NCBI RefSeq assembly: GCF_041146345.1
Contig: NW_027191410.1
Span: 744,001-808,000 of the forward strand
Source: Neodothiora populina
Taxonomy: Eukaryota
Reading direction: 5' to 3'
DNA: 64,000 nucleotides
Part shown: positions 1 to 64,000 of the stretch, one piece after another
Numbering within the stretch: position 1 is the first letter of the stretch
Layout of the letters: every line of letters starts with the position of its first letter
The notes under the pieces: generated by a model
Told to the model about the DNA's origin: nothing
Databases searched by the model: none
The model's input: only the letters and a program-made list of their open reading frames with translations
Made by a program: the position numbers and the translations under genes

Positions 1-1888
1 GTGTATCACCATAGATGAACGGTTTTGTGAGCTTCAGAGCGTACGCTTTGAGAGCATACACGTTGTCAGAGAAAACGATGACCTTGTCGCCTCGCTTCTC
101 GTGGAAGTCTATCAGAAACTGACAGGCCTGAAACTTTCTAGGGTTCATGGTAGAGAGCAGTGATCGCTGGTTCGTGGTTCTCGATTTGAGGTACTCGGAA
201 TAGAACTCAGTAGTCATCGGACACCAGACTTCAGCGCACTGCACTCGAGCGATGTGTCCCTCTTCAGATAATTGCAGCCAATTGGCTTCGTAAAGCTTCG
301 GGCCAATCAAGAAATTGAGATCCTTGATCTTGTCATCTTCTCGAAGCAGAGTAGCTGTCAATCCTAACTTCGAGTGCGTCTTGATCTTAGATGTGACTCT
401 GCGGAACATCTCAGCTGGAACAACGTGCACCTCATCAAGGACCATCAGACCCCATTCGCGAGACGTGATGAAGTCCATGACTTGTTGACTGTCGTGTGCC
501 CTTCTGGTGTTTTGAGTGACCATACTGTAGGTGCAGATGATGATACCTGCTTTGGCATTCAACTTCTCCTTTTCTCCTGACGTGAAAATAGCAATATCGT
601 CGGGATTAATGTTGGACCACTTCAAAAATTCGTACTTCCACTGCACCACACTCATGGCCGAGGTACACAGCACGATGGCGGACTTCTTCACAGTACATGC
701 GGCAGTGATGCCGACCAAAGTCTTGCCTGCGCCACAGGGAAGAACGATGATGCCACTTCTAGCACGACCATTACCGAACATCTTGCTCAAAGCATGCTCC
801 TGGTAGTAACGAATCTGGGCCGAGGGGCGGAGGTCGATGTCGAGATTGGCGTTTACTTCGTCGTTGCGGAAATCGTACTCCTCGGTGAGGGGCAACTGAA
901 GCTTGACATTGCACTGTTCTTGGACAGCTTGAATCATATTTCCATCAATCTGGAACGAATGCACCTGGTCGCCCTCATCGTCATCGTCGTCGTCTTCGCG
1001 TAAGTAAGTGGTCATATCCTGTTCAGCGTTTGCCTTCTCTCCGTCATCTTCCTCGTCAGATTCATCATCGTCTTCTTCTTCCTGCTGTTTTCGGCGAGCG
1101 GCCTGCGCTTCCGCCTGTTTTACACCAGCCGCATCTTTAGTACCTGGAATGACCAGACCGGCCATCTGCGGAGCTTTCTCTTGTATCAACTCATCCGTCT
1201 CTTGAACTCTCGCGGCTCCGATGACGGGATCGCGAAGCAACATCTGCAACACGGCGGGATCCTGACTTTCGATCCAGTACTTGTTGTGTTTCAGAACCAG
1301 GCGCACTTTGCCGAATGATTGAGTTGCGGTGAAGATGAAAGTCTTGAGGCCTTCGGGCAGCCTCGTCTTGGAGAAGGTCTCCAACTGACGGATAATATCA
1401 TCGGTGGTCAGGCCAACAGATACGGCAGCGAACAGACTGTGGGCGGTGATAGTGTACTCGTGAACATTTGTAGTACGCGATTGCGGTTCGGCGATATTGA
1501 TCAGAAAGTTCTGAGCCTGCTTGAAGGAGGGAGAAAAGGTCTCAAGGACTACTTTGCCCTTTTCTGGGTCCAACCAGAGAGGACGCACGGCATGATCTGG
1601 TTTCAATTCAAGGTCGGAAAGGTCACGATTTGATTTGAAGAGAGAACTGGCAGCGTCCTTCTCTACATGTATCGGGTTCTTTGAACGGTATGATGACGCT
1701 TGGAATTTCTTGACTACATTTCCGAGGTCCTGTTGTGGCATAGAGCCGGCATCGTCGCCGTCGTCATCGGCGTAGTCGGAAAAATCGTCGTCGCTACTAC
1801 CCATACTAACAGGCGTGTTCGCCTCTGATGCCACACGTTTGGCAGGCCTGCTGGCACTGGCAGCCGGAGCCTTGCGTTTGGGCGCCAT
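1..1888 (-). CDS. SSL2: TFIIH DNA helicase XPB/Ssl2 (3' end runs off the window)
   Basis: Minus-strand frame from ATG 1888 (MAPKRKAPAA...) reads RSGIIVLPCGAGKTLVG (Walker A), LDEVHVVPA (DExH), KLGLTATLLREDDKI, IGPKLYEANW, QCAEVWCPMT. Not in the ORF track because the stop is outside the window. Confidence 0.96.
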   Translation of the reverse strand, partial: MAPKRKAPAASASRPAKRVASEANTPVSMGSSDDDFSDYADDDGDDAGSMPQQDLGNVVKKFQASSYRSKNPIHVEKDAASSLFKSNRDLSDLELKPDHAVRPLWLDPEKGKVVLETFSPSFKQAQNFLINIAEPQSRTTNVHEYTITAHSLFAAVSVGLTTDDIIRQLETFSKTRLPEGLKTFIFTATQSFGKVRLVLKHNKYWIESQDPAVLQMLLRDPVIGAARVQETDELIQEKAPQMAGLVIPGTKDAAGVKQAEAQAARRKQQEEEDDDESDEEDDGEKANAEQDMTTYLREDDDDDDEGDQVHSFQIDGNMIQAVQEQCNVKLQLPLTEEYDFRNDEVNANLDIDLRPSAQIRYYQEHALSKMFGNGRARSGIIVLPCGAGKTLVGITAACTVKKSAIVLCTSAMSVVQWKYEFLKWSNINPDDIAIFTSGEKEKLNAKAGIIICTYSMVTQNTRRAHDSQQVMDFITSREWGLMVLDEVHVVPAEMFRRVTSKIKTHSKLGLTATLLREDDKIKDLNFLIGPKLYEANWLQLSEEGHIARVQCAEVWCPMTTEFYSEYLKSRTTNQRSLLSTMNPRKFQACQFLIDFHEKRGDKVIVFSDNVYALKAYALKLTKPFIYGDT

Positions 1889-2683
1889 AGTTGCGACAGT
1901 GATGCGTTACGACGTTACAGTCCGCGTTGCAAGATGGAGGCTGGTAGTCGACAGGCGTGCTTTTGACTATGAATGCTGACTAAACGCTGCGACGGAGATA
2001 CAGTACATACGGTACCAGTCAGTGTACTTGTAGCCTAGAGCCTCAGTGGCGAGTGGTCTATGACTCAAGGAAAGAAAGAAAGCAGGCTGATGCGGTGTGG
2101 ACCGCGACTCGATCACAGTGTTGAAATGTGGCTGTTCTGAAGACTCGTAGATATACTTTTGCGTGGGAAGAAAGCAATACTCGAAGTGAAGTCAATTGAA
2201 GATGGCTCAAATGAGCAACTCACGAGCGTATTGCAATCAATGATGTCGGAGATGGACAGCGCTGTAAGACATGATTTCGTCTTGGCTGGTTCGGCGTCAA
2301 CGGCGACTCGGCTTGGCAGTCCCGCGTCCCGATAGCTCACGATCCCGCTCCGATATCAGGTGAGGTTCTAGTCCGCCCTTCCTTGCGCTGGACTAATCTC
2401 GAACAGTGCAGTACTTGCCTTGCCAAATTGTATGTTGTTTTTTATGTTTGCGCCTTCTACCTTCCTTGCCATTCATCCATCTCTCCCGTCTCGCTCGTGT
2501 CTGTTCCGCCAGACTGAAATTACGATTGCCTCATCTCAATCGAACGGCTCACTCCCAGTCCATTCCATCATCTTACCATCATCTAGTGCCAAGGCTTACA
2601 TCAGTTGCGACTGACGGCAATAACCAAGAAGTCATCTTGCTTCACATTCACATTACGCACCTCTCTACAAATAGACAACAGCC

Positions 2684-3150
2684 ATGAACACAGTAAGAGC
2701 AGACTCTTTTCAGCTTTGCGATCATATAGTCAATACTAACTTGCGGCTAGGTGAGATCCGTAGGGTACGTTATCTTGGGCTCGCATTACCCACCATATCC
2801 GTGTTTGTAGCGGTTCGTCAATCGCTCCGGAGCTGATTCACCATCACCATAGTTACGGCTGGGGTATCCTCGTTGCTGCGGGCGGCGGTGCCTATTACTT
2901 CGCCAAGAAGAGCATCAACGCAGACCGCGCTGAACGCGCCGAAGCCGAAGAACGACGACGACAAGCTATGCAACAGCTCCAATGGTCCCAACCCCCTCCG
3001 CCGCGAAAGAGCAGCGGTCATGCGGAACCGAGCAAAGAGGCACAGCAAGACATGTCCCCGTCCATGGGTCACGTTGACGAAAGCAAGGAGCCGCCCTTGT
3101 ATGAGACCAGCAAGCCTTTTAGGAGCAAGAAGGGTGACAGGTTCAGTTGA
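2684..3150 (+). CDS. Small single-TM protein, DUF4748-like (3 exons)
   Basis: Exons 2684-2692, 2751-2764, 2853-3150 join to MNTVRSVGYGWGILVAAGGGAYYFAKKSINADRAER...FRSKKGDRFS*; both introns have GT donors, branch sites and TAG acceptors. Confidence 0.8.
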
Positions 3151-5136
3151 TCACATCACACACGGCATGATCATTCTTCTCAGGCATTTTGTTATGAGAT
3201 TGTATTTGTAGAAAGGGGAGCTGAGCAATAATGGCTTCCTTGCTTTCTAATGTGCATCGACTCTCTCCTTGATCCTTCTCAGTCCTTCCAGCAGCTGTAC
3301 CGCATGTTATGGTATACCCAATGAAAACAATAGACCCCAGCACTTGTGAAAGTGTGCTATCCGTTCGCGACCTTTGCGATCACTAGTAGGGAGGGTATGT
3401 CCGAACGCCGGCAAGATGCCTCAATATCATAAACGCCTACCCATGACTGTGTGCCAACAGTCAAGGACTCAATGAAATGCAATTGTTGTCTTCGCCCGGC
3501 GCTGGACATTTATATCCTGCCGAAGTCTTCCAGGCGAGATCCGTATGATGGAAGGCAGTCTCTGAAGCTTAAGGGTCGCCTGTTATATGGTTAGTCCATT
3601 GCTAAGGTACCTTAAGCGGACTTAACAACGCGGGGAAGCTACCTACATTTTGGCAAAAGTACCGTCCTTGCGGGTTCGTCTGCTCATCTCCGCTGCACCT
3701 GCGAAAGGTGCGCTGAAAGCAATGCAGATATATGCGACAGTGGCTACAAAAGCGACGCGGTCCTTGACAGTGATTGGGCACCCGACGCGGGCGGCGCTAG
3801 AATAAAATCGTAGGCTCTGCATGGTTGTTTGTGAAGTAATTTGAGACTCGTTGTCCGGTGAATATGGAAATCAACAGTATTGTTTACTGTGATGCGGTCT
3901 GATTCGATGGCGTAGTAGAGGCAGTAATCACGAGTGCGATGTCGAATAGTTTATGGTATGTATTGATTGACTTGACAAGCAATTGGTAACCTTGTATCGA
4001 AGCGAAGCTTGTACTATAATGGTACTTGGACTGTGGGAAAAAATGGTATCTAGTTAAGAGGACTAAAAAGCTAAGGGAAAAGGAAACTGGCAATACCCAA
4101 ATCATATATAAAAGCAAAAGCCCGACCGGTATTGTCTTGTCTCTCTTGTTATGACGAGTTCCTCAGACCACATGAGCCCATTTATTGTGGGCTAATTCAC
4201 TCCATATCGGGCAATCTTTGCCCAGCTTGCCAGCCCCCAGCTCCACCTTCAGATGCACCTTGCAGCAACGAATCCAATTTATGGTGCCACATCGCGTGAT
4301 TGCCAAGTGCACATCCGTGATTCACACAGTGTAACTACTCGGAATCTTCTGTGAACCACAAGTGTCTCATAAGGAAGTCACTCAGACAGACAAAATCATG
4401 ATTTGCATTTTTCTTGTCGCAGCGTATCATATTTCGTATTAAATCCCCCCTCAACCTGTGAGACCCTTCTCGTGCGATTCTGAGTCGCTTTGCATCTTTT
4501 CCGAGCAAACCAGACCATCAGGGTCGTCCCGTCCCATATGCCGCGTCTCTTTCGCGATGCGGGGCAATCTTGTCTCGATGTGGGGTTGCAGTACCGTTCA
4601 TCACTGCCTGAGTTATTTTCTTCGACCAACACTATATCGCCCCATGTGGTCCGCCAGGGTCCAATCGTCACTCTGCTAACTATAAGATGTACAAGGACTC
4701 GAAACGTGCCGTTCATTGATCTTCGCGGATGTGTCAGTCGGTATTGTACAGTAGCAGGGAAGCTGATGAGCAAAAGAGGACGACATTGCGATATCGCAAG
4801 TTGCGATTCGGACCCCCGCCACGTGAACCTTGAGCTCCCCAAGCCCAAAGTCGGTGAGCGCAAAATTGTTACAGTCACGGGCGAGATCAGTCAATTGGTG
4901 CCTTAGCGGCGTCCATTGACGTATGCGGAGCTGTCGTCGGAAGTCCCGTCGCTATCACTACGAGATGATTATGACTCGGATGTGCACCGTGCAGAACACG
5001 AGGCCTTGATAAAAAGTCTGGGCTATACTCGGCACTTTTCTTGAATCTGAACAAGTCTGACCATGACTACCGAGAGCTCGAGGGAATCAGGAGTGGTACA
5101 GGACACTACGGAATGCACTATAAAGCACCAGTAGAT

Positions 5137-7614
5137 CTATAACTTGCTCCGTCGTGTAACCGTATCCTCTACTTTGGCGAATTGATAGTAGTACTCAAGA
5201 CTCTCTGGGTTAAGCAAGGTACCAGAAGGCTTTACTATTTCCCCACTAACAATGCGTTTGACAGGCAGCTCGACTTTTTTGAGGTTCACGGTTGTCTGTG
5301 TGTACATCAGCAGTTGCACAGCGTGTACATTGCAAGGCAGTGTGTGGACGACACCGAGTATGTGACTTCAGCATAGGACTCTCTTACCGGAATTTCGGGC
5401 GTTTCGAATATGTACTTGGGGATATGCCGTTGCGAGCACTCTTTCCCAATCCTTTGTCGGACCTTCTTGACCAGATCTTGGTTGAAAGTCTGACCAGGTT
5501 TCATGAGCAAGAAAAGCATCACGCTCTCATCTGCATCAGCTGGTCGTCTACGTCCAACGCATAGGCTGTCCTGGACCTCCTTGTCAAAGAACGTCTCGAT
5601 GGCCGAGTATATCTCAGCGGAGCCAAAGCGAACTCCTGACGGGTTAAGCACGCCGTCGGAACGGCCAAGGAAGTAGACTCCCCCCGTTTTGGGGTGGACA
5701 TGTATGAAATCACCGTGAGTCCAAGTATTGTCGAAACGACCAAAATATGCGTCAAACAACTTTTCTCCTGTCTTGTCGCCCCAGAACATTACTGGCTGGT
5801 TGGGAAAAGGTGCAGTTCTATACTCGTCAGTCTCGGAATGTCTGATATCCTCGGGGTTCTTCAGCTCACACGACAAGTTCACCAGCCTCGCCAGTAGCCA
5901 TCGGTTTTCCTCGAACGCCTTTTCCCCCTTCTAACGTCTGATCGAATATCTCAACCTTCAAACCTAGTCCTCGTGCTTGACACCCACCGACATACACTGG
6001 CTTTAGTGGCGTCTCTAATCCAAAACATCCTGCCAAGTCAGTACCTCCTGAAATATTCGCGAGCTGTACCGTAGGTGGGAAGGCCACATCATAGACCCAT
6101 TCAAACAGAGACTCTGACAGAACCATACCGGTCGAAGTGATGCGGCGCAGGTGTGAGAGATCGGTTTCTGCCTTTGGGATTACAGGAGGGGATGCTGAGG
6201 CCAATGTCTGCAAGTATCGTGGAGAAATGCCTAGATCGGTGACTTTCTGCTCCCCTACCAATTTCACGAAAGTCCGAAGGTCAGGTTGGAAGGGCGACCC
6301 GTCGTATAGGATCGACCTAGCTCCGTGTTGGAGTGCCATCACTGATTGGAGATACATGATCCAGCCGGTTGTGGTATATTGAAGACCAACAGTCGTTGGT
6401 CCCAGATCTCTATGCAGCTTTCCTTCCTTCTGACCATTGAGCAGGACTCCCCCTATCGAATGTACGATGCATTTCGGGACACCAGTTGTTCCACTGCTGT
6501 AGACTATGAGGAATTGATCACAAAAATCCAGTCTTTCGAATACCAGATCCTTTCTGCTTTGGCTTTTTTTAAGGAAAGAGGCCAAACTCAGGCTCCTCGC
6601 CACTTTTCCCACGTCCAGAGGATCCATATGAAATCTAGGCATACTCACGAGACCTTTGAATTCGCGCACGTGCTGCATACCTCCCACGATCTCCTCCATC
6701 TTTCCCCGCAGATCGACCTTCTTCCCGTTGTACACCGCCCAATCGTCTACGAAGACGAAGCGCGGTTTGATCTGCAGCAGTCTGTCGAGTATGCCCTTGA
6801 TTCCCATATCCGTGGAGGAGCTGCTGAACAGACCACCAACGGAGGCGATGGCGAGCATGACGGTTAATGTATCGATCGAGTTGGATGCCACCACAGCCAC
6901 GCGATCTCCCTTCTCGACACCGTGCGCCTTCATCGCCTGCGCCATCAAGCCCACTCTCTCCCGCAACTCCCTCCACGTGGCGTTCTGTATCTCATGGCAG
7001 CCCTCTCTGACCTCTGTACAGGCGGTCTTGTCGTCTTCTTTGCCCACAACAGACCGTTCCGAGTTGTCTTCGGAACCTGTAGAGAAGAGGATGTTCTCGG
7101 CAAAGTTGAGTTTCACACCGGAAAACCATTGGGGGCTTGAATCCATGCGGGCCGTGGGGTCGACCGGTCGCGTGTACTTGCCATGATGCACGAGCGGGTG
7201 TAGATCGAAGAGGTCGGCCCAGAAATCAGTACCGGACACCGACCACTCGTATAGATCTTCGTAAGTCTTTGGGAGAAGCTGTCAGTATGTTTATAAGTGC
7301 ATATGTTCCATATATGAGTCGTCATTAGTACTGTCAGTAGGGGGTGGTATATATATCTATGCTAGAACTCCGTCAGAGGGGGGGGCGTACATTGGACAAA
7401 TTCATTGCGTCCGAGACGTATAACCAAATCAAATAAACAACAGTCAGGCCATTCTTCACGTAAGACTCTAAGTAAAGCTTACCTTCAAGCTCAACCCTCT
7501 CCTGCGATTGACGTCCTGCATAAACCTCGCCATGTAGGTATTCTGAGGACTCGGATGCTCCCAGAGCTTCCTAGGCATCGCGAGCGACGCAGACGAAGAC
7601 GACGACGAGGCCAT
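5137..7614 (-). CDS. Acetoacetyl-CoA synthetase (AMP-binding), C-terminal SKL
   Basis: ATG 7614 ([20 protein letters not shown]); introns 7482-7267, ~5869-5818, ~5387-5296; motifs KLNFAENIL, YSSGTTGVPKCIVH, NISGGTD, WTHGDF, GRSDGVLNPSGVRFGSAEIY, KKVELPVK; ends RRSKL*. Confidence 0.93.
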
Positions 7615-8751
7615 TTCGCCACTACTTCAGGATGATCGACCGTATATATAAGCAAACGAGTTCAAGCAGCTAGAGGCAACAAAAGACTATACACCGTGCT
7701 TTTTCTCTCAACAAACGAACAACAACGACCCGAGGCTAACAGTCCGTGATGGTCGATACGTGACGAATACGCTTGACTATCCTATCACGCCAAACAGTAA
7801 GATGGCTAGAGAGGGCGAGTGAGGGAAGGGTCCCGACGGACGGCGCATGCTCTACCGTGCGGAATCTTACCACACATGCCCACATACATTCACCTACGGT
7901 ACCGCACTTTCTACTTGGGAAGTGGTAGCTACCTGACCTACAACATAGAGGAGCTCGGTAGTACGGGCGCGAATAAGGTACCTCGTCGCGGTACCAAACG
8001 AGCGGAGAAGCGGGGTTATGAATCTCAAAGCGAACCGAGGGCGTGGAGCTTCGAGGGCGACCCTGGCTTGTTGGTTGTTGGGTTGAAAAATCGACATTAT
8101 GGATGACTTGGTGGTTGTCTTACTCCATGTCGTTCTTAACAAGTGCGTTGGTGCTCTAATGGACTACATGCTGTAGGACGGGATGTAGAAAGTTGTTAGA
8201 GGCGTATGTTGGCGGCATGTCTTCGAGCCATTGTAGTCTGGAACTGATAGACGACTGTGCGGATCTTTTTGGAGTACCGAAACTTATATAACTTTGCGAT
8301 TGTTTTTCCCTTGGAAATATCCATAAGATACAACAAGACTACGCTGAAGTGCACACTGAACCTCAATGGCCTAGCCTCGAAGACGTTGGTAAGAAGAATT
8401 GAGCATATTGCATTTGTTTGCTTGTATTGTCTTTACGAGACAGAAAGATTCCGAGCTCTGGCATCATCGAGACGGCCTATATACGCTCGAAAATAAAGAC
8501 CAATTTGGTATCAAACAGACGTGAAGCATGGGCATCAGTGGATGAAATTAACAGAACGTCCCGAACGCCTCAGCAATGGCCTTGCCATTTGTACAGTCCT
8601 TTCCAAAAATGTACCAGACATTAAATCCACCCTTTGTGTTTCGTAGCGGCAATGCGCTTCATCTCCAGAGGGGTCGACCCGACGTAGACCCGATCATTAT
8701 GATCCACAGGCGGGGCAACGGGTAACGATCACCCGCACACAGATTGCTCCC

Positions 8752-9816
8752 TCATCGGCTTCGAAGATTCATCACACTCTCGACTTTTCTCATAGTGGGG
8801 ATGCGCATTCGTTTCGACTGACTGCTCTCACGAGACTCCTCGATGGGACCGAAGGAGTCCATTCTGAGAGCAAAGGGACGGGGTGTGACCGAGTATCTAG
8901 GCTGCGCAATGGGAAAGTCCGGCAAGTTCTTGGCAAAAGGGCGATCGTTGTTGTTAGGTCGCGTCGCAGTCTTTGACCGAAGGCTTTTGTTGCTATACTC
9001 TGATGGAATGTAAGAGTATGTAGGAGGTGCACTTCGCAAAGCGGATGATCCAAGTCGCGGGTCGGACGTATCGTGCTTAACAATTTGCAGCTTCTTCGGG
9101 CGTAGTTCTTCATGGGCCTTACGACCCTTAGCCGTTGTGGTGGACTTCTTGGTAAGACCAGGACTAGCGAGGGGATCGAAGTGATATGAGTAATTCGGCG
9201 TGTTGGGTGTAGATGGTGTGCGGGCTGAGGTTGGAGTTCTCAGACCTTGCTCCAGCAGCGGTGTTGAAGGAACGTTGCTCTCTGCAGACGATGACCTGCT
9301 GAGGCTGCGTGCGTATTGTGTCTGCGCAAGAGCCTCGTTGATGCTTTCGCTGAAAGCTTTACTTGTACGATCGTGCACTCTGCTCAGGGTCACACGTGGG
9401 TGCCTGAGCATGGGCGCCGATGTCGTTCTAGGAATGTGGATGAGCTTTGGTCGACCCGCGGCGAACAGTCTTATTGCACGAGCATGCTCGTACTGCTGCT
9501 TGATGAGACTGCATTCCTCTGCTAGAGATTCTGGTAGAGTAGTGACAAAGTCGAACGCCGAGTCATCACCACCAACGTTGGAAAAGGTTTTGGTACTGAA
9601 GCTCATGTCGTCGGATTCTGGTGCAGAACAATCTTCTTCGTCAGACAGGTAAGAGTTCAGGAACAATGGTTCAGAACACAAGTCTGTAATTGTGGCTGAC
9701 ATAATAAGTGGTGCAGGTTTGTAGTCGTGACCGTTTTTCTCCTGACCCCTGCGCATGTGACCCGGGCTGTGGAGGACATGCTCCGCATTCAACGAGAGCG
9801 CGATGTCAGAAGCCAT
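8752..9816 (-). CDS. Hypothetical Ser/Thr/Pro-rich, probably disordered protein
   Basis: Over 350 open codons from the first ATG at 9816; no recognisable domain. A GTGAGT donor at 10260 could add an upstream exon, so the start is uncertain. Confidence 0.65.
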   Translation of the reverse strand: MASDIALSLNAEHVLHSPGHMRRGQEKNGHDYKPAPLIMSATITDLCSEPLFLNSYLSDEEDCSAPESDDMSFSTKTFSNVGGDDSAFDFVTTLPESLAEECSLIKQQYEHARAIRLFAAGRPKLIHIPRTTSAPMLRHPRVTLSRVHDRTSKAFSESINEALAQTQYARSLSRSSSAESNVPSTPLLEQGLRTPTSARTPSTPNTPNYSYHFDPLASPGLTKKSTTTAKGRKAHEELRPKKLQIVKHDTSDPRLGSSALRSAPPTYSYIPSEYSNKSLRSKTATRPNNNDRPFAKNLPDFPIAQPRYSVTPRPFALRMDSFGPIEESRESSQSKRMRIPTMRKVESVMNLRSR

Positions 9817-12000
9817 TATCCTTTCAGCAACGAGATGACCGATACTGGTCAGATTTGAGGTAGTGCTATGCACGTGTCCCAAGGATGTGCAGCTCTGTGA
9901 CAAGAATACGACTTGTACTAGCAGGGCAGGTTGCTCGATGAGTGTTTGGTGACTTGACCCAAATTAAGAGAAGGTATTCAGGTTCACAGTCAATTTCCAG
10001 ACTAATGAATAGATGTTCAGAAAGCACGATGATCTGGCGTAATGCTCAATCGATAGAGATAGTCAAGGATAAAAGGAATGCAGGCCGAATTGGCGAAAGT
10101 TCAGATTTCAGAGAATGTGGATCAGTTGGAATACTAGTAAAGAGCGTAAGGTGAGGAGGCAGTAGCACAAGGAGCACAAAAAAGCAAAGTAAATTGGAAT
10201 GTCTGACACAACGTGGATAAACAGTATCTATTAAGACATGGCAGGTGGACGCGCACTCACTGAGTTTTCAGTTGGTGATGCGGCATAACCGCCATGCTCC
10301 GCCATCCTCTCAGCATCATGGCTTGTCGACGTGGAGAGTCTGGTATGCAGTGACGCTAACATCACTCAATCGCTGAGAAGCCTCACGGCGATTGCCCCTA
10401 ATCATTAGCGGCCGGCGCTGACGGGATAAGCAGCGTGTTGTCCTGGATTGGCGGTAATCCTCGATTGTCCAATCTGGTTCATGTGCAGCCATCTTGGCGT
10501 CTTCAGGAACCGGTACACTCCCGTCCATGTACGTCGTGCCGTCTGTCTGGCTTGCTGGGCGACCTGTCGCTCTCATGTACTTGCCCTGGCAGAAACTTTC
10601 CCCCAGTTTCTGTACCAGAGATTCGCATTGTACCTCGAGATGTAGACGGAGTTCAGCTCCCCAACCCACACATTCTTCAAGCCAAACGTGCAAGGAACAA
10701 AAGCATGGTGATGCCCTTGGGTCGGCTAGACATTCACTCGATCGCACGATGGAGTGCTATGCTATGCACAGAAAACGGGAATTGGAGTCGAGTCGCTCGT
10801 CTCCCAGCCGTTGAGACACTGCACACCACCACTGTGATTGCGATCTATCCGTCTTCTATTTTAGTCGCAATTCTTGAGACCTTTGATTATAGCCGTTGAC
10901 CTTCTGAACCGCGTCGCGTCTGTGAGTGTCTCGGACGAGACAAAATGGGTCAGCAGGTCGTCCAAGGCATGAACATATCAGCCTGCTTGTGTCTTCACGC
11001 GAATGTCGCAAAGTAGTCCAATTTTTTTTTAAAAAATCTGCTTGATTGTGGACCTGTGGATGTTGACTAGCGACGAAGTTGCTCGTGAAGCCAGTTCGTG
11101 AGGCTTCGATCAAGACCAGCTTCAGCTTAGGTTTTTCTTCCGTAGCTGCCTGCTTCACCCCCTATCAATCGTATCGACAAACGCTGCAACGTTTGTCTCC
11201 TATCACAACGGTCGCGTCACGACAACGCGTTCCGCGCTCTCCTATGTGCCTGCGTTGATTGTGTCCTCATGCTTTGTTCGCGTGAACAATAGAGATGGCG
11301 GGAGCAGTCCATGACGATGACGGGGCAAGAGGAGCATGCATAATTCGGGGTTATATCGATGTACAGTACAGTATCCTGGCCTTACGCGTTCGGTCACAAC
11401 GAACCGAAGGTATCGCGCAGGCAGGGACCGCGACACTGCGAGACACGTGGTTCGCAGCCAAGCCAAGGATACTCCTTGTAAATCACGCAAGACATAATCT
11501 CATTTGAGTTTAAGCTCCAAAGTGGTTCGTGTTCGACTGATGTCGCTACAGCGGATATACGTCGTCCAGAGTCTCTTGTCCCATATCGATCTGATGCTTA
11601 TGGCTGATGCATTGCGAGGACGCATGTTTCCTGCGCCTAAACATGTGATGATCGGCTATGCATGAGTCTGCACAAGTGGCGCATAAATGTCAAGGCAAAG
11701 CATGTGAGTGTGATCAGCCCAACAATGCCATCTGTTGACGGGTTACTTGGAGGTACCAACAATCAGACACCCTGATGATAAAACATGCAGAGTAGCAGCA
11801 GATAGCACTCGACGAGTTTTTTCGTGAATCCATGCAGTGGGAAGGTCATTACGATAGCGTACAAGTGATGAACAATGGCAAGAGCCCGAGAACAGGATGA
11901 AGGGTATCATTGAATATTGCTCAGATCAATCATCTCGTGCCAGAGTGATTGAGATGCGTAAATGATGTACATGATTGGTCTCACCGTCGAGGGCAACTGC

Positions 12001-12987
12001 TCAAGCAAACAGACCGGTGCCACCAGGGCTGCCTCGCCCTCGTTCGTACAGCCACTTGCTGTTCAGGCCAACACTTGCCTTGCCGCTGGCCAGACCAGTC
12101 GTTGACATGGAAGGTAGGGAGTTTCCGCTTCCGGAGCCAGACAGGTCTAGTGGAGAAGACCCGCCGTAGCTCAAGCGTCGAGCGGCAGAAGCACCCCCAA
12201 TGGCCTTCTGCATGAGTGGACTGGAGGAGGAGTATGGACTCCCAACGGGACCTTTACTTTGGCTCATTGTGGAAACGTTCTCGAACGAGGAGGGGCTTGC
12301 AGCTCTCGCGGAAAGTGGCGATCCTGAGGCGAGTCTTTGAGCGTTCGCGCTTGATCGAGGGGTAGAGGAGCGAGCGTAGCGAGGCGGAGTGATGTATTGC
12401 TGCCCCGGCGTCAGAGGAGCTGACGACGGCTTCAGACCGAGAAGAGCTCGCTGAGATGGTGTAAGAGGTATGTCTTCGACTTCGTCCTTGGCACTGAACA
12501 GCGGACGACATGCCGATGCGATGTTGAAGGTAAACAACAATCGCACGGCCCAGGCGGCATAAAGAGTGATCGGGTAGAAGGAAGCGAGCAGAGTCGAGAT
12601 TGCTGTGGTGATGCTGCAAAAGAGCAATGTTAGGGCCATGGTGACGACATACATAATGAAGACAGGAGCAGCTTACTACGACTCAACAAAGGCCGGAAGA
12701 TAGATTGACGCGACGAGTAGGCCAGCATTGATCATGATACGATTGACATTGTCGCCATTGAAGACGGCAGCATTCTGGCGGCGGGCGATCTCATCGAGGC
12801 TGGGATGGCTCCACGTTCCCGGCTGCGGCGTGCTGCTCTTCGACATGGTCAAAGGGGCAGAAGTCGTAGACGAGCCTCTTGGTTGGCCTCTGGGTTGTGG
12901 TGGTGTTGATGGTGTGTTTGATGTGTTGGTGCGCGACGACTGGGACACCGAGGCCGCACTGGGCCTCGCCATGACAGCGGAAGACAT
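12001..12987 (-). CDS. Nuclear pore membrane component, POM34/NPCC-like
   Basis: Two ORFs joined by an intron (GTAAGC...CTAAC...TGCAG, ~12676-12614); motifs PGTWSHPSLDEIARRQN, two hydrophobic segments, DIPLTPSQRALLGL, YITPPRY, LNSKWLYE. Confidence 0.75.
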
Positions 12988-13645
12988 GACTTATATTAAA
13001 TCGCTGGTCCGCTTGACTCTTTTGTACCTGTGCTCGGCCGACACACTACTGCTGCCAGTTGCAAGAAGAACCCTGCGATATTGTGCGACGAGTGAAGGGA
13101 TCGGTTGCGGGTATCGTCGTCGAGATTGATTTGTCTCTTATGCCAGCCGCATGGAGGCAATCCTTATAATTGACTGGGTCGGATCTGATTTCTGTCGCTT
13201 GTCGCTGGGTGGTCTAGACGCGTGCTGCGGAACAATAGTCGATAACAATTGACACAACAAGCACATTAGACTTAATTAAGGTGTTTCGGATGTGCAGCAG
13301 CTGCTTGAGTCAGCACGTTCAAGGGTAGCTTTCAAACCTGACTCAACCACTTGTACTGAGTACTTGTACGGAGACATCACTGCACGTGTCGCTGCTGCCA
13401 TGAAACACAGGCGGAGCGGAGGACATAGCTTGGCATTATTGCCTCGGTTCTTGTGGGGAAGGAACCCTGTGTACAAGTATTGTGGTGTGTTCGATGGGTA
13501 AGCTCGCTATTTGTTTCCAACATCTCTGCTCTGATTCATCTTCTCGGCTCTTACCATCACGCATCCTTTGACGTGTGGCGTAGTGGATTGCAGGAGTGCT
13601 ACTCAATCAATGCTTCACCTGTAAGACCCGTGAAGACACGGAAGA

Positions 13646-15503
13646 ATGGCCAACGCAATAGAGCAGCTGGACGCTAAGATAGCCGAATTACTGGCTTCGT
13701 GGAACGGCTACACCACCGTCATAGCTATCGTCCTCGCTGCCTTTGTCATCTATCCTCTGTTGGTGTGGGAGGAAGCCGACACTCATCCTCTTCTCCTTGC
13801 CCGTCAAGCTCAAACCTCTCCGGTCCGATATGCCGGCGAATCTGCTGTATACCGCTCCGCCGAGGTCCCCTATGGATATCCCCTCAGGACCGGCCTGAAT
13901 GTCCGCACAGCTGGTGCACCCAAGTGGACTGCTGGCAGAGATGGCGATTTCAGAGACATCTGGCGCGAGTTTGTCATGCCGACACATCCTGACCTCGAGG
14001 GTTCTCCCGCCAGCGCCATCATGACCATACACGGCTCTGAATCTGCTGTTGAGCATGGCCCAGCGCAAATCACAAAAGCCATTAATGTTATCGGCAAACT
14101 TCTGCAACAGACGCGGGCAACCAGGGTGGCTATCTACTTGCCAAACTCCGTCGAGTATCTTTCTGCCGTCTTCGGTACATTTGCATCACACAACCGTGCT
14201 CGATATCCGCGCTGACCATGTTGTCCTAGCCTGTGCCTTCTATGGTCTGTCTCCAATCCTCATTCCTTACAACCAGCCTCATGATGTGGTCCTTCAGTGG
14301 TTGAACGAGGCCGGTGCCGATGCCCTGATTGCCGGTGCTGGATCTCTGCCACTTCTGGAACTCAGCAAGAACGTACCTAAACTCAGCCAGCTCATCTGGG
14401 TTGTGGAGAAAAGTAGCAGACACATGGATTGGGACGGAACTCCTGAAAGTGCCGCTGGTAATCTGAGCGTCGCGGTGTGGCACGATCTTCTCGAGCAAGC
14501 CAACGGGACAGACAGTACAGATCTGCCTACCACTGATGAGCCCCTTGGTAGCGTCACCACATTTTGGCAAGAAGAGACAGGGGGTCCCGCTCGGCTTGTC
14601 GAGTTCACACAGAAGGTAACGATGAAGCTCTGCGCCAAAGTCCAGTCAGAGAGCTAACCCCTTTGGTATAGAATCTGATCTCCGCAATTGCTGCTATGAT
14701 CTCCGCCATACCAGCACGCCAAAGGCTAAATCCATCCGACCTAGTCTTGCCGGCGGACACTTTCAGTAGCACATACGTTCTATGTCAGACTATGGCAGCC
14801 CTATTTCAACACGCTTCGCTAGTCCTCAACTCTGTAGCTGGCCCAGGCGTTGATCTGGCCCTGGCTTCTCGTGGTGTCTCGCCTACCGTCATCATTGCTT
14901 CTTCCGAGACCCTTGCCAACTTACACAGCTCCGAGGTTTCTCAGATGTCCAGCGGATTGGGCAAGCTCGCTTACATGAGCCAGGTGCAGGCCATGAGGGC
15001 TGGGCGCATGCCTGGAAGCAGCCTCTTGTTCAGACCTTTTGCTCCGAAGGGCTATGCGATCGGTAACTCGCCTGGGAAATTGCGTCTGATTTTCGCATCG
15101 GCAAAGATCGGCGCAAAGTCGACAGCTCTTACTACAGCTACACTGAGCGACCTTCGTATAATCACGCGTTCGCGAATCTGCTACGCCCTGACTGCTCCAA
15201 CCGTAGCAGGTGCCATTTCGCAAACGAACCTATACGACTACCGAACCGATGGCAGATCAGACACGCACTTTGGTGCTCTTCTGAGCAGCGTCGAAGTGAA
15301 GTTGACGGACAAGGACGACCGCAACATCGAAGGTGGTGGCAGTCCCAAAGGCGAAGTGAGTGATGTTGTCCCCTTGATATGTGCTTGTTCTTTTCTAACA
15401 CGAGCCATAGATTGTTGTCATGGGTCCGGCTATATGTGGCGGTGAAACCAAGCTAGGTGTGCGCTGCAACTTCCGGCAGGACTGCACTCTGGGCTACGCA
15501 TAA
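13646..15503 (+). CDS. Membrane-anchored, degenerate long-chain acyl-CoA synthetase-like (AMP-binding fold) protein
   Basis: Four exons (introns ~14175-14229, 14615-14671, 15356-15410); N-terminal TM segment, DTHPLLLARQ, GESAVYRS, VAIYLPNSVEYL, SDLRI; ends CNFRQDCTLGYA*. Confidence 0.75.
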
Positions 15504-16269
15504 ATGGTCAAAGGGGATGTGGAAGTAGGCTGGGGGATGCGACAGTCGTCTTCGCCCAATTGGTTGATTTCACGACCTTGAAATTACTCGGTCGGACTGA
15601 AGAGGCGATGAGAGTGGGACATAGAGTATTACTTGGCTGTGAGGACAGGCTCTGTGAGAGAATCGACCGAGTCGAGCGCATTGACCAATTTCTATATCAT
15701 GCATCTCATCGACGATTCTGGCAGGAGGACAAGAGGGCGACTGGATTTCCACCCAGCGTTCATACGAAAAGCACAACGATAGAGCAGCGAGCAAAATGTC
15801 CAGTTTTAGATTGTTCACATGACAGCCCGTATGGTTCATCCTTGTATTTGTACAGTACAAGAAACACAATAAGTTTTGTAGAGGGTTCGATTACCGTTCT
15901 GGGCGAAAGGTGGGCGGCGGGGTGAATAACAAAAGTGACGTTTCGTCGCCGACTGCTCCACATCCGACTCTCGGGAGACGCACAGGCGATTGCGTCGTGC
16001 AAATTCTACCATAAAGCTACCCATCTTCGACCACAATTCTATAACTTGGTCTAAGTAGGTGGTAACCATCTGTTTTCGGCATTTTCCCTCGATCCTGCAG
16101 TCCAGCAAGATCCTGGAAGTATCTCTCCGTCGCGTTCGCTGCGAAAAAGCGTCCTAATTTGAAGAAGAAGAAAAACTTCTAGGACGTCAGAAAATCAATC
16201 GAATGAAACGTTGGGCAATAATTATTTGTCCATAAAAACACGAAAAACACACTCTTGTTACTTCTTTCC

Positions 16270-16474
16270 ATGCGTCGAGAAGACCTAGTACGATTTCTGT
16301 CCAAGCCTGCCAAGTACGCAATTTATCTGTCAAAAATCATTTGTACCTCACCGATCTTCACCGTTGTTTTCTCCCGGAGTCTTGACTTTTTATTCTTCGT
16401 CCTCATCCTACTTGACCAACCTCGGATCGGTCCACTCATCCATGTCGCTGACATTTCCTGACAGACCTAGATAA
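16270..16474 (+). promoter_or_regulatory. Putative spliced uORF in the SPE2 leader (MRREDLVRFLSKPAKPR*)
   Basis: ATG 16270; putative intron 16314-16464 (GTACGC ... GCTGAC ... GACAG); stop TAA 16472-16474; no further ATG before the SPE2 start at 16793. Confidence 0.5.
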
Positions 16475-16532
16475 CACCCCCTTGATTCGCAACAATCTAC
16501 AAACAGACATCAGCTCAGCATAAAACTCACAG

Positions 16533-16585
16533 GGTAGACACACCTCGTCTGCTAGACCCGGTACTTCCCAAGGGTATCGGTATCT
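16533..16585 (+). ncRNA. Candidate structured cis-regulatory RNA (tandem hairpins) in the SPE2 5' leader
   Basis: GGUAGAC(16533-39)/GUCUGCU(16547-53) and CCGGUACUU(16558-66)/GGGUAUCGG(16572-80) with an AGA/UCU extension; several G-U pairs. Confidence 0.5.
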
Positions 16586-16792
16586 GACAGGGCGAGCACT
16601 GCGTCACATCTTAACGTCAACATTCCGCGAAGGAAGTCATCATTCATCCCCTTGTCCGCGAGACCCCCATAACGGCCTCTCGGTCATTACCTCTAGATTC
16701 GCCATTGTTGCTGGCGAAAGCCAGCCTCCACAAAAGTTCTCCTCTGCCCATATTCCTATCCCACCTGAGCCCAATCCACTACAAAGCCAAAG

Positions 16793-18382
16793 ATGGTCGA
16801 CATTGAAGTACCCGCCCATGTGACTGGTTCGCCAGGTTCTTTCACCGGAACGCCCCACCTGACCATCAATCGCGAGGCCACCATCGATCTTGACTCCAGC
16901 AATGCCTTCGAGGGACCCGAGAAGCTGCTCGAGGTGTGGTTCAGCCCCTCGGCCACCACGCTTCCTCCTTCCGCCCAGCCAGCGGGTCTCAAAGCCGTGC
17001 CAGCAGACACATGGAAAGAGATGCTAGACTTGGTCAACTGCAAAGTTTTGTCAGTGGTGGAATCCGAGCAGCTTGACGCCTACCTGCTCTCCGAATCCAG
17101 CATGTTCGTCTTTCCCCACAAGCTTGTCCTCAAGACCTGCGGCACAACCACTCTGCTCTACGGTCTCCCTCGCATGCTTGAGATTGCCGCGCTCGAGGCA
17201 GGTTTCCCTCACGTCAAGGCCGACCTGCAGGCCGCAGTGCCTGCTGCTGCCACTCCACACCGAGTCTTTTACAGCCGCAAGAACTTCCTGTACCCCGATC
17301 AGCAGCGGGGACCTCACCGCAGCTGGCGCGACGAAGTCAAGTTCCTCGACAAGATGTTCCTGAACGGCAGCGCTTATATGATAGGGAAAATGAACGGAGA
17401 GCACTGGTATCTTTACATCACAGGACCCAACACCCAGCTTACTCCTCCCGCTACCCCGGACGGAGAGAAACTCGACCCTAACGAGACTGTCACGAAGATC
17501 ATGGATCTTCCTGAGGGTATGACGGCGGCACAGTATGACGCTGCCCAGGACGAGACCTTGGAGATCCTCATGACCGATCTCGAGGAGAGCAATGCTCGAC
17601 AATTCTACCTCGAGGACGCCAGCGCAATCGCCGAGAAGGACTACTTGCGCCGGGCACATGAAGCTCGCAAGGATGCGATCGACCACCTCGGCGTCATCCC
17701 AGAACTCAACGGTTCTACTTCCAGCATGTCGGACCGTACTTTGGTCGATGAACGTTCTTCCGACCAGAGCGCGTCGTTCGACGTCTTCGCCCAGACTTCG
17801 TCCGATCACTCTGACCTGAGCTCCGAGGAAGAGGAAGAGAAGTTGACATTCCCAGAAGAGTTGACCACCGAAGGCCACACTCTGGGCACTGTCGTTTCTG
17901 ACGCCTGTGGTCTCTCGGACGTTTATCCTGTGTCCAAGTACCCCGACGCTCGCATCGACTCCTACCTCTTCACTCCCTGCGGCTTCTCTGCCAACGGTGT
18001 CGTTCCTTCGGCTGGAGACAATGCATCTGATGGACACTATTTCACCGTTCACGTGACTCCTGAGCCCCAGTGTTCCTACGCAAGTTTCGAGACAAACGTA
18101 CCTGCTCGGCAGACGGGCCGTGAGACGAGTGACATTGTTGCTCAGGTGGTGCAGATCTTCAAGCCTGGTCGCTTCAGCGTCACCCTGTTCGAGGCTAAGA
18201 ATGAGGACGACTGTTTCGCCAAGGCCAAGGCAAAGAAGGACAAGAGCATGGACAGCATTGCCGGCTACAGGCGTGTAGACCGCATTGTCCATGATCTGGA
18301 GGGCTACGAACTCGTCTTCCGATACTACGAGCGTAACGATTGGAAGGGGGGTGCTCCTAGGCTTGGAGAAATTATGTTTTGA
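16793..18382 (+). CDS. SPE2: S-adenosylmethionine decarboxylase proenzyme
   Basis: FEGPEKLLEVWF, YLLSE|SSMFV autocleavage site, LKTCGTT, FTPCGFSANG, YFTVHVTPE, SYASFETN; single exon, 529 aa. Confidence 0.98.
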   Translation: MVDIEVPAHVTGSPGSFTGTPHLTINREATIDLDSSNAFEGPEKLLEVWFSPSATTLPPSAQPAGLKAVPADTWKEMLDLVNCKVLSVVESEQLDAYLLSESSMFVFPHKLVLKTCGTTTLLYGLPRMLEIAALEAGFPHVKADLQAAVPAAATPHRVFYSRKNFLYPDQQRGPHRSWRDEVKFLDKMFLNGSAYMIGKMNGEHWYLYITGPNTQLTPPATPDGEKLDPNETVTKIMDLPEGMTAAQYDAAQDETLEILMTDLEESNARQFYLEDASAIAEKDYLRRAHEARKDAIDHLGVIPELNGSTSSMSDRTLVDERSSDQSASFDVFAQTSSDHSDLSSEEEEEKLTFPEELTTEGHTLGTVVSDACGLSDVYPVSKYPDARIDSYLFTPCGFSANGVVPSAGDNASDGHYFTVHVTPEPQCSYASFETNVPARQTGRETSDIVAQVVQIFKPGRFSVTLFEAKNEDDCFAKAKAKKDKSMDSIAGYRRVDRIVHDLEGYELVFRYYERNDWKGGAPRLGEIMF

Positions 18383-18562
18383 GGTTTTGCTTGTGTGTTC
18401 TTGGTGTCGACGTCTTCGACAGTCATGGGTATCGTTGGTCTTTGCAGCAGTCAACAATGAGGAGGGGGTGTCGTCGTTCGTCGCTTCATCCATTATTTAT
18501 AGTCATTCCGCAGCATAATTCATTGGTTTCAAACACGCCTCTACTTGTTTTCTACCTCACGC

Positions 18563-19510
18563 CTATCCATCCTGCAAGACCTTTCTCGTCTCGCCCTCAT
18601 GTGCCCACATCAGCGCCCCCTGTTTGCCCGAATCGACGTTCAAGACCTGCCCATGCACATTCGACGACCATCGCTCACTAGCAAGAAACAGCACACTCCT
18701 CGCCACAGCCTGCACAGGAACCGGCTGCCTCAGCGCCGTCGTAGCCTCACACTCAGCCCACCACTCCATCGTCCCCTGTCCCCCCGTCTCCTCGTGAAAC
18801 CGCGGCGTATCCACCGGCCCCGGCGCAACAGCATTGACTCTAGCCCTGGCACAGATCCGCGGTGCATCAGCCCTCAGACTCTGCAGCAGACCATACTGCA
18901 CGGCGGATTTACTCGCCGCGTACGCCGCCTGCGTGCGCACGCCGAAATGCCCCGCTTCGGAGCCCACAAGGATCAGGCACGGGTTCTTGAGCTCTGCATC
19001 TGCATCATCTGCATCTGCATCTTCGGCTCGTCGTCGTCGTCGAGTGCGCGAGTCGTCGACGTGCTCTCGGATCCCCCGCAGCCACATCTGCGCTGTCGCG
19101 AACGTGCCCCCGATGTTAGTCGCCAGCACGCGCGCGATCGTCTCGGCGTCTGCGTCGGCTAAGGAGTCCGTCTGAGGCAGCACGGAGAGGTCGAGGCTCG
19201 CGAGCGCGACGCAGGTTTCTACAGTTCCGAAATGGGCTGTTGCGTGTTGCCAGGCGGAAGCCAGAGAGGTGGCGGATGTGATGTCGCAGTGGAGTTCTTG
19301 GAGGTTTGATGATGGGGGGTCGGCTTTGGTCTCTGATGTTGGGGAGGGAGAGATTTGGTTAGGATAGCTTATGTCCATGCTGGTTACTTTTGCTCCCGCT
19401 CGGAGAAAGGCCGTCACTACCACGCTGCCGATGAGGCCTGCGCCGCCTGTCACGACTACATGGGTGTTTTCGAGCCCGAGTCCGAGGTCGAAGTTGGAGG
19501 AGTCTGCCAT
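18563..19510 (-). CDS. Classical short-chain dehydrogenase/reductase
   Basis: ATG 19510; VTGGAGLIG, YAASK (YxxxK), RVNAVAPGPVDT, GQVLNVDSG. Confidence 0.9.
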   Translation of the reverse strand: MADSSNFDLGLGLENTHVVVTGGAGLIGSVVVTAFLRAGAKVTSMDISYPNQISPSPTSETKADPPSSNLQELHCDITSATSLASAWQHATAHFGTVETCVALASLDLSVLPQTDSLADADAETIARVLATNIGGTFATAQMWLRGIREHVDDSRTRRRRRAEDADADDADAELKNPCLILVGSEAGHFGVRTQAAYAASKSAVQYGLLQSLRADAPRICARARVNAVAPGPVDTPRFHEETGGQGTMEWWAECEATTALRQPVPVQAVARSVLFLASERWSSNVHGQVLNVDSGKQGALMWAHEGETRKVLQDG

Positions 19511-19763
19511 TCGGCTTGTTTTTACTTCTTGTTTAATTTTTATTTCCCGGAGATAGTGTTTATTGTAGCTCGATATATGATTTAGGGTTATGTTGTGGCA
19601 GTTGACGGGTGATGAAAGTAGAGTGACTAAGGTAGAGATATGTAAGGTATAAGGCACGGGACGAGTGATATGACGACCGACCACCCTTGGCGACGCACGC
19701 CATACAAGGATTCAATCGCACCACAGAACAATATGAACATTTACGAATTGCGCCGTCATACAA

Positions 19764-21543
19764 CTACAACTTGGACGGAATACTGGTAATGTCTACGACC
19801 TGGGCATCTTTTGCGGCCCACTCGCGCATTATCTTGCGCTGGATCTTACCGCTGGCAGACTTCGGAACTTCATCGATAAAAGCAACTCCTCCGGTCAGCT
19901 TCTTGTGCTTTGCCACCCTGTCGGCCATCCATTTGACGATGCCCTGCTCCTTGCTTTTGCCTTTGTAGTCCTGCTTCAACACAATATAGGCGCGAGGTAA
20001 TTCTTCGTGATCTCTGTGCAATGCCACAACTGCAACATCTGCCACAGCATCATGACCCAGCAGCACCGCTTCAAGTTCTGCAGGGGCGACTTGGAAGCCC
20101 TTCACTTTGATGAGCTCTTTCTTGCGATCCACTATCCAGTACCATCCTTTTGCGTCGCAAATGGCGACATCGCCAGTCTTCATGAAGCCGTCACCATCGA
20201 AGACCGCCTTCGTTGCGTTCTCATTCTTCCAGTAGCCCAGACACACGTTCGGGCCCTTTACGAAGATCTCTCCTCTTTCACCAGGCTTGGTGACCTCTTT
20301 GCCGTCATCGTCGATCAATTTCATCTCCGAGTTCGGATCGATGAAGCCCACACTTCCACTTCGGTCATCTAGTCCACCTGGGACGTGGAGGCAGGAGCAA
20401 GTCACCTCGGTCATGCCCCAAGTTTGCACGACCTTCAGTCTAAATCTATCGCTGACGGAATTCTGTAGTTCCTTTGAGAGTGGTGCAGCTCCACAGAGAA
20501 TGTTGACCAAACTGCCAAGATCATATCTAGACGTTTCCGGTCTCTTGTCCAGCATGACCAAAACTGGTGGTGCAGTCTGGATATGTGTAATCTTGTGGTC
20601 CTGGATATGCTTCAGGAAGGGCTCGAAACTGAAGGCTCGCATATAGTAGCATGGCGTTGAATTAATTGCAGCTGCCGTGATGGACCATAGTTGACCGTAA
20701 GCATGATATAGAGGAAGGAAACCAAGCCAACGTTCAGGAGGGGCTTTGTTCGTTGGATGCGACTGTTCCAGCTGTCTCATATACAGCGATTGGCAGACGT
20801 TTGCGATCACGTTCTCATGGGATATCATGACACCCTTCGGAAGACCAGTGGTACTAGGATAAAAGTTCAAGACCATCCCTTTGTATCCGAACAGCGGGCT
20901 ACTTACCCTGAAGAATAATTGAGAACCGCTATCCGTGACTTTGATTCTTGCGGTGTCATTCGATGCCACTGCCAGGCCTCAGCTTCATCCTGAGACGCTA
21001 TGAAAGAGTGCCAATCAGGGACACCTCGCTTTTCCTGGCATGTCTCGTCCGAGAAGAGAAAGATACGAGACCGAGGAAACCGAATCTGATCGACAGCCTT
21101 CAATACGGTGTCGAGAAGAGAGGGATCCACCAGAATAAGTCTAGCACCAGTGTTCGTTATCTGGAAAGCAATCTCTGTCAAAACATCAGCGTCCAATCCA
21201 GTCGCGAGGACCATCTGTTTCAATGCGTACCATCAGGTCCATAAGCGGGATTGCATCCGCTGAACACTCGACCGCTGCCAGTGACACCCAAATAGGCTAC
21301 GGGGACGAAGATGTGGTTGGCGGAGTGCATCAGAACCACATCATTCTGTCCGATGTCAAGGTTGTCCAATCCAACACCTAATCGCTTCACCCATTGCAAC
21401 AACTCCTTCGGAGATAGTGACTTATGTGGAGAAGCGGCATCGATCCATATCGGCTTGTCAGAAGGTTCTTGATGCTCAGGAAACACAAAAGATAGGATAT
21501 CAGTGCCAGGTATGTCAATCGTGAAAGGCGACTTTTGGGGCAT
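19764..21543 (-). CDS. 4-coumarate-CoA ligase-like acyl-CoA ligase, peroxisomal (SKL)
   Basis: Three exons; spliced NYSSGTTGLPKGV, FLPLYHAYG, QTWGMTE, GEIFVKGPN, KTGDVA, IVDRKKELIKVKG, PKSASGKI; ends PSKL*. Confidence 0.93.
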
Positions 21544-22257
21544 CTCGAGGTCTGTCCAGAGATGGAATGGTAGGAAAGACCGAACATGATGGGAGGGGCA
21601 AGGTCAAGGTTATGTCTTGAGGTCAGACTCGACAGCGCAGACGTGGTAAGAGGGAAATAGTCCTATGAACGAGGTACATTAATTGACCTACCATAAGTCT
21701 ATCCATCCTATAACTACGGTAGCACCCCGCGTTGACCTACATCATACTTATTGCTTCATCTTCCGTTACCCCGCATGATTACTATCAGGTCTTCTCCATT
21801 TGCTCGTCCGAGGTTATGACCGACCTCTGAAAGAAAAATGTTTGAGCTCTGTTTGAACAGTGTGAGCATGCACTGAGGATGTACGGCACCGTCCTTGAGG
21901 CAGTAGTGTGGACCACAATTTGCGTACCTCAAGTGACAAAACTGTGTTCTTCACAGCGGTACTCTATGGCTTCATATTGACGACCTCAATGTTATGTGCT
22001 GCAAAAGGTGATCGCAGGACCATGCTCCTGTTCTTCTCAACGTGTTGCTTATTGTCGCTGCTGTCGGTTTTTGTCTGTCCGATGAGAGTCGAAGGTCCTT
22101 AAGCGCCAAGCAACCTTGTTAAATCGTCATGGATGTGGGGTGAGACAGCCCATCTTCAACCTGTATATTGTCGGATATTCGTTGTCATTTCATACTATTA
22201 ATCGCATTCCATCATATGCGACCTCAGAATAAGCCAAGGTACTATGCCGGTCTTATC

Positions 22258-22899
22258 ATGAAACGATATAACTCGTGCCTCTCCAGCTGGGCATCCAGCA
22301 GTCTACGGAAGACCCACGATCGGCCTTTCTGGTGTTTTAAGCGAGGCAACCATACTGCACCCACTCAAACATCTTCAAGAGTGTCACGCATCGAGTCCCG
22401 CTTGCCTCGTTTCTTGCAACGATACGTACGACCTCTCCGGAATGCGCCAATCTCTCACATCACGGCGTTCCTGATACTGCACGAATTAACAGCTATTGTA
22501 CCACTATTTGGCCTAGCTGGAGTTTTCCACTATACCGACTGGTTACCTCCTTATATCAGCGAAGGGGCATGGGTGAAGCAGGGCACCGAGAAGTTTGGCA
22601 GGTATCTGCGAAGGAAGGGCTGGCTTGGAGACGAGGAAGGTGGTGGAGTCAAGTGGTGGGGCAGAGGTGAAGGTGGCGTCCAAGTGGTGATTGAGTTGGC
22701 TACCGCTTATGCAATCACCAAGGCTCTTCTGCCATTGAGACTTATGTTGAGCATATGGGCCACCCCCTGGTTTGCACGCGTTACAACTCTACGGTTTGGC
22801 AGAGCCGTGAGCTCCATGTTCGGGAAAAGTGGCAAAACAAAATCGCCGCTCGCTGCTGGGACTGGCGCTACTGGGGGAGGCGTGATTACCAAGAAGTAA
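22258..22899 (+). CDS. MRX11: FLILHELTA-family mitochondrial protein
   Basis: Contains the family-naming motif AFLILHELTAIVPL and ATAYAITKALLPLRL; the start could also be ATG 22216. Confidence 0.85.
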   Translation: MKRYNSCLSSWASSSLRKTHDRPFWCFKRGNHTAPTQTSSRVSRIESRLPRFLQRYVRPLRNAPISHITAFLILHELTAIVPLFGLAGVFHYTDWLPPYISEGAWVKQGTEKFGRYLRRKGWLGDEEGGGVKWWGRGEGGVQVVIELATAYAITKALLPLRLMLSIWATPWFARVTTLRFGRAVSSMFGKSGKTKSPLAAGTGATGGGVITKK

Positions 22900-23376
22900 T
22901 TCGTTGCTACTTCTATGCTGGTCCAAGGAGTTAAGAGAGAAATATCCTTCTGTGACATTCTAATTGTCCAAAAGGACGACGACGCAGTATAAATTGTTGT
23001 ACAGCAAACCACGAAATTAGTTGTAAAGAGGAGATTTCAAGCGCATGCAAAGTAATGTACAGTACAGTACCATTCAAGGATACCGTGATACAGTAATTAC
23101 CACGAATAGCAAGGTACCGTTATCGGTCAGCCTTGGTGAGACTAGGCTTGACACGGAAGTTTGCTCGGTTTGTCCCGCATTTTGTGACGATATCAGGCAA
23201 AGGCGAGTGACCTCGAGTTGCGGAGATACTCCGTTTATTGGTAAACCATTGGTAAGCATAGAGAAAACATTAGTATAAGCCCAAGAAACACGCCGAGATA
23301 GGACAAGAGTGCAAATATCATCGCTCCTTCCTCACTCGCTGGTATCACGACGCTCTGAAATCAGGACTATCCGACC

Positions 23377-24303
23377 ATGTCGCTTGCAAATATCAAGGAG
23401 ATCATCCTGGTCCTTTCGGGCAAGGGTGGCGTAGGAAAATCGAGTGTCACTACTCAGCTAGCGCTTTCTCTTGCTCTAGAAGGGCAGTCTGTGGGCGTTC
23501 TGGACATAGATTTGACAGGCCCGTCAATGCCGCGATTCTTCGGTATCGAAGCGTCCAAGGTCAAACAAGCACCTGGAGGATGGCTACCAGTGCCTGTTCA
23601 TGAGTCTCGCACCGCACCTTCCGAGGCATCTTCTGGCACATCATCAAAGATAGGAGCACTATATTGCATGTCACTCGGATTTCTGCTCGGTAGTAGAAGT
23701 GATGCAGTGGTGTGGCGAGGTCCGAAGAAGACAGCAATGGTGCGGCAATTTCTGTCGGATGTGCAATGGGGCGCACTCGATTACCTTTTGATAGACACAC
23801 CCCCAGGTACTTCTGACGAGCACATTTCCCTAGTGGAGACCCTGCTTAAGACCACCATACCTGGCCAGGTCTCGGGAGCCGTAATTGTAACCACGCCACA
23901 GGCCATCAGTGTTTCAGACGTCAGGAAGGAGATCAACTTCTGTAAGAAAACCGGCATCAAGATACTAGGAGTAGTTGAGAACATGGCAGGATTCGTGTGC
24001 CCGCATTGTGCTGAATGCACGAATGTGTTCTCCAAGGGAGGTGGCCAGATCATGGCGCAGGACTTCGATGTGCCTTTTCTCGGCAGCGTTCCAATTGACC
24101 CTGCGTTTGTTGCGCTCATTGAAGAGGGAACCAGACCGACGTATCCAATCGGTACCTTGATCGGCGGAGAGAACATGGCCAAAGCCACCGAAGCACCAGC
24201 AGCCGAGGACGATGGCTCCCTTGTCGAGAAGTACCAGAGTTGTTCACTCTCCGTCATCTTTCGTGGAATCGTCCGACAACTCATAGCAGAAGCTACGGCA
24301 TGA
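23377..24303 (+). CDS. CFD1: Cytosolic Fe-S assembly P-loop NTPase Cfd1
   Basis: [39 protein letters not shown]; lacks the N-terminal 4-Cys extension of Nbp35. Confidence 0.94.
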
Positions 24304-25472
24304 ACACGGAATCCACGCAATATCACATTCATATGCCAAACTCAATCAAGAAGACTTGCAGCGTCCCGGATCACACATACTTGGTCCACGAAATGTCATT
24401 ATGAGAATACGCTATACGCTATACGCCACATTCTGTGTTGCGAAATTGCTGGCACTCAGGAACCACCAGGTCCGCTGTTACTCACAGTACCCGAGGACCG
24501 AGGAAACCTGGGACCATCCTCAGACTGGAATTTAAATCAAAGTCTACAATGGTCTACGGACGATGATTCTCAAAAGAGTCCGTGGAGGGCTCTACACTTC
24601 TTCATTAACCCGTATGAAGAGTGGGTTTTTGGACCAGAGCACCGCTTTGGCTTATTTGCCAACTCATGGTGATCCTTGCTCTTGTTGTGCAGCCACAACG
24701 AGTGCAACATACAGCTCGGTTGTCCATTTCTAATAAGAGCTGCTGTCTACGGTGGTATAAAGCAGACAAGGGGTTATGCATGTGCAGGAGAGTCACAAGC
24801 GGCAGGTGGAAGCTTGTACCCCAATATAGTCAGAGGACAGCAGTAACGCAAGACATAGATAGGACGAGCCGCAAGACAATAAAAGGATTACGTCGCTCTA
24901 GTACAAGGTGTGCCTCTCATCCAACGTACAATTGATGAATCCATAGATAGATGTCTCATTGTAAAGGATGTAGAAACGTGATAAAAAGAGCAAAGCATCG
25001 AGCAGCACTGCAAGACGTTGGATGTTGGAGCAAGTGGACCGTGCACGTGTCGAGCTCCGGTGAAGTGCTCGCATTCCCTCAACGTCATCAGGAAGGCACC
25101 TCATTCACCAAGTAATTATCCACCACTCTCTACTATTCTCTGCGCTACACTCCATATCCAGCAGATCTAAACACCCGCCTGTACATTTGCGGGTAGTGTA
25201 TGCTTGGATTGCGACCGCGACTTGTAGCCCGCCCATCGTTGCTTGACCTACTGAGAAAGCAAGACATCGACCGCCTTTCATCCCAGCCCCTAGCTCAGTC
25301 GCCAGCCGGCTCTCGAGTACGATCAAGAGCATCCTCTGAATCAGAAGTAGACGACGGCATCGAAGAGCACAACTCAGATAGCCCATATTACGCCCCTCTA
25401 CCTGCCAGTCCAGTCGAAGCCTCACCCACTGAGCACATACCCAAACAAGGACAAAAGCAGACACCTAAAACA

Positions 25473-27781
25473 ATGGCTCAAGTGCGTTCATGCCCGTATA
25501 CCAACCCGCAGCTCCAGCAGCTTGGATCCATTGAGCTCAAGTTCTGACTCGACGTTGGCCTTGATGCGTTTAGAGGTTTCTTTCATAGATATAACGGTCT
25601 CTAACATTGGCTTCAGAACAAGAATGCAAACACCGATGCCGAGTTGGAGCAGTTGGGCTCCATCTTCTCGGTTTCCGGGTACGTTCTAACTGCGATATGC
25701 GCAATCAGCAACTTGGACTATAGATGTGCTGACACTGTGCTAGACCCGTCATCGTCGCCGAGAACATGATTGGTGTTGCCATGTACGAACTTGTATGCGA
25801 AATTCCCCGCCCAACAGCTGACTGCTCTCTGATCATTGCTCACCATTTCAGGTCAAAGTCGGACACGACAACCTAGTCGGCGAGGTCATCCGTATCTCTG
25901 CCGACAAGGCTACCATTCAGGTTTACGAGGAGACTGGTAAGATTGCGCCAATCAAGCTCTGCCGTGACACGCAAAAGAAACCCAGTCACAGCACTGCCAT
26001 ACATGTTCTGGACCACGCTGACAGTATACCTTACAGCTGGTGTCACCGTCGGTGACCCTGTCAAGAGAACTGGACAACCTCTGTCCGTCGAGCTCGGACC
26101 CGGCCTCATGGAGACTATCTACGACGGTATTCAACGACCTCTTAAGGGTATCGCCGATGAGTCCAACAGCATTTACATTCCTCGTGGTATCGACGTTCCC
26201 TCGCTCGACCGAACCAAGAAGTGGGAGTTCAAGCCTGGCAAGTACAAGGTCGGCGACCACATCACCGGTGGTGACGTCTTTGGCTCCGTCTGGGAGAACT
26301 CTCTCCTCAACGACCACAAGATCCTTCTTCCTCCCAGAGCCCGTGGTACCATCACCAGAATCGCCGAGGCTGGCGAATACACCGTCGACGAGAAGATCCT
26401 CGAGCTCGAGTTCGATGGAAAGAAGTCCGAGTTCAGCATGATGCACAAGTGGCCCGTCCGAGTCCCAAGACCCGTAAACGACAAGCTTGGTTCCGACTCG
26501 CCCTTCATTGTTGGTCAGCGTGTCTTGGACGCCCTCTTTCCATCCGTGCAGGGTGGTACCGTCTGTATCCCCGGTGCTTTCGGTTGCGGCAAGACAGTCA
26601 TCAGTCAATCTGTCTCCAAGTTCTCCAACAGCGATATCATCGTTTACGTCGGGTACGGTCCCAGATAATCCTCCCTCAACAGGCCTTTGCTGACTTCCTT
26701 CTTACAGATGCGGAGAGCGTGGCAACGAGATGGCTGAAGTCTTGATGGATTTCCCCGAGCTCACCATCGAGGTCGACGGCAAGAAGGAGCCCATCATGAA
26801 GCGCACCACCCTCATCGCAAACACTTCCAACATGCCTGTCGCTGCCCGTGAGGCCTCCATCTACACCGGAATTACGGTCGCTGAATATTTTCGCGATCAG
26901 GGCAAGGACGTGGCCATGATGGCTGATTCGTCTTCTCGCTGGGCCGAGGCTTTGCGTGAAATTTCTGGTCGTCTCGGAGAGATGCCTGCTGATCAAGGTT
27001 TCCCTGCCTACCTCGGAGCCAAGCTTGCTTCTTTCTACGAGCGTGCCGGTCGCGTCACAGCTCTTGGTAGCCCCGAGAGAAAGGGCAGTGTCAGTATCGT
27101 CGGTGCCGTCAGCCCTCCCGGCGGTGATTTCTCCGACCCCGTCACATCTAGTACTCTTGGTATCGTGCAAGTCTTCTGGGGCCTCGACAAGAAGCTCGCC
27201 CAGCGCAAACATTTCCCATCCATCAACACTTCGGTCTCCTACAGCAAATACGAGAGATCTCTGGACGCCTACTATCAACAGAACAACCCCGAGTTCCCTC
27301 GTCTGCGTGACCGCATCAAGGAGCTGCTTTCGACTTCCGAGGAGTTGGACCAGGTCGTGCAGTTGGTCGGAAAGTCTGCTCTCGGCGATGGAGACAAGAT
27401 TACCCTCGATGTTGCTACTTTGATCAAGGAGGACTTCCTTCAGCAGAACGGATACAGTGACTACGACCAATTCTGCCCACTTTGGAAGACGTTCTGGATG
27501 ATGAAGGCTATGATGGGATTCCACGATGAGGCACAAAAGGCTGTTGGTCAGGGACAGGCCTGGAACAAGGTCCGCGAGGCCACGGCGGATATCCAGACTC
27601 AATTGAGAAGCATGAAGTTCGAGTTGCCCACGGACGGCGAGGAGACTGTCACCAAGAAGGTAAGAAGACGCCTCTTCCATTTTCATTCATTAATGTCCCA
27701 CTTGCTGACATTCGAATCACACAGTACGAGGAATTGCTGCAACATATGAACGAGAGGTTTGCATCTGTTATCGACGAGTAA
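25473..27781 (+). CDS. VMA1: V-type ATPase catalytic subunit A (7 exons, no intein)
   Basis: [58 protein letters not shown]; six canonical introns; ends FASVIDE*. Confidence 0.98.
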
Positions 27782-28425
27782 GCGCAGGAGTTTCACAGTT
27801 TGTCAAGTGTAGCGTTTTTGTGGGGGGAGAACGCAGAATGTAGGCGATAGAATGGTAGTTGTGTAGCGTATTGGACTGTACATAAGTCTTCCGAGTCTGT
27901 ATCATCCATGAGATTTCCTGTGGTAATGATGATGATGGTGGTTGTGGTTGTAGCGAGCAATTTGTGCAGCATGCGGATGGTTCAATTTCATGGACCAGTA
28001 CCGAGGTGAATCCATTTGGTGATCATCAGTAGTCGTGTACAAGTGTTTGTCGGTGGGGAATCTTTAGACAACCCCCCATACCCCGCTTCCCCGCGGCTAT
28101 TGGACGTCAGTGGAGTTGAATCACCTATATCGATGGTAATTACTGGTATCAGATATATGAATAGTCACGGCCGTCTGTCAACCAGTGTAATCATTAGTTT
28201 TCCATTTCGAGCGATTTTACATCATAAAGGTCTAACACAATCGATGGAACCTGCAACACTGCTATATCGACCTCAAACCTTCTCTGGTATTTATCTGCTT
28301 TCAGTGCCTACCTCTGCTCATGTGGTTCTTGTTGTGTCATCCTGATCGAAACCGACATCATCTATTTTGTGTTTGAATGTCTGTTCGGACAGTCGTCATC
28401 AATATCTTCCAATCGGCGATTGACA

Positions 28426-28459
28426 AGACAAGACCACACCAGACAAGACCACACCAGAC
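28426..28459. repeat. Short tandem duplication (AGACAAGACCACACC x2) upstream of the AMACR-like gene
   Basis: Directly visible, within an A-rich leader. Confidence 0.6.
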
Positions 28460-28590
28460 AGCAAAAAAGCAGACAGCAAAAGCCCGAGCATAAAACCTGC
28501 GATATAGAGTAAAGGCGCAATCGACGACAAGCGGGCACGATTCAGATAGAAGAATCGGAACATAAGGAAAACAGGAAAAGGAAAGACAAA

Positions 28591-30057
28591 ATGCCACAAT
28601 ACCCGCCTCCTCTATCGGGGATCAAAGTCCTCGAATTCGCGGGATTGGCGCCTGGTATGGTATCGTTATTTTCCTCTTCATCTTTCCTTTTCTCTCGATA
28701 TTGTTGCCAGATGATGCTGATGTTGTCTCTTCTCGTCACAGGTCCGTTCGCTGGAATGCTCCTTGCGGATTTCGGAGCGACGGTGTTGCGGATTGATAGA
28801 GTAGTGGCTCGGCAGCCTCAATCTGGGCCTCCTTCTTCTTCTGCGTCGTCGTCGTCGTCGGCATCATCGTCTCGTGATCCCACTCCCACTTCACAGTCGA
28901 CAGAGAGCAAGACCAACAGCAACAGCAACAGCAACAGCAGCGGCACATCCGACCTCCTAACGCGGCGCAAGAAATCCATAATCGTAGACCTAAAATCACC
29001 CGCCGGACTCTCCCTAATCAAGTCTCTGGTCCCAAATGTCGACATAGTAATCGACCCCTTCCGGCCAGGCGTGCTCGAGAAAATCGGTCTTTCCCCCTCT
29101 AAAGTCCTGCAACGACTGAACCCGCGCCTCATCGTGGGCCGCATGACGGGATTCCGCCGCGATGGGAAATACGCCGATATGGCGGGGCATGATATCAATT
29201 ACCTCGCTGTGTCCGGGCTGTTGGACATGCTGGGTCGGAGCGGGGATGGGCCGCATGCGCCGGCGAATATTCTGGGGGATTTCGCGGGTGGGGGGCTGGT
29301 TTGTGTGCTGGGGATTGTGCTGGCGTTGCTGCATAGAGAAAGTACGGGTATGGGACAGGTCGTCGAGGCGAATATGGTTGATGGCGCGGCGTATCTTGGC
29401 TCGTTTATGCGCTTGTTGCAGAGCACGCCCAAGTGGGATAGGCCGAGGGGTGAGAATCTGCTTGATGGCGGGTGTCCTTATTACGATACGTATGAGACCA
29501 GGGACGGGCGCTACGTAGCCGTGTGAGTCTAGCGTGCTTCTTCCTCCATCCTGGATTGTGCTGAACGACAACCTCACAGGGGAGCACTAGAGCCACAATT
29601 CTTCGCCGCGTTGCTGAAAGGCCTCGACATCAAGTCGTCAGCATTAGGTGGCGCACGCGACGACCGCGAGACCTGGCCGTTGATGAGAGACGTCTTCCGC
29701 ACGGCGTTCTTGTCCAAAGACCGAGCGGAGTGGGAGGCGATATTCGATGGCACAGACGCCTGCGTCACGCCTGTGCTGACGCATCGGGAGCTTGCGGACG
29801 CCAAATACGATCAGCGACCGATTGTCACGCTCAGAGATTCTCCCAGTAGGGCCATCTCGGACCCAGACAAAGATGAGAGACCGGCGGCTGAGGGGCAGGG
29901 ACTGGGCGTTGAAGGCGAAGGGTGGGCTAGTGACGGCTTGCAGCCTGGTGATGGAGGCGAACAGCTTCTCGCTCAATGGATGGGCTGGAGTCGAGGGAGA
30001 AATTACGAAGTCGTGGACGGAGGACTTGCGAAGTCGGAGCGCAAGGCAAAACTGTAA
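28591..30057 (+). CDS. Alpha-methylacyl-CoA racemase / CaiB-BaiF family III CoA-transferase, peroxisomal (AKL)
   Basis: [66 protein letters not shown]; introns 28655-28741 and 29523-29579; ends KAKL*. Confidence 0.93.
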
Positions 30058-30188
30058 TGGCCTACAGGGCTGGAAGACATGAGATATTCATGAAAATCGT
30101 CCAGCTCTATGCCGCGAGCGAGCATGTAAAATTGACTTTAGGGGGGTATCTTATCCTTTTATGTAATCGTACACGAGCAGCAGGTCGT

Positions 30189-32021
30189 CTAGAACCAGTC
30201 ACTCCAATCGAAGCCCCCACCTGATCCGCCTCCGTCGCCTCCACCTCCACCACTTGAGCCCTGGTTCCAAGGATCATTGCTCTGTCCCCATGGGTCTTGT
30301 TGGTTTGGTGGTTGGCTATCATCCCATTGACCCCATGGCGATTGCTCGGAACCGTCTGGCGGCCCAGGCTGGCCATCTTGTGGGATCGACTGCTGGTCAT
30401 AGGGATCACTCGGCGCGGTCGGACTTGCATCGTCGACCTCTTGCTGCTGTTGCTGGCGGCCGCGCTGCATGGCCTCATAGCCAGCCATTGTTCCAGCGCC
30501 TCCCACAGCGCCCGCAGCACCCTCAGCAGTTCCCAAGCCACGAGCGGCATTTCCGACAGCACCTGCGGCCCCTTCAGCGGCGCCGACCTCACCGATTGCT
30601 CCCGCGGCTCCTGCGGCCTCACCAGCACCGACCGCTCCTCCAGCAGCACCGCCGACGGCACCACCTTCGGCTGCCCCACCCATACCGGGAAACCACAGAG
30701 GGAAGAAGCCCATACCACCAGTGCCAGCACCAGAGTGACGGGAGAAGTAATCGAAATCTATACTCACGGCGGTGGCGAGCATGACGGCGCGCTGGTCAAG
30801 AGTCATGGCCGTCTCTTCTCTGCCGAGCGACATGTCGTCACCGGAGAGATTGCCGACAGGTTCGTGGGCGAGAGCAGCAGAGTCCATGCGCAGGGCATAA
30901 ACACCGGTATCGGTAAAGATTTCTCTGGCGAAACCTCCAAAGTTGCGGTTCACGCTTCCAGTCACCCGATCTTGATAGTCTTTTAGTGTGAAGTCCCAGG
31001 ACAGGAAGGGCTCGTTGACGTAAGCAAATTGAGCCATGTTTGCCTCGATGGCTTCTTCCGTGGGTTCGGCCAGGGTTACAGCCTTGGAGGCGGAAGTTGA
31101 CTGAGATGGTGCAATAGCAGGCGTGCTTTGCTGTGATGAAGCGGGAGAGCGGTGACTGAAGAGATTGTACTTTCTTCTCAGGGGCGCCCACTGTTGCTGG
31201 GCTTCACCTATGATGCGCATTTGCGAGAGGGGAAGCGGCGAGACATGTCCAGGCTCCGTGGCTATGGCGACCGAAGTCTCGGGCGAAGTCAGGTCAGAGG
31301 AAGTATCAGCAGAAGGAGTGGCAGAGTGTGGATCATATATGCGGATTCTCGATGAAATCCAAGAAAAGGGGCGGTGTATCCTCAAGACCTCGCGCTGGTT
31401 CAAATCAAAGATGTGTGCAGTGAAGCTTCTGTGTGTCCTGAAGGCTTGTCGAGCAAGAGCTTTTCCGATGCCGTGGTCTTGTTCTGCCATGTAGCCTATA
31501 GTCTCGCCTTTTCCATCCATGATGACATATTTGTTTGCCTGTTCGAATCCCGCAAAGACATTCATCATCTCGAGCTGCCTCTGGATGACCAGGGAGCTAT
31601 TGCTCAGCAGAGCCATGGCGGGATGGCCCTTGTGAAGAACACCATCCGGGTCATCCGGGACAGTGACCGGGGTCACGAGATCTGAGCTTTGGTTCTCGGC
31701 GAGAGCATCAGAGACGAGTTCTGTCTTGGACGGATCAGGTTGTGGTTGGTTGGATGGTGGCGGTCCTTGTGCGCCCGAGTCGTCCTGGCTCTTTGGGGAC
31801 CGGGTTGACTGAGGCCTTGAGTTCCGCAGCGCATGAGCGGTGACCCTGCTCCCAGATACATCTTGTGTTGATTTCCGTGCTCCGAGGAATGATGGCGACG
31901 GTGATTCGTCGACTATAGATCGAGGTCCTCGAGGAGGGTGAGAAGACGAGTTTATGGCGCGCCATCCATCGTAAGCGCCAGTGCGTCTCACGGCTCTCGA
32001 GACAGTGACAGCTCGTTTCAT
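30189..32021 (-). CDS. AIM25: Mitochondrial phospholipid scramblase family protein
   Basis: LVIQRQLEMMNVFAGFEQANKY, RPFSWISS, QQWAPLRRKYNLF, FAREIFTDTGVY, QRAVMLATAVSIDFDYFSRHS; Gly/Ala-rich tail. Confidence 0.9.
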   Translation of the reverse strand: MKRAVTVSRAVRRTGAYDGWRAINSSSHPPRGPRSIVDESPSPSFLGARKSTQDVSGSRVTAHALRNSRPQSTRSPKSQDDSGAQGPPPSNQPQPDPSKTELVSDALAENQSSDLVTPVTVPDDPDGVLHKGHPAMALLSNSSLVIQRQLEMMNVFAGFEQANKYVIMDGKGETIGYMAEQDHGIGKALARQAFRTHRSFTAHIFDLNQREVLRIHRPFSWISSRIRIYDPHSATPSADTSSDLTSPETSVAIATEPGHVSPLPLSQMRIIGEAQQQWAPLRRKYNLFSHRSPASSQQSTPAIAPSQSTSASKAVTLAEPTEEAIEANMAQFAYVNEPFLSWDFTLKDYQDRVTGSVNRNFGGFAREIFTDTGVYALRMDSAALAHEPVGNLSGDDMSLGREETAMTLDQRAVMLATAVSIDFDYFSRHSGAGTGGMGFFPLWFPGMGGAAEGGAVGGAAGGAVGAGEAAGAAGAIGEVGAAEGAAGAVGNAARGLGTAEGAAGAVGGAGTMAGYEAMQRGRQQQQQEVDDASPTAPSDPYDQQSIPQDGQPGPPDGSEQSPWGQWDDSQPPNQQDPWGQSNDPWNQGSSGGGGGDGGGSGGGFDWSDWF

Positions 32022-32552
32022 TGTGAGGATGGTCAGCTTAGAGAAAGGTGTACATCAGCAGCAATGTATAGATGACTTGAGTGGGATGGATGGAATAGAA
32101 TGTCGAAGGTCGCACGCACAAATTCACGCATGACGCCAGACGTACGTTGTATCACAGTCACGGTGAGGTATAACAGATCTCTTACTTGTGCCACCGGCAC
32201 GGGCCGAGTAGCAAGCAGTACTCGAATAGCCAAGGTACTGTATCTATCATGCGGACCATTCTCGCCATTATTCGTTTTTTGCTATAGACCAAGCGACCTG
32301 CACTCGATCGTACCCAAGTAGTGCCGTATAGTGATACCAGTTCCTCTTGCTCTGAACCGCCCGGCTATATGAGTGAGGATGATATAACACTCATCAGGCT
32401 GTAAGGTGCCTGTAGCATATGAAACCCCCGGCTTGGCAGACTTCGCCGCAGTGTGACGTGCAATTGACTTGGATCTCAAATCAACCCTTCCCATCACACT
32501 CGATACTATACCATCCGACTTTGTTCGACTGTCCCTGTGCCTTGTTCGCGAC

Positions 32553-33129
32553 ATGACGACTTCCGTGGCATCGAAGCGTCTCTTCTCAGAGTACAAACAC
32601 CTCACGCAAGACCCTCCCGAGGGAATTACCGCCGGACCGGTCTCAGAAGACGATCTGTTCGTCTGGGAGGCTCTGATCGAGGGTCCCGAAGGAACTCCCT
32701 ACGAGGGTGGCATCTTCCCCGCCGAACTCAGATTCCCCAAAGATTACCCTCTCATGCCGCCGACTATGAAGTTTCTGTGCGACATCTGGCACCCAAATGG
32801 TGTGTAACCTTGCCTTGTTCTCATGTCATGCTACAGTCAGTAGTACATCCTTGCTGACATGCGACACCGTTTTAGTGTACTCGAATGGCGTCGTCTGCAT
32901 TTCCATCCTCCACGCCCCGGGCGACGACCCGAATCACTACGAGCACGCATCCGAGCGCTGGTCACCCATTCAGTCCGTCGAGAAGATCCTCATCAGCGTC
33001 ATGAGCATGCTCGCCGAGCCCAACGACGAGTCTCCCGCGAACGTCGACGCCGCGCGCATGTGGCGTGAGAGGAGATCTGATTTCGAAGAGAAGGTCCGAA
33101 GCGAGGTGCGGAGATCGCTGGGTCTTTGA
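32553..33129 (+). CDS. UBC7: Ubiquitin-conjugating enzyme E2 (Ubc7/UBE2G2)
   Basis: Intron 32800-32875; [43 protein letters not shown], with the Ubc7 acidic loop. Confidence 0.96.
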
Positions 33130-34782
33130 CAGTAAAGATGAAATAGATGATGATGGGCGAAGAAGATTTATACCTCAGACGGGGACGATGACATCTCAGT
33201 GGCTTTTCTTTCGCGCAGGTATAGAGCAAGGCGTTAGGCAGGACATAGGGGTCATTTTCTCACACAAACACATGTGTTCCAATCATATCTCGCTCTGCGA
33301 CGGCACTCGAGATGCGGTCATCTAAGGTCACCGAGGCTCGACTCGTACACGAGAATACACAAGGTCATATTAGCATCATGTGATTGTTGTCAAGGCCACA
33401 GAGCCGGAAAAGGACAGTAAGTCATGAGACCCTGAGCTCAAACCTCGAGGAAAAGTATATCAGTAGCTATATCGCGCATCTCTCTGTAGGCAAAGAGGTA
33501 CAATAAGTACCCACTCCTACATCTATTCGGAGGTATCGTGTATACCACACGCTGGCACGCACGACACTCATACCTAGAAGAGGTCCGCAAGTGGCTATGC
33601 TACCACCCCGGACGATGCTAAGACTTGGAAGAGCAAAGTAGGAACGTCGCTCACAGTAGATCAAGCCTGTGTATGGAATTTCAATGATCTGATCTGGATG
33701 TCAATTAGCATATCTTGCAGATTGATGCGACTCCATATCTTCAGCACCACGGACAGCATTAATGAACTTACAACACGATGTATCACTCATCCCAATGGCG
33801 AAATTAGAGAGGTAGGACCCATATTCCTATTGGAGAAGAACAAGTGTGTCCATGTCTCTTCAAGCAATCTTTCCCTGTATTAGATATGTAGTTATATAGG
33901 GATAATTCAGTGAGAAATTGATGGCATAACGCCTTAGAGAAGGGGGAACGTCCTTGACTACCGACCTCCTAGTCAATCTTTCAAGAGGCTCGAGTCCATC
34001 CAGACTCCTTAAACACCCCGAGCCAGCCAATCACTTCGATTATTCAGCTCACCGAGCGGGACCCCTATCGCGCTGCCCTGATCTAGATTGCTCAATCATC
34101 AACAGTCTGACTAAAACCCCAAGATCGAGACAAGGGTGGCTTAAACCAATGTAAGATGGACTTATGGCGAGGTATTGCTAAGGTTGATGAACGTGAGCAA
34201 AGGGCTTGTGTTACGGATCCTCGAATCTTCGACCTCCAACAAGGTGATGAGTCCGAATATCACAACACAAAGACTCAACGACGGTCTTCCGCAATGAGAC
34301 GAGATACGATCGCAATAGGTCTTCGTGTGCAATCACTCGAACATATGTGATTGAACACGTGAAGCTCTCTAGTCTTGCTTTCGCGGTCGAGACTAGCCCA
34401 CTGTGGTTAGGTCCAACATTGCTCGTAGATCACAGACTGCCATTGCGAATCTCCCTGCTTCATTCCGCGTTTGGGACCGCGTATTGCCTTGTCTTCAAAA
34501 CGATCACTGTAGACCTGTAACCAATAGAAAACATCTGATAATGGCCGACGCGAGCAGAGATATGTTGTCTTTGTGGAGAGAGCTGACTATATCAAATTCA
34601 AGGTCAGATCGTGTAAATCATGTCGTTTGTCATTTAGAGCTTTCGATAGCATGTTTGCATAAGGTACTAATGAACTCAGGTAGCGATCACTAATTATTGA
34701 TGGAAACAGCCATCTTCCCCTAAAGATGGGTATAACAAATAGAAACGAAAGAACATTCCCGCTGTGGTTGACTGGTGTCACT

Positions 34783-37617
34783 TCATGCCTTTTGTTTCCT
34801 TGGAAACTTGTAGGCGTACTTCTGATATGGCGAATTTTCATCGATGCCACACTCTTCCCGACCCCACTGACCTAGCAATACCTTACCCATAAACTCCTTC
34901 TCCTTTTCTAGTTGAGCGACCTTGTCCTCCAAAGAGCATTTGTCTTTACGAGCTTCCTTCAGTTTCGCACGCCACGAATCTTCCTTCTTCTTCATGACTT
35001 CGGAGATGCGCTTGTCGAGATCCTGCTCGAGAGCGTTCCTTTCCGCTAGAGACTGCTCGGCTTTTTCCAGGCTTTCCTTTGTCAATTCACATTCTTGCTT
35101 CATGGCTGAGACGTGTGCGGCCGAAGCAGCGCGATCTTGTCGAGCGCCAGCCATGGCTTCTTCGATAAGAAGGACTGCTTTACGATGCTCTTCGGCCTCG
35201 GCAGCACGGATTTTCGCGTTAGCTTCTGTCTGAGCTGCCACATGGGCCTTCACGTTGGCGACGTCCAATTCGCACTGCGACTTGATGCTCTTGATCTTGG
35301 AGTCGTGTTGCTGCTTGAAGCTCTTCATCTTGGCTTGGTGTTGTCGTCTTTGGTCCTGAAAGCGTTTCTTCAGGACCTCCATCTCCAGTCTCAGTGAGTC
35401 GGCGAGCTTGAGAGCCTTGTCATATCCGGCATTGAGCTCGTCGAAGTCCTTGGATGGCCCATCAGGTGCATCGAGATCATCAGCGTCCAGTCTGCTAAGG
35501 TCCTGCATCACATCGAGCTCTTCTCTCAAGGCCTTTGCTTCATCTTCAGCTTTCTGTCTAGCTGCCTGCTCCGCTGCACGCTGTTGAGATGCGCTACTCA
35601 ATTGCTGTTCCAGATGCTTTCGCGATTCCTGGTCATTGGTGCGTTCTTTGTTGGCAGCTGCCAATTTGTCTTCGGCCTGCTTTCGCAAGGCCTGCTCTGC
35701 TGCATAGTCTTCTTTCAACTTCTGGAGTTCGGCAAGGGTGTTGTCATTGGTCTCCTGCACATTGGTTCTGCGTTCATGGGTAAGTTTTTCAAGCTGACCC
35801 TGAGCTTCGTGCAGACGTCGCTCCAGACTGAGGCGGAGCTCTTCTGACTGGCGCAACTTCTCGTCGGACACTGCGCCGACCGGCGTATGACTCCCATCGT
35901 GGACATGATTGGTTTCTTGGAAAGCCTTGAGCTCTTCCAACTCGCTGTAGTACCGGTCTGCGTCCGAACGAGCATGCTCTTCTTGTCTCTGGGCTTCGTC
36001 GAGTTCCTTACGCAGACGTTGAGTCTCGTCTCTAAGAGCGGTGGCGTGCTCGTTCATTTGCTGGCGCAGCAGGCGTAAGTTATCGTTGGCAACTTTCTCG
36101 GAGTCTCTGCTGTGTTGTAAATCAGACTTTGCGGCAGCAAGGTCTTTCCCCAGACGCTGGACCTCCTCGTCATGAGCGCGCCCTTGCTCCTCAAGATGGT
36201 TCTTGAGCTCGTCAAAACTGCTCCTCGTGGCATGTTCGGAGTTCTGGGCCTGTTGCAGCTTCCACCTCATATCTTGCAGCTCGGCATCTTCAGACTCATG
36301 CATTTGATCGAGTTCTTTCGCTCGGTCGTCAGCCAGCTGCTGAGCGTCGTAGGCGGCATGCTTGGCGGCATCGAGATCTTTTCCTCTTTGTTCCGCAAGA
36401 TGGAGTAGCTCTTGTTCGGAGCGGCGCAAGCCATCCACTTCATTCATCAGATCGTCTATCTGCCTTTGATGCTCTTGTCGGTGCAGTTCTGCAGTGTGCT
36501 CCATCTCATAGTTGCGCTCTCGCACGAGCTCAAATTCGGACCTGAGACCCCTGTAATTCTGTCTTTCTTTCTCAAGCTGAGCGTTGAGTGTTTGCACTGC
36601 ATTCTGGGCCTGGGACTGCGCTTGTTGTACATCAGCGAGCTCCGTATGCAACGCGCGGAAATCGTTGTTGCGAGAACTGCTATCTCTGAAGTTGTCATTC
36701 GGCAGGAGAGCACGAGTCGGCGACAGATTGTCGATTGACGGCCGGTCAGGCGAGTGAATGCGTGGCTGAGGGCGTTGAGAAGGTCGTAAATTCAAGGCAG
36801 ATACTGGGCGACGAGGGGGATCAGGTGTTAGTTGAGCAGTTGACTGGGGCACAGTCGAATGCGGTCGAGCTGGAGTCAGATCGCTATTGTAATCCTCTAC
36901 AGTGGGTTGAAGTAGGCTTTTGGGTCGACGCATTTGAGAGAAGCGAAGCGAAGAAGAATTATGCTGAGGATCCCAGATTGAACTCTCTTGGTCAGCTCCT
37001 AGCTCTTTATCGTCGTCGTGGCTATCATATTGGTCGCGGTCGTCATTTTCGCCGTCGTCTTGGAACACCGACGATCCCTGCGTATACGCCTGGGGCTGGT
37101 CAATGTTGAGATTTGTTGCACTATCCTCGAGACTAGATGCCCTGGAATGGCCCGAGCCTGCTCTCTCATCTCTTCGTACATGATCGATTGGGTCCTGGCC
37201 AGCTTCAGAGTCGTCATGTCGGACCGCACGCGAGTGGGTTCCATCATTGCTATCACTTCTCGCGCCACCGGTATTCTCTTCACTGTTGGCGTTTCCCTTA
37301 GCCTTCGACGTTCCAGAAGGAGATCCAGGTCGCGACAAAGACCTCTGTCTGCTTTCGTCATGGATGGTGTTGACTTTAGACTTATCGAAGCTGTTCCTAG
37401 CTACGCGCTGTCTGCGAGAAGAGCCATTGATATATCTACCAAGGTTGATGGTAAAGTCGGTCGGACCATCAATGTCGCTGCTTGCAATCCTATCTATGTT
37501 GACCTCTGGGAGGAACGACAAAGGTTCTGTGTCATCAAGATCAAGAGCGTCAAGGTCCAATGAGTACTGGGTTGGAGAAGCAGGACCATCTTCGTTGGCA
37601 TGGGCCGCTGACTCCAT
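34783..37617 (-). CDS. Large coiled-coil protein, resembles spindle pole body-associated SnaD
   Basis: 944-aa ORF with long heptad-rich segments; short conserved-looking motifs DIDGPTDFTINL (N-terminal) and LLGQWGREECG..KYAYK (C-terminal). The SnaD assignment is from memory. Confidence 0.7.
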   Translation of the reverse strand: MESAAHANEDGPASPTQYSLDLDALDLDDTEPLSFLPEVNIDRIASSDIDGPTDFTINLGRYINGSSRRQRVARNSFDKSKVNTIHDESRQRSLSRPGSPSGTSKAKGNANSEENTGGARSDSNDGTHSRAVRHDDSEAGQDPIDHVRRDERAGSGHSRASSLEDSATNLNIDQPQAYTQGSSVFQDDGENDDRDQYDSHDDDKELGADQESSIWDPQHNSSSLRFSQMRRPKSLLQPTVEDYNSDLTPARPHSTVPQSTAQLTPDPPRRPVSALNLRPSQRPQPRIHSPDRPSIDNLSPTRALLPNDNFRDSSSRNNDFRALHTELADVQQAQSQAQNAVQTLNAQLEKERQNYRGLRSEFELVRERNYEMEHTAELHRQEHQRQIDDLMNEVDGLRRSEQELLHLAEQRGKDLDAAKHAAYDAQQLADDRAKELDQMHESEDAELQDMRWKLQQAQNSEHATRSSFDELKNHLEEQGRAHDEEVQRLGKDLAAAKSDLQHSRDSEKVANDNLRLLRQQMNEHATALRDETQRLRKELDEAQRQEEHARSDADRYYSELEELKAFQETNHVHDGSHTPVGAVSDEKLRQSEELRLSLERRLHEAQGQLEKLTHERRTNVQETNDNTLAELQKLKEDYAAEQALRKQAEDKLAAANKERTNDQESRKHLEQQLSSASQQRAAEQAARQKAEDEAKALREELDVMQDLSRLDADDLDAPDGPSKDFDELNAGYDKALKLADSLRLEMEVLKKRFQDQRRQHQAKMKSFKQQHDSKIKSIKSQCELDVANVKAHVAAQTEANAKIRAAEAEEHRKAVLLIEEAMAGARQDRAASAAHVSAMKQECELTKESLEKAEQSLAERNALEQDLDKRISEVMKKKEDSWRAKLKEARKDKCSLEDKVAQLEKEKEFMGKVLLGQWGREECGIDENSPYQKYAYKFPRKQKA

Positions 37618-38025
37618 GATGGAGTGTAGTGGTTCCTCAAGTATCGAGATTTATGCTCACGCGTCAAATACACAATATCAGTATAATTTCCGTCGATTCC
37701 AAAGGAGTGTTGATGACTTCATCAAAAGTCTTGATTGGATTAATGTTTGTTTTGGTCCAGTGTTTAGATCTAGTGTTTTGGCTCTTCAAGTGCGGGACAC
37801 TTCCGCCTGCGCCTTCCCCACAACGAACGGCCGCCGAACCCTGGCGATGCATTTATCATATATCACATTACCGCATTTATCGCATTATTGCAGAATCGTC
37901 CTTGATTCTGTGACAAGACTAGGTGAAGTGAAGTAAATGTTGTGCATCGCTTGACGGTGATGTGGTTGGTGATGCAATCGCACATGATAGTGTTCCCGAA
38001 TTGCCATTCGTGACTCCCGAAGATT

Positions 38026-39291
38026 TTAACCAGGCCTCCAATTCACCAGGTTTGGAGGCGAGGGAGCGAGTCTCCCACTTCCTTCCGGCTCCGAGTCAGC
38101 CTCTCTCTTCCCCTGCGATGCTCTAGCTAGAATGGTCGTCGTGTGATCCCATATCTTAGGTCCGGCTTGCTGCTCACGGAACGACTTCATCCTTGCAGAA
38201 TCGCTCGTTGCCTTGCCGTCCCAGTCTAGCAAGTACGCTCCACTCCCAGGTGTCCCATCACTTCCAGTCATGACTTCCATGTCCTCGGGCAGTGCGACGC
38301 CAATACCACCTTCTCGTGGGGAATAAACTGAGCTGGTAATTTGGAAAAGGTGTCTTTCGCCACTCTCGGCCACGTTCAGAATCCACGGTGTCATGACTGA
38401 GTATAGTATCTTGACCGCAAGTCGCACTGGGCCTGTTAGCTGATTTGCGATGCCTGTCTTGATCGTTCCCGGATAAGAGTGGAGGAACGTTGTCTTTCCA
38501 TGGCGCTTTGCAAATTCTTCCATGATAAAGTCCGTCATGACTACGCAATGTGCCAGACATGCATGTAGAGTGAAGTTCCGTTTCAGATCAAGATCGTCCA
38601 TTCGTATGTCTCCCTCAGACCCAGCTGCGAGTACCGAGCACACACGGGAGAGCTCCCCGTTCTCGGCCGCAGCGGTGACCTGAGGCATCAAGTTGAAAAT
38701 GAAGCGCACGCGAGAGTAGTAGTTCACAGCCATCTTATGGTCCAAGCCTTCCGAGGTTTCTTGAATGTAGTGCGTCAGCGACCATAAGATTCATTGCACT
38801 ATTGTGAATACTGACCATTACGGCCTCTTAGGGTCATGTACCCGGCTGTGAGGAATAAGACGTTGATCTTGTCCTCACGGCGTTGAATCTCTTCGCACAC
38901 CGCATCGACATTTCGTAGCAAACTGATATCGACTTCGAGGAAAATAGCCTCAGATCCGGGGCTGCTTTCCTCGAGCTCACAACATAGCTGCTTACCCTTA
39001 TCTACACTCCTGAAATAGGAAGTTAGTATTGTATGGTAATGGCATCTCTTTCACTAACCTGCCAAGTATATAGGCCTTCGGAGCAGTGGTTCTTTTGAAC
39101 ACCTCTCTTACGGTACTCTCACCGATACCGTTAGTGCCACCAACTACGGTATAATCGATCAGTCTTTGGTCTTAAAATTAAATGTATACCGACTCTCGGG
39201 TACAGGCAGCAGTCTCACCAAATACACAAATCAACCCTTTGAGGAAGTCCGCGCGAAGATTTGATTCGAGAACAGTCTCCCTCGTGACCGT
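38026..39291 (-). CDS. Atypical SDR-family oxidoreductase, apparently ACG-initiated (4 coding exons)
   Basis: Exons 39291-39219, 39143-39059, 39009-38816, 38759-38026 give (ACG)VTRETVLESN...CVFVGGTNGIGEST...YILGRS...EVDISLLRNVDAVC...ETSEGLDHKMAVNYYSR...HSYPGTIKT...ESGERHLF. Confidence 0.88.
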
Positions 39292-40390
39292 CTCAATATT
39301 CGCGCCAAGTATCAGGGAAGCAATGGCTGCTATGGACCCAGCTGGTAACAGCCAGCGGATGCCGTGGAACACTGTAGTTAACAGGACAGTTGTGATAGAA
39401 TAAAGCTTACTTTTCTTCAGCTAAACTCGTCTCTGATGATGTTTCGAGTTTTGCCCGAAGAAAATTGTCGTTTTGCCACGGAGATCTCCAGAGAGTGTCC
39501 CCTTCCGAGCCGGGAACTCACAGCGCAGGCTAGAAGAAGAGTCGCCTCTTGACGCTGAGCGACTCTTGGTCACAGTGAGTGTTGACGACTAGGAAGTTAT
39601 GCAAGTAAAATATTGTGGACTGAAGCACGCCCAATGCAGTAATAATCCTCTCGAAGTCCTACTGTACAAACCTCGAGTCGCGTAGGCGAGATTCGGACGG
39701 GCGTGCTGTGGTGCCAAACTCAAATGCAACTGATCATGCTCCGGATAAGGGTCCGACATTATCCTCGCTAATTACGGCCATCTGCGTTGTGCAATGTACC
39801 TTGAGATACTTTGACTCCAACCCAGTGTCCAGCATGCTTTCAGAAGCTGCTCGCAATGCAACATGCTTTCAGAAGTCGTTTGCAAGCGTAAATACAAAGC
39901 GCATTCGTGATTCCGTTGTGTCACACGGGCACTTCTAGAATTACCATCTAAGATCAGGACCCACAACATTGTTTCACGATCCAGGGTGATAACAATAAAT
40001 TATGAAGCCAATTGCGATATCATTGCTAAACCTGCGATACATACATGCAGGTGGCCTAAAACTCTATTCATGATAATTCCAGAAGCGCGTTGATATATGC
40101 AGAAGACGAATACGTCATTCCTCCTACCTCAAACTGGTTCTATATATGCCTTTCACAGATTACTGGGCCAGGTAATGATATATACCGTGCTAGCTGACCA
40201 GTTGCTTGAGTGCAACGATAATGTCATGTTAGATTTCAAATGTTAGAAGAAGCTACGATATGATCTCAAGACACATCACAATGATCAATGTTACGCTGAA
40301 CAGTTGTAGGTATGTGCTTACCATCAGGCTGACATATCTCAAGTAAATCTATGTTGCCCGTGTTCATGGTCCTGTGATTGGTAATGTATA

Positions 40391-42072
40391 TCATGTGTCA
40401 GTCTTTGGCTTTTTCCTGATCAAGCCCTGGTTCAGCATACTGACGGCAGGCGTGGGCGTGGGATCAGATGAACTGGTCTGCGAGGCAGTAGCTCCTTGAT
40501 CGGCTTTACGCTTTTTTCGAACGATCATGCCTGAGAGGTCATTTGGCGAGCTGGCTACTTGTTAGCGATGACGAGACGACATTGAGACAGAAATAATACG
40601 AACAGTTTGTCGTTCGATAGTGTTGTCGGATTGTGCTGCTGGGCAGCTATAGGCGATCTTCCCACGATCAATTTACCCCAGTCGCCTTTCACGCCAGCAA
40701 TGACTCTGACTTCGTCTACCCACTTATACGTGCTCCGTATAGCGGCCTCTTGTGTTGCAAAGTCAAGGCGCAACAAGAGATCATGTACTCGCAGATAGGA
40801 AGGATAGTCCACTATCACTTGGCCACGGCCCTCAGATGTCCATCTGTAGTAGGGTGACGTCTCGGACATGGATGTGAGGGGTTCAGCAGATGTTGTCGAT
40901 TTTATTTTGGGCATTCTTGGAACAATGCGTCCAGTCAGTTTCTTTTTCTGGCTCCTGGTCTTCGACTGCGTCGAGCCGGATGGCTTGATTGTGAGACGAC
41001 TTTTGTTCGAGAAAGATGCTCGCATTGGCTCCGGACCAGGCTCCGGTGTGAGGTGGCTGGAAAGTCCCGTCGACTGCTGACTATTGGCATTGGCGGGCGT
41101 GAAGAGGACCCAGATGAACCCTACGAGCCTGCCTGAAGCACATTCTTGTCGGAAGGCCATGGTCTCCCAGAATTGATCAAGGGTCTTGATGCTCGTCCAC
41201 ATACCCCGACCTCGCTTAGAGGGGCTGAAGAGGGTACTTGATGTTGCAGAGTCGGGTATCTCATCGTCCAGCTCATCGAGATATCGAGCTTTGGGATCGT
41301 CTGGAAAGTGGGGAACCAGGCAGCGAGGGGGTCCAGCAGGATTCGGCGCTATCTCCCATAGTGGATGACCATATAGCCACTTGGGCGCATCTGTTGGATC
41401 ACTTCTCCACGAAGGAGGGAAAAAGGAGGTGGTCTCGTACTTGTCGTGGCCCGGCACGATGACGAAGGCCTGCGCTTTCGTGTCGGTACTGCTTCCATCT
41501 TCCTTCACGCCAAGAATAGGAGACCTTCTCAATACCGGGTCCAGCGTCTTACACCACCACCTGATCAGCTGCCTGTCATCCAGCACATGTTTAGTACTGT
41601 TTTCCACACTGCCGGGGAACAGATACTGGTCTTGTGCCCGGGCAAACAATGACACCACAAGTGGCACTTTAGTTCTCTGTCTGCATTCTGACAGCCAGGA
41701 GATGAAGATTGAGGTTATGACACGTAGTGGTGATACGGTGGGGCGGGCATCAGCTTTTGTTGATTGCAGAAAGCCAGTCGAGTCAGCTTTTGCGACAAAC
41801 AGAGTGGTTAGAGACTTTGTTGTGTATATCAAAATTTCGATCGCGTACACAAGTACGTGGCGCCGACCTTGCTCAGTTGACAAGTGGGTGGATATAGTCA
41901 AGAAATGTGATTCGCAATAAGTCCGTTGCTTCTTCTCGCCAGGCGCGGATGCAAATAGTGGATCACTCTTAGTTGGAGGGGTTGAAACATGATGAAATGT
42001 AAACTCGGTGCTGAGAGGCAGAACGTCAGCCAGACGATCGTAGAAACTACGAGTGCGAGCGTGTTGGCCCAT
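40391..42072 (-). CDS. RTT109: Histone H3K56 acetyltransferase Rtt109
   Basis: TYCESHFL, FVAKADSTG, LFARAQDQYLFPGS, KHVLDDRQLIRWW, PHFPDDPKARYL, FWETMAFRQEC; a 3' intron (GTTCGT...GCTAAC...CCAG) gives the tail ...GLIRKKPKTDT*. Confidence 0.95.
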
Positions 42073-42640
42073 TGTCAAATCGTCTTCGCGCAATAGAGAG
42101 ATGCATTGAGCCTCAATACAAGAGACACAATGCGTATATTATCATTGACATTAAAGACTAGGGTGTTGGGGGATGCGTCCGGGGAAATCAATTCTTGATC
42201 TGAAGGACACGGCACGGAGTGGACGATCTCACGCTAACGACTATCGGCAATTCTGTGGTAGATAAATAGACCTCCTGTTCAGCTCTACTCAATAGCTTCC
42301 ACCTCACATTAGATCTAAGGTGATACTACTCTAATTACTTTACTTTGGTGGCACATTTGTCCACATATATCATTCCAAAGATGCAAGTCGGGTCTGATTT
42401 CATGGTCCAGTATTGCCATTGCTGCTGGGTGGGCATAGCTTACTATACAGTGCCTGTCCACTGTTATGTAGCTTAGGCATTCGCATCTCATATTGTGCCA
42501 TCTGCACCACTGGAAACAGACCTTGTCAAATATACCGGTGTCTACCCCCTCGAACTTGATTGACGCAACCGGTCGCATGGCTATATGGCTATCGACGAGA
42601 TCACGCTTAAGGTATATAAAGATTTACAAGAGCTCATCCA

Positions 42641-43993
42641 TTATGCATCTCTGGTGTCTTTTCTCGCCACTATCATCAAATTTCTTGGACTTGTCTTGTA
42701 GTCGAAGATTGGCAAGATGTCGACGTGCCGGATACCATGCTCTAACAAGAAGAAGTATCTGTCCAGTGCTATCGCGGACTCTACGACTTGGCATAGCAAT
42801 ACCGATAGTGTCCACAATATCGCTGTCACACCTTCGCTACCTCGATAAGTATTCTCGTACTTTACAATCTCGTCGTCGGTAACGTCAACCCCAAAAGTCA
42901 GACCCAGGCGGTTAATGGCTCGTGTAGCGTAGGACTCAAAATTCTTCAAGTCTCCAGTTCTGATACCCCATACCGCCCGGTGGTCTGGATCCCCAAGACC
43001 TTTATCGTGCAGCAGCTTCTCTAGCACGGCACGGTAGAAGTACTTGTGCGAGAAAGTCGAATTGGGATGGTGCAGCCAGTTGGTTGGAGCTTGACATCCT
43101 GTAATCAGCGCTGAAGTGGAAAGCTTGAGACCATGCGTGCGCATGTATTGCGAGATCGGAAATCCGTCAGGTTGGGAGGCGCTCAGAGGTCTGATATGAT
43201 TATAGCAGCAGCCGACGACCGCGAGGCCGGCTATGCATATAGTAGTGGCACACAACCGGACCATATGCTCTGTAAGCGAACCACAGGCATGCAGCCCTAC
43301 CAGTATACAAGGCTCGTTCTGAGACCATGCGAGTAAGTCATCGCGCACTCCAACCCCGTCAATAAAGCGGACCATATGTGTTATATCAACACCTTCCACT
43401 AGTCCAATAGACCGCGCAGCGCATTTAGAACCCTCTATTTGCTTCGAGGAACCATCTATTGCTAGAACCTTAACATTACACGTTGCCGCCAAGAGGAGAC
43501 TCAGGTAGCCTTGGCCACTGCCGATGTCGATGACTCGATTGATACCATTTCTGGTACAGAAATCTCGAATATATGTTGCGGCTACTTGGACTTCTTCAAA
43601 TTTCTTGGTGATCATACGAGATCGCAAACCCTCCGGTATAACGACAGGGTCCATGTTTTTGCATACTTGAACTTGATCCCGATCAAGTCCCAGGAAACGA
43701 ATCTGGTCCAGCCACTGCGTCAAACTTGCCGGTCGATCAGCAAGAACCGCTGTGCTCAGATGCGAAGTTGAGCGCAGGGTGTTGATCAAATCTTTCTGCG
43801 CTTCTCTGTAGTCATCTATTCCCTCCCACCATTGAGTCCACTCCGTTGGGAGATGATCCCACGCATCTAGAACAAAAGCATCATTAACATGTATGCCTCC
43901 TGTTATTTGCTTTGAGAGTGGACGGTGGAGAAAAGCAAGCAGATCCTGTGCGTACGCCTCAACATTGGCGTAGCCAGCAGGTAACTTGACCAT
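42641..43993 (-). CDS. METTL25/RRNAD1-like class I SAM-dependent methyltransferase
   Basis: KKFEEV, VIDIGSGQGYLS, VGLHACGSLT, VGCCYN, VESAIALDR, PIFDYKTSPRN. Confidence 0.88.
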   Translation of the reverse strand: MVKLPAGYANVEAYAQDLLAFLHRPLSKQITGGIHVNDAFVLDAWDHLPTEWTQWWEGIDDYREAQKDLINTLRSTSHLSTAVLADRPASLTQWLDQIRFLGLDRDQVQVCKNMDPVVIPEGLRSRMITKKFEEVQVAATYIRDFCTRNGINRVIDIGSGQGYLSLLLAATCNVKVLAIDGSSKQIEGSKCAARSIGLVEGVDITHMVRFIDGVGVRDDLLAWSQNEPCILVGLHACGSLTEHMVRLCATTICIAGLAVVGCCYNHIRPLSASQPDGFPISQYMRTHGLKLSTSALITGCQAPTNWLHHPNSTFSHKYFYRAVLEKLLHDKGLGDPDHRAVWGIRTGDLKNFESYATRAINRLGLTFGVDVTDDEIVKYENTYRGSEGVTAILWTLSVLLCQVVESAIALDRYFFLLEHGIRHVDILPIFDYKTSPRNLMIVARKDTRDA

Positions 43994-45640
43994 GCGTTGA
44001 TGCTAAAGACTAGGCACCCAGGTTTTATTGACCCGTTGAGATCATGACTCTTGTGCTGGAAAAAGGCACAGTGTTATGACATTTAAAACACCAGTGTGGT
44101 GACTAGGCACTAATTAAAGCCCATCACTGCAGTAAAGTCAAGTGAGTGGGGAAGTGCCATTCATCGGACTTCATCCGAAGAACAGGGCTAGTCTGCCACA
44201 TCGCAGCTGTGCAGCAGCATAGCGATCGCTCAGCAGCCGGCTTTCACATTCCACAGCATCAGTAGTAAAGCAGCTCAGCTAAGAACATCGAAGTGATGAA
44301 ATATACCCACGTAGCCGGGACACTGAGAACTGTCACTGGGTCTTTGCGACAAAGAGGCAATGAAATCAAATACATACTGTAATTTGTGGATTCTACGAGC
44401 AATCGTCCCAGCTCGTATACATGAGCCAACCTCGTATATCGGACAGCTAAAGGAGTTTTACGTATTGACACATCTTCCGCCAGCGACCGCAGAGGTCCAG
44501 TCATGTAAGTCAACTTCACCTTAGGTAGGATTGAAAGGGAAAGTACGATGAAACGTCCTGGAGTCCACTAGAGCGGTCGTACCCATAATTGAGTTTTGAC
44601 GCTATATGTCTAACTCCAGCATACCTCTAGTGGTAACGGTACTTGTGCGCCATCGTGTTCCCTGCTGTAGCTAAGGTACACATGTACCATTGGTGAGGAC
44701 AGATCTCAGTAGCCTATGTGATCGAGGATGGTCAAAGCCGACTAATTCCCTTCCAGCATCGAGCACAGGCGGAATCGTTGAATGGATTGTGTCAAGATTC
44801 ACTGGTTATGCTGGAGGACTCGGTAGTGGACGGGTAGGTTCCGATGCGATGTAGTCAACATTTGGAATCAATCTGCCGAGCCCAGGTATGTACTCCACTC
44901 CACACCCCAAGCCATTGTCAACGTGCGTTGATCCTTTTCCACAACGCCTCTAAATCATAACGAGAACAAGTCGTCGCGAGGTCGCCTACATGCAATCCCC
45001 TCATGTGCGCGCACATGAGTGCTACACCGCTTTGCTCACCGGGTTCCGAGCGAGTAAGAATATGCGCTGCACTGTCGCTATAACTCCGCCAGGAGCAAAA
45101 AGCTAAGACTAGATCCCAAGCATCCACCCCAATCTGCACTCTCATGTGCCTTCATCCGCATCGAACACACATTCGACCCTGCTACGATATATTGCCTGAG
45201 CGTAAACTTGCCGTGGCAGAGGTAGCACAGTAGGTCAATCGCATATGAATGCCACCCGTCCACGCAGAATATTTGTCAAGCAACTATCTTGGCGCCTTCC
45301 TCAGGGCGCGACAAAAGCCTAAAACGTCCTAAGCTTTTCCGTTCCGACGGTATGATTTGCATTTGTCGTCAAACAGCTTGGGTAGTCCGACAAAGTCCAA
45401 ACTGCCTGGTTTATGTCATCTCAATGATTTGACCTCACGATAAGCACACCGTTTGTTACTCGGTTTGAGATGCCTCTTGAACAGTTACCAGGGACCTGCA
45501 AAGGTTACAGCTATCTTCTCAGATGTACTCAAATATATCCATTGCCTCCGGGATCCCTCCTGACCTCTCCCACCTCTTCACAACTCTATCTGTGACAGAC
45601 ATTCAGACAGGCTTTTCAGTACTATCGATATCTTGATCTA

Positions 45641-45883
45641 ATGTCTGTATCAGCAGCTAAGCTGCGTGACAGTGATGTCTCCCAACGGAGCAACTCCTCC
45701 CACGAGATTCGTACACCATCGCGTGCTGCAGCAGTACGTCCTCCAGGCTACGACCCAGTAGCTATCCAGTCCTGGACGCAGAATCTATCCAACCAAGATA
45801 CATCACGAACAGCATATACCCAGGATCCTGCTGTTCAAGCCTATCTCCGGGCTAAGATGGAATTGTTCCAAAACTGTAACTGA
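45641..45883 (+). CDS. Small hypothetical protein (80 aa)
   Basis: ATG-started ORF preceded by a TATA-like sequence (~45533) and a CT-rich stretch; helical-looking C-terminus DPAVQAYLRAKMELF. No homology recognised. Confidence 0.45.
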   Translation: MSVSAAKLRDSDVSQRSNSSHEIRTPSRAAAVRPPGYDPVAIQSWTQNLSNQDTSRTAYTQDPAVQAYLRAKMELFQNCN

Positions 45884-46532
45884 ACAGTCTTTGAGCGAGG
45901 CAAAGGGTGTCTTGTTCGAACATTGCAGCGCAGCTAGAGACAACCTAGCCATCGGATGGTTACTTGACATTACTTAGTCCCAGGTCCTGCCACCCAAAAA
46001 ACATGATCCGCCCCACTCACCACATGACGAACTCTGCATAGATTCTTTATCAAAACCTTGCCCACGGTCACTCAAGCAATGCAGCCATGCACAGCGATGT
46101 CTTCGAAAATCAGAGGCAGCACGCGTTATCATCGATTCTGGAAACTTGCTCATGGATCACCAATGTCTTGCATTGACATGCCTTGGCAAAAGCTTCGAAG
46201 TCGTTCTTGGGAACGACATCTCGAATTCACTTCGCCCAAATCGAATCAAAACGCATTGAGCTCGATCCTGTCTTTTACCACAGGCTCTGTTCAGAGCTAT
46301 TCCGGGCTTTGGTATCGCATCTGCGTCATCCGGCAGTAGTGAAATGGGTCCAACTGCACGGTAACACCTGCTGAGGAAACCGGACTGTCCCCGATCATGG
46401 ATCCCTCTACACGAGCTGCGGTATCTATGCAGCAAACAATATCGCAGCCGTGACTGCCTCTATCAGTTCACCGCTCACTGCCGTGGACAGGCCGCGCTGA
46501 CCATTCGCATCCACTGCTTGTCGGGACCCTCT

Positions 46533-47954
46533 ATGGATCACCCTGCAGCTCCAGGACACAGTGGGCTTGATAGCAAGCAAAGGGCAACGATCATACCTAC
46601 TATAGTGCTCACATGCCTTGCGACCTTTGTCGTGCTACTCCGCCTCATCACTCGAGGTAAAATCGTACACAGCCTTGGGGCAGACGACGGAGTGATTGTG
46701 CTATCTCTGATACTGTCGTGGGCAGTATGCGGCTTGACAATCGGCATAGTGGAGCAAGGTATCGGAGGATACGTATGGAAATCTCAGCTCGATCTCATGG
46801 CATCGAACGCAAAGACAGTGCTCGCCTGGCAGTGCGTTTACATGTTGTTGATTCACGTGAACAAAGCCTCAATGCTTATGCAGTATCTGCGAATCTTCAT
46901 CGGTCGTAAGACAAGAGTCTGCACGTACATGCTACTCGTGGCGCTGATGCCAGCTTTACTCTGGGGCTTGCTGGGTGGCATCCTACTATGCCATCCCGTG
47001 CCGAAACTGTGGCACCCTCGACTAAAAGGACATTGCATGAGTCTGAGAACGTACTGGTTGTCCACCGCTAGTGTGAATATCCTACTCGACTTTGCCACGG
47101 TCTTCATGCCCATGCCAGCACTCTGGAAGTTGAAGCTGCCAGTCCAGCAAAAGGCAGGACTCATGGCGGTCTTCATCCTCGGCTTCTTGTACGTTCTATA
47201 CTTTCTATTTCAACAGAGCCTCTATTTATCAACGGCGCCACCTCTACACAAAAAGACAAATCACCACCATCATTCAATAGACTAATTTCCTTCAAGCGTC
47301 TGCGCCGTCGCCCTAGTGCACAACGGCAACAAGCACCAAGACTGGACAGAAGCGAGCACGGACAACTTCACATGGTCGACCATCGAGGCCAACACGGGCA
47401 TCATCTGCGCTTCGTGCGTGGCGTTGAAACCTCTCTTAGCTAGACTGCTGCCGCGGTTTGTGGCGGATGGATTGGTCGGGGTTTATACTCGGTGGAGAAG
47501 CGGGGGGAGGTTTATCTTCTTATAATGTAGCTTTATTCCAATTAGTAAATCACGCTTTCTATAAAGGACTTCTTTTCTTAGGAGCGGGTGCGGTGATTCA
47601 CGCAGTAGCTGATAATCAAGATTTTAGAAGATATGGAGGATTAAGACCTTTCTTACCTCTAACTTATTCAGTTATGTTAATAGCTAGTCTTAGTCTAGTA
47701 GCATTCCCTTTTATGACAGGTTTCTACTCAAAAGATTTTATATTAGAGTCTGCATATGGACAATTTTATTTCTCTAGTACAGTTGTATATTTTATAGTAG
47801 TAGTCTGTCGACGAGGTTTACTGCTACATCGTCGCTGGGGAGGAAGGCGAGTAGAGGAGTGACCGAGGGCGAGGGACGGGACAGTAGGGACAATAACTCG
47901 GATACTGATCGGAGAGAGAGCTCTCTGACTGGGACGTATCATCAGGGTCTTTAG
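46533..47954 (+). CDS. PTH11-like / fungal rhodopsin-domain integral membrane protein, interrupted by a NUMT (ends at 47525 if the NUMT is retained, 47954 if removed)
   Basis: [73 protein letters not shown]; intron 47189-47296. Confidence 0.85.
47510..47797 (+). pseudogene. nad5: NUMT: fragment of mitochondrial NADH dehydrogenase subunit 5
   Basis: Abrupt AT-rich segment with TTA/AGA/ATA codon usage translating to [45 protein letters not shown]...[14 protein letters not shown], the ND5 core signature. Confidence 0.95.
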
Positions 47955-48307
47955 CAGGAGGAACACGTCTAGTTCCACAGCATCATGGTCAATGAATCAC
48001 TAAAGCAATCAAGTTTGAACGGAAGATCAGTTGAATAAAATGCAAGATCGCCGATGATTTCTGTTTCGATCAGGCCCACGAGTAGCAGAGCCCCCCGGCA
48101 TGCATATTCTTGTACCGTTAGCTACACAAGCTCTCTCTTATACGAATGCGCCGAAGAAAGACCCACCAAGCCCCTGTCTACTGTCCGCAACGCCTCGCCA
48201 AAAAAGGATCAGAATGATAAGATAGAGTGGAATGAGTGCAAGGAGAAAAAGGCAAGTCGAAACTTCAGCATAACCATCGGTAAGCCGCGGAGCGCAAAAG
48301 GGCGAGA

Positions 48308-49600
48308 TCAAAACTCAGTCTTGCCGCCCGAGCCCAATGCCGAAGCACCCCAGACACCGACCAATCCCCACATGCCGACCCTCCAACCACGCCATAGACC
48401 GGAAACACCCTGACCCTTCCTCTGTCTTCGCTGTGTTTGTACGGCTCCCTTGGCCGGCGTCGAGGCGACAGATCGTGACCCCGAGTCTCGCACGCCTTCC
48501 TCCGAGGCAACGTACCACATTGTGCCCAGCACACCCCTGTATGGTCCAGGCTCGACAATTGTCTCTAGTTCTGGGCTCGAGGTGGCAGTGGTCGGCGGTA
48601 GCTGGTTGTAGCGGGCGGAGTTATATGCGGCGGTATGTTGCGTGCGTAGAACTTGCACTTGGCCACGACGCAATACTGTCTCGAGGGGCAGCTTCAGGAA
48701 TAACTCGCCGCAGGAGGCGAGGAATGTGGCGAGGGAGTATGTTGAAGGGGCGGTCAGAGGGTCGATGCGAAGGTATTGGCGCAGGATCAGAGGAGTCGAG
48801 CTTGTAATCAGAGTTGGTAGGGAGGAGTGTAAGAGTGTGGCGGGTAGAAGCGAGGTAGGTACGGCGAGCGAGGGAAGCTGGCGCAGGATTGGAACGATTG
48901 CGCGTGGCTGGGAGGAGATGGGTGTCAAGATGAGACTGTGGAGCAGTTAGTAGGGAGAGCGATGCGATGTATAGGTGAGAAGAAGCGAACCGTGTGCGGA
49001 CAAGGTCAAGCGGAGCAAGGAGCAGACCAGCAATGGCGGCGGAAGCCACAGCGATGGCAAGAGAAGCAAGAGGCGAGGGACTGTCTGCAACATCGATGCC
49101 TCCAATAGCTCCGGCGACAACCTCACTGGGATTGCCAGCGAGGGCAGCAGGGTCAGGGAGATCGGAAAGCGCAGAGAGCAGACTTCGCGTCCAGCTTTCG
49201 ACCGCCTTCACCAAGACATTGTAGATGAAGGTGGCGTTTGTCGCTTTCCACAAGCCAGTGGCACCGGACTGCTGCCAGAGCTGGGATAGAGCATCTATTA
49301 TCGAGTCTGGACGGCGAATGGCGAGTCGATGAGGGTGTTGTGGAGAAGGGTATGGATTGCGTGAGTCGGAACGGGATGACGGGCCGCGTCTACGTGACGA
49401 AGACTTTCTCGACGACTGTTCGTGAGCATGACGGGAGGGCTTGGTCGGAGTGAAATACGACGGCTCGTCGTCTTCTGATTCGTTTTCTGAAGCCGAGGGC
49501 TGGAGGTGAGAGAGTGCGGGTCAGTATTGCCTTGGCTTTCTGTTCCCGTGCGGACTGCGAAGAGCGAGGGGGAAGGAAGCAAGCAAGCAAGGAAGGAAGG

Positions 49601-49631
<31 letters not shown>

Positions 49632-50068
49632 GAAGGAAGCAAGCAAGCAAGCAAGGAAGGAAGGCACACCTCGGTGTAGTAAGCATCCGAGTATCTTTGC
49701 GACTGCCGTCTGCCCAGCTGCTTGGAAGGATCCTCGCCGTCTTGTTGAGCAGCAGCGAGTCTGACTTGCAATATGGTCTTTGCGACATCGAAGGGCTGAG
49801 CCAGAAGAACGCTGGTGTATTTCCACAGGGCCTGGTCCATTATCTTCTTGGCCATATCCGTGACGGAGGTGTTGTCGGCATCGAATAGCGGACCGCCATA
49901 GTCGAACTCGGAAAAGATATCGCGTGCTGAACTTCCCAAACCGCCAGCTGTGGAATTGGCAGTCGCGGCAGAGGCACCAGCGCCGATGCCCACGTCTGGA
50001 GGCAGACCTATTGACGGCGGCACATAGTATGGTCTCAGAGGATTCGGCGCATCTCTCGAGGTTGTCAT
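48308..50068 (-). CDS. UGO1: Mitochondrial outer membrane fusion protein Ugo1
   Basis: PNPLRPYY, LLAQPFDVAKTILQV, GLWKATNATF, LAPLDLVRTRL, KLPLETVLRRGQ, GLWRGWRVG; introns 49669-49500 and ~48990-48937. The start could be ATG 50098. Confidence 0.9.
49571..49663. repeat. Compound tetranucleotide microsatellite (GGAA)n/(GCAA)n in UGO1 intron 1
   Basis: About 23 consecutive GGAA/GCAA units, directly visible. Confidence 0.95.
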
Positions 50069-50663
50069 GGCGGGAAAGGATGACTGCGAGTGAGCCATGT
50101 CTTTTTTTGTGGTTTTGTTTCTGTTTCAATGTCCAGCCAGAGGGGATATTGTATAGTCCTCTGTGCTTGCTGTGTATCAACTGCTTGAGAAGCAAGAGCA
50201 GAGCAGAGCAAGAGCATCACGCTACGATACGCTACGCTACCTTGAATGACGATTTCCCAAACCCTAAAAGGTACCTTGAGCTGCGACCTCCTGCTACAAC
50301 AGCAATGTACAAGCAAAGGCGAGTTACCGAAGCTCGAGATCTAGGGCTGGCTTTTCGTGGAATCTTTCTTACGTCTTGCCATCAGGCTTAATTAATGTTA
50401 AAATGCGGCGAAGGAAAAGGCACCTCCGAGTCCAACCTCCGAAGCTCCGACGACTAAGGTAGCATTACTGTCATTATTGCCGTACAAAGTTCAAGTAAAT
50501 GTAGTTGATTATTGCTGACCACCTACCTGCAGTTTACAGCATCAAAGCCTGTCATACTCTGTACAGCACATCTCCACCCGTCCACCCTACGTTCTACCGC
50601 GGCCACCCCCATATCCAGTCAATCTGTTGCTTGTGCTCCCTACACAGTAGCTTCATAGTAGTC

Positions 50664-51388
50664 ATGTCGCTCAATCTACTCTCTCGTCATCTACTACGAT
50701 CAACGCATCAAGCAGTCTGCTCCACGCCCAGGACATACTCAGCAGCCTGCTTGACTCGCTCCACTCTCAGCGGCGCCGCATACTCACCTACACCATCTTC
50801 ATCGTCATGGCGGACGCGAACGCAACCATGCACACCCTCGACTAGACTGTCTCGCTCCTTCACTGCATCCTCACCATTGGCGCATGGCCACCTTACTCCC
50901 CCGAAGCCCGGCGAGGAGCGCAAGGTCACCTTCGTCGACAAGGAGGGCGACGAACACACTTTTGTCGTTGCGGATGGCGACAATCTGCTCGATGTTGGTA
51001 CGTCATCACCTTTTTCCACCTTGCTCTTGAAAGATGACCGCGTACCATTGCTGCTGCAATCCTTGCCCCAGCGCTCCGCTTTGACCAACCATATTCACTG
51101 ACACGCTCCCCTCGCTCAGCACAAGCAAACGACCTCGAGATGGAAGGTGCCTGCGGCGGCTCCTGCGCTTGTTCAACCTGCCATATCATCATTGCAGACC
51201 CCGACATGTTCGACCAGATGCCCGAGCCAGACGACGACGAGAACGACATGCTGGACCTGGCTTTCGGCCTGACCGAGACGAGCCGACTGGGATGTCAGGT
51301 CAAGATGTCCCCCGAGCTGGACGGCCTTGTTGTCAAGCTGCCTAGCATGACGAGAAACCTGCAGGCTAGTGACTTTTCCAGGAAGTAG
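50664..51388 (+). CDS. YAH1: Mitochondrial [2Fe-2S] ferredoxin (adrenodoxin type)
   Basis: Basic Ser/Thr-rich presequence; intron 50998-51119; EGACGGSCACSTCH, ENDMLDLAFGLTETSRLGCQ. Confidence 0.96.
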
Positions 51389-51744
51389 ACACCACGCGCC
51401 AGTGTCAAATTCTTCCATTTCCTCGCTCTCGAATTACCTTACCCACCGATAAAGCGCGAAGACCGTCCAAGTGTCATCGCCCTCCGAACAGGAGGAATCC
51501 ATCCAATTGGTCCTTGGAATCGTACTTGAATTGCGATGCGCCATACATCTGCGGACTAGAATCCATGCACACGCCTTGATGCTGGCCCTTCGATAAGCCC
51601 ACCAGTCCTCATGTGTGCGCGTGTCGGCTAATGGACATCAAACGTCACACGCAATGTCCAGCAGTGTATTCACTGACTCTTAATCTTGTATATATAGAAA
51701 TGCCATGATAAATGCAAAATTTGGGTTGAAAAAGCTACCACGTC

Positions 51745-51785
51745 CGAATGCCTACCCGCGAATGCCTACCCGTAATCACCTACCC
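51745..51785. repeat. Short tandem repeat CGAATGCCTACCCG x2 plus a degenerate third copy
   Basis: Directly visible downstream of YAH1. Confidence 0.7.
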
Positions 51786-52913
51786 AGAACCTCGATTGAG
51801 CGAAAAATGCAGACGCGTTTGAGTGAACCAGCACATACGACTCTACAGAACTGAAGCAGGACCGTTCGGATTGAGATCAAAGATGATAATTCTGGAGAGT
51901 CTAGATATTCCAACAGCAGTGCAAACCTCGAAGAAGTACTCGACATAAACTGAAAATGCGACAGACCAGGCGCCAGTGGCCTGGGTCGATCTTGAAAGAA
52001 CCCGCGATCCAAGGCCTCCTACTCCGACATATCGAGGCTGCATCATATGTACATCATAACTCAGCGACCACTGTAATCACACGTACCAACGCACTCACCA
52101 TCTGATGCAACGAAATCCCTCTTCTGCTTTCCTCTATGAGCTTGCCAATTTGTGCATTTGCTCTTTGAGGATCAAGGTGCTTGGCAGAGAAAGCGTCATC
52201 CTACCAGGCTAGCATGTCAAGCGTGACTGTCAAGTGTATGGAATTATGGTTACTCGTTATTGTTGCAAACCTTCCCACTTCGGAGATCGACGGTCTCTTC
52301 ATCATGTGTGCCCCAGCTTTGACAGACCGACGGGAAAACACTACAACCAGGAAGCTGAGTCTGAGATGTCTGACGTCCATGTTCACTCTCACACACACAT
52401 CAAATTCATCAGCTCCTGCACCTCGACCGGAACCATCAATACAAAGACAGAAATGTGTTACTTGTACTTGGCAAATAAGTTGCTGATTAGATAGGCCCTC
52501 TGCGCTAGCAGCCTTATGTCCCGACGGCCCTGACCACAGCTCAAGCTTAAATCCTAGCCACTAAATGTCACAGTACCTTATCTTATCACTTTATTGTCGT
52601 GATAAAGGGACCATCGCTATAGAAGCGAGGTGTTTGGTAGCGAGCATGTAGTGTTCAGCATGCAGTAGGAAGTAGACCACACCTCATACAGTCTGGCATT
52701 GAGTGCGTCAAGTGTCGTTGTGTCTGTGTTTCGACATCCAAGCCGTTCATTCTCACTGGCGTGTTGTGCTCTGTCCGATTGATGCTCACTCTGATCAAGT
52801 AATAATATATAAACATCACTTCCAAACCCAACTACAACCTCTTTCCTGCCCTTCAACTTCTTCCCACCATAAGAGAGGAGAGAAAAAGAAGGAAAAGAAC
52901 AACAACAGCAACA

Positions 52914-53761
52914 ATGACAGAACACAGCGCCTTCTTCTACGGTAAGCCCTCTCCCCCTTCCCCCTTCCTCCTTCTTTCAAACCTCAAAACTCATCTCCCA
53001 GAAAAGGCACCCTCATGTCTCCCGAAGTCCTGAACCGCGTAATCTACAACATGCCGCACGTATCCAAGCACCACATAGACAACATAAAGTCTTACCCAGC
53101 GATCCTCCACAACCATCGCCGCCACCGCGTGCGTGGCGCGGATTATCCCGCTGTCATCCCCATTTCTGCCACTGACGGGTTTTCTGGATCTGGATCTAAT
53201 TCTTCGTCGGTTCGCGGCACGTATGTCACGGGCCTGACGTCGGCGAATATCTACAAGCTCGATCTTTTCGAGGGCGAGGACTATGAGCGTCGACATGTCC
53301 GGATCGGGCTTTTGGAGCCTGCTTCTGCTTCTTCTACCACCACTACTACTACTCCAAACGACAACGAATCTCTCACTGGTGGAAAGGGCGATGAAAAGCA
53401 ACAACAAGTCAAACTCGTCGAAACGAAACAAGTCGACGCGCAAACCTACATCTGGATCGCAGGCCCGGACGAGCTCGAGGATCAGGAATGGGATTTCGCG
53501 CGGTTCAGAAGGGAGAAGCTGCGGGTTTGGGTCAGCGGGGATGTCTATGGCGAGTTTGCCGGTTAGTTTCTTTTCCTTCTCATCTCGCTTTCAGTTCCTT
53601 GGAACTTCTCTCATTCAGTTGTGCTCGATTGCTCCTGAGAGACGTCGCTGCTTTCATCAGAGAGAAGTGCGGGATCTGATCCAGGTCGCTGATATTCGAC
53701 AGAGCTGGATAGAGCATACCAGGAGAAGCAACGCGACGGAGCGGCGAGCAACGGCGTCTGA
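52914..53761 (+). CDS. AIG2-like / gamma-glutamylcyclotransferase-fold protein
   Basis: Spliced MTEHSAFFYGTLM, RHRVRGADYPAV, SVRGTYVTGLT, LDLFEGEDYER, EWDF; the last exon (53703-53761) is less certain. Confidence 0.85.
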
Positions 53762-54306
53762 GCACATGTGTTGTCGATGCGGAGAAGGAAAGTACTCACG
53801 ACTTGGAAGCCACGGACTGGACATCCCGACTGAAGGAACCCTGTCTGCTGGAAGCTAATGCCTTTTTACACCATTACCCATAAGCAAGTCATCTTTAATG
53901 CAGGCGAGGTAAAGGAAGTTTTATGACTCAGTCGGGACTCGGTGAAATGAAGAAAGGGGATAGAAGTGGCGTTCTGGGAGTTTTACAGCATTTGGCGTGG
54001 CTGTCTAGCATCTTTATACTGCTCTATAAAAGTCCGAATCACGAACGAGGTCACATACAGAGCTAGGACCTTGCTTATTCCAGAGACCATATGTAGTAGT
54101 AGTACTAGCATGTGAAATACTCGACGTTGATGATGAACGATAAACATCGTGCAGCTGCTATCTCCTTACACTTTTCCTCCAAAACCATTGTATGACGATA
54201 GGGGAGCAGCAGCAAGGGAGTATGAATGACATTATATGTATACCTCTGGACTAGCACTTCTCTCTCTCTACAAGTGAACGGACTGGTTGGGAGAGCAGAA
54301 ACAAAA

Positions 54307-57300
54307 TCAAGTCCGCGCTGCTGCTGCTGCGTCTTCGATGCCAGCCAGAAACGAAGTCGATGAATCGTCGACTTGCCTCTTATCCTTCTCGGCGAATTCG
54401 GTCACTGAAAGATCAATGCTCTCGTCCGGGTCCACTTTCAGGCTGTCCGAGACCGCTTGTGGGCTTCTCCTTTCATCCATGTCGCCCACGCCTTCTTCCT
54501 CGAGAACCTTGTGCTCGACCACAGCACTATGCCGACCAGATCCAGCAGGCACGGGAGAGCTATCTGCCGCGCCGTCGAGCCCCGTGTTCTTCATATTGCG
54601 CCTGGCCTTTTTCTTGCTTCTCTTATCCTCTCTCTGCTGTCGTTCCAGCCGAATAAGCTCGTCGCGTATCTCAGCCCTTTTCCTGGCCGGGTCGAAGTCC
54701 GCAAAGTCGTTGTTCTTGTCCATTTCGCGCGAGAGGACTTTGCGGACGAATTCACAGGGATTCTTCAAGAACTCGGCGACATAGCCCACGAGATAGACGC
54801 CGCAGTCACAGAAGTTGGTTTGTTCTGGAATTCCTCGAGCTAAGAGGCCGCGGAGGTCATCCCGCTTGATGGACATGCCGCGCTTTTCTTGCGCTTCTTG
54901 GATCAGGTAGTCTTTTAGGTTCCTAACCTCGGGTCCATGTGTCCCTCCGAGGGAATCGAGAGTGATGATGACAGGTCTGAGATATTGTTAGCGGCTATGA
55001 GTTCCCAACATGCTGTGGCTGAACGTACTGATCTGGGTTCACTTTTGGCAAGGGTGGTGCAACCCTCTTTTTGCCCTTCCGTGACACGATCCTAGCTTGT
55101 TTCGGAGTTCGCTCAGTAGATTCCAAGGCATCAGTGTGTCCAGATTCGGTTGATATGTCGATTGTCGGTCTAGCCACTTTTCGTTCTTCCAATTCGTTGT
55201 CTGAGAACGACATTCTGTGAACTTCTTTCCTAATGGGTTCGAGACTTTGATCTTCCTGCGAGTCGGGCAATTCCATGACAAGCCCATTTTCGATCATGTT
55301 GCCTGTTTTAAGCTTGTCGTCCAGCATTGTGGTTTCATCCTCCTCCTGCACACCCTCGGCATCTTCCTCGTCGTCATCCACTAGCCTTCTGCTCAGCTTG
55401 TCCAAGTTGCAGATGATAGTGACGAACCAATGCAAGTTGACGTTGACAGGTACCACCACAAATGGCAACGAGAAAATGTCGATGTTTTTTGTCCACCTCT
55501 TTACGGCATCATAATTGAAGGCTCTCCTTCCTTGCTTGGTACTGAGAGCCGTGTAGAAGAACGTATTGAATATGTGTACCTTGCTTGTCGCTTCCGGGTG
55601 CTGTTCCTCGAGATGGCGAAGACAAAACGAGATGATGTTGTCGTTGAGAAATTCACCATCGTCCAGGCGCTCGATGTCTGTCACGTCCACCGTCGTTCGC
55701 TTTGCGCCTGTCGACGGGTAGATCAAGGGAGCATCCCAGTTCAAGGGACCGTGTTGCTGTGTCCAGCGCTCAGGCTCTGCTTCGTCTACTGCCGCAACTT
55801 GATGTTTTCGTTGCAAACGGTTACTGTTTCTTGTAGGCTTTGATGTTGGCGTTGTGGTGGGTTGCTGCTTAAGTGGTGACTCTCTTCTATCATTTACGGG
55901 ACCACCGTATTCATTATGCGAAATTGTTTCGCGTCCAGGGTGCTTGACCAAGACAGAGACGCCATCCGATGATGGCCTCTTTTGACCCTCATGGGGCTGC
56001 TGGACCTCATCATTGATAAATGAACGTTGATGCTCCGAAGCTGCGCTCGATTGCTTGGGCACGGCAGTCAATGGCATAGGATTATCATTACTGTCAATAT
56101 TGATCTTTCGAGGTTCTGATCTTTTCCGCTCAAAGTCAATGATTTCGCGGGCCCTCTCGAATGACTTCTCGATTTCCCGCCTGTAAAAGACTGTCAGTTC
56201 AGGCAATACGCGTGTGTGCTTGGAAGCAGCTTACCCAGTGAGTATTTTGCTGACGTGCTTGCCTACGCAAACACGAGTCACCTGCGCCTTGAAAAGCTCC
56301 AAATCCTCTCGGGTGTAAAAGCTCATCCAGACTTCGCCACCAGTAATATCATCTTTTGCACCTCGCATTCCGATGCGGAGCGACTCTGCGGGATTTGCGA
56401 TCATGGACTGGGCGTGTTTACTCGACAATGCATAAGGCTTGTTGTGGAAATACATGGCTGGTTGCCCTTGCCGCTTTACAATGAACTGGCCTTCCTCCGG
56501 GATGTATTCTGAAGATAGATCATCTCTCTCTCCAAGGTCCACAGATAAAGTGAATATTGACGCAAGTCTGACCTCTGTGTTGGAATCCAATACATCATGG
56601 TTCTCACTCTTGTCAAGCCTGTCGTCCCGAAGCTTTTTCTGCTTGGACGTGTTGGAGGGCGCACGATTGGAAAAAGCGTTGAACCAGGATTTGGCACCGT
56701 GTGCAATGGAACGAGGACTTTTCCTGATAGTCACAGAACCGTTGGCAAGCTCATCCTCACTGCTCTCGACATCGATCTTTTCCGCGACTGCTCCTATCAC
56801 GAATGGCCTTTTTTTCGTCTGAGTTTGAGGACTGCCAACATCAGAGCTGGCAAGCATGCGTTTTCGTAAGCTGCCATTCGAAGTGGAAGGTCTTTCCGTG
56901 TCCCTCGCAAAAGTCTGGCTCAAAGGGGGTGAGGCATCACGAATAGCCCGCTTGTGGCTGTGCCTGCTCTGCATAGGTGAAGCCGGTGATGAATCTTGCT
57001 TGGTCGGCGCAGTCCTTGTGTTCTGCTTAGAGGACAATACATCGGAAATACTTGGTATCTGGATGGTTGGTGACCGTGCTCTTTCGGAGTGAAAGTGATT
57101 CGGTTGCCGTAGCAATGACTGGGATTGGTTAGATCTCTGGCCTGCTACACTAACATCGGTGTCCCCGAGCTTGTGCGACTGGGATCTTTGGATGTCTAAT
57201 GCTGCATTGCTACGACCTCCGCGCGCAACTTGTGTCGAATCTTGAGAGTCAGGAATCTCTACAATTTCGATTGCACCAGTATCAATTTGGGGATTCGAAG

Positions 57301-58146
57301 CATCTGGGGAAGACTTTGGTTTGCGAGACTTCTTCTTCGCAGGTCCGAGAACAGTGTTCATGTCTCGGGACTCGTCGCATGCAAAGGGATCTCCGGGTCT
57401 TGAGGGTTTCTGAGAATCCTGAGACGGAACAGATTGAGTGCTAAGCTTTCTGGAACCTGGGTTTGGTGAAGAGGCAGGTTCTTGCCTGTACGGTGCATTC
57501 CTCATACGGGAGCCGTTTCGGTTCTGTACCACTTCCACCTCCGACGGTGGGTTGAGTCTGCGGCGCTTTTGGCCTCCGTGTTCTTCAAAGTATTGCGGAT
57601 TGGCAGTCGCCGGTACGTTATCGCCAGCGTGACTTGCTATGTCCAGAACGTGCACATGTGAACGACGCGGTCGACTGATGATCCCCTCGCCGAAAGCATT
57701 GGATCCAAGTGTATTGGTAGGGCGGAACGACGCCCCTCCTAGCCGCCGTGTCATCTGGTAAGATGGAGTATCGTCCACGAGTAGAGGATCCGGGTGACTC
57801 TCTAGATGGCTGCGTCCAGCAGAGCGGAAGTCCACCCTATGTAGGCATGCATGTGAGCTATGCACACTGCAGAAAATACGAAATGTGGCAGTAGTTGAAA
57901 GGCGTACTTGTGAGTATGTACAGCTTGCCTGGAAGAGCCGTGATGCACTGGTTGTCTGTCTGCGCGAGATGGATTGTGAATATCATTTCTCTGTGGAGGT
58001 TGACAATTATTAGCCCAGTTGCAGGTGGAGTTTGATCGCAGCATGGCTTTGTCTATTCTGTGAATGAAACTACCCGCCTTGATGTGCGATTCACGGCGAT
58101 CGCCAAACAGTCTGGAAAAGCAGTCGTTCCATAGCCTGGATGCCAT
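54307..58146 (-). CDS. ULP2: Ulp2-like SUMO protease (peptidase C48); 5' end uncertain
   Basis: RLDDGEFLNDNII, FNTFFYTAL, VKRWTK, NLHWF (His), ITLDSLG (Asp), PEQTNFCDCGVY (Gln/Cys) across spliced ORFs; long disordered N-terminus. Confidence 0.85.
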
Positions 58147-58815
58147 ATAGAGCCGGTTGTGCTCGAGACATTTGGGATGTGGAAAAGACTGGTGGGAGAC
58201 ACACTTGAAATTGACCTATGTCTAGTGTTTCACGCCCGATATGAGCCGCACCCTTCAGGCCAACACCTGACAGCCCAACATCGCCGACACGGTTTTTGAC
58301 AAACTTGTCTGCTGCAGGTAGCGGCATCCCGCATCAGCTTATCTGACATCTGGGAGAGATGATAGAATAGATGCCAGGCTCGGCGTCTTGTGAGCTGGCT
58401 CGGGAATAAGTAGTGCAAAGCCCGCCGACCCTTCATGCACGAGTGTTCTACTACAGCCACTTGCGATAGATCACTTCATTACCGCCTTTTTGTGGGTGAT
58501 CTTCCGTCTGGGTAGTACAATGTCCTGATGTGAAGGGCAAATGACAAGCGCTGTATATAGGCACACAGAAATTGCAGGATCGTCAAGCGGTAATCTGGTC
58601 GAATCATGTTCGATGTTGCTGGTAACTACTTTGACAGAATTTACCGCCTTTTTCTGCGCTGTCCGAAGCACAACACCCCGCTAGAATTCATGGACGAATA
58701 ACGCCGTGATATCCAGAAGCAGCCCGCTAACCATTCCGAAAATCACATGCAACATGACATAATGCAAGTTAGACATTAGGCTACCGAGCGTGTCGCTGGG
58801 AGCTTTGATGAGATC

Positions 58816-60014
58816 TCATGAAACTGCCGACTTCTCCTTGAGGCCCGTCGACTCTTCCGTCACGTTATTGCGGCGACGGTCTGGATGGTGAACCGTCTTG
58901 TCTTGACGTGCCTGATCGATGGCACTCCGCTGTGTGATGCTATCGTCGTGGCTCTTCCACATCATGTTGGTGTCCTGAGGCAATGACAGTGCGCGCTTGA
59001 TGGTTTCCCTGCTCAACAATTAGTCACCGCACTCGAATAAGTTCATAGAAAGCTTTCGCTTACCGTATCTTCACGTTTCTGCCACCGTCATTCTTGGTCC
59101 AGATGCTGAAGACATCCTCGCCACTTCTGACGCTGACAACAGCACCACACACCTCCTCTCCGGCTTCGGCAAATTGGTCGCCGATCATCGCCATTAAAAG
59201 ATCCTCCCAATAGCGGTCCGCCACTCCCTTTTTCAGTCTCAGGATCCATTTCCCGCCCTTTTTGTTTTCTTCATCTTCCCACACGGGCCGTATGCCCTCC
59301 CTGAAGAAATGGTAGTCGGACACGGTGGGCAGTGCCGAAGGGCGCTTCAGATGCGAATAGACGGCCCAGAAGTCTTGTGCAGTTGACATTTTGCACATGG
59401 CTCGAGTCGACTTTTCGTAGTCGGAGTTCTTGGATGTAGGCGGTCTGTACCAGATGACCCAGGTGTACTTCAGCGGCCACGAGGAGTCATTGCCCTTGGC
59501 CGCCGGTTCTGCAGATTGTGGGGTCGATGCGCGCAAATTGGCCATGGACTTCCGAGACAGCACCTTCTTGTCGTCCTTGTCCATCTCTTTCTTCTCGCTG
59601 GGTATTGAAGCTGTGGGGTTTGCCGCAGCCACTTTACTGAAGTCGAAGGCAGTGCCGGGTGTCTTTGGGGTTTTGGCAGCGGAGCCAAAGGAGGCGAATG
59701 CCCCGGAGCCCAGCCCAAAGGCGGAAGAGCCGCCGGTGGTCGGCGATGATATGCCACTTGTCGCGAGTGGTGTCACAGAGTTGAATGGATTATTTCGACC
59801 ATGCGATGAGGTACTTCCGAACCGCTTGGGATTGGAGAAGTCGCGCGATGAATGCCCCTCCCTGCCGTCGTGCTTGTCAGACTTGTCCATAGACAGCGAC
59901 AGCTTTCCAACACTGTGTGGAGCCGGTCAGTTCCGCAAAGAGGTTCGCTGCAAGTAACGGGCAATTCACTTACTTGGAACGGCGAGTCCACAGGTTGTCT
60001 CTGTCCTTGTCCAT
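58816..60014 (-). CDS. Class II eIF4E (4EHP-like) cap-binding protein
   Basis: ATG 60014 (MDKDRDNLWTRRS), two introns; PLKYTWVIWY, SDYEKS (Tyr at the Trp56-equivalent position), FREGIRPVWEDEENKKGGKW, VCGAVVSVR. Confidence 0.92.
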
Positions 60015-62075
60015 GGTTGCGAAAACTGGAGGCGGCGGACGAAGTTGACGGCAGGGCCAATGTCGTGAGAATCAAAGCTCTCGACTGGAGGAAGTCACGG
60101 TCCGTGTAAAGGTTGGTCAGGTGGCGATCAATATTCTTTCGACGGCAAGGTGTTGATGAATGTCGCGTTGGGTATGTGATGTGGCAGTACTAAGATTTGT
60201 GATGTCGTCAATTTCGTGATGTTCGGGTTATGTAGCTCTAGTGAATGTGGATCGGAAAGGCAGCGAGTCGTCAGTCCTGGAGGTTCTGGGTTTGGAAGAT
60301 GGATCTTGTCTGTAGTTGAAGGTGGGATTGTTAGTGGAAGTCAGGTACAGTAAGGTACTCGGAGGTGCATGCAATTTCCATGCGTGCATTATTCGAAGCT
60401 GCCTCTGCGTGCTGCAAACCAGAGCTGATGACGCCAAGGCAGAGTGCACAGGCCAGATTCTTGTTTTCCTATTATTTCATCGCAGACGAGGCCTCACTTT
60501 CTCCCTTTTCTTTCTTCTAAAACAAGACCACCAACTCAAATCATCGTCAGCTTATAGCATTTCCTGTGTTGCTGGCGACTCCGATGCGCTGGTCAAGACT
60601 AATCAACCACTTTTAAAACCGTCATTACGAGGGCCCCTTCGCGGTGGACACCCAGGACATGGTGACGACCTATAAGATGGAACAGAAAAAGATGTAACTT
60701 CATACCTTCAGTATAAATTCATGATAGAGCCTTCGCATCCATATGTTTCTCGCACACATTTCGCTATAACAACGCGCGCACTCTCTTGCCCGTCTCTCGA
60801 CCTTCTACGTCTCCTGAACAAACGAACATACATGTGCCTCAGTCATTACAGCCCATCGACAACAATAATTGTATGTCCACGCCCCGCACACGCCGAGTGA
60901 TATTCAATGATGAACCAACATCCTGTTGTTCTGGTAATCCGAGTTTAAGCTCAGCCGCATCGTCTGCTTTTTGCGCACACATGTGATAGCTGGTTGAGCA
61001 TGACGAACACATGGCACTTTCTGAGATCGACTGCTCTTTTTTCCCTCTATCAGCACCTCTTCACACATGGGCCTGGACTAATCCCCATCCTTCTAGACAG
61101 ACCCTGTGCGATGTTCATGCATGGCTGCTCCACCAGCTTATCACTTGAACTAGACTATTCAGAGAAAGCCGAATTTCCAGAAGTAGACTGCTCAACTTCT
61201 ATAATAGTCGTGACACGCCCTGATCAGAACTTGTGATGATTGAATCTCTTATACATCTGACCTACACTCTTCGTGACTGACTTGAATAAGTAAGAGACAC
61301 GCATACGGTTTTGATTGAAGACGAGCACAGAGGCAGCGTCTCATACAAGTGCACGATTGTCACTTGCCTAGGTCTCTGAGTTGAACCTGACAGATAACGA
61401 TGATTCCTCTAACGACTTCAGTCTTGTCTTCGCTAACAACCTTACCGAATAAATGAACATGTTATCATACGAAATTGTGCCATACCATATAACACATCTG
61501 TATAAATCATTCTGCGCGGAGTTGTGGAGGGCTCGGCGGGCACTGTCAAGCCGCAAACAGACCCTATCGATAACACTGATCTCCGAGGTCTCCAGTGAGG
61601 CTGATCGAATTTCTGTAACATGTCATTACAGCGAGACATGCAGCGCACTTCGTCGACGAGCAGATCAGAATGCACCGCAGAGTAGGCTATATTATTGAAA
61701 GTAATGTACACAATGTACAAAGATACCTTGCTGAAGATCACACGCAGAGCATAGACTGGATCGAATAAAGTAAGGTAAGGTTTGCGCCTCGGACGACTCA
61801 CCTTGATTGACGTAACGCGCCGGAAGGTACGAGTAAGGTATACCCTGAACCAAATTTACTACTGTATATCGCTTCCACACGTCTTTACGTGACTCTGTAA
61901 CAGCACCATTGTGGGTTCAATTGCATCAGTCGCAACCCTCATTCTTGACGACTATCCAGGCTCTTAAACTTTGTCGAACTCTTTGCTCTTTTTGTCTCTT
62001 GTAACATCTATTTCCATCTTGCATCTTACTTTGGGGAAATCTCTGCACTCATAATAATATACTTTGTGATCCAAA

Positions 62076-63282
62076 ATGTTTCCCCCGTCAGGAGGCTACA
62101 ACCTCGATGTGGAGGCCATTAGCGGAATATGTGGTTCTATCTCAATAGGTTTGTCCGCGTCCTGCGCTTCTGGATATTCTCGTGACAGTGCTGACTCGAG
62201 GACTCGAACAGCATGCTGGGTTGTGGTATTCTCTCCACAGATCATTGAAAATTTCCGTCGTAGCAGCGCCGAAGGACTCAGCGTCGAGTTCATCATAATA
62301 TGGCTCGCTGGAGATTTCGCGAACATCATTGGAGCTGTCATGCAGAAAGTTCTCCCTACCATGGTATGTTGGCTACTGAACGTATGCAAAGCCGAGAATA
62401 GCGCCTGACTTGCTACCAAAGATCATTCTTGCTATCTACTATACCCTTGCAGATATCGTGCTTTTGGCTCAATGTTTCTATTACAAGGGCGTTCACTTCC
62501 GGGATCCAAAGCCAGCCAGAGCATCGGAGGCTGAAGAAGCAGTCACAGACGAGCGATCTGCACTGTTGGGACGACCTAATGGACGCGGCGAGGACGACGA
62601 TAATTCCTCAGAGGCAATCGACGCTGATCTTTCGCGAGCTAGATCAAGCTCATCCTTCCGTGATCGTTTTGCCAGTGAGGGCGTTCATCTCTCACCCACG
62701 ACTCCCATGCACCCTGCACCAAAGCAGACGACGGTGGTCAAGCGTTCTCAGCCTAAGAAGCTGTACCAGAAGATTCTCTTCAACCTGACTGCTGTCATTG
62801 TCGTACTGGCTGCAGGTGTCGGCGGCTACTATCTCTCGCCAGCTCCATCGAATGCTGGTGATCAAAGCTCGGAGAAGCAGGCTGATACGCTTCAATTCAA
62901 CACCACCGGCCAGGTCTTCGGATACTTGTGCGCAGTGCTGTATCTCGGCAGCAGACTGCCACAATTGTTGTTGAACTACCGACGCAAAAGCACCGAGGGG
63001 CTCAACGCATTGTTCTTCCTGTTCGCCTGTATCGGAAACCTGACATATGTACTCAGCATATTCGCCTTCAACCCCGTGTGCCGCCACAAGCACTGCAGAG
63101 AGGGCGAAGCGGGCGCCATCTACGGACGATATATCCTTGTCAACTTGAGCTGGATTATTGGAAGTCTCGGAACGCTGTTCTTGGACTTTGGAGTGTTTGT
63201 GCAGTTTTTCATGTATAGACAGGATGAGGAAGAAGTGGAGATCGTGGTGGTCGAGGACGATGACAGGGGCAGATCGTCATGA
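62076..63282 (+). CDS. PQ-loop vacuolar cationic amino acid transporter (Ypq/PQLC2 family)
   Basis: GSISIACWVVVFSPQIIENFRR..EGLS, WLAGD, YLGSRLPQLLLNY.RKSTEGL; two introns. Confidence 0.92.
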
Positions 63283-63713
63283 GTGCTGAAAGTAGCGTAG
63301 CGGTCATGCAATGCGCATAGAATCGCTGCTGGGAGTGTTGTGTGCCATGTATGCTGTACCGATAGACGATTGAATATACCTTCAGATAATTAGTGCTGTA
63401 CATGATGAAGGGAAGAAGGTGACATCAACGACTCTATACTGCCGCGCTTCGGTTCACATTACACGAGCACAACAAATTTCTGAAAGGCAGTGAATATAAA
63501 ATAAAGGCTCAGCGTGTATGAAAGCATTCCACCTATAATTTGATTCTAGTATAGACTTTCCTTCATGCGATCGAAGCATAAGCCTAGCGTATCGCCGAGG
63601 CTAGCTCTTATCCGCGTGCATCAATGTCATTCCCAACCTCGTCAGTGTTATCCGCCCTTTCTTTCTAACATGCACCCAGCTAGCTCCACACACAAACACG
63701 ACACGAACGAGAA

Positions 63714-64000
63714 ATGTTAAGCTCAGGATCGGCGCGGCGTCAGAAGCAGCGCAAAGTGCTGCTGATGGGCAAGTCTGGCGCCGGGAAATCGTCCATGAGA
63801 TCGATTGTTTTCAGCAATTACGTCGCCAAAGACGTGCGTCGCCTCGGAGCCACGATTGATGTCGAGCACAGTAATATCAGGTTCATGGGAAATCTCATGC
63901 TTAATCTCTGGGATTGTGGAGGGTGAGTAGACGTGCTGCTGCCGGTGCTGGTGTTTTGATCCTTTTTTATTCCTTTTGTGATTACTATCACTTGGTCTTC
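63714..64000 (+). CDS. GTR1: Rag GTPase Gtr1/RagA (partial, continues past the window)
   Basis: [46 protein letters not shown], then a GTGAGT donor at ~63923. Confidence 0.96.

Follow-up and report, generated by a model that had tools for sequence, protein, structure and literature searches.

An SDR-like fungal gene with no AUG ahead of its cofactor-binding motif: a candidate for near-cognate initiation

We find a gene on the minus strand of the window (the whole 64-kb stretch of DNA analysed here) to be transcribed and spliced into an mRNA that, as assembled, holds no AUG before the Rossmann motif, and any full-length enzyme must therefore start at a non-AUG codon. On this point the preliminary description of this DNA, which had let the whole enzyme depend on such a codon, was right. 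The reading we favour, with about even confidence, is obligate near-cognate initiation at AUU 39324 and leaky use of AUU 39297 and ACG 39291. Ribosomes would scan 261 nt or more of leader without an AUG and then start at in-frame near-cognates, the first and evolutionarily original site being AUU 39324, which would yield (M)ASLILGANIETVTRETV.., and those leaking past it would start in frame at AUU 39297 and ACG 39291. The outcome would be a set of nested N-termini, with the Rossmann motif in all of them. ACG 39291 and ATT 39297 are plausible as secondary sites. Initiation at these codons, their ranking and the earlier proposal that output tracks start-codon stringency through the eIF1/eIF5 balance are what we infer from the arrangement described below.

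Gene structure, transcript and the missing AUG

The spliced frame (39291..39219 / 39143..39059 / 39009..38816 / 38759..38026, minus strand) comprises four exons with 361 codons plus TAA, laid out as follows.

39735..39737, minus strand: nearest upstream ATG, reading M-I-S-C-I-stop; outside the X2 cDNA contig
39606..39614, minus strand: TATA-like element AATATTTTA, ~21-29 nt 5′ of the 5′ end of the X2 contig
37744..39585, minus strand: mRNA span, from a single 1662-nt contig of run X2 that resembles cDNA
39046..39736, minus strand: stretch of 691 nt free of ATG in any frame of the gene strand (ATG scan and simulation)
39219..39585, minus strand: exon 1, AUG-free leader and first coding part, unspliced, no ATG in any frame (X2 contig)
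39144..39218, minus strand: intron 1, 75 nt, GTGAGA..TAG (joint in X2 contig)
39059..39143, minus strand: exon 2, completing V-GGTNGIG and running on to ..AYILGR (X2 contig and spliced frame)
39010..39058, minus strand: intron 2, 49 nt, GTTAGT..TACTAAC..CAG (X2 contig)
38816..39009, minus strand: exon 3 (X2 contig and spliced frame), matching PF00106 weakly as a fragment
38835..38837, minus strand: first in-frame ATG, codon 111, context gggtacATGacc (sequence)
38760..38815, minus strand: intron 3, 56 nt, GTCAGT..CAAG (X2 contig)
38026..38759, minus strand: coding part of exon 4, stop TAA at 38028..38026; 57-80% identity to 120 relatives among the matches listed

Counted from ACG 39291, V-G-G-T-N-G-I-G occupies codons 25-32 and an in-frame Met is first seen at codon 111 (position 38837), both as read before; a start there would yield a 251-aa product without the cofactor-binding motif. 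None of the runs listed for this DNA is recorded as RNA, and X2 is labelled 'DNA?'; we read X2 as cDNA because the three introns are absent from it. Its pieces (39585-39219, 39143-39058, 39008-38816, 38759-37900) show 0 other letters and 0 gaps against the window, and all three predicted introns (39218-39144, 39058-39010, 38815-38760) have been spliced out; the gene is intact, transcribed and spliced as the preliminary description had it. The 3′ end near 37744 is placed from 156 contig letters past the aligned stretch, and the 5′ end, 39585, is the end of the contig rather than a mapped transcription start. In the mRNA rebuilt from these exons (1662 nt), the first AUG lies at nt 477, is out of frame and opens only 2 codons, and the first in-frame AUG, at nt 625, is codon 111. 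Further upstream, AATATTTTA may serve as a TATA-like promoter element, positions 39586..40221 are covered by no X2 contig (such a gap proves nothing) and the transcript contig of the upstream neighbour ends at 40222.

Neither the X1 contig (DNA, possibly the window's own source) nor the X2 contig has alternative letters at 39291 or 39324. As far as contigs, as distinct from raw reads, can show, these bases are not an assembly slip, and the ATG at 39291 that would have undone the earlier proposal did not turn up in either. X3 and X4 contribute small pieces only; a 37-nt piece of X3 over 39266-39302, with 6 differences and flanks that do not match, was taken as a chance match.

The lack of ATG extends well beyond the leader. 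The interval for which it had been noted on the minus strand (39292..39734) is real and lies within the larger stretch listed above, and the ATG at 39737 does stop after five codons. Minus-strand ATGs in 38700..40100 start at 38733, 38785, 38794, 38818, 38837, 38905, 38911, 38985 and 39045, the next being 39737, and this 692-nt spacing is the longest between flanking ATGs on either strand of the window (next 573, 423 and 406). Among 5000 first-order Markov runs built on the stretch's own dinucleotides (mean 8.2 ATG), a fraction of 0.0004 was ATG-free; with window-wide dinucleotides (mean 12.6 ATG) it was 0/5000. ATG density in the flanks is 24.7 per kb upstream (39737..40221, 12 ATGs) and 21.6 per kb downstream (38026..39045). 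Taken by itself, the 294-nt mRNA leader (39292..39585) is unremarkable, 0.05 of simulations being ATG-free.

The ATG-free stretch also includes introns, where selection against AUG is not expected.

The upstream frame and its counterparts in relatives

Where, then, might translation begin? The frame stays open 5′ of the ACG, and the following features bear on the choice of start.

39421..39423, minus strand: in-frame TAG closing the frame upstream (sequence; inside the X2 contig)
39292..39420, minus strand: open frame of 43 codons 5′ of the ACG, free of stop and ATG; its final 11-14 codons encode the conserved extension (S)IAAIASLILGANIE
39338..39357, minus strand: 20-nt palindrome/hairpin CGCTGGCTGTTACCAGCTGG, 13 nt 5′ of ATT 39324
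39322..39324, minus strand: ATT as codon -11, the start we favour, within gcagccATTgct with G at both -3 and +4; aligned with the start ATG of locus L001
39295..39297, minus strand: ATT as codon -2, another near-cognate option, within gcgaatATTgag with A at -3 and G at +4 (sequence)
39289..39291, minus strand: ACG, codon 0 (anchor), attgagACGgtc (G at -3, G at +4), aligned with ATG in 23/26 related loci

Three in-frame near-cognates thus have favourable surroundings and an open frame as far as the cofactor-binding domain, and the context given earlier for the ACG, attgagACGgtc, holds. The upstream frame encodes ..IASLILGANIE, the conserved N-terminal extension of the gene's family, and its 11-14 codons directly 5′ of the ACG (..SIAAIASLILGANIE) align without gaps to the extension of relatives: from window residue 30 in L001 (20/38 identical, E 1e-14), from residue 29 in Z. 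tritici P0101 (20/39 identical, E 1e-8) and from residue 23 in an Aureobasidium-like locus. L001, the closest relative with DNA, has its start ATG, gcaacaATGgcg, in strong context at the position of the window's ATT 39324, with similar flanks. In the X1 contig, the CCC run at 39315-39317 has one C fewer, which would put ATT 39324 out of frame and leave ACG 39291 and ATT 39297 in frame; the window, the cDNA contig and L001 have three C. The GTAAGC at 39410, previously put forward as a donor, is present and unused in the X2 contig; paired with the AG at 39374-39373 it would give an intron of only 38 nt.

The earlier statement that fungal members of the family begin M-V..S-N at this anchor fits the relatives: among the 31 full-length ones (those with a recognisable N-terminus), 27 have Met at the codon aligned with the ACG, 16 of these being annotated to begin there (M-V/M-D..S/A-N), and 14 of the 31 carry an annotated N-terminal extension. 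Tabulating the aligned codon, the check suggested earlier, gave ATG in 23 of 26 related loci, in a GAG-ATG-GTC context that the window's ACG shares; in 12 of these 23 there is no in-frame upstream ATG (exon-1 frame covered; L031, one of the 12, runs off its contig). Elsewhere the anchor Met is replaced by T (P0101), Q (P0053) or S (P0106 and L015/L017/L018). Ile at -11 recurs in Elsinoe P0106, whose annotation has an upstream Met; it may be the residue, and not a start, that is conserved there.

L015, L017 and L018 form an independent AUG-less lineage. Their anchor codon is TCC or TCA, for Ser; ATT stands at -11 with A at -3, the frame has a TGA at -16, and over ~300 nt upstream all frames are free of ATG. 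Between L015 and L018, whose anchor codons TCC/TCA are not near-cognates, codons -11..0 differ by four synonymous and no non-synonymous changes, and the stretch from -11 to the end of exon 1 holds 14 identical codons, 16 synonymous and 5 non-synonymous changes; introns and upstream region are not alignable, and the two share no alignable upstream ATG exon. Together, this suggests that the AUG-less state has been kept under purifying selection in the family. The sequences that show such maintenance are those of this sister lineage; the window's own closest relatives, P0001 (80%) and P0003 (77%), which with P0002 span 73-80% identity in exon 4, are known as exon-4 proteins only. No protein identical to the window's gene is among the matches listed (best 80% identical).

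The hairpin CGCTGGCTGTTACCAGCTGG shares 17/20 bases with L015/L018, in which it lies outside the frame, and its region is 23/24 bases identical between those two. The fold of 39280..39440 as a whole is no more stable than shuffles (z +0.53); the local hairpin 39338..39357 alone stands out, weakly in the window (z -0.95). In L012/L013 the sequence reads ccAGGATTgag, and in L015/L018 AAGATT. One bolder reading, which we regard as doubtful, is that the family carries an old, reusable non-AUG start module of an 8-9-bp hairpin (CAGCTGG..CCAGCTG palindrome), 12-15 nt and an in-frame AUU with a purine at -3, on which the window and L015/L018, as two or more AUG-less lineages of independent origin, would rely for their sole start, and L012/L013 for that of an extended isoform. 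The hairpin would then be a cis-element licensing AUU initiation and not a coding remnant, because it is conserved at the nucleotide level even outside the reading frame.

Several further searches bore on the extension. Exon-1 gene calls in close relatives (80-residue stop-to-stop query) gave five near-length candidates, none of them scored, and none at shorter lengths, and were uninformative. A phmmer search of 1.84 billion representatives, with the extension and exon 1 (67 residues) as query, returned four matches, all long proteins with 5-14 stretches each, which we read as low-complexity. When Z. tritici P0101 was modelled with AlphaFold2 from alignment A2, pLDDT was <50 over residues 1-29, and the packing of the extension is not readable from it. 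A by-eye check for a PTS2-like signal in the relatives' extensions gave no convincing match.

Other accounts of the missing start codon

Unlikely in our estimate, and still the alternative to be taken most seriously, is a recent start-loss allele. Here ATG would have stood at -11 as in L001, the anchor Met would already have become Thr, and a G-to-T change at 39322 would have removed the start, leaving a gene that is transcribed and spliced, makes little or no enzyme and is becoming a pseudogene. ATT 39324 is one base from the ATG of L001, with flanks otherwise similar, and since any one-base change of ATG is a near-cognate by definition, a fresh loss would also look like ATT or ACG. The anchor replacements listed above show that loss of this Met is tolerated, the exon-4 proteins P0001 and P0003 cannot show the ATT to be old, and an AUG-free leader is normal for a formerly AUG-started gene (for the leader alone, P 0.05). 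The window's end branch (0.28) is also longer than that of P0001 (0.10), although it resembles that of P0003 (0.25). Against such a loss, however, the window copy is without signs of decay: its 404 in-frame codons in total are free of stop and frameshift, it deviates at 0 of the 57 columns in which no more than one of 121 rows differs from the rest, all three introns have been removed from the mRNA, and contig depth, a rough guide only, is 14.3 for its transcript and so not below the 8.4 of the neighbour. Moreover, a matching AUG-less arrangement with ATT at -11 is stably kept in L015/L018.

We think it improbable that ACG 39291 is the one functional start, giving (M)VTRETVLESN, with the conserved upstream codons as untranslated leader. 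What stands of the ACG initiation proposed in the preliminary description is the alignment of this codon with the relatives' Met: the position is the one at which 23/26 related loci have ATG in the GAG-ATG-GTC context and 16/31 full-length relatives are annotated to begin, so that a protein of such length is presumably functional. The ACG has G at -3 and +4, is in frame under either allele at 39315 and is a better near-cognate than AUU, which is reportedly among the weaker ones in Neurospora. As the sole or original start it is nevertheless unlikely, given a frame open for 43 codons, a conserved extension and the match of the L001 ATG to ATT 39324. Scanning ribosomes would meet AUU 39324 and AUU 39297 first, both in frame and in good context; the upstream codons match the relatives' extensions at the amino-acid level; and in L015/L018 changes in the extension are synonymous only, next to an anchor codon that is not a near-cognate.

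Very improbable, to our minds, is a missed AUG, by which a minor transcript from 5′ of 39737 splices an AUG exon into frame between 39420 and ~39340, or the 5′ end of the contig is incomplete. True, 39585 is merely a contig end, rare isoforms are dropped by contigs and there are 12 ATGs in 39737..40221; the one at 39737 reads M-I-S-C where Z. tritici P0101 begins M-I-T-C, and, as read from the sequence, the frame would be kept if ATGATCA were spliced to the AG at 39343-39342. However, the X2 contig is collinear with the genome over 39219..39585, unspliced there and with neither joint nor loose end, so that no AUG-bearing exon is joined within this interval, and a distant exon spliced into exon 1, held out earlier as a possible refutation, is not seen in it. 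The in-frame TAG 39423 lies inside the cDNA contig, the sole frame-keeping donor after ATG 39737 (GTTGCA) is a poor match to GTGAGA/GTTAGT/GTCAGT, the space is bounded by the end of the neighbour's transcript contig at 40222, and L015 and L018 have no common alignable upstream ATG exon.

Finally, a start codon made on the RNA, for instance by A-to-I editing of an in-frame AUA to AUG in an unsampled stage, is hardly credible: in-frame ATA codons exist at 39333 (tccATAgca) and 39312, and some filamentous ascomycetes do edit mRNA from A to I in particular stages, but the cDNA contig has no other letters there (though contigs hide minority variants) and we know of no report of such editing in the window's class of fungi.

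Protein family, precedents and implications

We regard the product as a divergent NAD(P)-binding protein of SDR-like type, and its gene as that of a dothideomycete-type fungus. Like classical SDRs (PF00106), the product has a Gly-rich motif for NAD(P) binding near its N-terminus and an N-terminal half of Rossmann type: the dinucleotide-binding motif (TGxxxGxG type) is present as V-G-G-T-N-G-I-G, aligned with GGTGGIG in relatives. Exon 3 alone, a single-exon fragment of the window protein, scores 21.4 bits against PF00106 (cut-off 26.6), and P0007, the closest full-length relative, reaches 47.8 bits against the same cut-off (profile positions 3-131 of 195). Solved SDRs are matched by a profile of the family with E-values of 9e-9 at best, across its positions 20-170 or so. 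In contrast to classical SDRs, the catalytic Y-x3-K is found nowhere in the 372-residue conceptual window protein, and the C-terminal 200 residues are family-specific; Pfam and solved-SDR matches stop after the N-terminal half.

Non-AUG-only starts are known from mammalian EIF4G2 (GUG) and TEAD1 (AUU). Among fungi, N. crassa cpc-1 has conserved starts at AUU, CUG and ACG (Ivanov et al. 2017, PMC5487733), Podospora anserina IDI-4 has been proposed to start at CUG, not AUG (as cited in PMC5487733), and in U. maydis translation of a peroxisomal isoform of 6-phosphogluconate dehydrogenase (PGD) begins at AUU in the context AGG AUU (Kremp et al. 2020, PMC7214817). The window resembles cpc-1 in having an in-frame extension without AUG or stop, near-cognates in good -3/+4 context, a position conserved across species with varying codon identity, and an extension conserved as amino acids. 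Unlike cpc-1, which keeps its main AUG and gains the extension as an extra isoform, the window carries ACG where the family has its main AUG, and hence no AUG-started product with the cofactor site. PGD offers AUU initiation in a fungal oxidoreductase gene, with which the ccAGGATTgag of L012/L013 and the AAGATT of L015/L018 compare; it differs in that its extension carries a PTS2 and its cytosolic form starts at AUG. Relatives with an anchor ATG may therefore fit the dual-isoform type of cpc-1 and PGD; the window, lacking the downstream main AUG, does not. With IDI-4, EIF4G2 and TEAD1 it would share an entire product that hangs on one or few near-cognates behind an AUG-free leader: its mRNA, with the 5′ end taken as the contig end, has no AUG in the leader and no in-frame AUG before the indispensable domain. 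Those cases, however, are built on experiments and deep codon conservation, the window's on the sister lineage L015/L018.

What would this mean? Gene callers that require ATG would drop this gene or cut it to the 251-residue product from codon 111, without the cofactor site. If the missing AUG reflects a fresh start loss instead, we are looking at an ordinary loss-of-function allele. Should near-cognate initiation prove real, a filamentous fungus would be making all of an everyday enzyme of metabolic type, as opposed to a regulator, from non-AUG codons. The family, with AUG at -11, at the anchor, at both or at neither, is a natural comparison set, and the cost and control of near-cognate initiation could thus be tested in it by simple codon swaps.

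An SDR-like frame and its AUG-free leader

Where does translation of this minus-strand gene begin? Its exons (39291..39219, 39143..39059, 39009..38816 and 38759..38026) hold 361 sense codons and a TAA. Counted in the spliced frame from the ACG at 39291, the start proposed in the preliminary description and our anchor (codon 0), the VGGTNGIG motif occupies codons 25–32 and the first Met is codon 111, at 38837, which reproduces every detail of the intact frame reported there. The ATG desert described upstream of the gene is equally real: the minus strand has zero ATG between 39045 and 39737, and the ATG at 39737, the nearest upstream, does terminate after five codons (M-I-S-C-I-stop, window 39723-39737). 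The N-terminus of the Zymoseptoria tritici relative P0101, M-I-T-C-K, resembles this peptide, probably by coincidence; the cDNA contig introduced below ends short of that ATG. No other ATG-free gap in the window, on whichever strand, reaches these 692 nt; the next longest measure 573 (48520-49093, minus strand), 423 and 406 nt. By its own dinucleotides the stretch should contain 8.2 ATGs, with none in a fraction of 0.0004 of 5000 simulated runs; a window-wide model predicts 12.6, and 0/5000 runs lacked ATG. ATG density in the flanks is 24.7 and 21.6 per kb. Ahead of ACG 39291 (context attgagACGgtc) lie 43 further open codons in frame, which read ..FHGIRWLLPAGSIAAIASLILGANIE and include an ATT at 39297 (codon -2; context gcgaatATTgag). 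The in-frame AUG at codon 111 is weak (context gggtacATGacc) and would give 251 residues without the cofactor site.

By its sequence, the encoded protein is a divergent SDR-like NAD(P)-binding protein. An exon 4 search found 324 relatives, with 57-80% identity among the 120 matches listed, where all named relatives are Dothideomycetes (e.g. Aureobasidium, Pseudocercospora, Dothistroma, Hortaea and Zymoseptoria). The closest full-length relative among them, P0007, matches PF00106 at 47.8 bits (cut-off 26.6) over profile positions 3-131 only, and the family profile meets solved SDRs weakly (E 9e-9 and above), in the N-terminal half only. A Y-x3-K motif was not found anywhere in the window protein.

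Four sequencing runs share words with the region. One, X1, is a DNA contig and possibly the window's own source. A 1662-nt contig of X2, from the same sample, omits exactly 38760-38815, 39009/10-39057/8 and 39144-39218 and is elsewhere identical to the window. All three omitted segments have plus-strand ends CT..AC, corresponding to GT..AG in the gene's orientation, and because they are missing we regard the contig as cDNA-like (the run is listed as 'DNA?'). Its 5′ part is continuous from 39219 to 39585, with neither joint nor loose end. The introns therefore match the prediction, and the GTAAGC at 39410, previously suggested as a splice donor, is unused, the contig running through it unspliced. 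Since an in-frame TAG (39423..39421) lies within the mRNA, no upstream exon feeds the frame in that transcript. Along the rebuilt 1662-nt mRNA, an AUG first occurs at nt 477, where it opens an out-of-frame run of two codons; the enzyme's own frame has its first AUG at nt 625. The 5′ end at 39585 marks where the contig stops rather than a mapped transcription start; 21-29 nt further upstream is AATATTTTA, and the upstream neighbour's own transcript contig ends at 40222. The flanking genes are:

40555..42138, minus strand: HAT_KAT11 histone acetyltransferase gene (upstream neighbour), 527-codon open frame, HAT_KAT11 E 1e-88
34783-37650, minus strand: downstream neighbour, 955-codon open frame, Glu/Gln/Arg-rich by eye, no Pfam match

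Run X3, which carries another organism label, has contig pieces of 95 nt (38469-38563) and 127 nt (38720-38846, covering intron 3) identical to the window. Both are flanked by dissimilar sequence, one at depth 645, and look like chimeric or contaminating fragments.

Start positions across the family

An N-terminus was recognisable in 31 proteins among the matches listed. Met aligns with ACG 39291 in 27 of them, 16 of which have their annotated start there; three carry another residue (T in Z. tritici P0101, Q in P0053, S in P0106), and one has its annotated start downstream. Fourteen of the 31 bear an N-terminal extension ending S-L-(L/I)-(Y/F)-G-A-N-(I/L)-E. Exon 1 could be located in 26 of 33 metagenome loci, the other seven lacking a credible match or enough DNA on the upstream side; the anchor codon is ATG in 23 of the 26 and TCC/TCA in L015, L017 and L018. 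In BLASTP, the upstream frame of the window aligns ungapped with locus L001 (from window residue 30; 20/38 identical, E 1e-14), P0101 (from residue 29; 20/39, E 1e-8) and an Aureobasidium-like locus (from residue 23; 18/45, E 4e-10). As these codons align with the relatives' extensions, the simplest reading of ACG 39291 is as a Thr codon inside a protein that starts further upstream, as in P0101, which has T there too.

In an exon-4 tree of 66 rows, P0001 and P0003 are the nearest neighbours of the window (support 97), followed by P0002, a P0006/P0007/L001 group and an Aureobasidium group; L015-L018 fall within the same 27-row clade and Z. tritici in the other large one. The anchor Met thus disappeared on several separate occasions. 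L001, the closest relative with DNA, starts with ATG at codon -11 (context gcaacaATGgcg, reading MASLIFGANLEMV). At this very codon the window has ATT 39324 (context gcagccATTgct, reading IASLILGANIETV).

Between ATT 39324 and ACG 39291, the X1 DNA contig (depth 31) has one C fewer in the CCC run (plus-strand GGG) at 39315-39317; the window, the X2 cDNA contig and L001 (TCCCT) have three. In the two-C allele the frame upstream of 39315 would be shifted relative to the enzyme and ATT 39324 would fall out of frame, ATT 39297 and ACG 39291 would remain in frame, and there would still be zero ATG.

Other loci vary around the anchor in their own ways. In L008 (2578-2592), an in-frame TAG stands just 5 codons before the ATG, and the intervening Y-A-G-V-E resembles the family's Y-G-A-N-I-E; the extension may recently have been cut off. 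L028 (2423-2584) has 54 open in-frame codons before its main ATG, none of them ATG, and the nearest any-frame ATG is 327 nt upstream. In another lineage, loci L019-L025, L029 and L033 carry a highly conserved block of their own, CTGACTCGGCGTTGGACTGCGTCG, roughly 60-85 nt ahead of the ATG: an in-frame TGA is followed by an in-frame CTG and 26-40 open ATG-less codons for a conserved ..DSPPVDAL(S)SLFFSG.. extension, and an out-of-frame ATG lies a constant 41 nt (L022: 38 nt) before the main one. This looks like an extended isoform with a near-cognate start.

A second AUG-less lineage and a shared palindrome

Three loci lack an anchor ATG: L015, L017, whose sequence is identical to it, and L018. 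All three carry Ser at the anchor, preceded by ATT at codon -11 (contexts gtcaagATTact and atcaagATTact) and TGA at codon -16; no ATG was found in any frame over ~300 nt upstream. Introns and upstream DNA of L015 and L018 are too diverged to align. In exon 1 from codon -11 onwards, 14 codons are identical, 16 differ synonymously and 5 non-synonymously; codons -11..0 show 4 synonymous and 0 non-synonymous changes, and the four that separate TGA from ATT show 1 and 2, respectively. Such a pattern, from two sequences and few codons, is expected if coding begins at the ATT or just before and the AUG-less state is of long standing and under selection.

Thirteen nucleotides upstream of ATT 39324, the window carries a palindrome, CGCTGGCTGTTACCAGCTGG (39357..39338). 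Its counterpart in L015 (713-728) and L018 (2394-2409), CAGCTGGCTGTTTCCAGCTGA, lies at a matching distance from the anchor (48 vs 49 nt) and agrees with it in 17/20 bases, compared with only 54/105 for exon 1. In these loci it occupies a different frame and includes the in-frame TGA within its own sequence. Between L015 and L018, the 24-nt palindrome block is 23/24 identical, versus 3-10/24 for blocks further upstream. L012/L013 have GCAGCTGGCCTTCCAGCTGC (L012 2516-2529) and, 12 nt on, an in-frame ATT in ccAGGATTgag. Built on GCTGG..CCAGC, the palindrome keeps its nucleotide sequence in distant members of the family, 12-15 nt 5′ of an in-frame ATT and even when outside the reading frame. RNA hairpins of 8-9 bp are predicted for the window (-14.8 kcal/mol, z -0.95), L015 (-14.4, z -2.8), L018 (-13.4, z -2.2) and L012 (-17.1, z -1.2); folding of the AUG-started L001 gave no such hairpin, and in L009 nothing stood out. 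Since the stems are identical, zero covariation can be counted. The palindrome could function in RNA, by forming the hairpin, or equally in DNA, through paired CAGCTG sites. In the boldest reading that the data allow, the conserved hairpin and AUU would form a start module, which we consider rather doubtful.

Proposed initiation without AUG and its alternatives

We favour non-AUG initiation at AUU 39324 with leaky use of AUU 39297 and ACG 39291, and would place roughly even confidence in it. Scanning through the AUG-free leader, ribosomes would initiate at AUU 39324, orthologous to the upstream start of the family; any that leak past it could initiate at AUU 39297 and ACG 39291, both likewise in good context, and every near-cognate-started product would keep the cofactor-binding motif. 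Ribosomes passing all of these would meet short out-of-frame AUGs and then the weak AUG at codon 111. As a near-cognate start, ACG usually outperforms AUU, and ACG 39291 may therefore contribute a sizeable share of initiation.

Alternatively, the window may hold a recent start-loss allele, for which a single G-to-T change at 39322 would be enough; this is possible, if somewhat unlikely. None of the 404 in-frame window codons is a stop, all introns are processed in the X2 contig, no deviation occurs at 57 columns where at most one of 121 rows varies, and the window's end branch in the exon-4 tree (0.28) is akin to that of P0003 (0.25), though longer than that of P0001 (0.10). Signs of decay are absent, with which a very recent loss is still compatible. 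That ACG 39291 is the sole start appears improbable. That an AUG exon was missed, or that the 5′ end extends further, is very unlikely: the cDNA contig is collinear and contains the in-frame TAG, the donor after ATG 39737 is poor, and L015/L018 share no upstream ATG exon. RNA editing of an in-frame AUA seems extremely unlikely.

Precedents exist. PMC5487733 describes a near-cognate-started extension of cpc-1 conserved across filamentous fungi and cites a proposed CUG, rather than AUG, start for Podospora IDI-4; PMC7214817 places the start of U. maydis PGD at AGG AUU. Literature searches on fungal genes starting only at non-AUG codons brought up no report on this SDR family, and do not claim that there is none. 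If initiation indeed occurs at AUU 39324 and the near-cognates behind it, output of the enzyme may depend on the stringency set by eIF1/eIF5.

Follow-up and report, generated by a model that had tools for sequence, protein, structure and literature searches.

Does a piece of mitochondrial DNA that begins with GT, ends with AG and lies in the 3′ coding part of a nuclear gene leave the transcript as an intron, or does it stay and end the protein? The question is raised by a 288-nt segment of nad5 in Neodothiora populina (Dothideales, Dothideomycetes), located within the 64,000-nt stretch of genomic DNA that was analysed here and is referred to as the window. NUMTs are common, and those of fungi are documented (excerpted text of PMC12125605, which cites Hazkani-Covo 2010 and Sacerdot 2008). 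A very young NUMT that lies in a coding exon and retains both junctions gives a clean record of the mending of a chromosome break with organellar DNA, and the locus offers a yes/no case for the splicing-out of raw organellar DNA in a fungus. Were the segment a newborn intron, a debated route of intron gain could be put to direct test in a fungus that can be cultured and for which the source sequence is known. Among papers that name N. populina, none concerns its genome or its NUMTs, as judged by titles and abstracts.

Host gene

Nuclear housekeeping genes in the window were identified by Pfam searches of long open reading frames and include those for XPB/RAD25 helicase, SAM decarboxylase, V-ATPase A, Rtt109, eIF4E and Ulp1. 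Three further open frames had no Pfam match at E values up to 1e-5: 8755–9963 (−), 34786–37650 (−) and 56234–57982 (−), of 403, 955 and 583 codons, respectively. The gene that holds the nad5 segment was read directly from the sequence as two exons and one intron:

46533–47188, + strand: exon 1, from the ATG, encoding the first six helices; PF20684 at E 2.8e-41, 142 bits, profile positions 1–182 of 237.
47189–47296, + strand: intron 1, 108 nt, GTACGT...CTAAT...CAAG; frame-restoring, with a GTRNGT donor, and bridging profile positions 1–182 and 195–237.
47297–47509, + strand: exon 2 as far as the insertion, encoding the seventh-helix motif and 25 tail codons and ending ...RWRSGG; PF20684 at E 1.5e-08, 35 bits, profile positions 195–237 of 237.

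Both exons scored above the PF20684 gathering cut-off of 27 bits, and between them the Fung_rhodopsin model was covered from end to end. A Delphinella homologue (P0005) reads LGFFVCGV uninterrupted across the site of intron 1. The insertion lies 25 codons past the seventh-helix motif (...ALKP), and the seven-helix core is therefore untouched.

Fung_rhodopsin is a very large family, with 9347 matches at E values up to 0.001. Homologues of the host were found at 58–68% identity (five proteins in the exon-1 search, the best at 68%), and the full HMMER scan held no closer orthologue. Among database proteins of 119–382 residues, none reached 90% identity to exon 1, although the database does include the product of the nearby Rtt109 gene from this assembly, an N. 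populina protein encoded on a contig of 1,376,365 nt to which the Rtt109 frame of the window is 100% identical. Because the truncated and the intron-removed models both fall within this length range, the deposited annotation may omit the host gene or model it in some other way.

Identity and limits of the insert

The inserted element is as follows:

47510–47797, + strand: NUMT, 288 nt net of nad5, residues about 318–413; homology possibly begins at 47508; one base off the host frame.

Translation of 47509–47797 in the sense orientation gave a stop-free nad5 frame in which every codon reads alike under the mould mitochondrial code (table 4), table 11 and the standard code. In a search of structure chains, 46 distinct ND5/NuoL-type sequences matched the insert, including PDB chain 7zm7_5 (ND5), which aligned over its residues about 318–414 at E 1.4e-47; Pfam returned PF00361 at E 6.3e-18. 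Each of the ten best nad5 proteins from the protein database search (full or partial, environmental) shared 95 of 96 residues with the insert. Its identity as nad5 is far beyond chance. A search for RNA-family elements gave a single minus-strand match in the insert, which was rejected, its E value being 0.46 and its score far under the gathering threshold.

For comparison at the nucleotide level, a collection of bacterial and archaeal genomes was scanned, yielding 80 loci, 17 of which are fungal-type mitochondrial contigs misfiled as bacterial. Fifteen of these 17 matched at full length, with 77–86% nucleotide identity to the insert; note that the best value, 86%, refers to these comparison loci and not to the mitochondrion of N. 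populina itself. Alignment of the 17 loci with the window (blastn) limited mitochondrial homology to a start at 47508 or 47509 and an end between 47795 and 47802. No second mitochondrial piece was found by blastn of the 17 loci against the whole 64 kb, and with tblastx the matches were confined to 47506–47805, with none elsewhere in the window.

The insert has a G+C content of 32.3%, versus a window mean of 51%, and is the longest of the 13 low-GC islands of the window. The flanks have about 51% G+C, versus 14–35% in 500-nt steps across 6 kb around five of the mitochondrial loci. Both flanks belong to one PF20684 gene, and the DNA on either side is nuclear; the similarity of the insert to a mitochondrial gene is significant. 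By every feature examined the element is a NUMT, and the first-pass annotation, which had placed a nad5-derived NUMT inside the 3′ coding part of a nuclear gene, is borne out by the nad5 matches and by the PF20684 flanks.

Each boundary carries an ambiguity of up to 2 nt. In related mitochondrial DNA, A is the last base of the codon before the fragment in 9 of 17 loci, and G is the first base of the codon after it in 15 of 15; given these flanking-codon bases, up to 290 nt may be organellar.

Reading frame across the insert

At the left junction the host frame reads AGC GGG GGG AG/G TTT ATC TTC TTA TAA. Because the insert is one base out of frame, the host frame meets TAA after five new codons (RFIFL), and the open reading frame 47286..47525 terminates ...RSGGRFIFL:

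47523–47525, + strand: stop in use (TAA), supplied by the insert, first of eight in-frame stops within it.

Like other Fung_rhodopsin (PF20684) proteins of Pezizomycotina, the host matches the family model; its C-terminus now lies 30 residues past the ..KP motif, and about 90% of the 54 homologues examined have a longer tail. At the right junction the sequence is TTTTATAG/TAG/TAG/TCTG, continuing as TAGTAGTCTGTCG. Three AG dinucleotides spaced by three bases end here at 47797, 47800 and 47803. The premature TAA after RFIFL, the junction sequences, the AG at both junctions and the three 3′ AGs had all been pointed out in the first-pass annotation, and reading of the sequence confirmed them.

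A fusion protein in the nad5 frame was also considered. The frame 47440..47862 (+) has 140 open codons, spanning host sequence, the whole insert and then 22 codons of the host tail, but its phase differs from that of the host gene and no start is evident. This candidate was rejected, and the open frame is probably meaningless.

The frame downstream of the insert

Downstream of the insert the host frame resumes in an open reading frame (47778..47954) that, from 47799, stays open until the stop at 47952–47954:

47798–47954, + strand: probable former C-terminal tail, 51 codons plus a split codon, with stop TAG at 47952–47954; recognized by its open frame and codon score.

What the empty site encoded depends on how many bases are removed:

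288 nt removed: 52 further open codons.
289 nt removed: a 21-codon tail.
290 nt removed: an immediate TAG TAG, the empty site reading GGG GGG TAG TAG (...GGGGGGTAGTAG...).

Owing to the junction ambiguity, the frame-restoring excision of 288 nt is one of several reconstructions. An earlier claim that removal of 47510–47797 restores a 52-codon tail is accordingly kept as to the open frame and given up as to the uniqueness of the reconstruction, which the ambiguity of 1–2 nt does not allow.

Codon log-odds were calculated from 6993 codons of Pfam-supported open reading frames. The tail frame scored +0.56, versus −22.0 and −27.1 for the other two frames, which contain 2 and 5 stops. In calibration, coding windows ranged from −0.9 to 24.9 (5th to 95th percentile), and the exons of the host gene itself scored 2.3 and 5.4. 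Among 558 noncoding-like windows, 3.8% were open over the length of the tail and 6.1% attained its codon score. Of the 21 that were open, 43% scored as high as the tail, and for this reason the codon evidence is mostly the absence of stops.

Beyond the ..KP motif, the tails of the 54 homologues have a median length of 111 residues, with a 10th percentile of 55; the host has 25 residues up to the junction, which, given these lengths, would be unusual for an original tail. Comparison of the 51 tail residues with 153 homologues gave nothing significant (best E 0.11 with blastp, 0.084 with phmmer), and the tail frame had no Pfam match. We regard it as very probable that the insertion occurred within former coding sequence, and the 52-codon frame that follows is, as read from its open frame, probably the former tail.

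Introns used for comparison

The consensus for fungal introns, attributed to Kupfer et al. in 2004, is said to be GTRNGT at the donor and CTRAY at the branch site. A small reference set was formed by three introns of the window whose positions follow from split Pfam domains:

47189–47296, + strand: host gene, 108 nt, GTACGT, CTAAT.
54977–55028, − strand: Ulp1, 52 nt, GTACGT, CTAAC.
26653–26707: V-ATPase A, 55 nt, GTACGG, CTGAC.

In all three, CTRAY lies 12–14 nt from the acceptor (YAG). Frame-bridging scans returned 270 and 5254 candidates, mostly chance GT/AG pairs, and these were left out. Additional candidates selected by consensus were also left out, being circular with respect to the donor.

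Splicing and alternative histories

A newborn spliceosomal intron would run from GT at 47510 to the AG that ends at 47797, 47800 or 47803, and would be removed from at least part of the transcripts, keeping a full-length protein. The insert does begin with GT (47510–47511) and end with AG, with three in-frame acceptors. Its excision restores the open 52-codon frame, its 288 nt are divisible by three, and an 8-nt direct repeat lies near its junctions. It is A+T-rich relative to the exons, with a moderately T-rich end (47.5% T in the last 40 nt), and introns derived from mitochondrial DNA are documented (excerpts of PMC3443670 and PMC4202315). However, the donor, GTTTAT, has T at +3 (no purine) and A at +5 (no G), GTRNGT is absent throughout 47440–47810, and the branch A of the only CTRAY motifs precedes the acceptor by 185 and 135 nt. 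At 288 nt the insert would also be long for this genome, in which the Pfam-fixed introns measure 52–108 nt. Four features of spliceosomal introns were considered: GT...AG and restoration of the frame were found, whereas a donor close to GTRNGT and a suitably placed CTRAY were not. Such an intron is highly unlikely. Likewise highly unlikely is an intron caught at birth, in which microhomology-assisted capture of mitochondrial DNA would have left an 8-nt direct repeat, resembling those around new Daphnia introns, and would have been followed by inefficient splicing from the weak GTTTAT donor to one of three tandem AGs. As judged from these signals, the insert most likely stays in the transcript. 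The first-pass annotation had put forward the insert as a candidate NUMT-derived intron, a proposal with which the donor, the branch site and the reference introns all disagree; its own caveats, that the donor is weak and that no CTRAY lies near the acceptor, hold, the nearest branch A being 135 nt away. Of the two outcomes that it had offered, intron gain or a new C-terminus, the truncated C-terminus is favoured and intron gain is not.

The insertion could instead have occurred at or after the original stop. All 290 nt (47508–47797) would then be foreign and the gene would formerly have ended ...RSGG followed by TAG TAG; the insert would add only five residues and truncate nothing, and the “tail” would be 3′ untranslated sequence that is open by chance. 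Homology can indeed reach 47508, as the A-ending (9/17) and G-starting (15/15) flanking codons indicate; the 290-nt reconstruction gives an instant stop and then a second TAG, and the tail shows neither significant homology to relatives nor a Pfam match. But only about 4% of noncoding-like windows are expected to stay open for 52 codons in the continuing phase, the other frames hold 2 and 5 stops, and a 25-residue tail falls below the 10th percentile of 55 residues in the 54 homologues. Moreover, a 306-nt reconstruction based on the flanking repeat GAGGTTTA restores the same frame. We therefore consider an insertion at or beyond the original stop unlikely. An assembly artefact, in which abundant mitochondrial reads were threaded into a nuclear contig, can be imagined in that mitochondrial DNA is high-copy in sequencing libraries and the handling of mitochondrial reads affects NUMT assembly in Penicillium (excerpts of PMC12125605). 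Against it, the insert is internal both to the 64-kb window and to a contig of 1,376,365 nt, and it carries Gln where 120 of 120 nad5 relatives have His, which is not expected of reads from a functional mitochondrion. Since the same gene and the same reading frame run on from one flank to the other, without visible loss of host bases, and the junctions share just 2–8 nt, an artefact is extremely unlikely.

Junction anatomy

Three features that the first-pass annotation had not described are the junction ambiguity, a His-to-Gln change within the insert and the 8-nt direct repeat that flanks it:

47507–47514, + strand: left copy of the direct repeat GAGGTTTA, across the left junction.
47813–47820, + strand: right copy of GAGGTTTA, in host sequence 15 nt past the right junction; its codon phase matches that of the left copy.

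Flanking repeats of at least 8 nt that straddle a junction and lie within 40 nt were found in 0.8% of 200,000 random 288-nt pseudo-insertions in the window, in a simulation that was chosen post hoc. The repeat, which brackets the insert plus 15 nt, suggests a microhomology-assisted junction. Possible microhomology at each junction amounts to 1–2 nt. Under the alternative 306-nt model the host would formerly have read ...GGGGG GAGGTTTA CTGC..., and the fragment would have been joined through 7 nt of microhomology (AGGTTTA); the 306 nt would then be the sum of 283 nt of nad5, 15 nt of filler and the duplicated 8-mer. Frame and distal tail are then restored just as in the 288-nt model. No other copy of the 15-nt filler was found in the window.

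The insertion lies between a run of six G residues (47502–47507) and an (AGT)3-like repeat (47797–47806), GGGGGGAG / TAGTAGT, and such low-complexity sequence might be prone to breakage. The first seven bases of the fragment, GGTTTAT (47509–47515), also occur in the host at 47480–47486, 29 nt upstream of the left junction, and the leading hexamer, GGTTTA, has two host copies near the site, at 47480 and 47815. These copies may be coincidence, or homology that steered the position of joining.

Age and nuclear status

A single residue of the insert is absent from its relatives:

47539–47541, + strand: CAA (Gln), position 11 of the insert, at a His that is invariant in nad5.

His occupies this site in 120 of the 120 nad5 relatives listed, and each of the 17 mitochondrial loci encodes it by CAT or CAC. 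The change argues for a separate nuclear copy and against stray mitochondrial reads. The substitution of an invariant residue, along with 96 codons free of stops and indels, fits a young copy that is drifting in the nucleus. With one amino-acid change per 96 codons, no stop and no indel, the insertion would accordingly be recent. The source of the fragment is most likely the fungus's own mitochondrial gene.

Proposed history of the locus

The explanation that we consider likely is that a young NUMT from the fungus's own nad5, captured by end joining, truncates the tail of a Fung_rhodopsin gene and is not spliced. A chromosome break would have arisen in the last exon of this seven-helix gene, 25 codons past the seventh-helix motif, and repair by end joining would have inserted 288 nt net of mitochondrial nad5 in the sense orientation, one base off frame. 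The seven-helix core would be retained, and about 52 codons of the cytoplasmic tail would be lost from the protein and now form an untranslated trailer. An unspliced message would carry about 430 nt of extra trailer beyond the new stop, and whether this alters the stability of the transcript is a matter of speculation. We infer capture by end joining, the original-tail status of the downstream frame and the lack of splicing from the sequence, while the insert and its limits, the nuclear context, the gene model and the present stop are observed directly. Loss of the tail probably costs little, this being a poorly conserved tail in one member of a very large family.

End joining captures mitochondrial DNA (excerpts of PMC3443670 and PMC12125605), and both short flanking repeats and mitochondrial inserts are reported for break-repair insertions (excerpts of PMC3443670). 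Like break-captured NUMTs in general, the one described here is a short fragment of organellar composition in nuclear DNA, whose insertion removed few or no host bases and whose junctions each show 0–2 nt of microhomology. It differs from them in that it sits in coding sequence and alters the end of a protein, and the bracketing 8-nt repeat is longer than the microhomology usual at NUMT junctions. In the excerpted text of the Penicillium NUMT study no disrupted coding region is reported (PMC12125605), unlike the situation here. The case is a good example of the already well-known fungal NUMTs and not a new kind of element.

The closest parallel to an intron is the neo-intron of Daphnia pulex that derives from mitochondrial 16S rDNA (Li et al. 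2009; excerpts of PMC3443670 and PMC4202315). There, as here, an organellar insert in an exon is bounded by GT...AG, a short direct repeat lies near the junctions and removal restores the frame. Splicing of the Daphnia neo-intron was observed, whereas the present insert is known from its sequence, and its donor and branch site are unlike those of the window's introns.

De novo NUMTs that disrupt human disease genes have been described. These resemble the present insert in being recent mitochondrial fragments in or beside an exon that alter the gene product; in N. populina, in contrast, only a poorly conserved tail is removed. Curtis and Archibald reportedly described, in 2010, spliceosomal introns of mitochondrial-DNA origin.

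The locus shows the effect of an organellar insertion on a gene, and a demonstrated absence of splicing would document NUMT-driven remodelling of a protein tail. It also calls for caution in annotation: automatic gene prediction may “rescue” the frame with an intron call for which there is no evidence, and filtering of mitochondrial reads may damage the locus.

Misfiled mitochondrial records

The 17 comparison loci (L001–L017) are filed as bacterial genomes or MAGs and carry fungal-type, A+T-rich mitochondrial nad5 with 84–97% protein identity to the insert. They include records of Streptomyces, Paenibacillus and Fictibacillus and a contig of 575,684 nt from an Eremiobacteria MAG; a long nad5 reading frame is present in L001. 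These records look like fungal mitochondrial contamination or mis-binning.

One metagenomic protein (P0007, 320 residues, from a 1129-nt contig) contains two tandem copies of the segment that is homologous to the insert (residues 12–107 and 134–229), each copy being identical to the window's insert at 84 of 96 residues. Its outsized search score is due to this double segment. The contig is mitochondrial and unrelated, and the tandem reflects a duplication in it or else an error of assembly.
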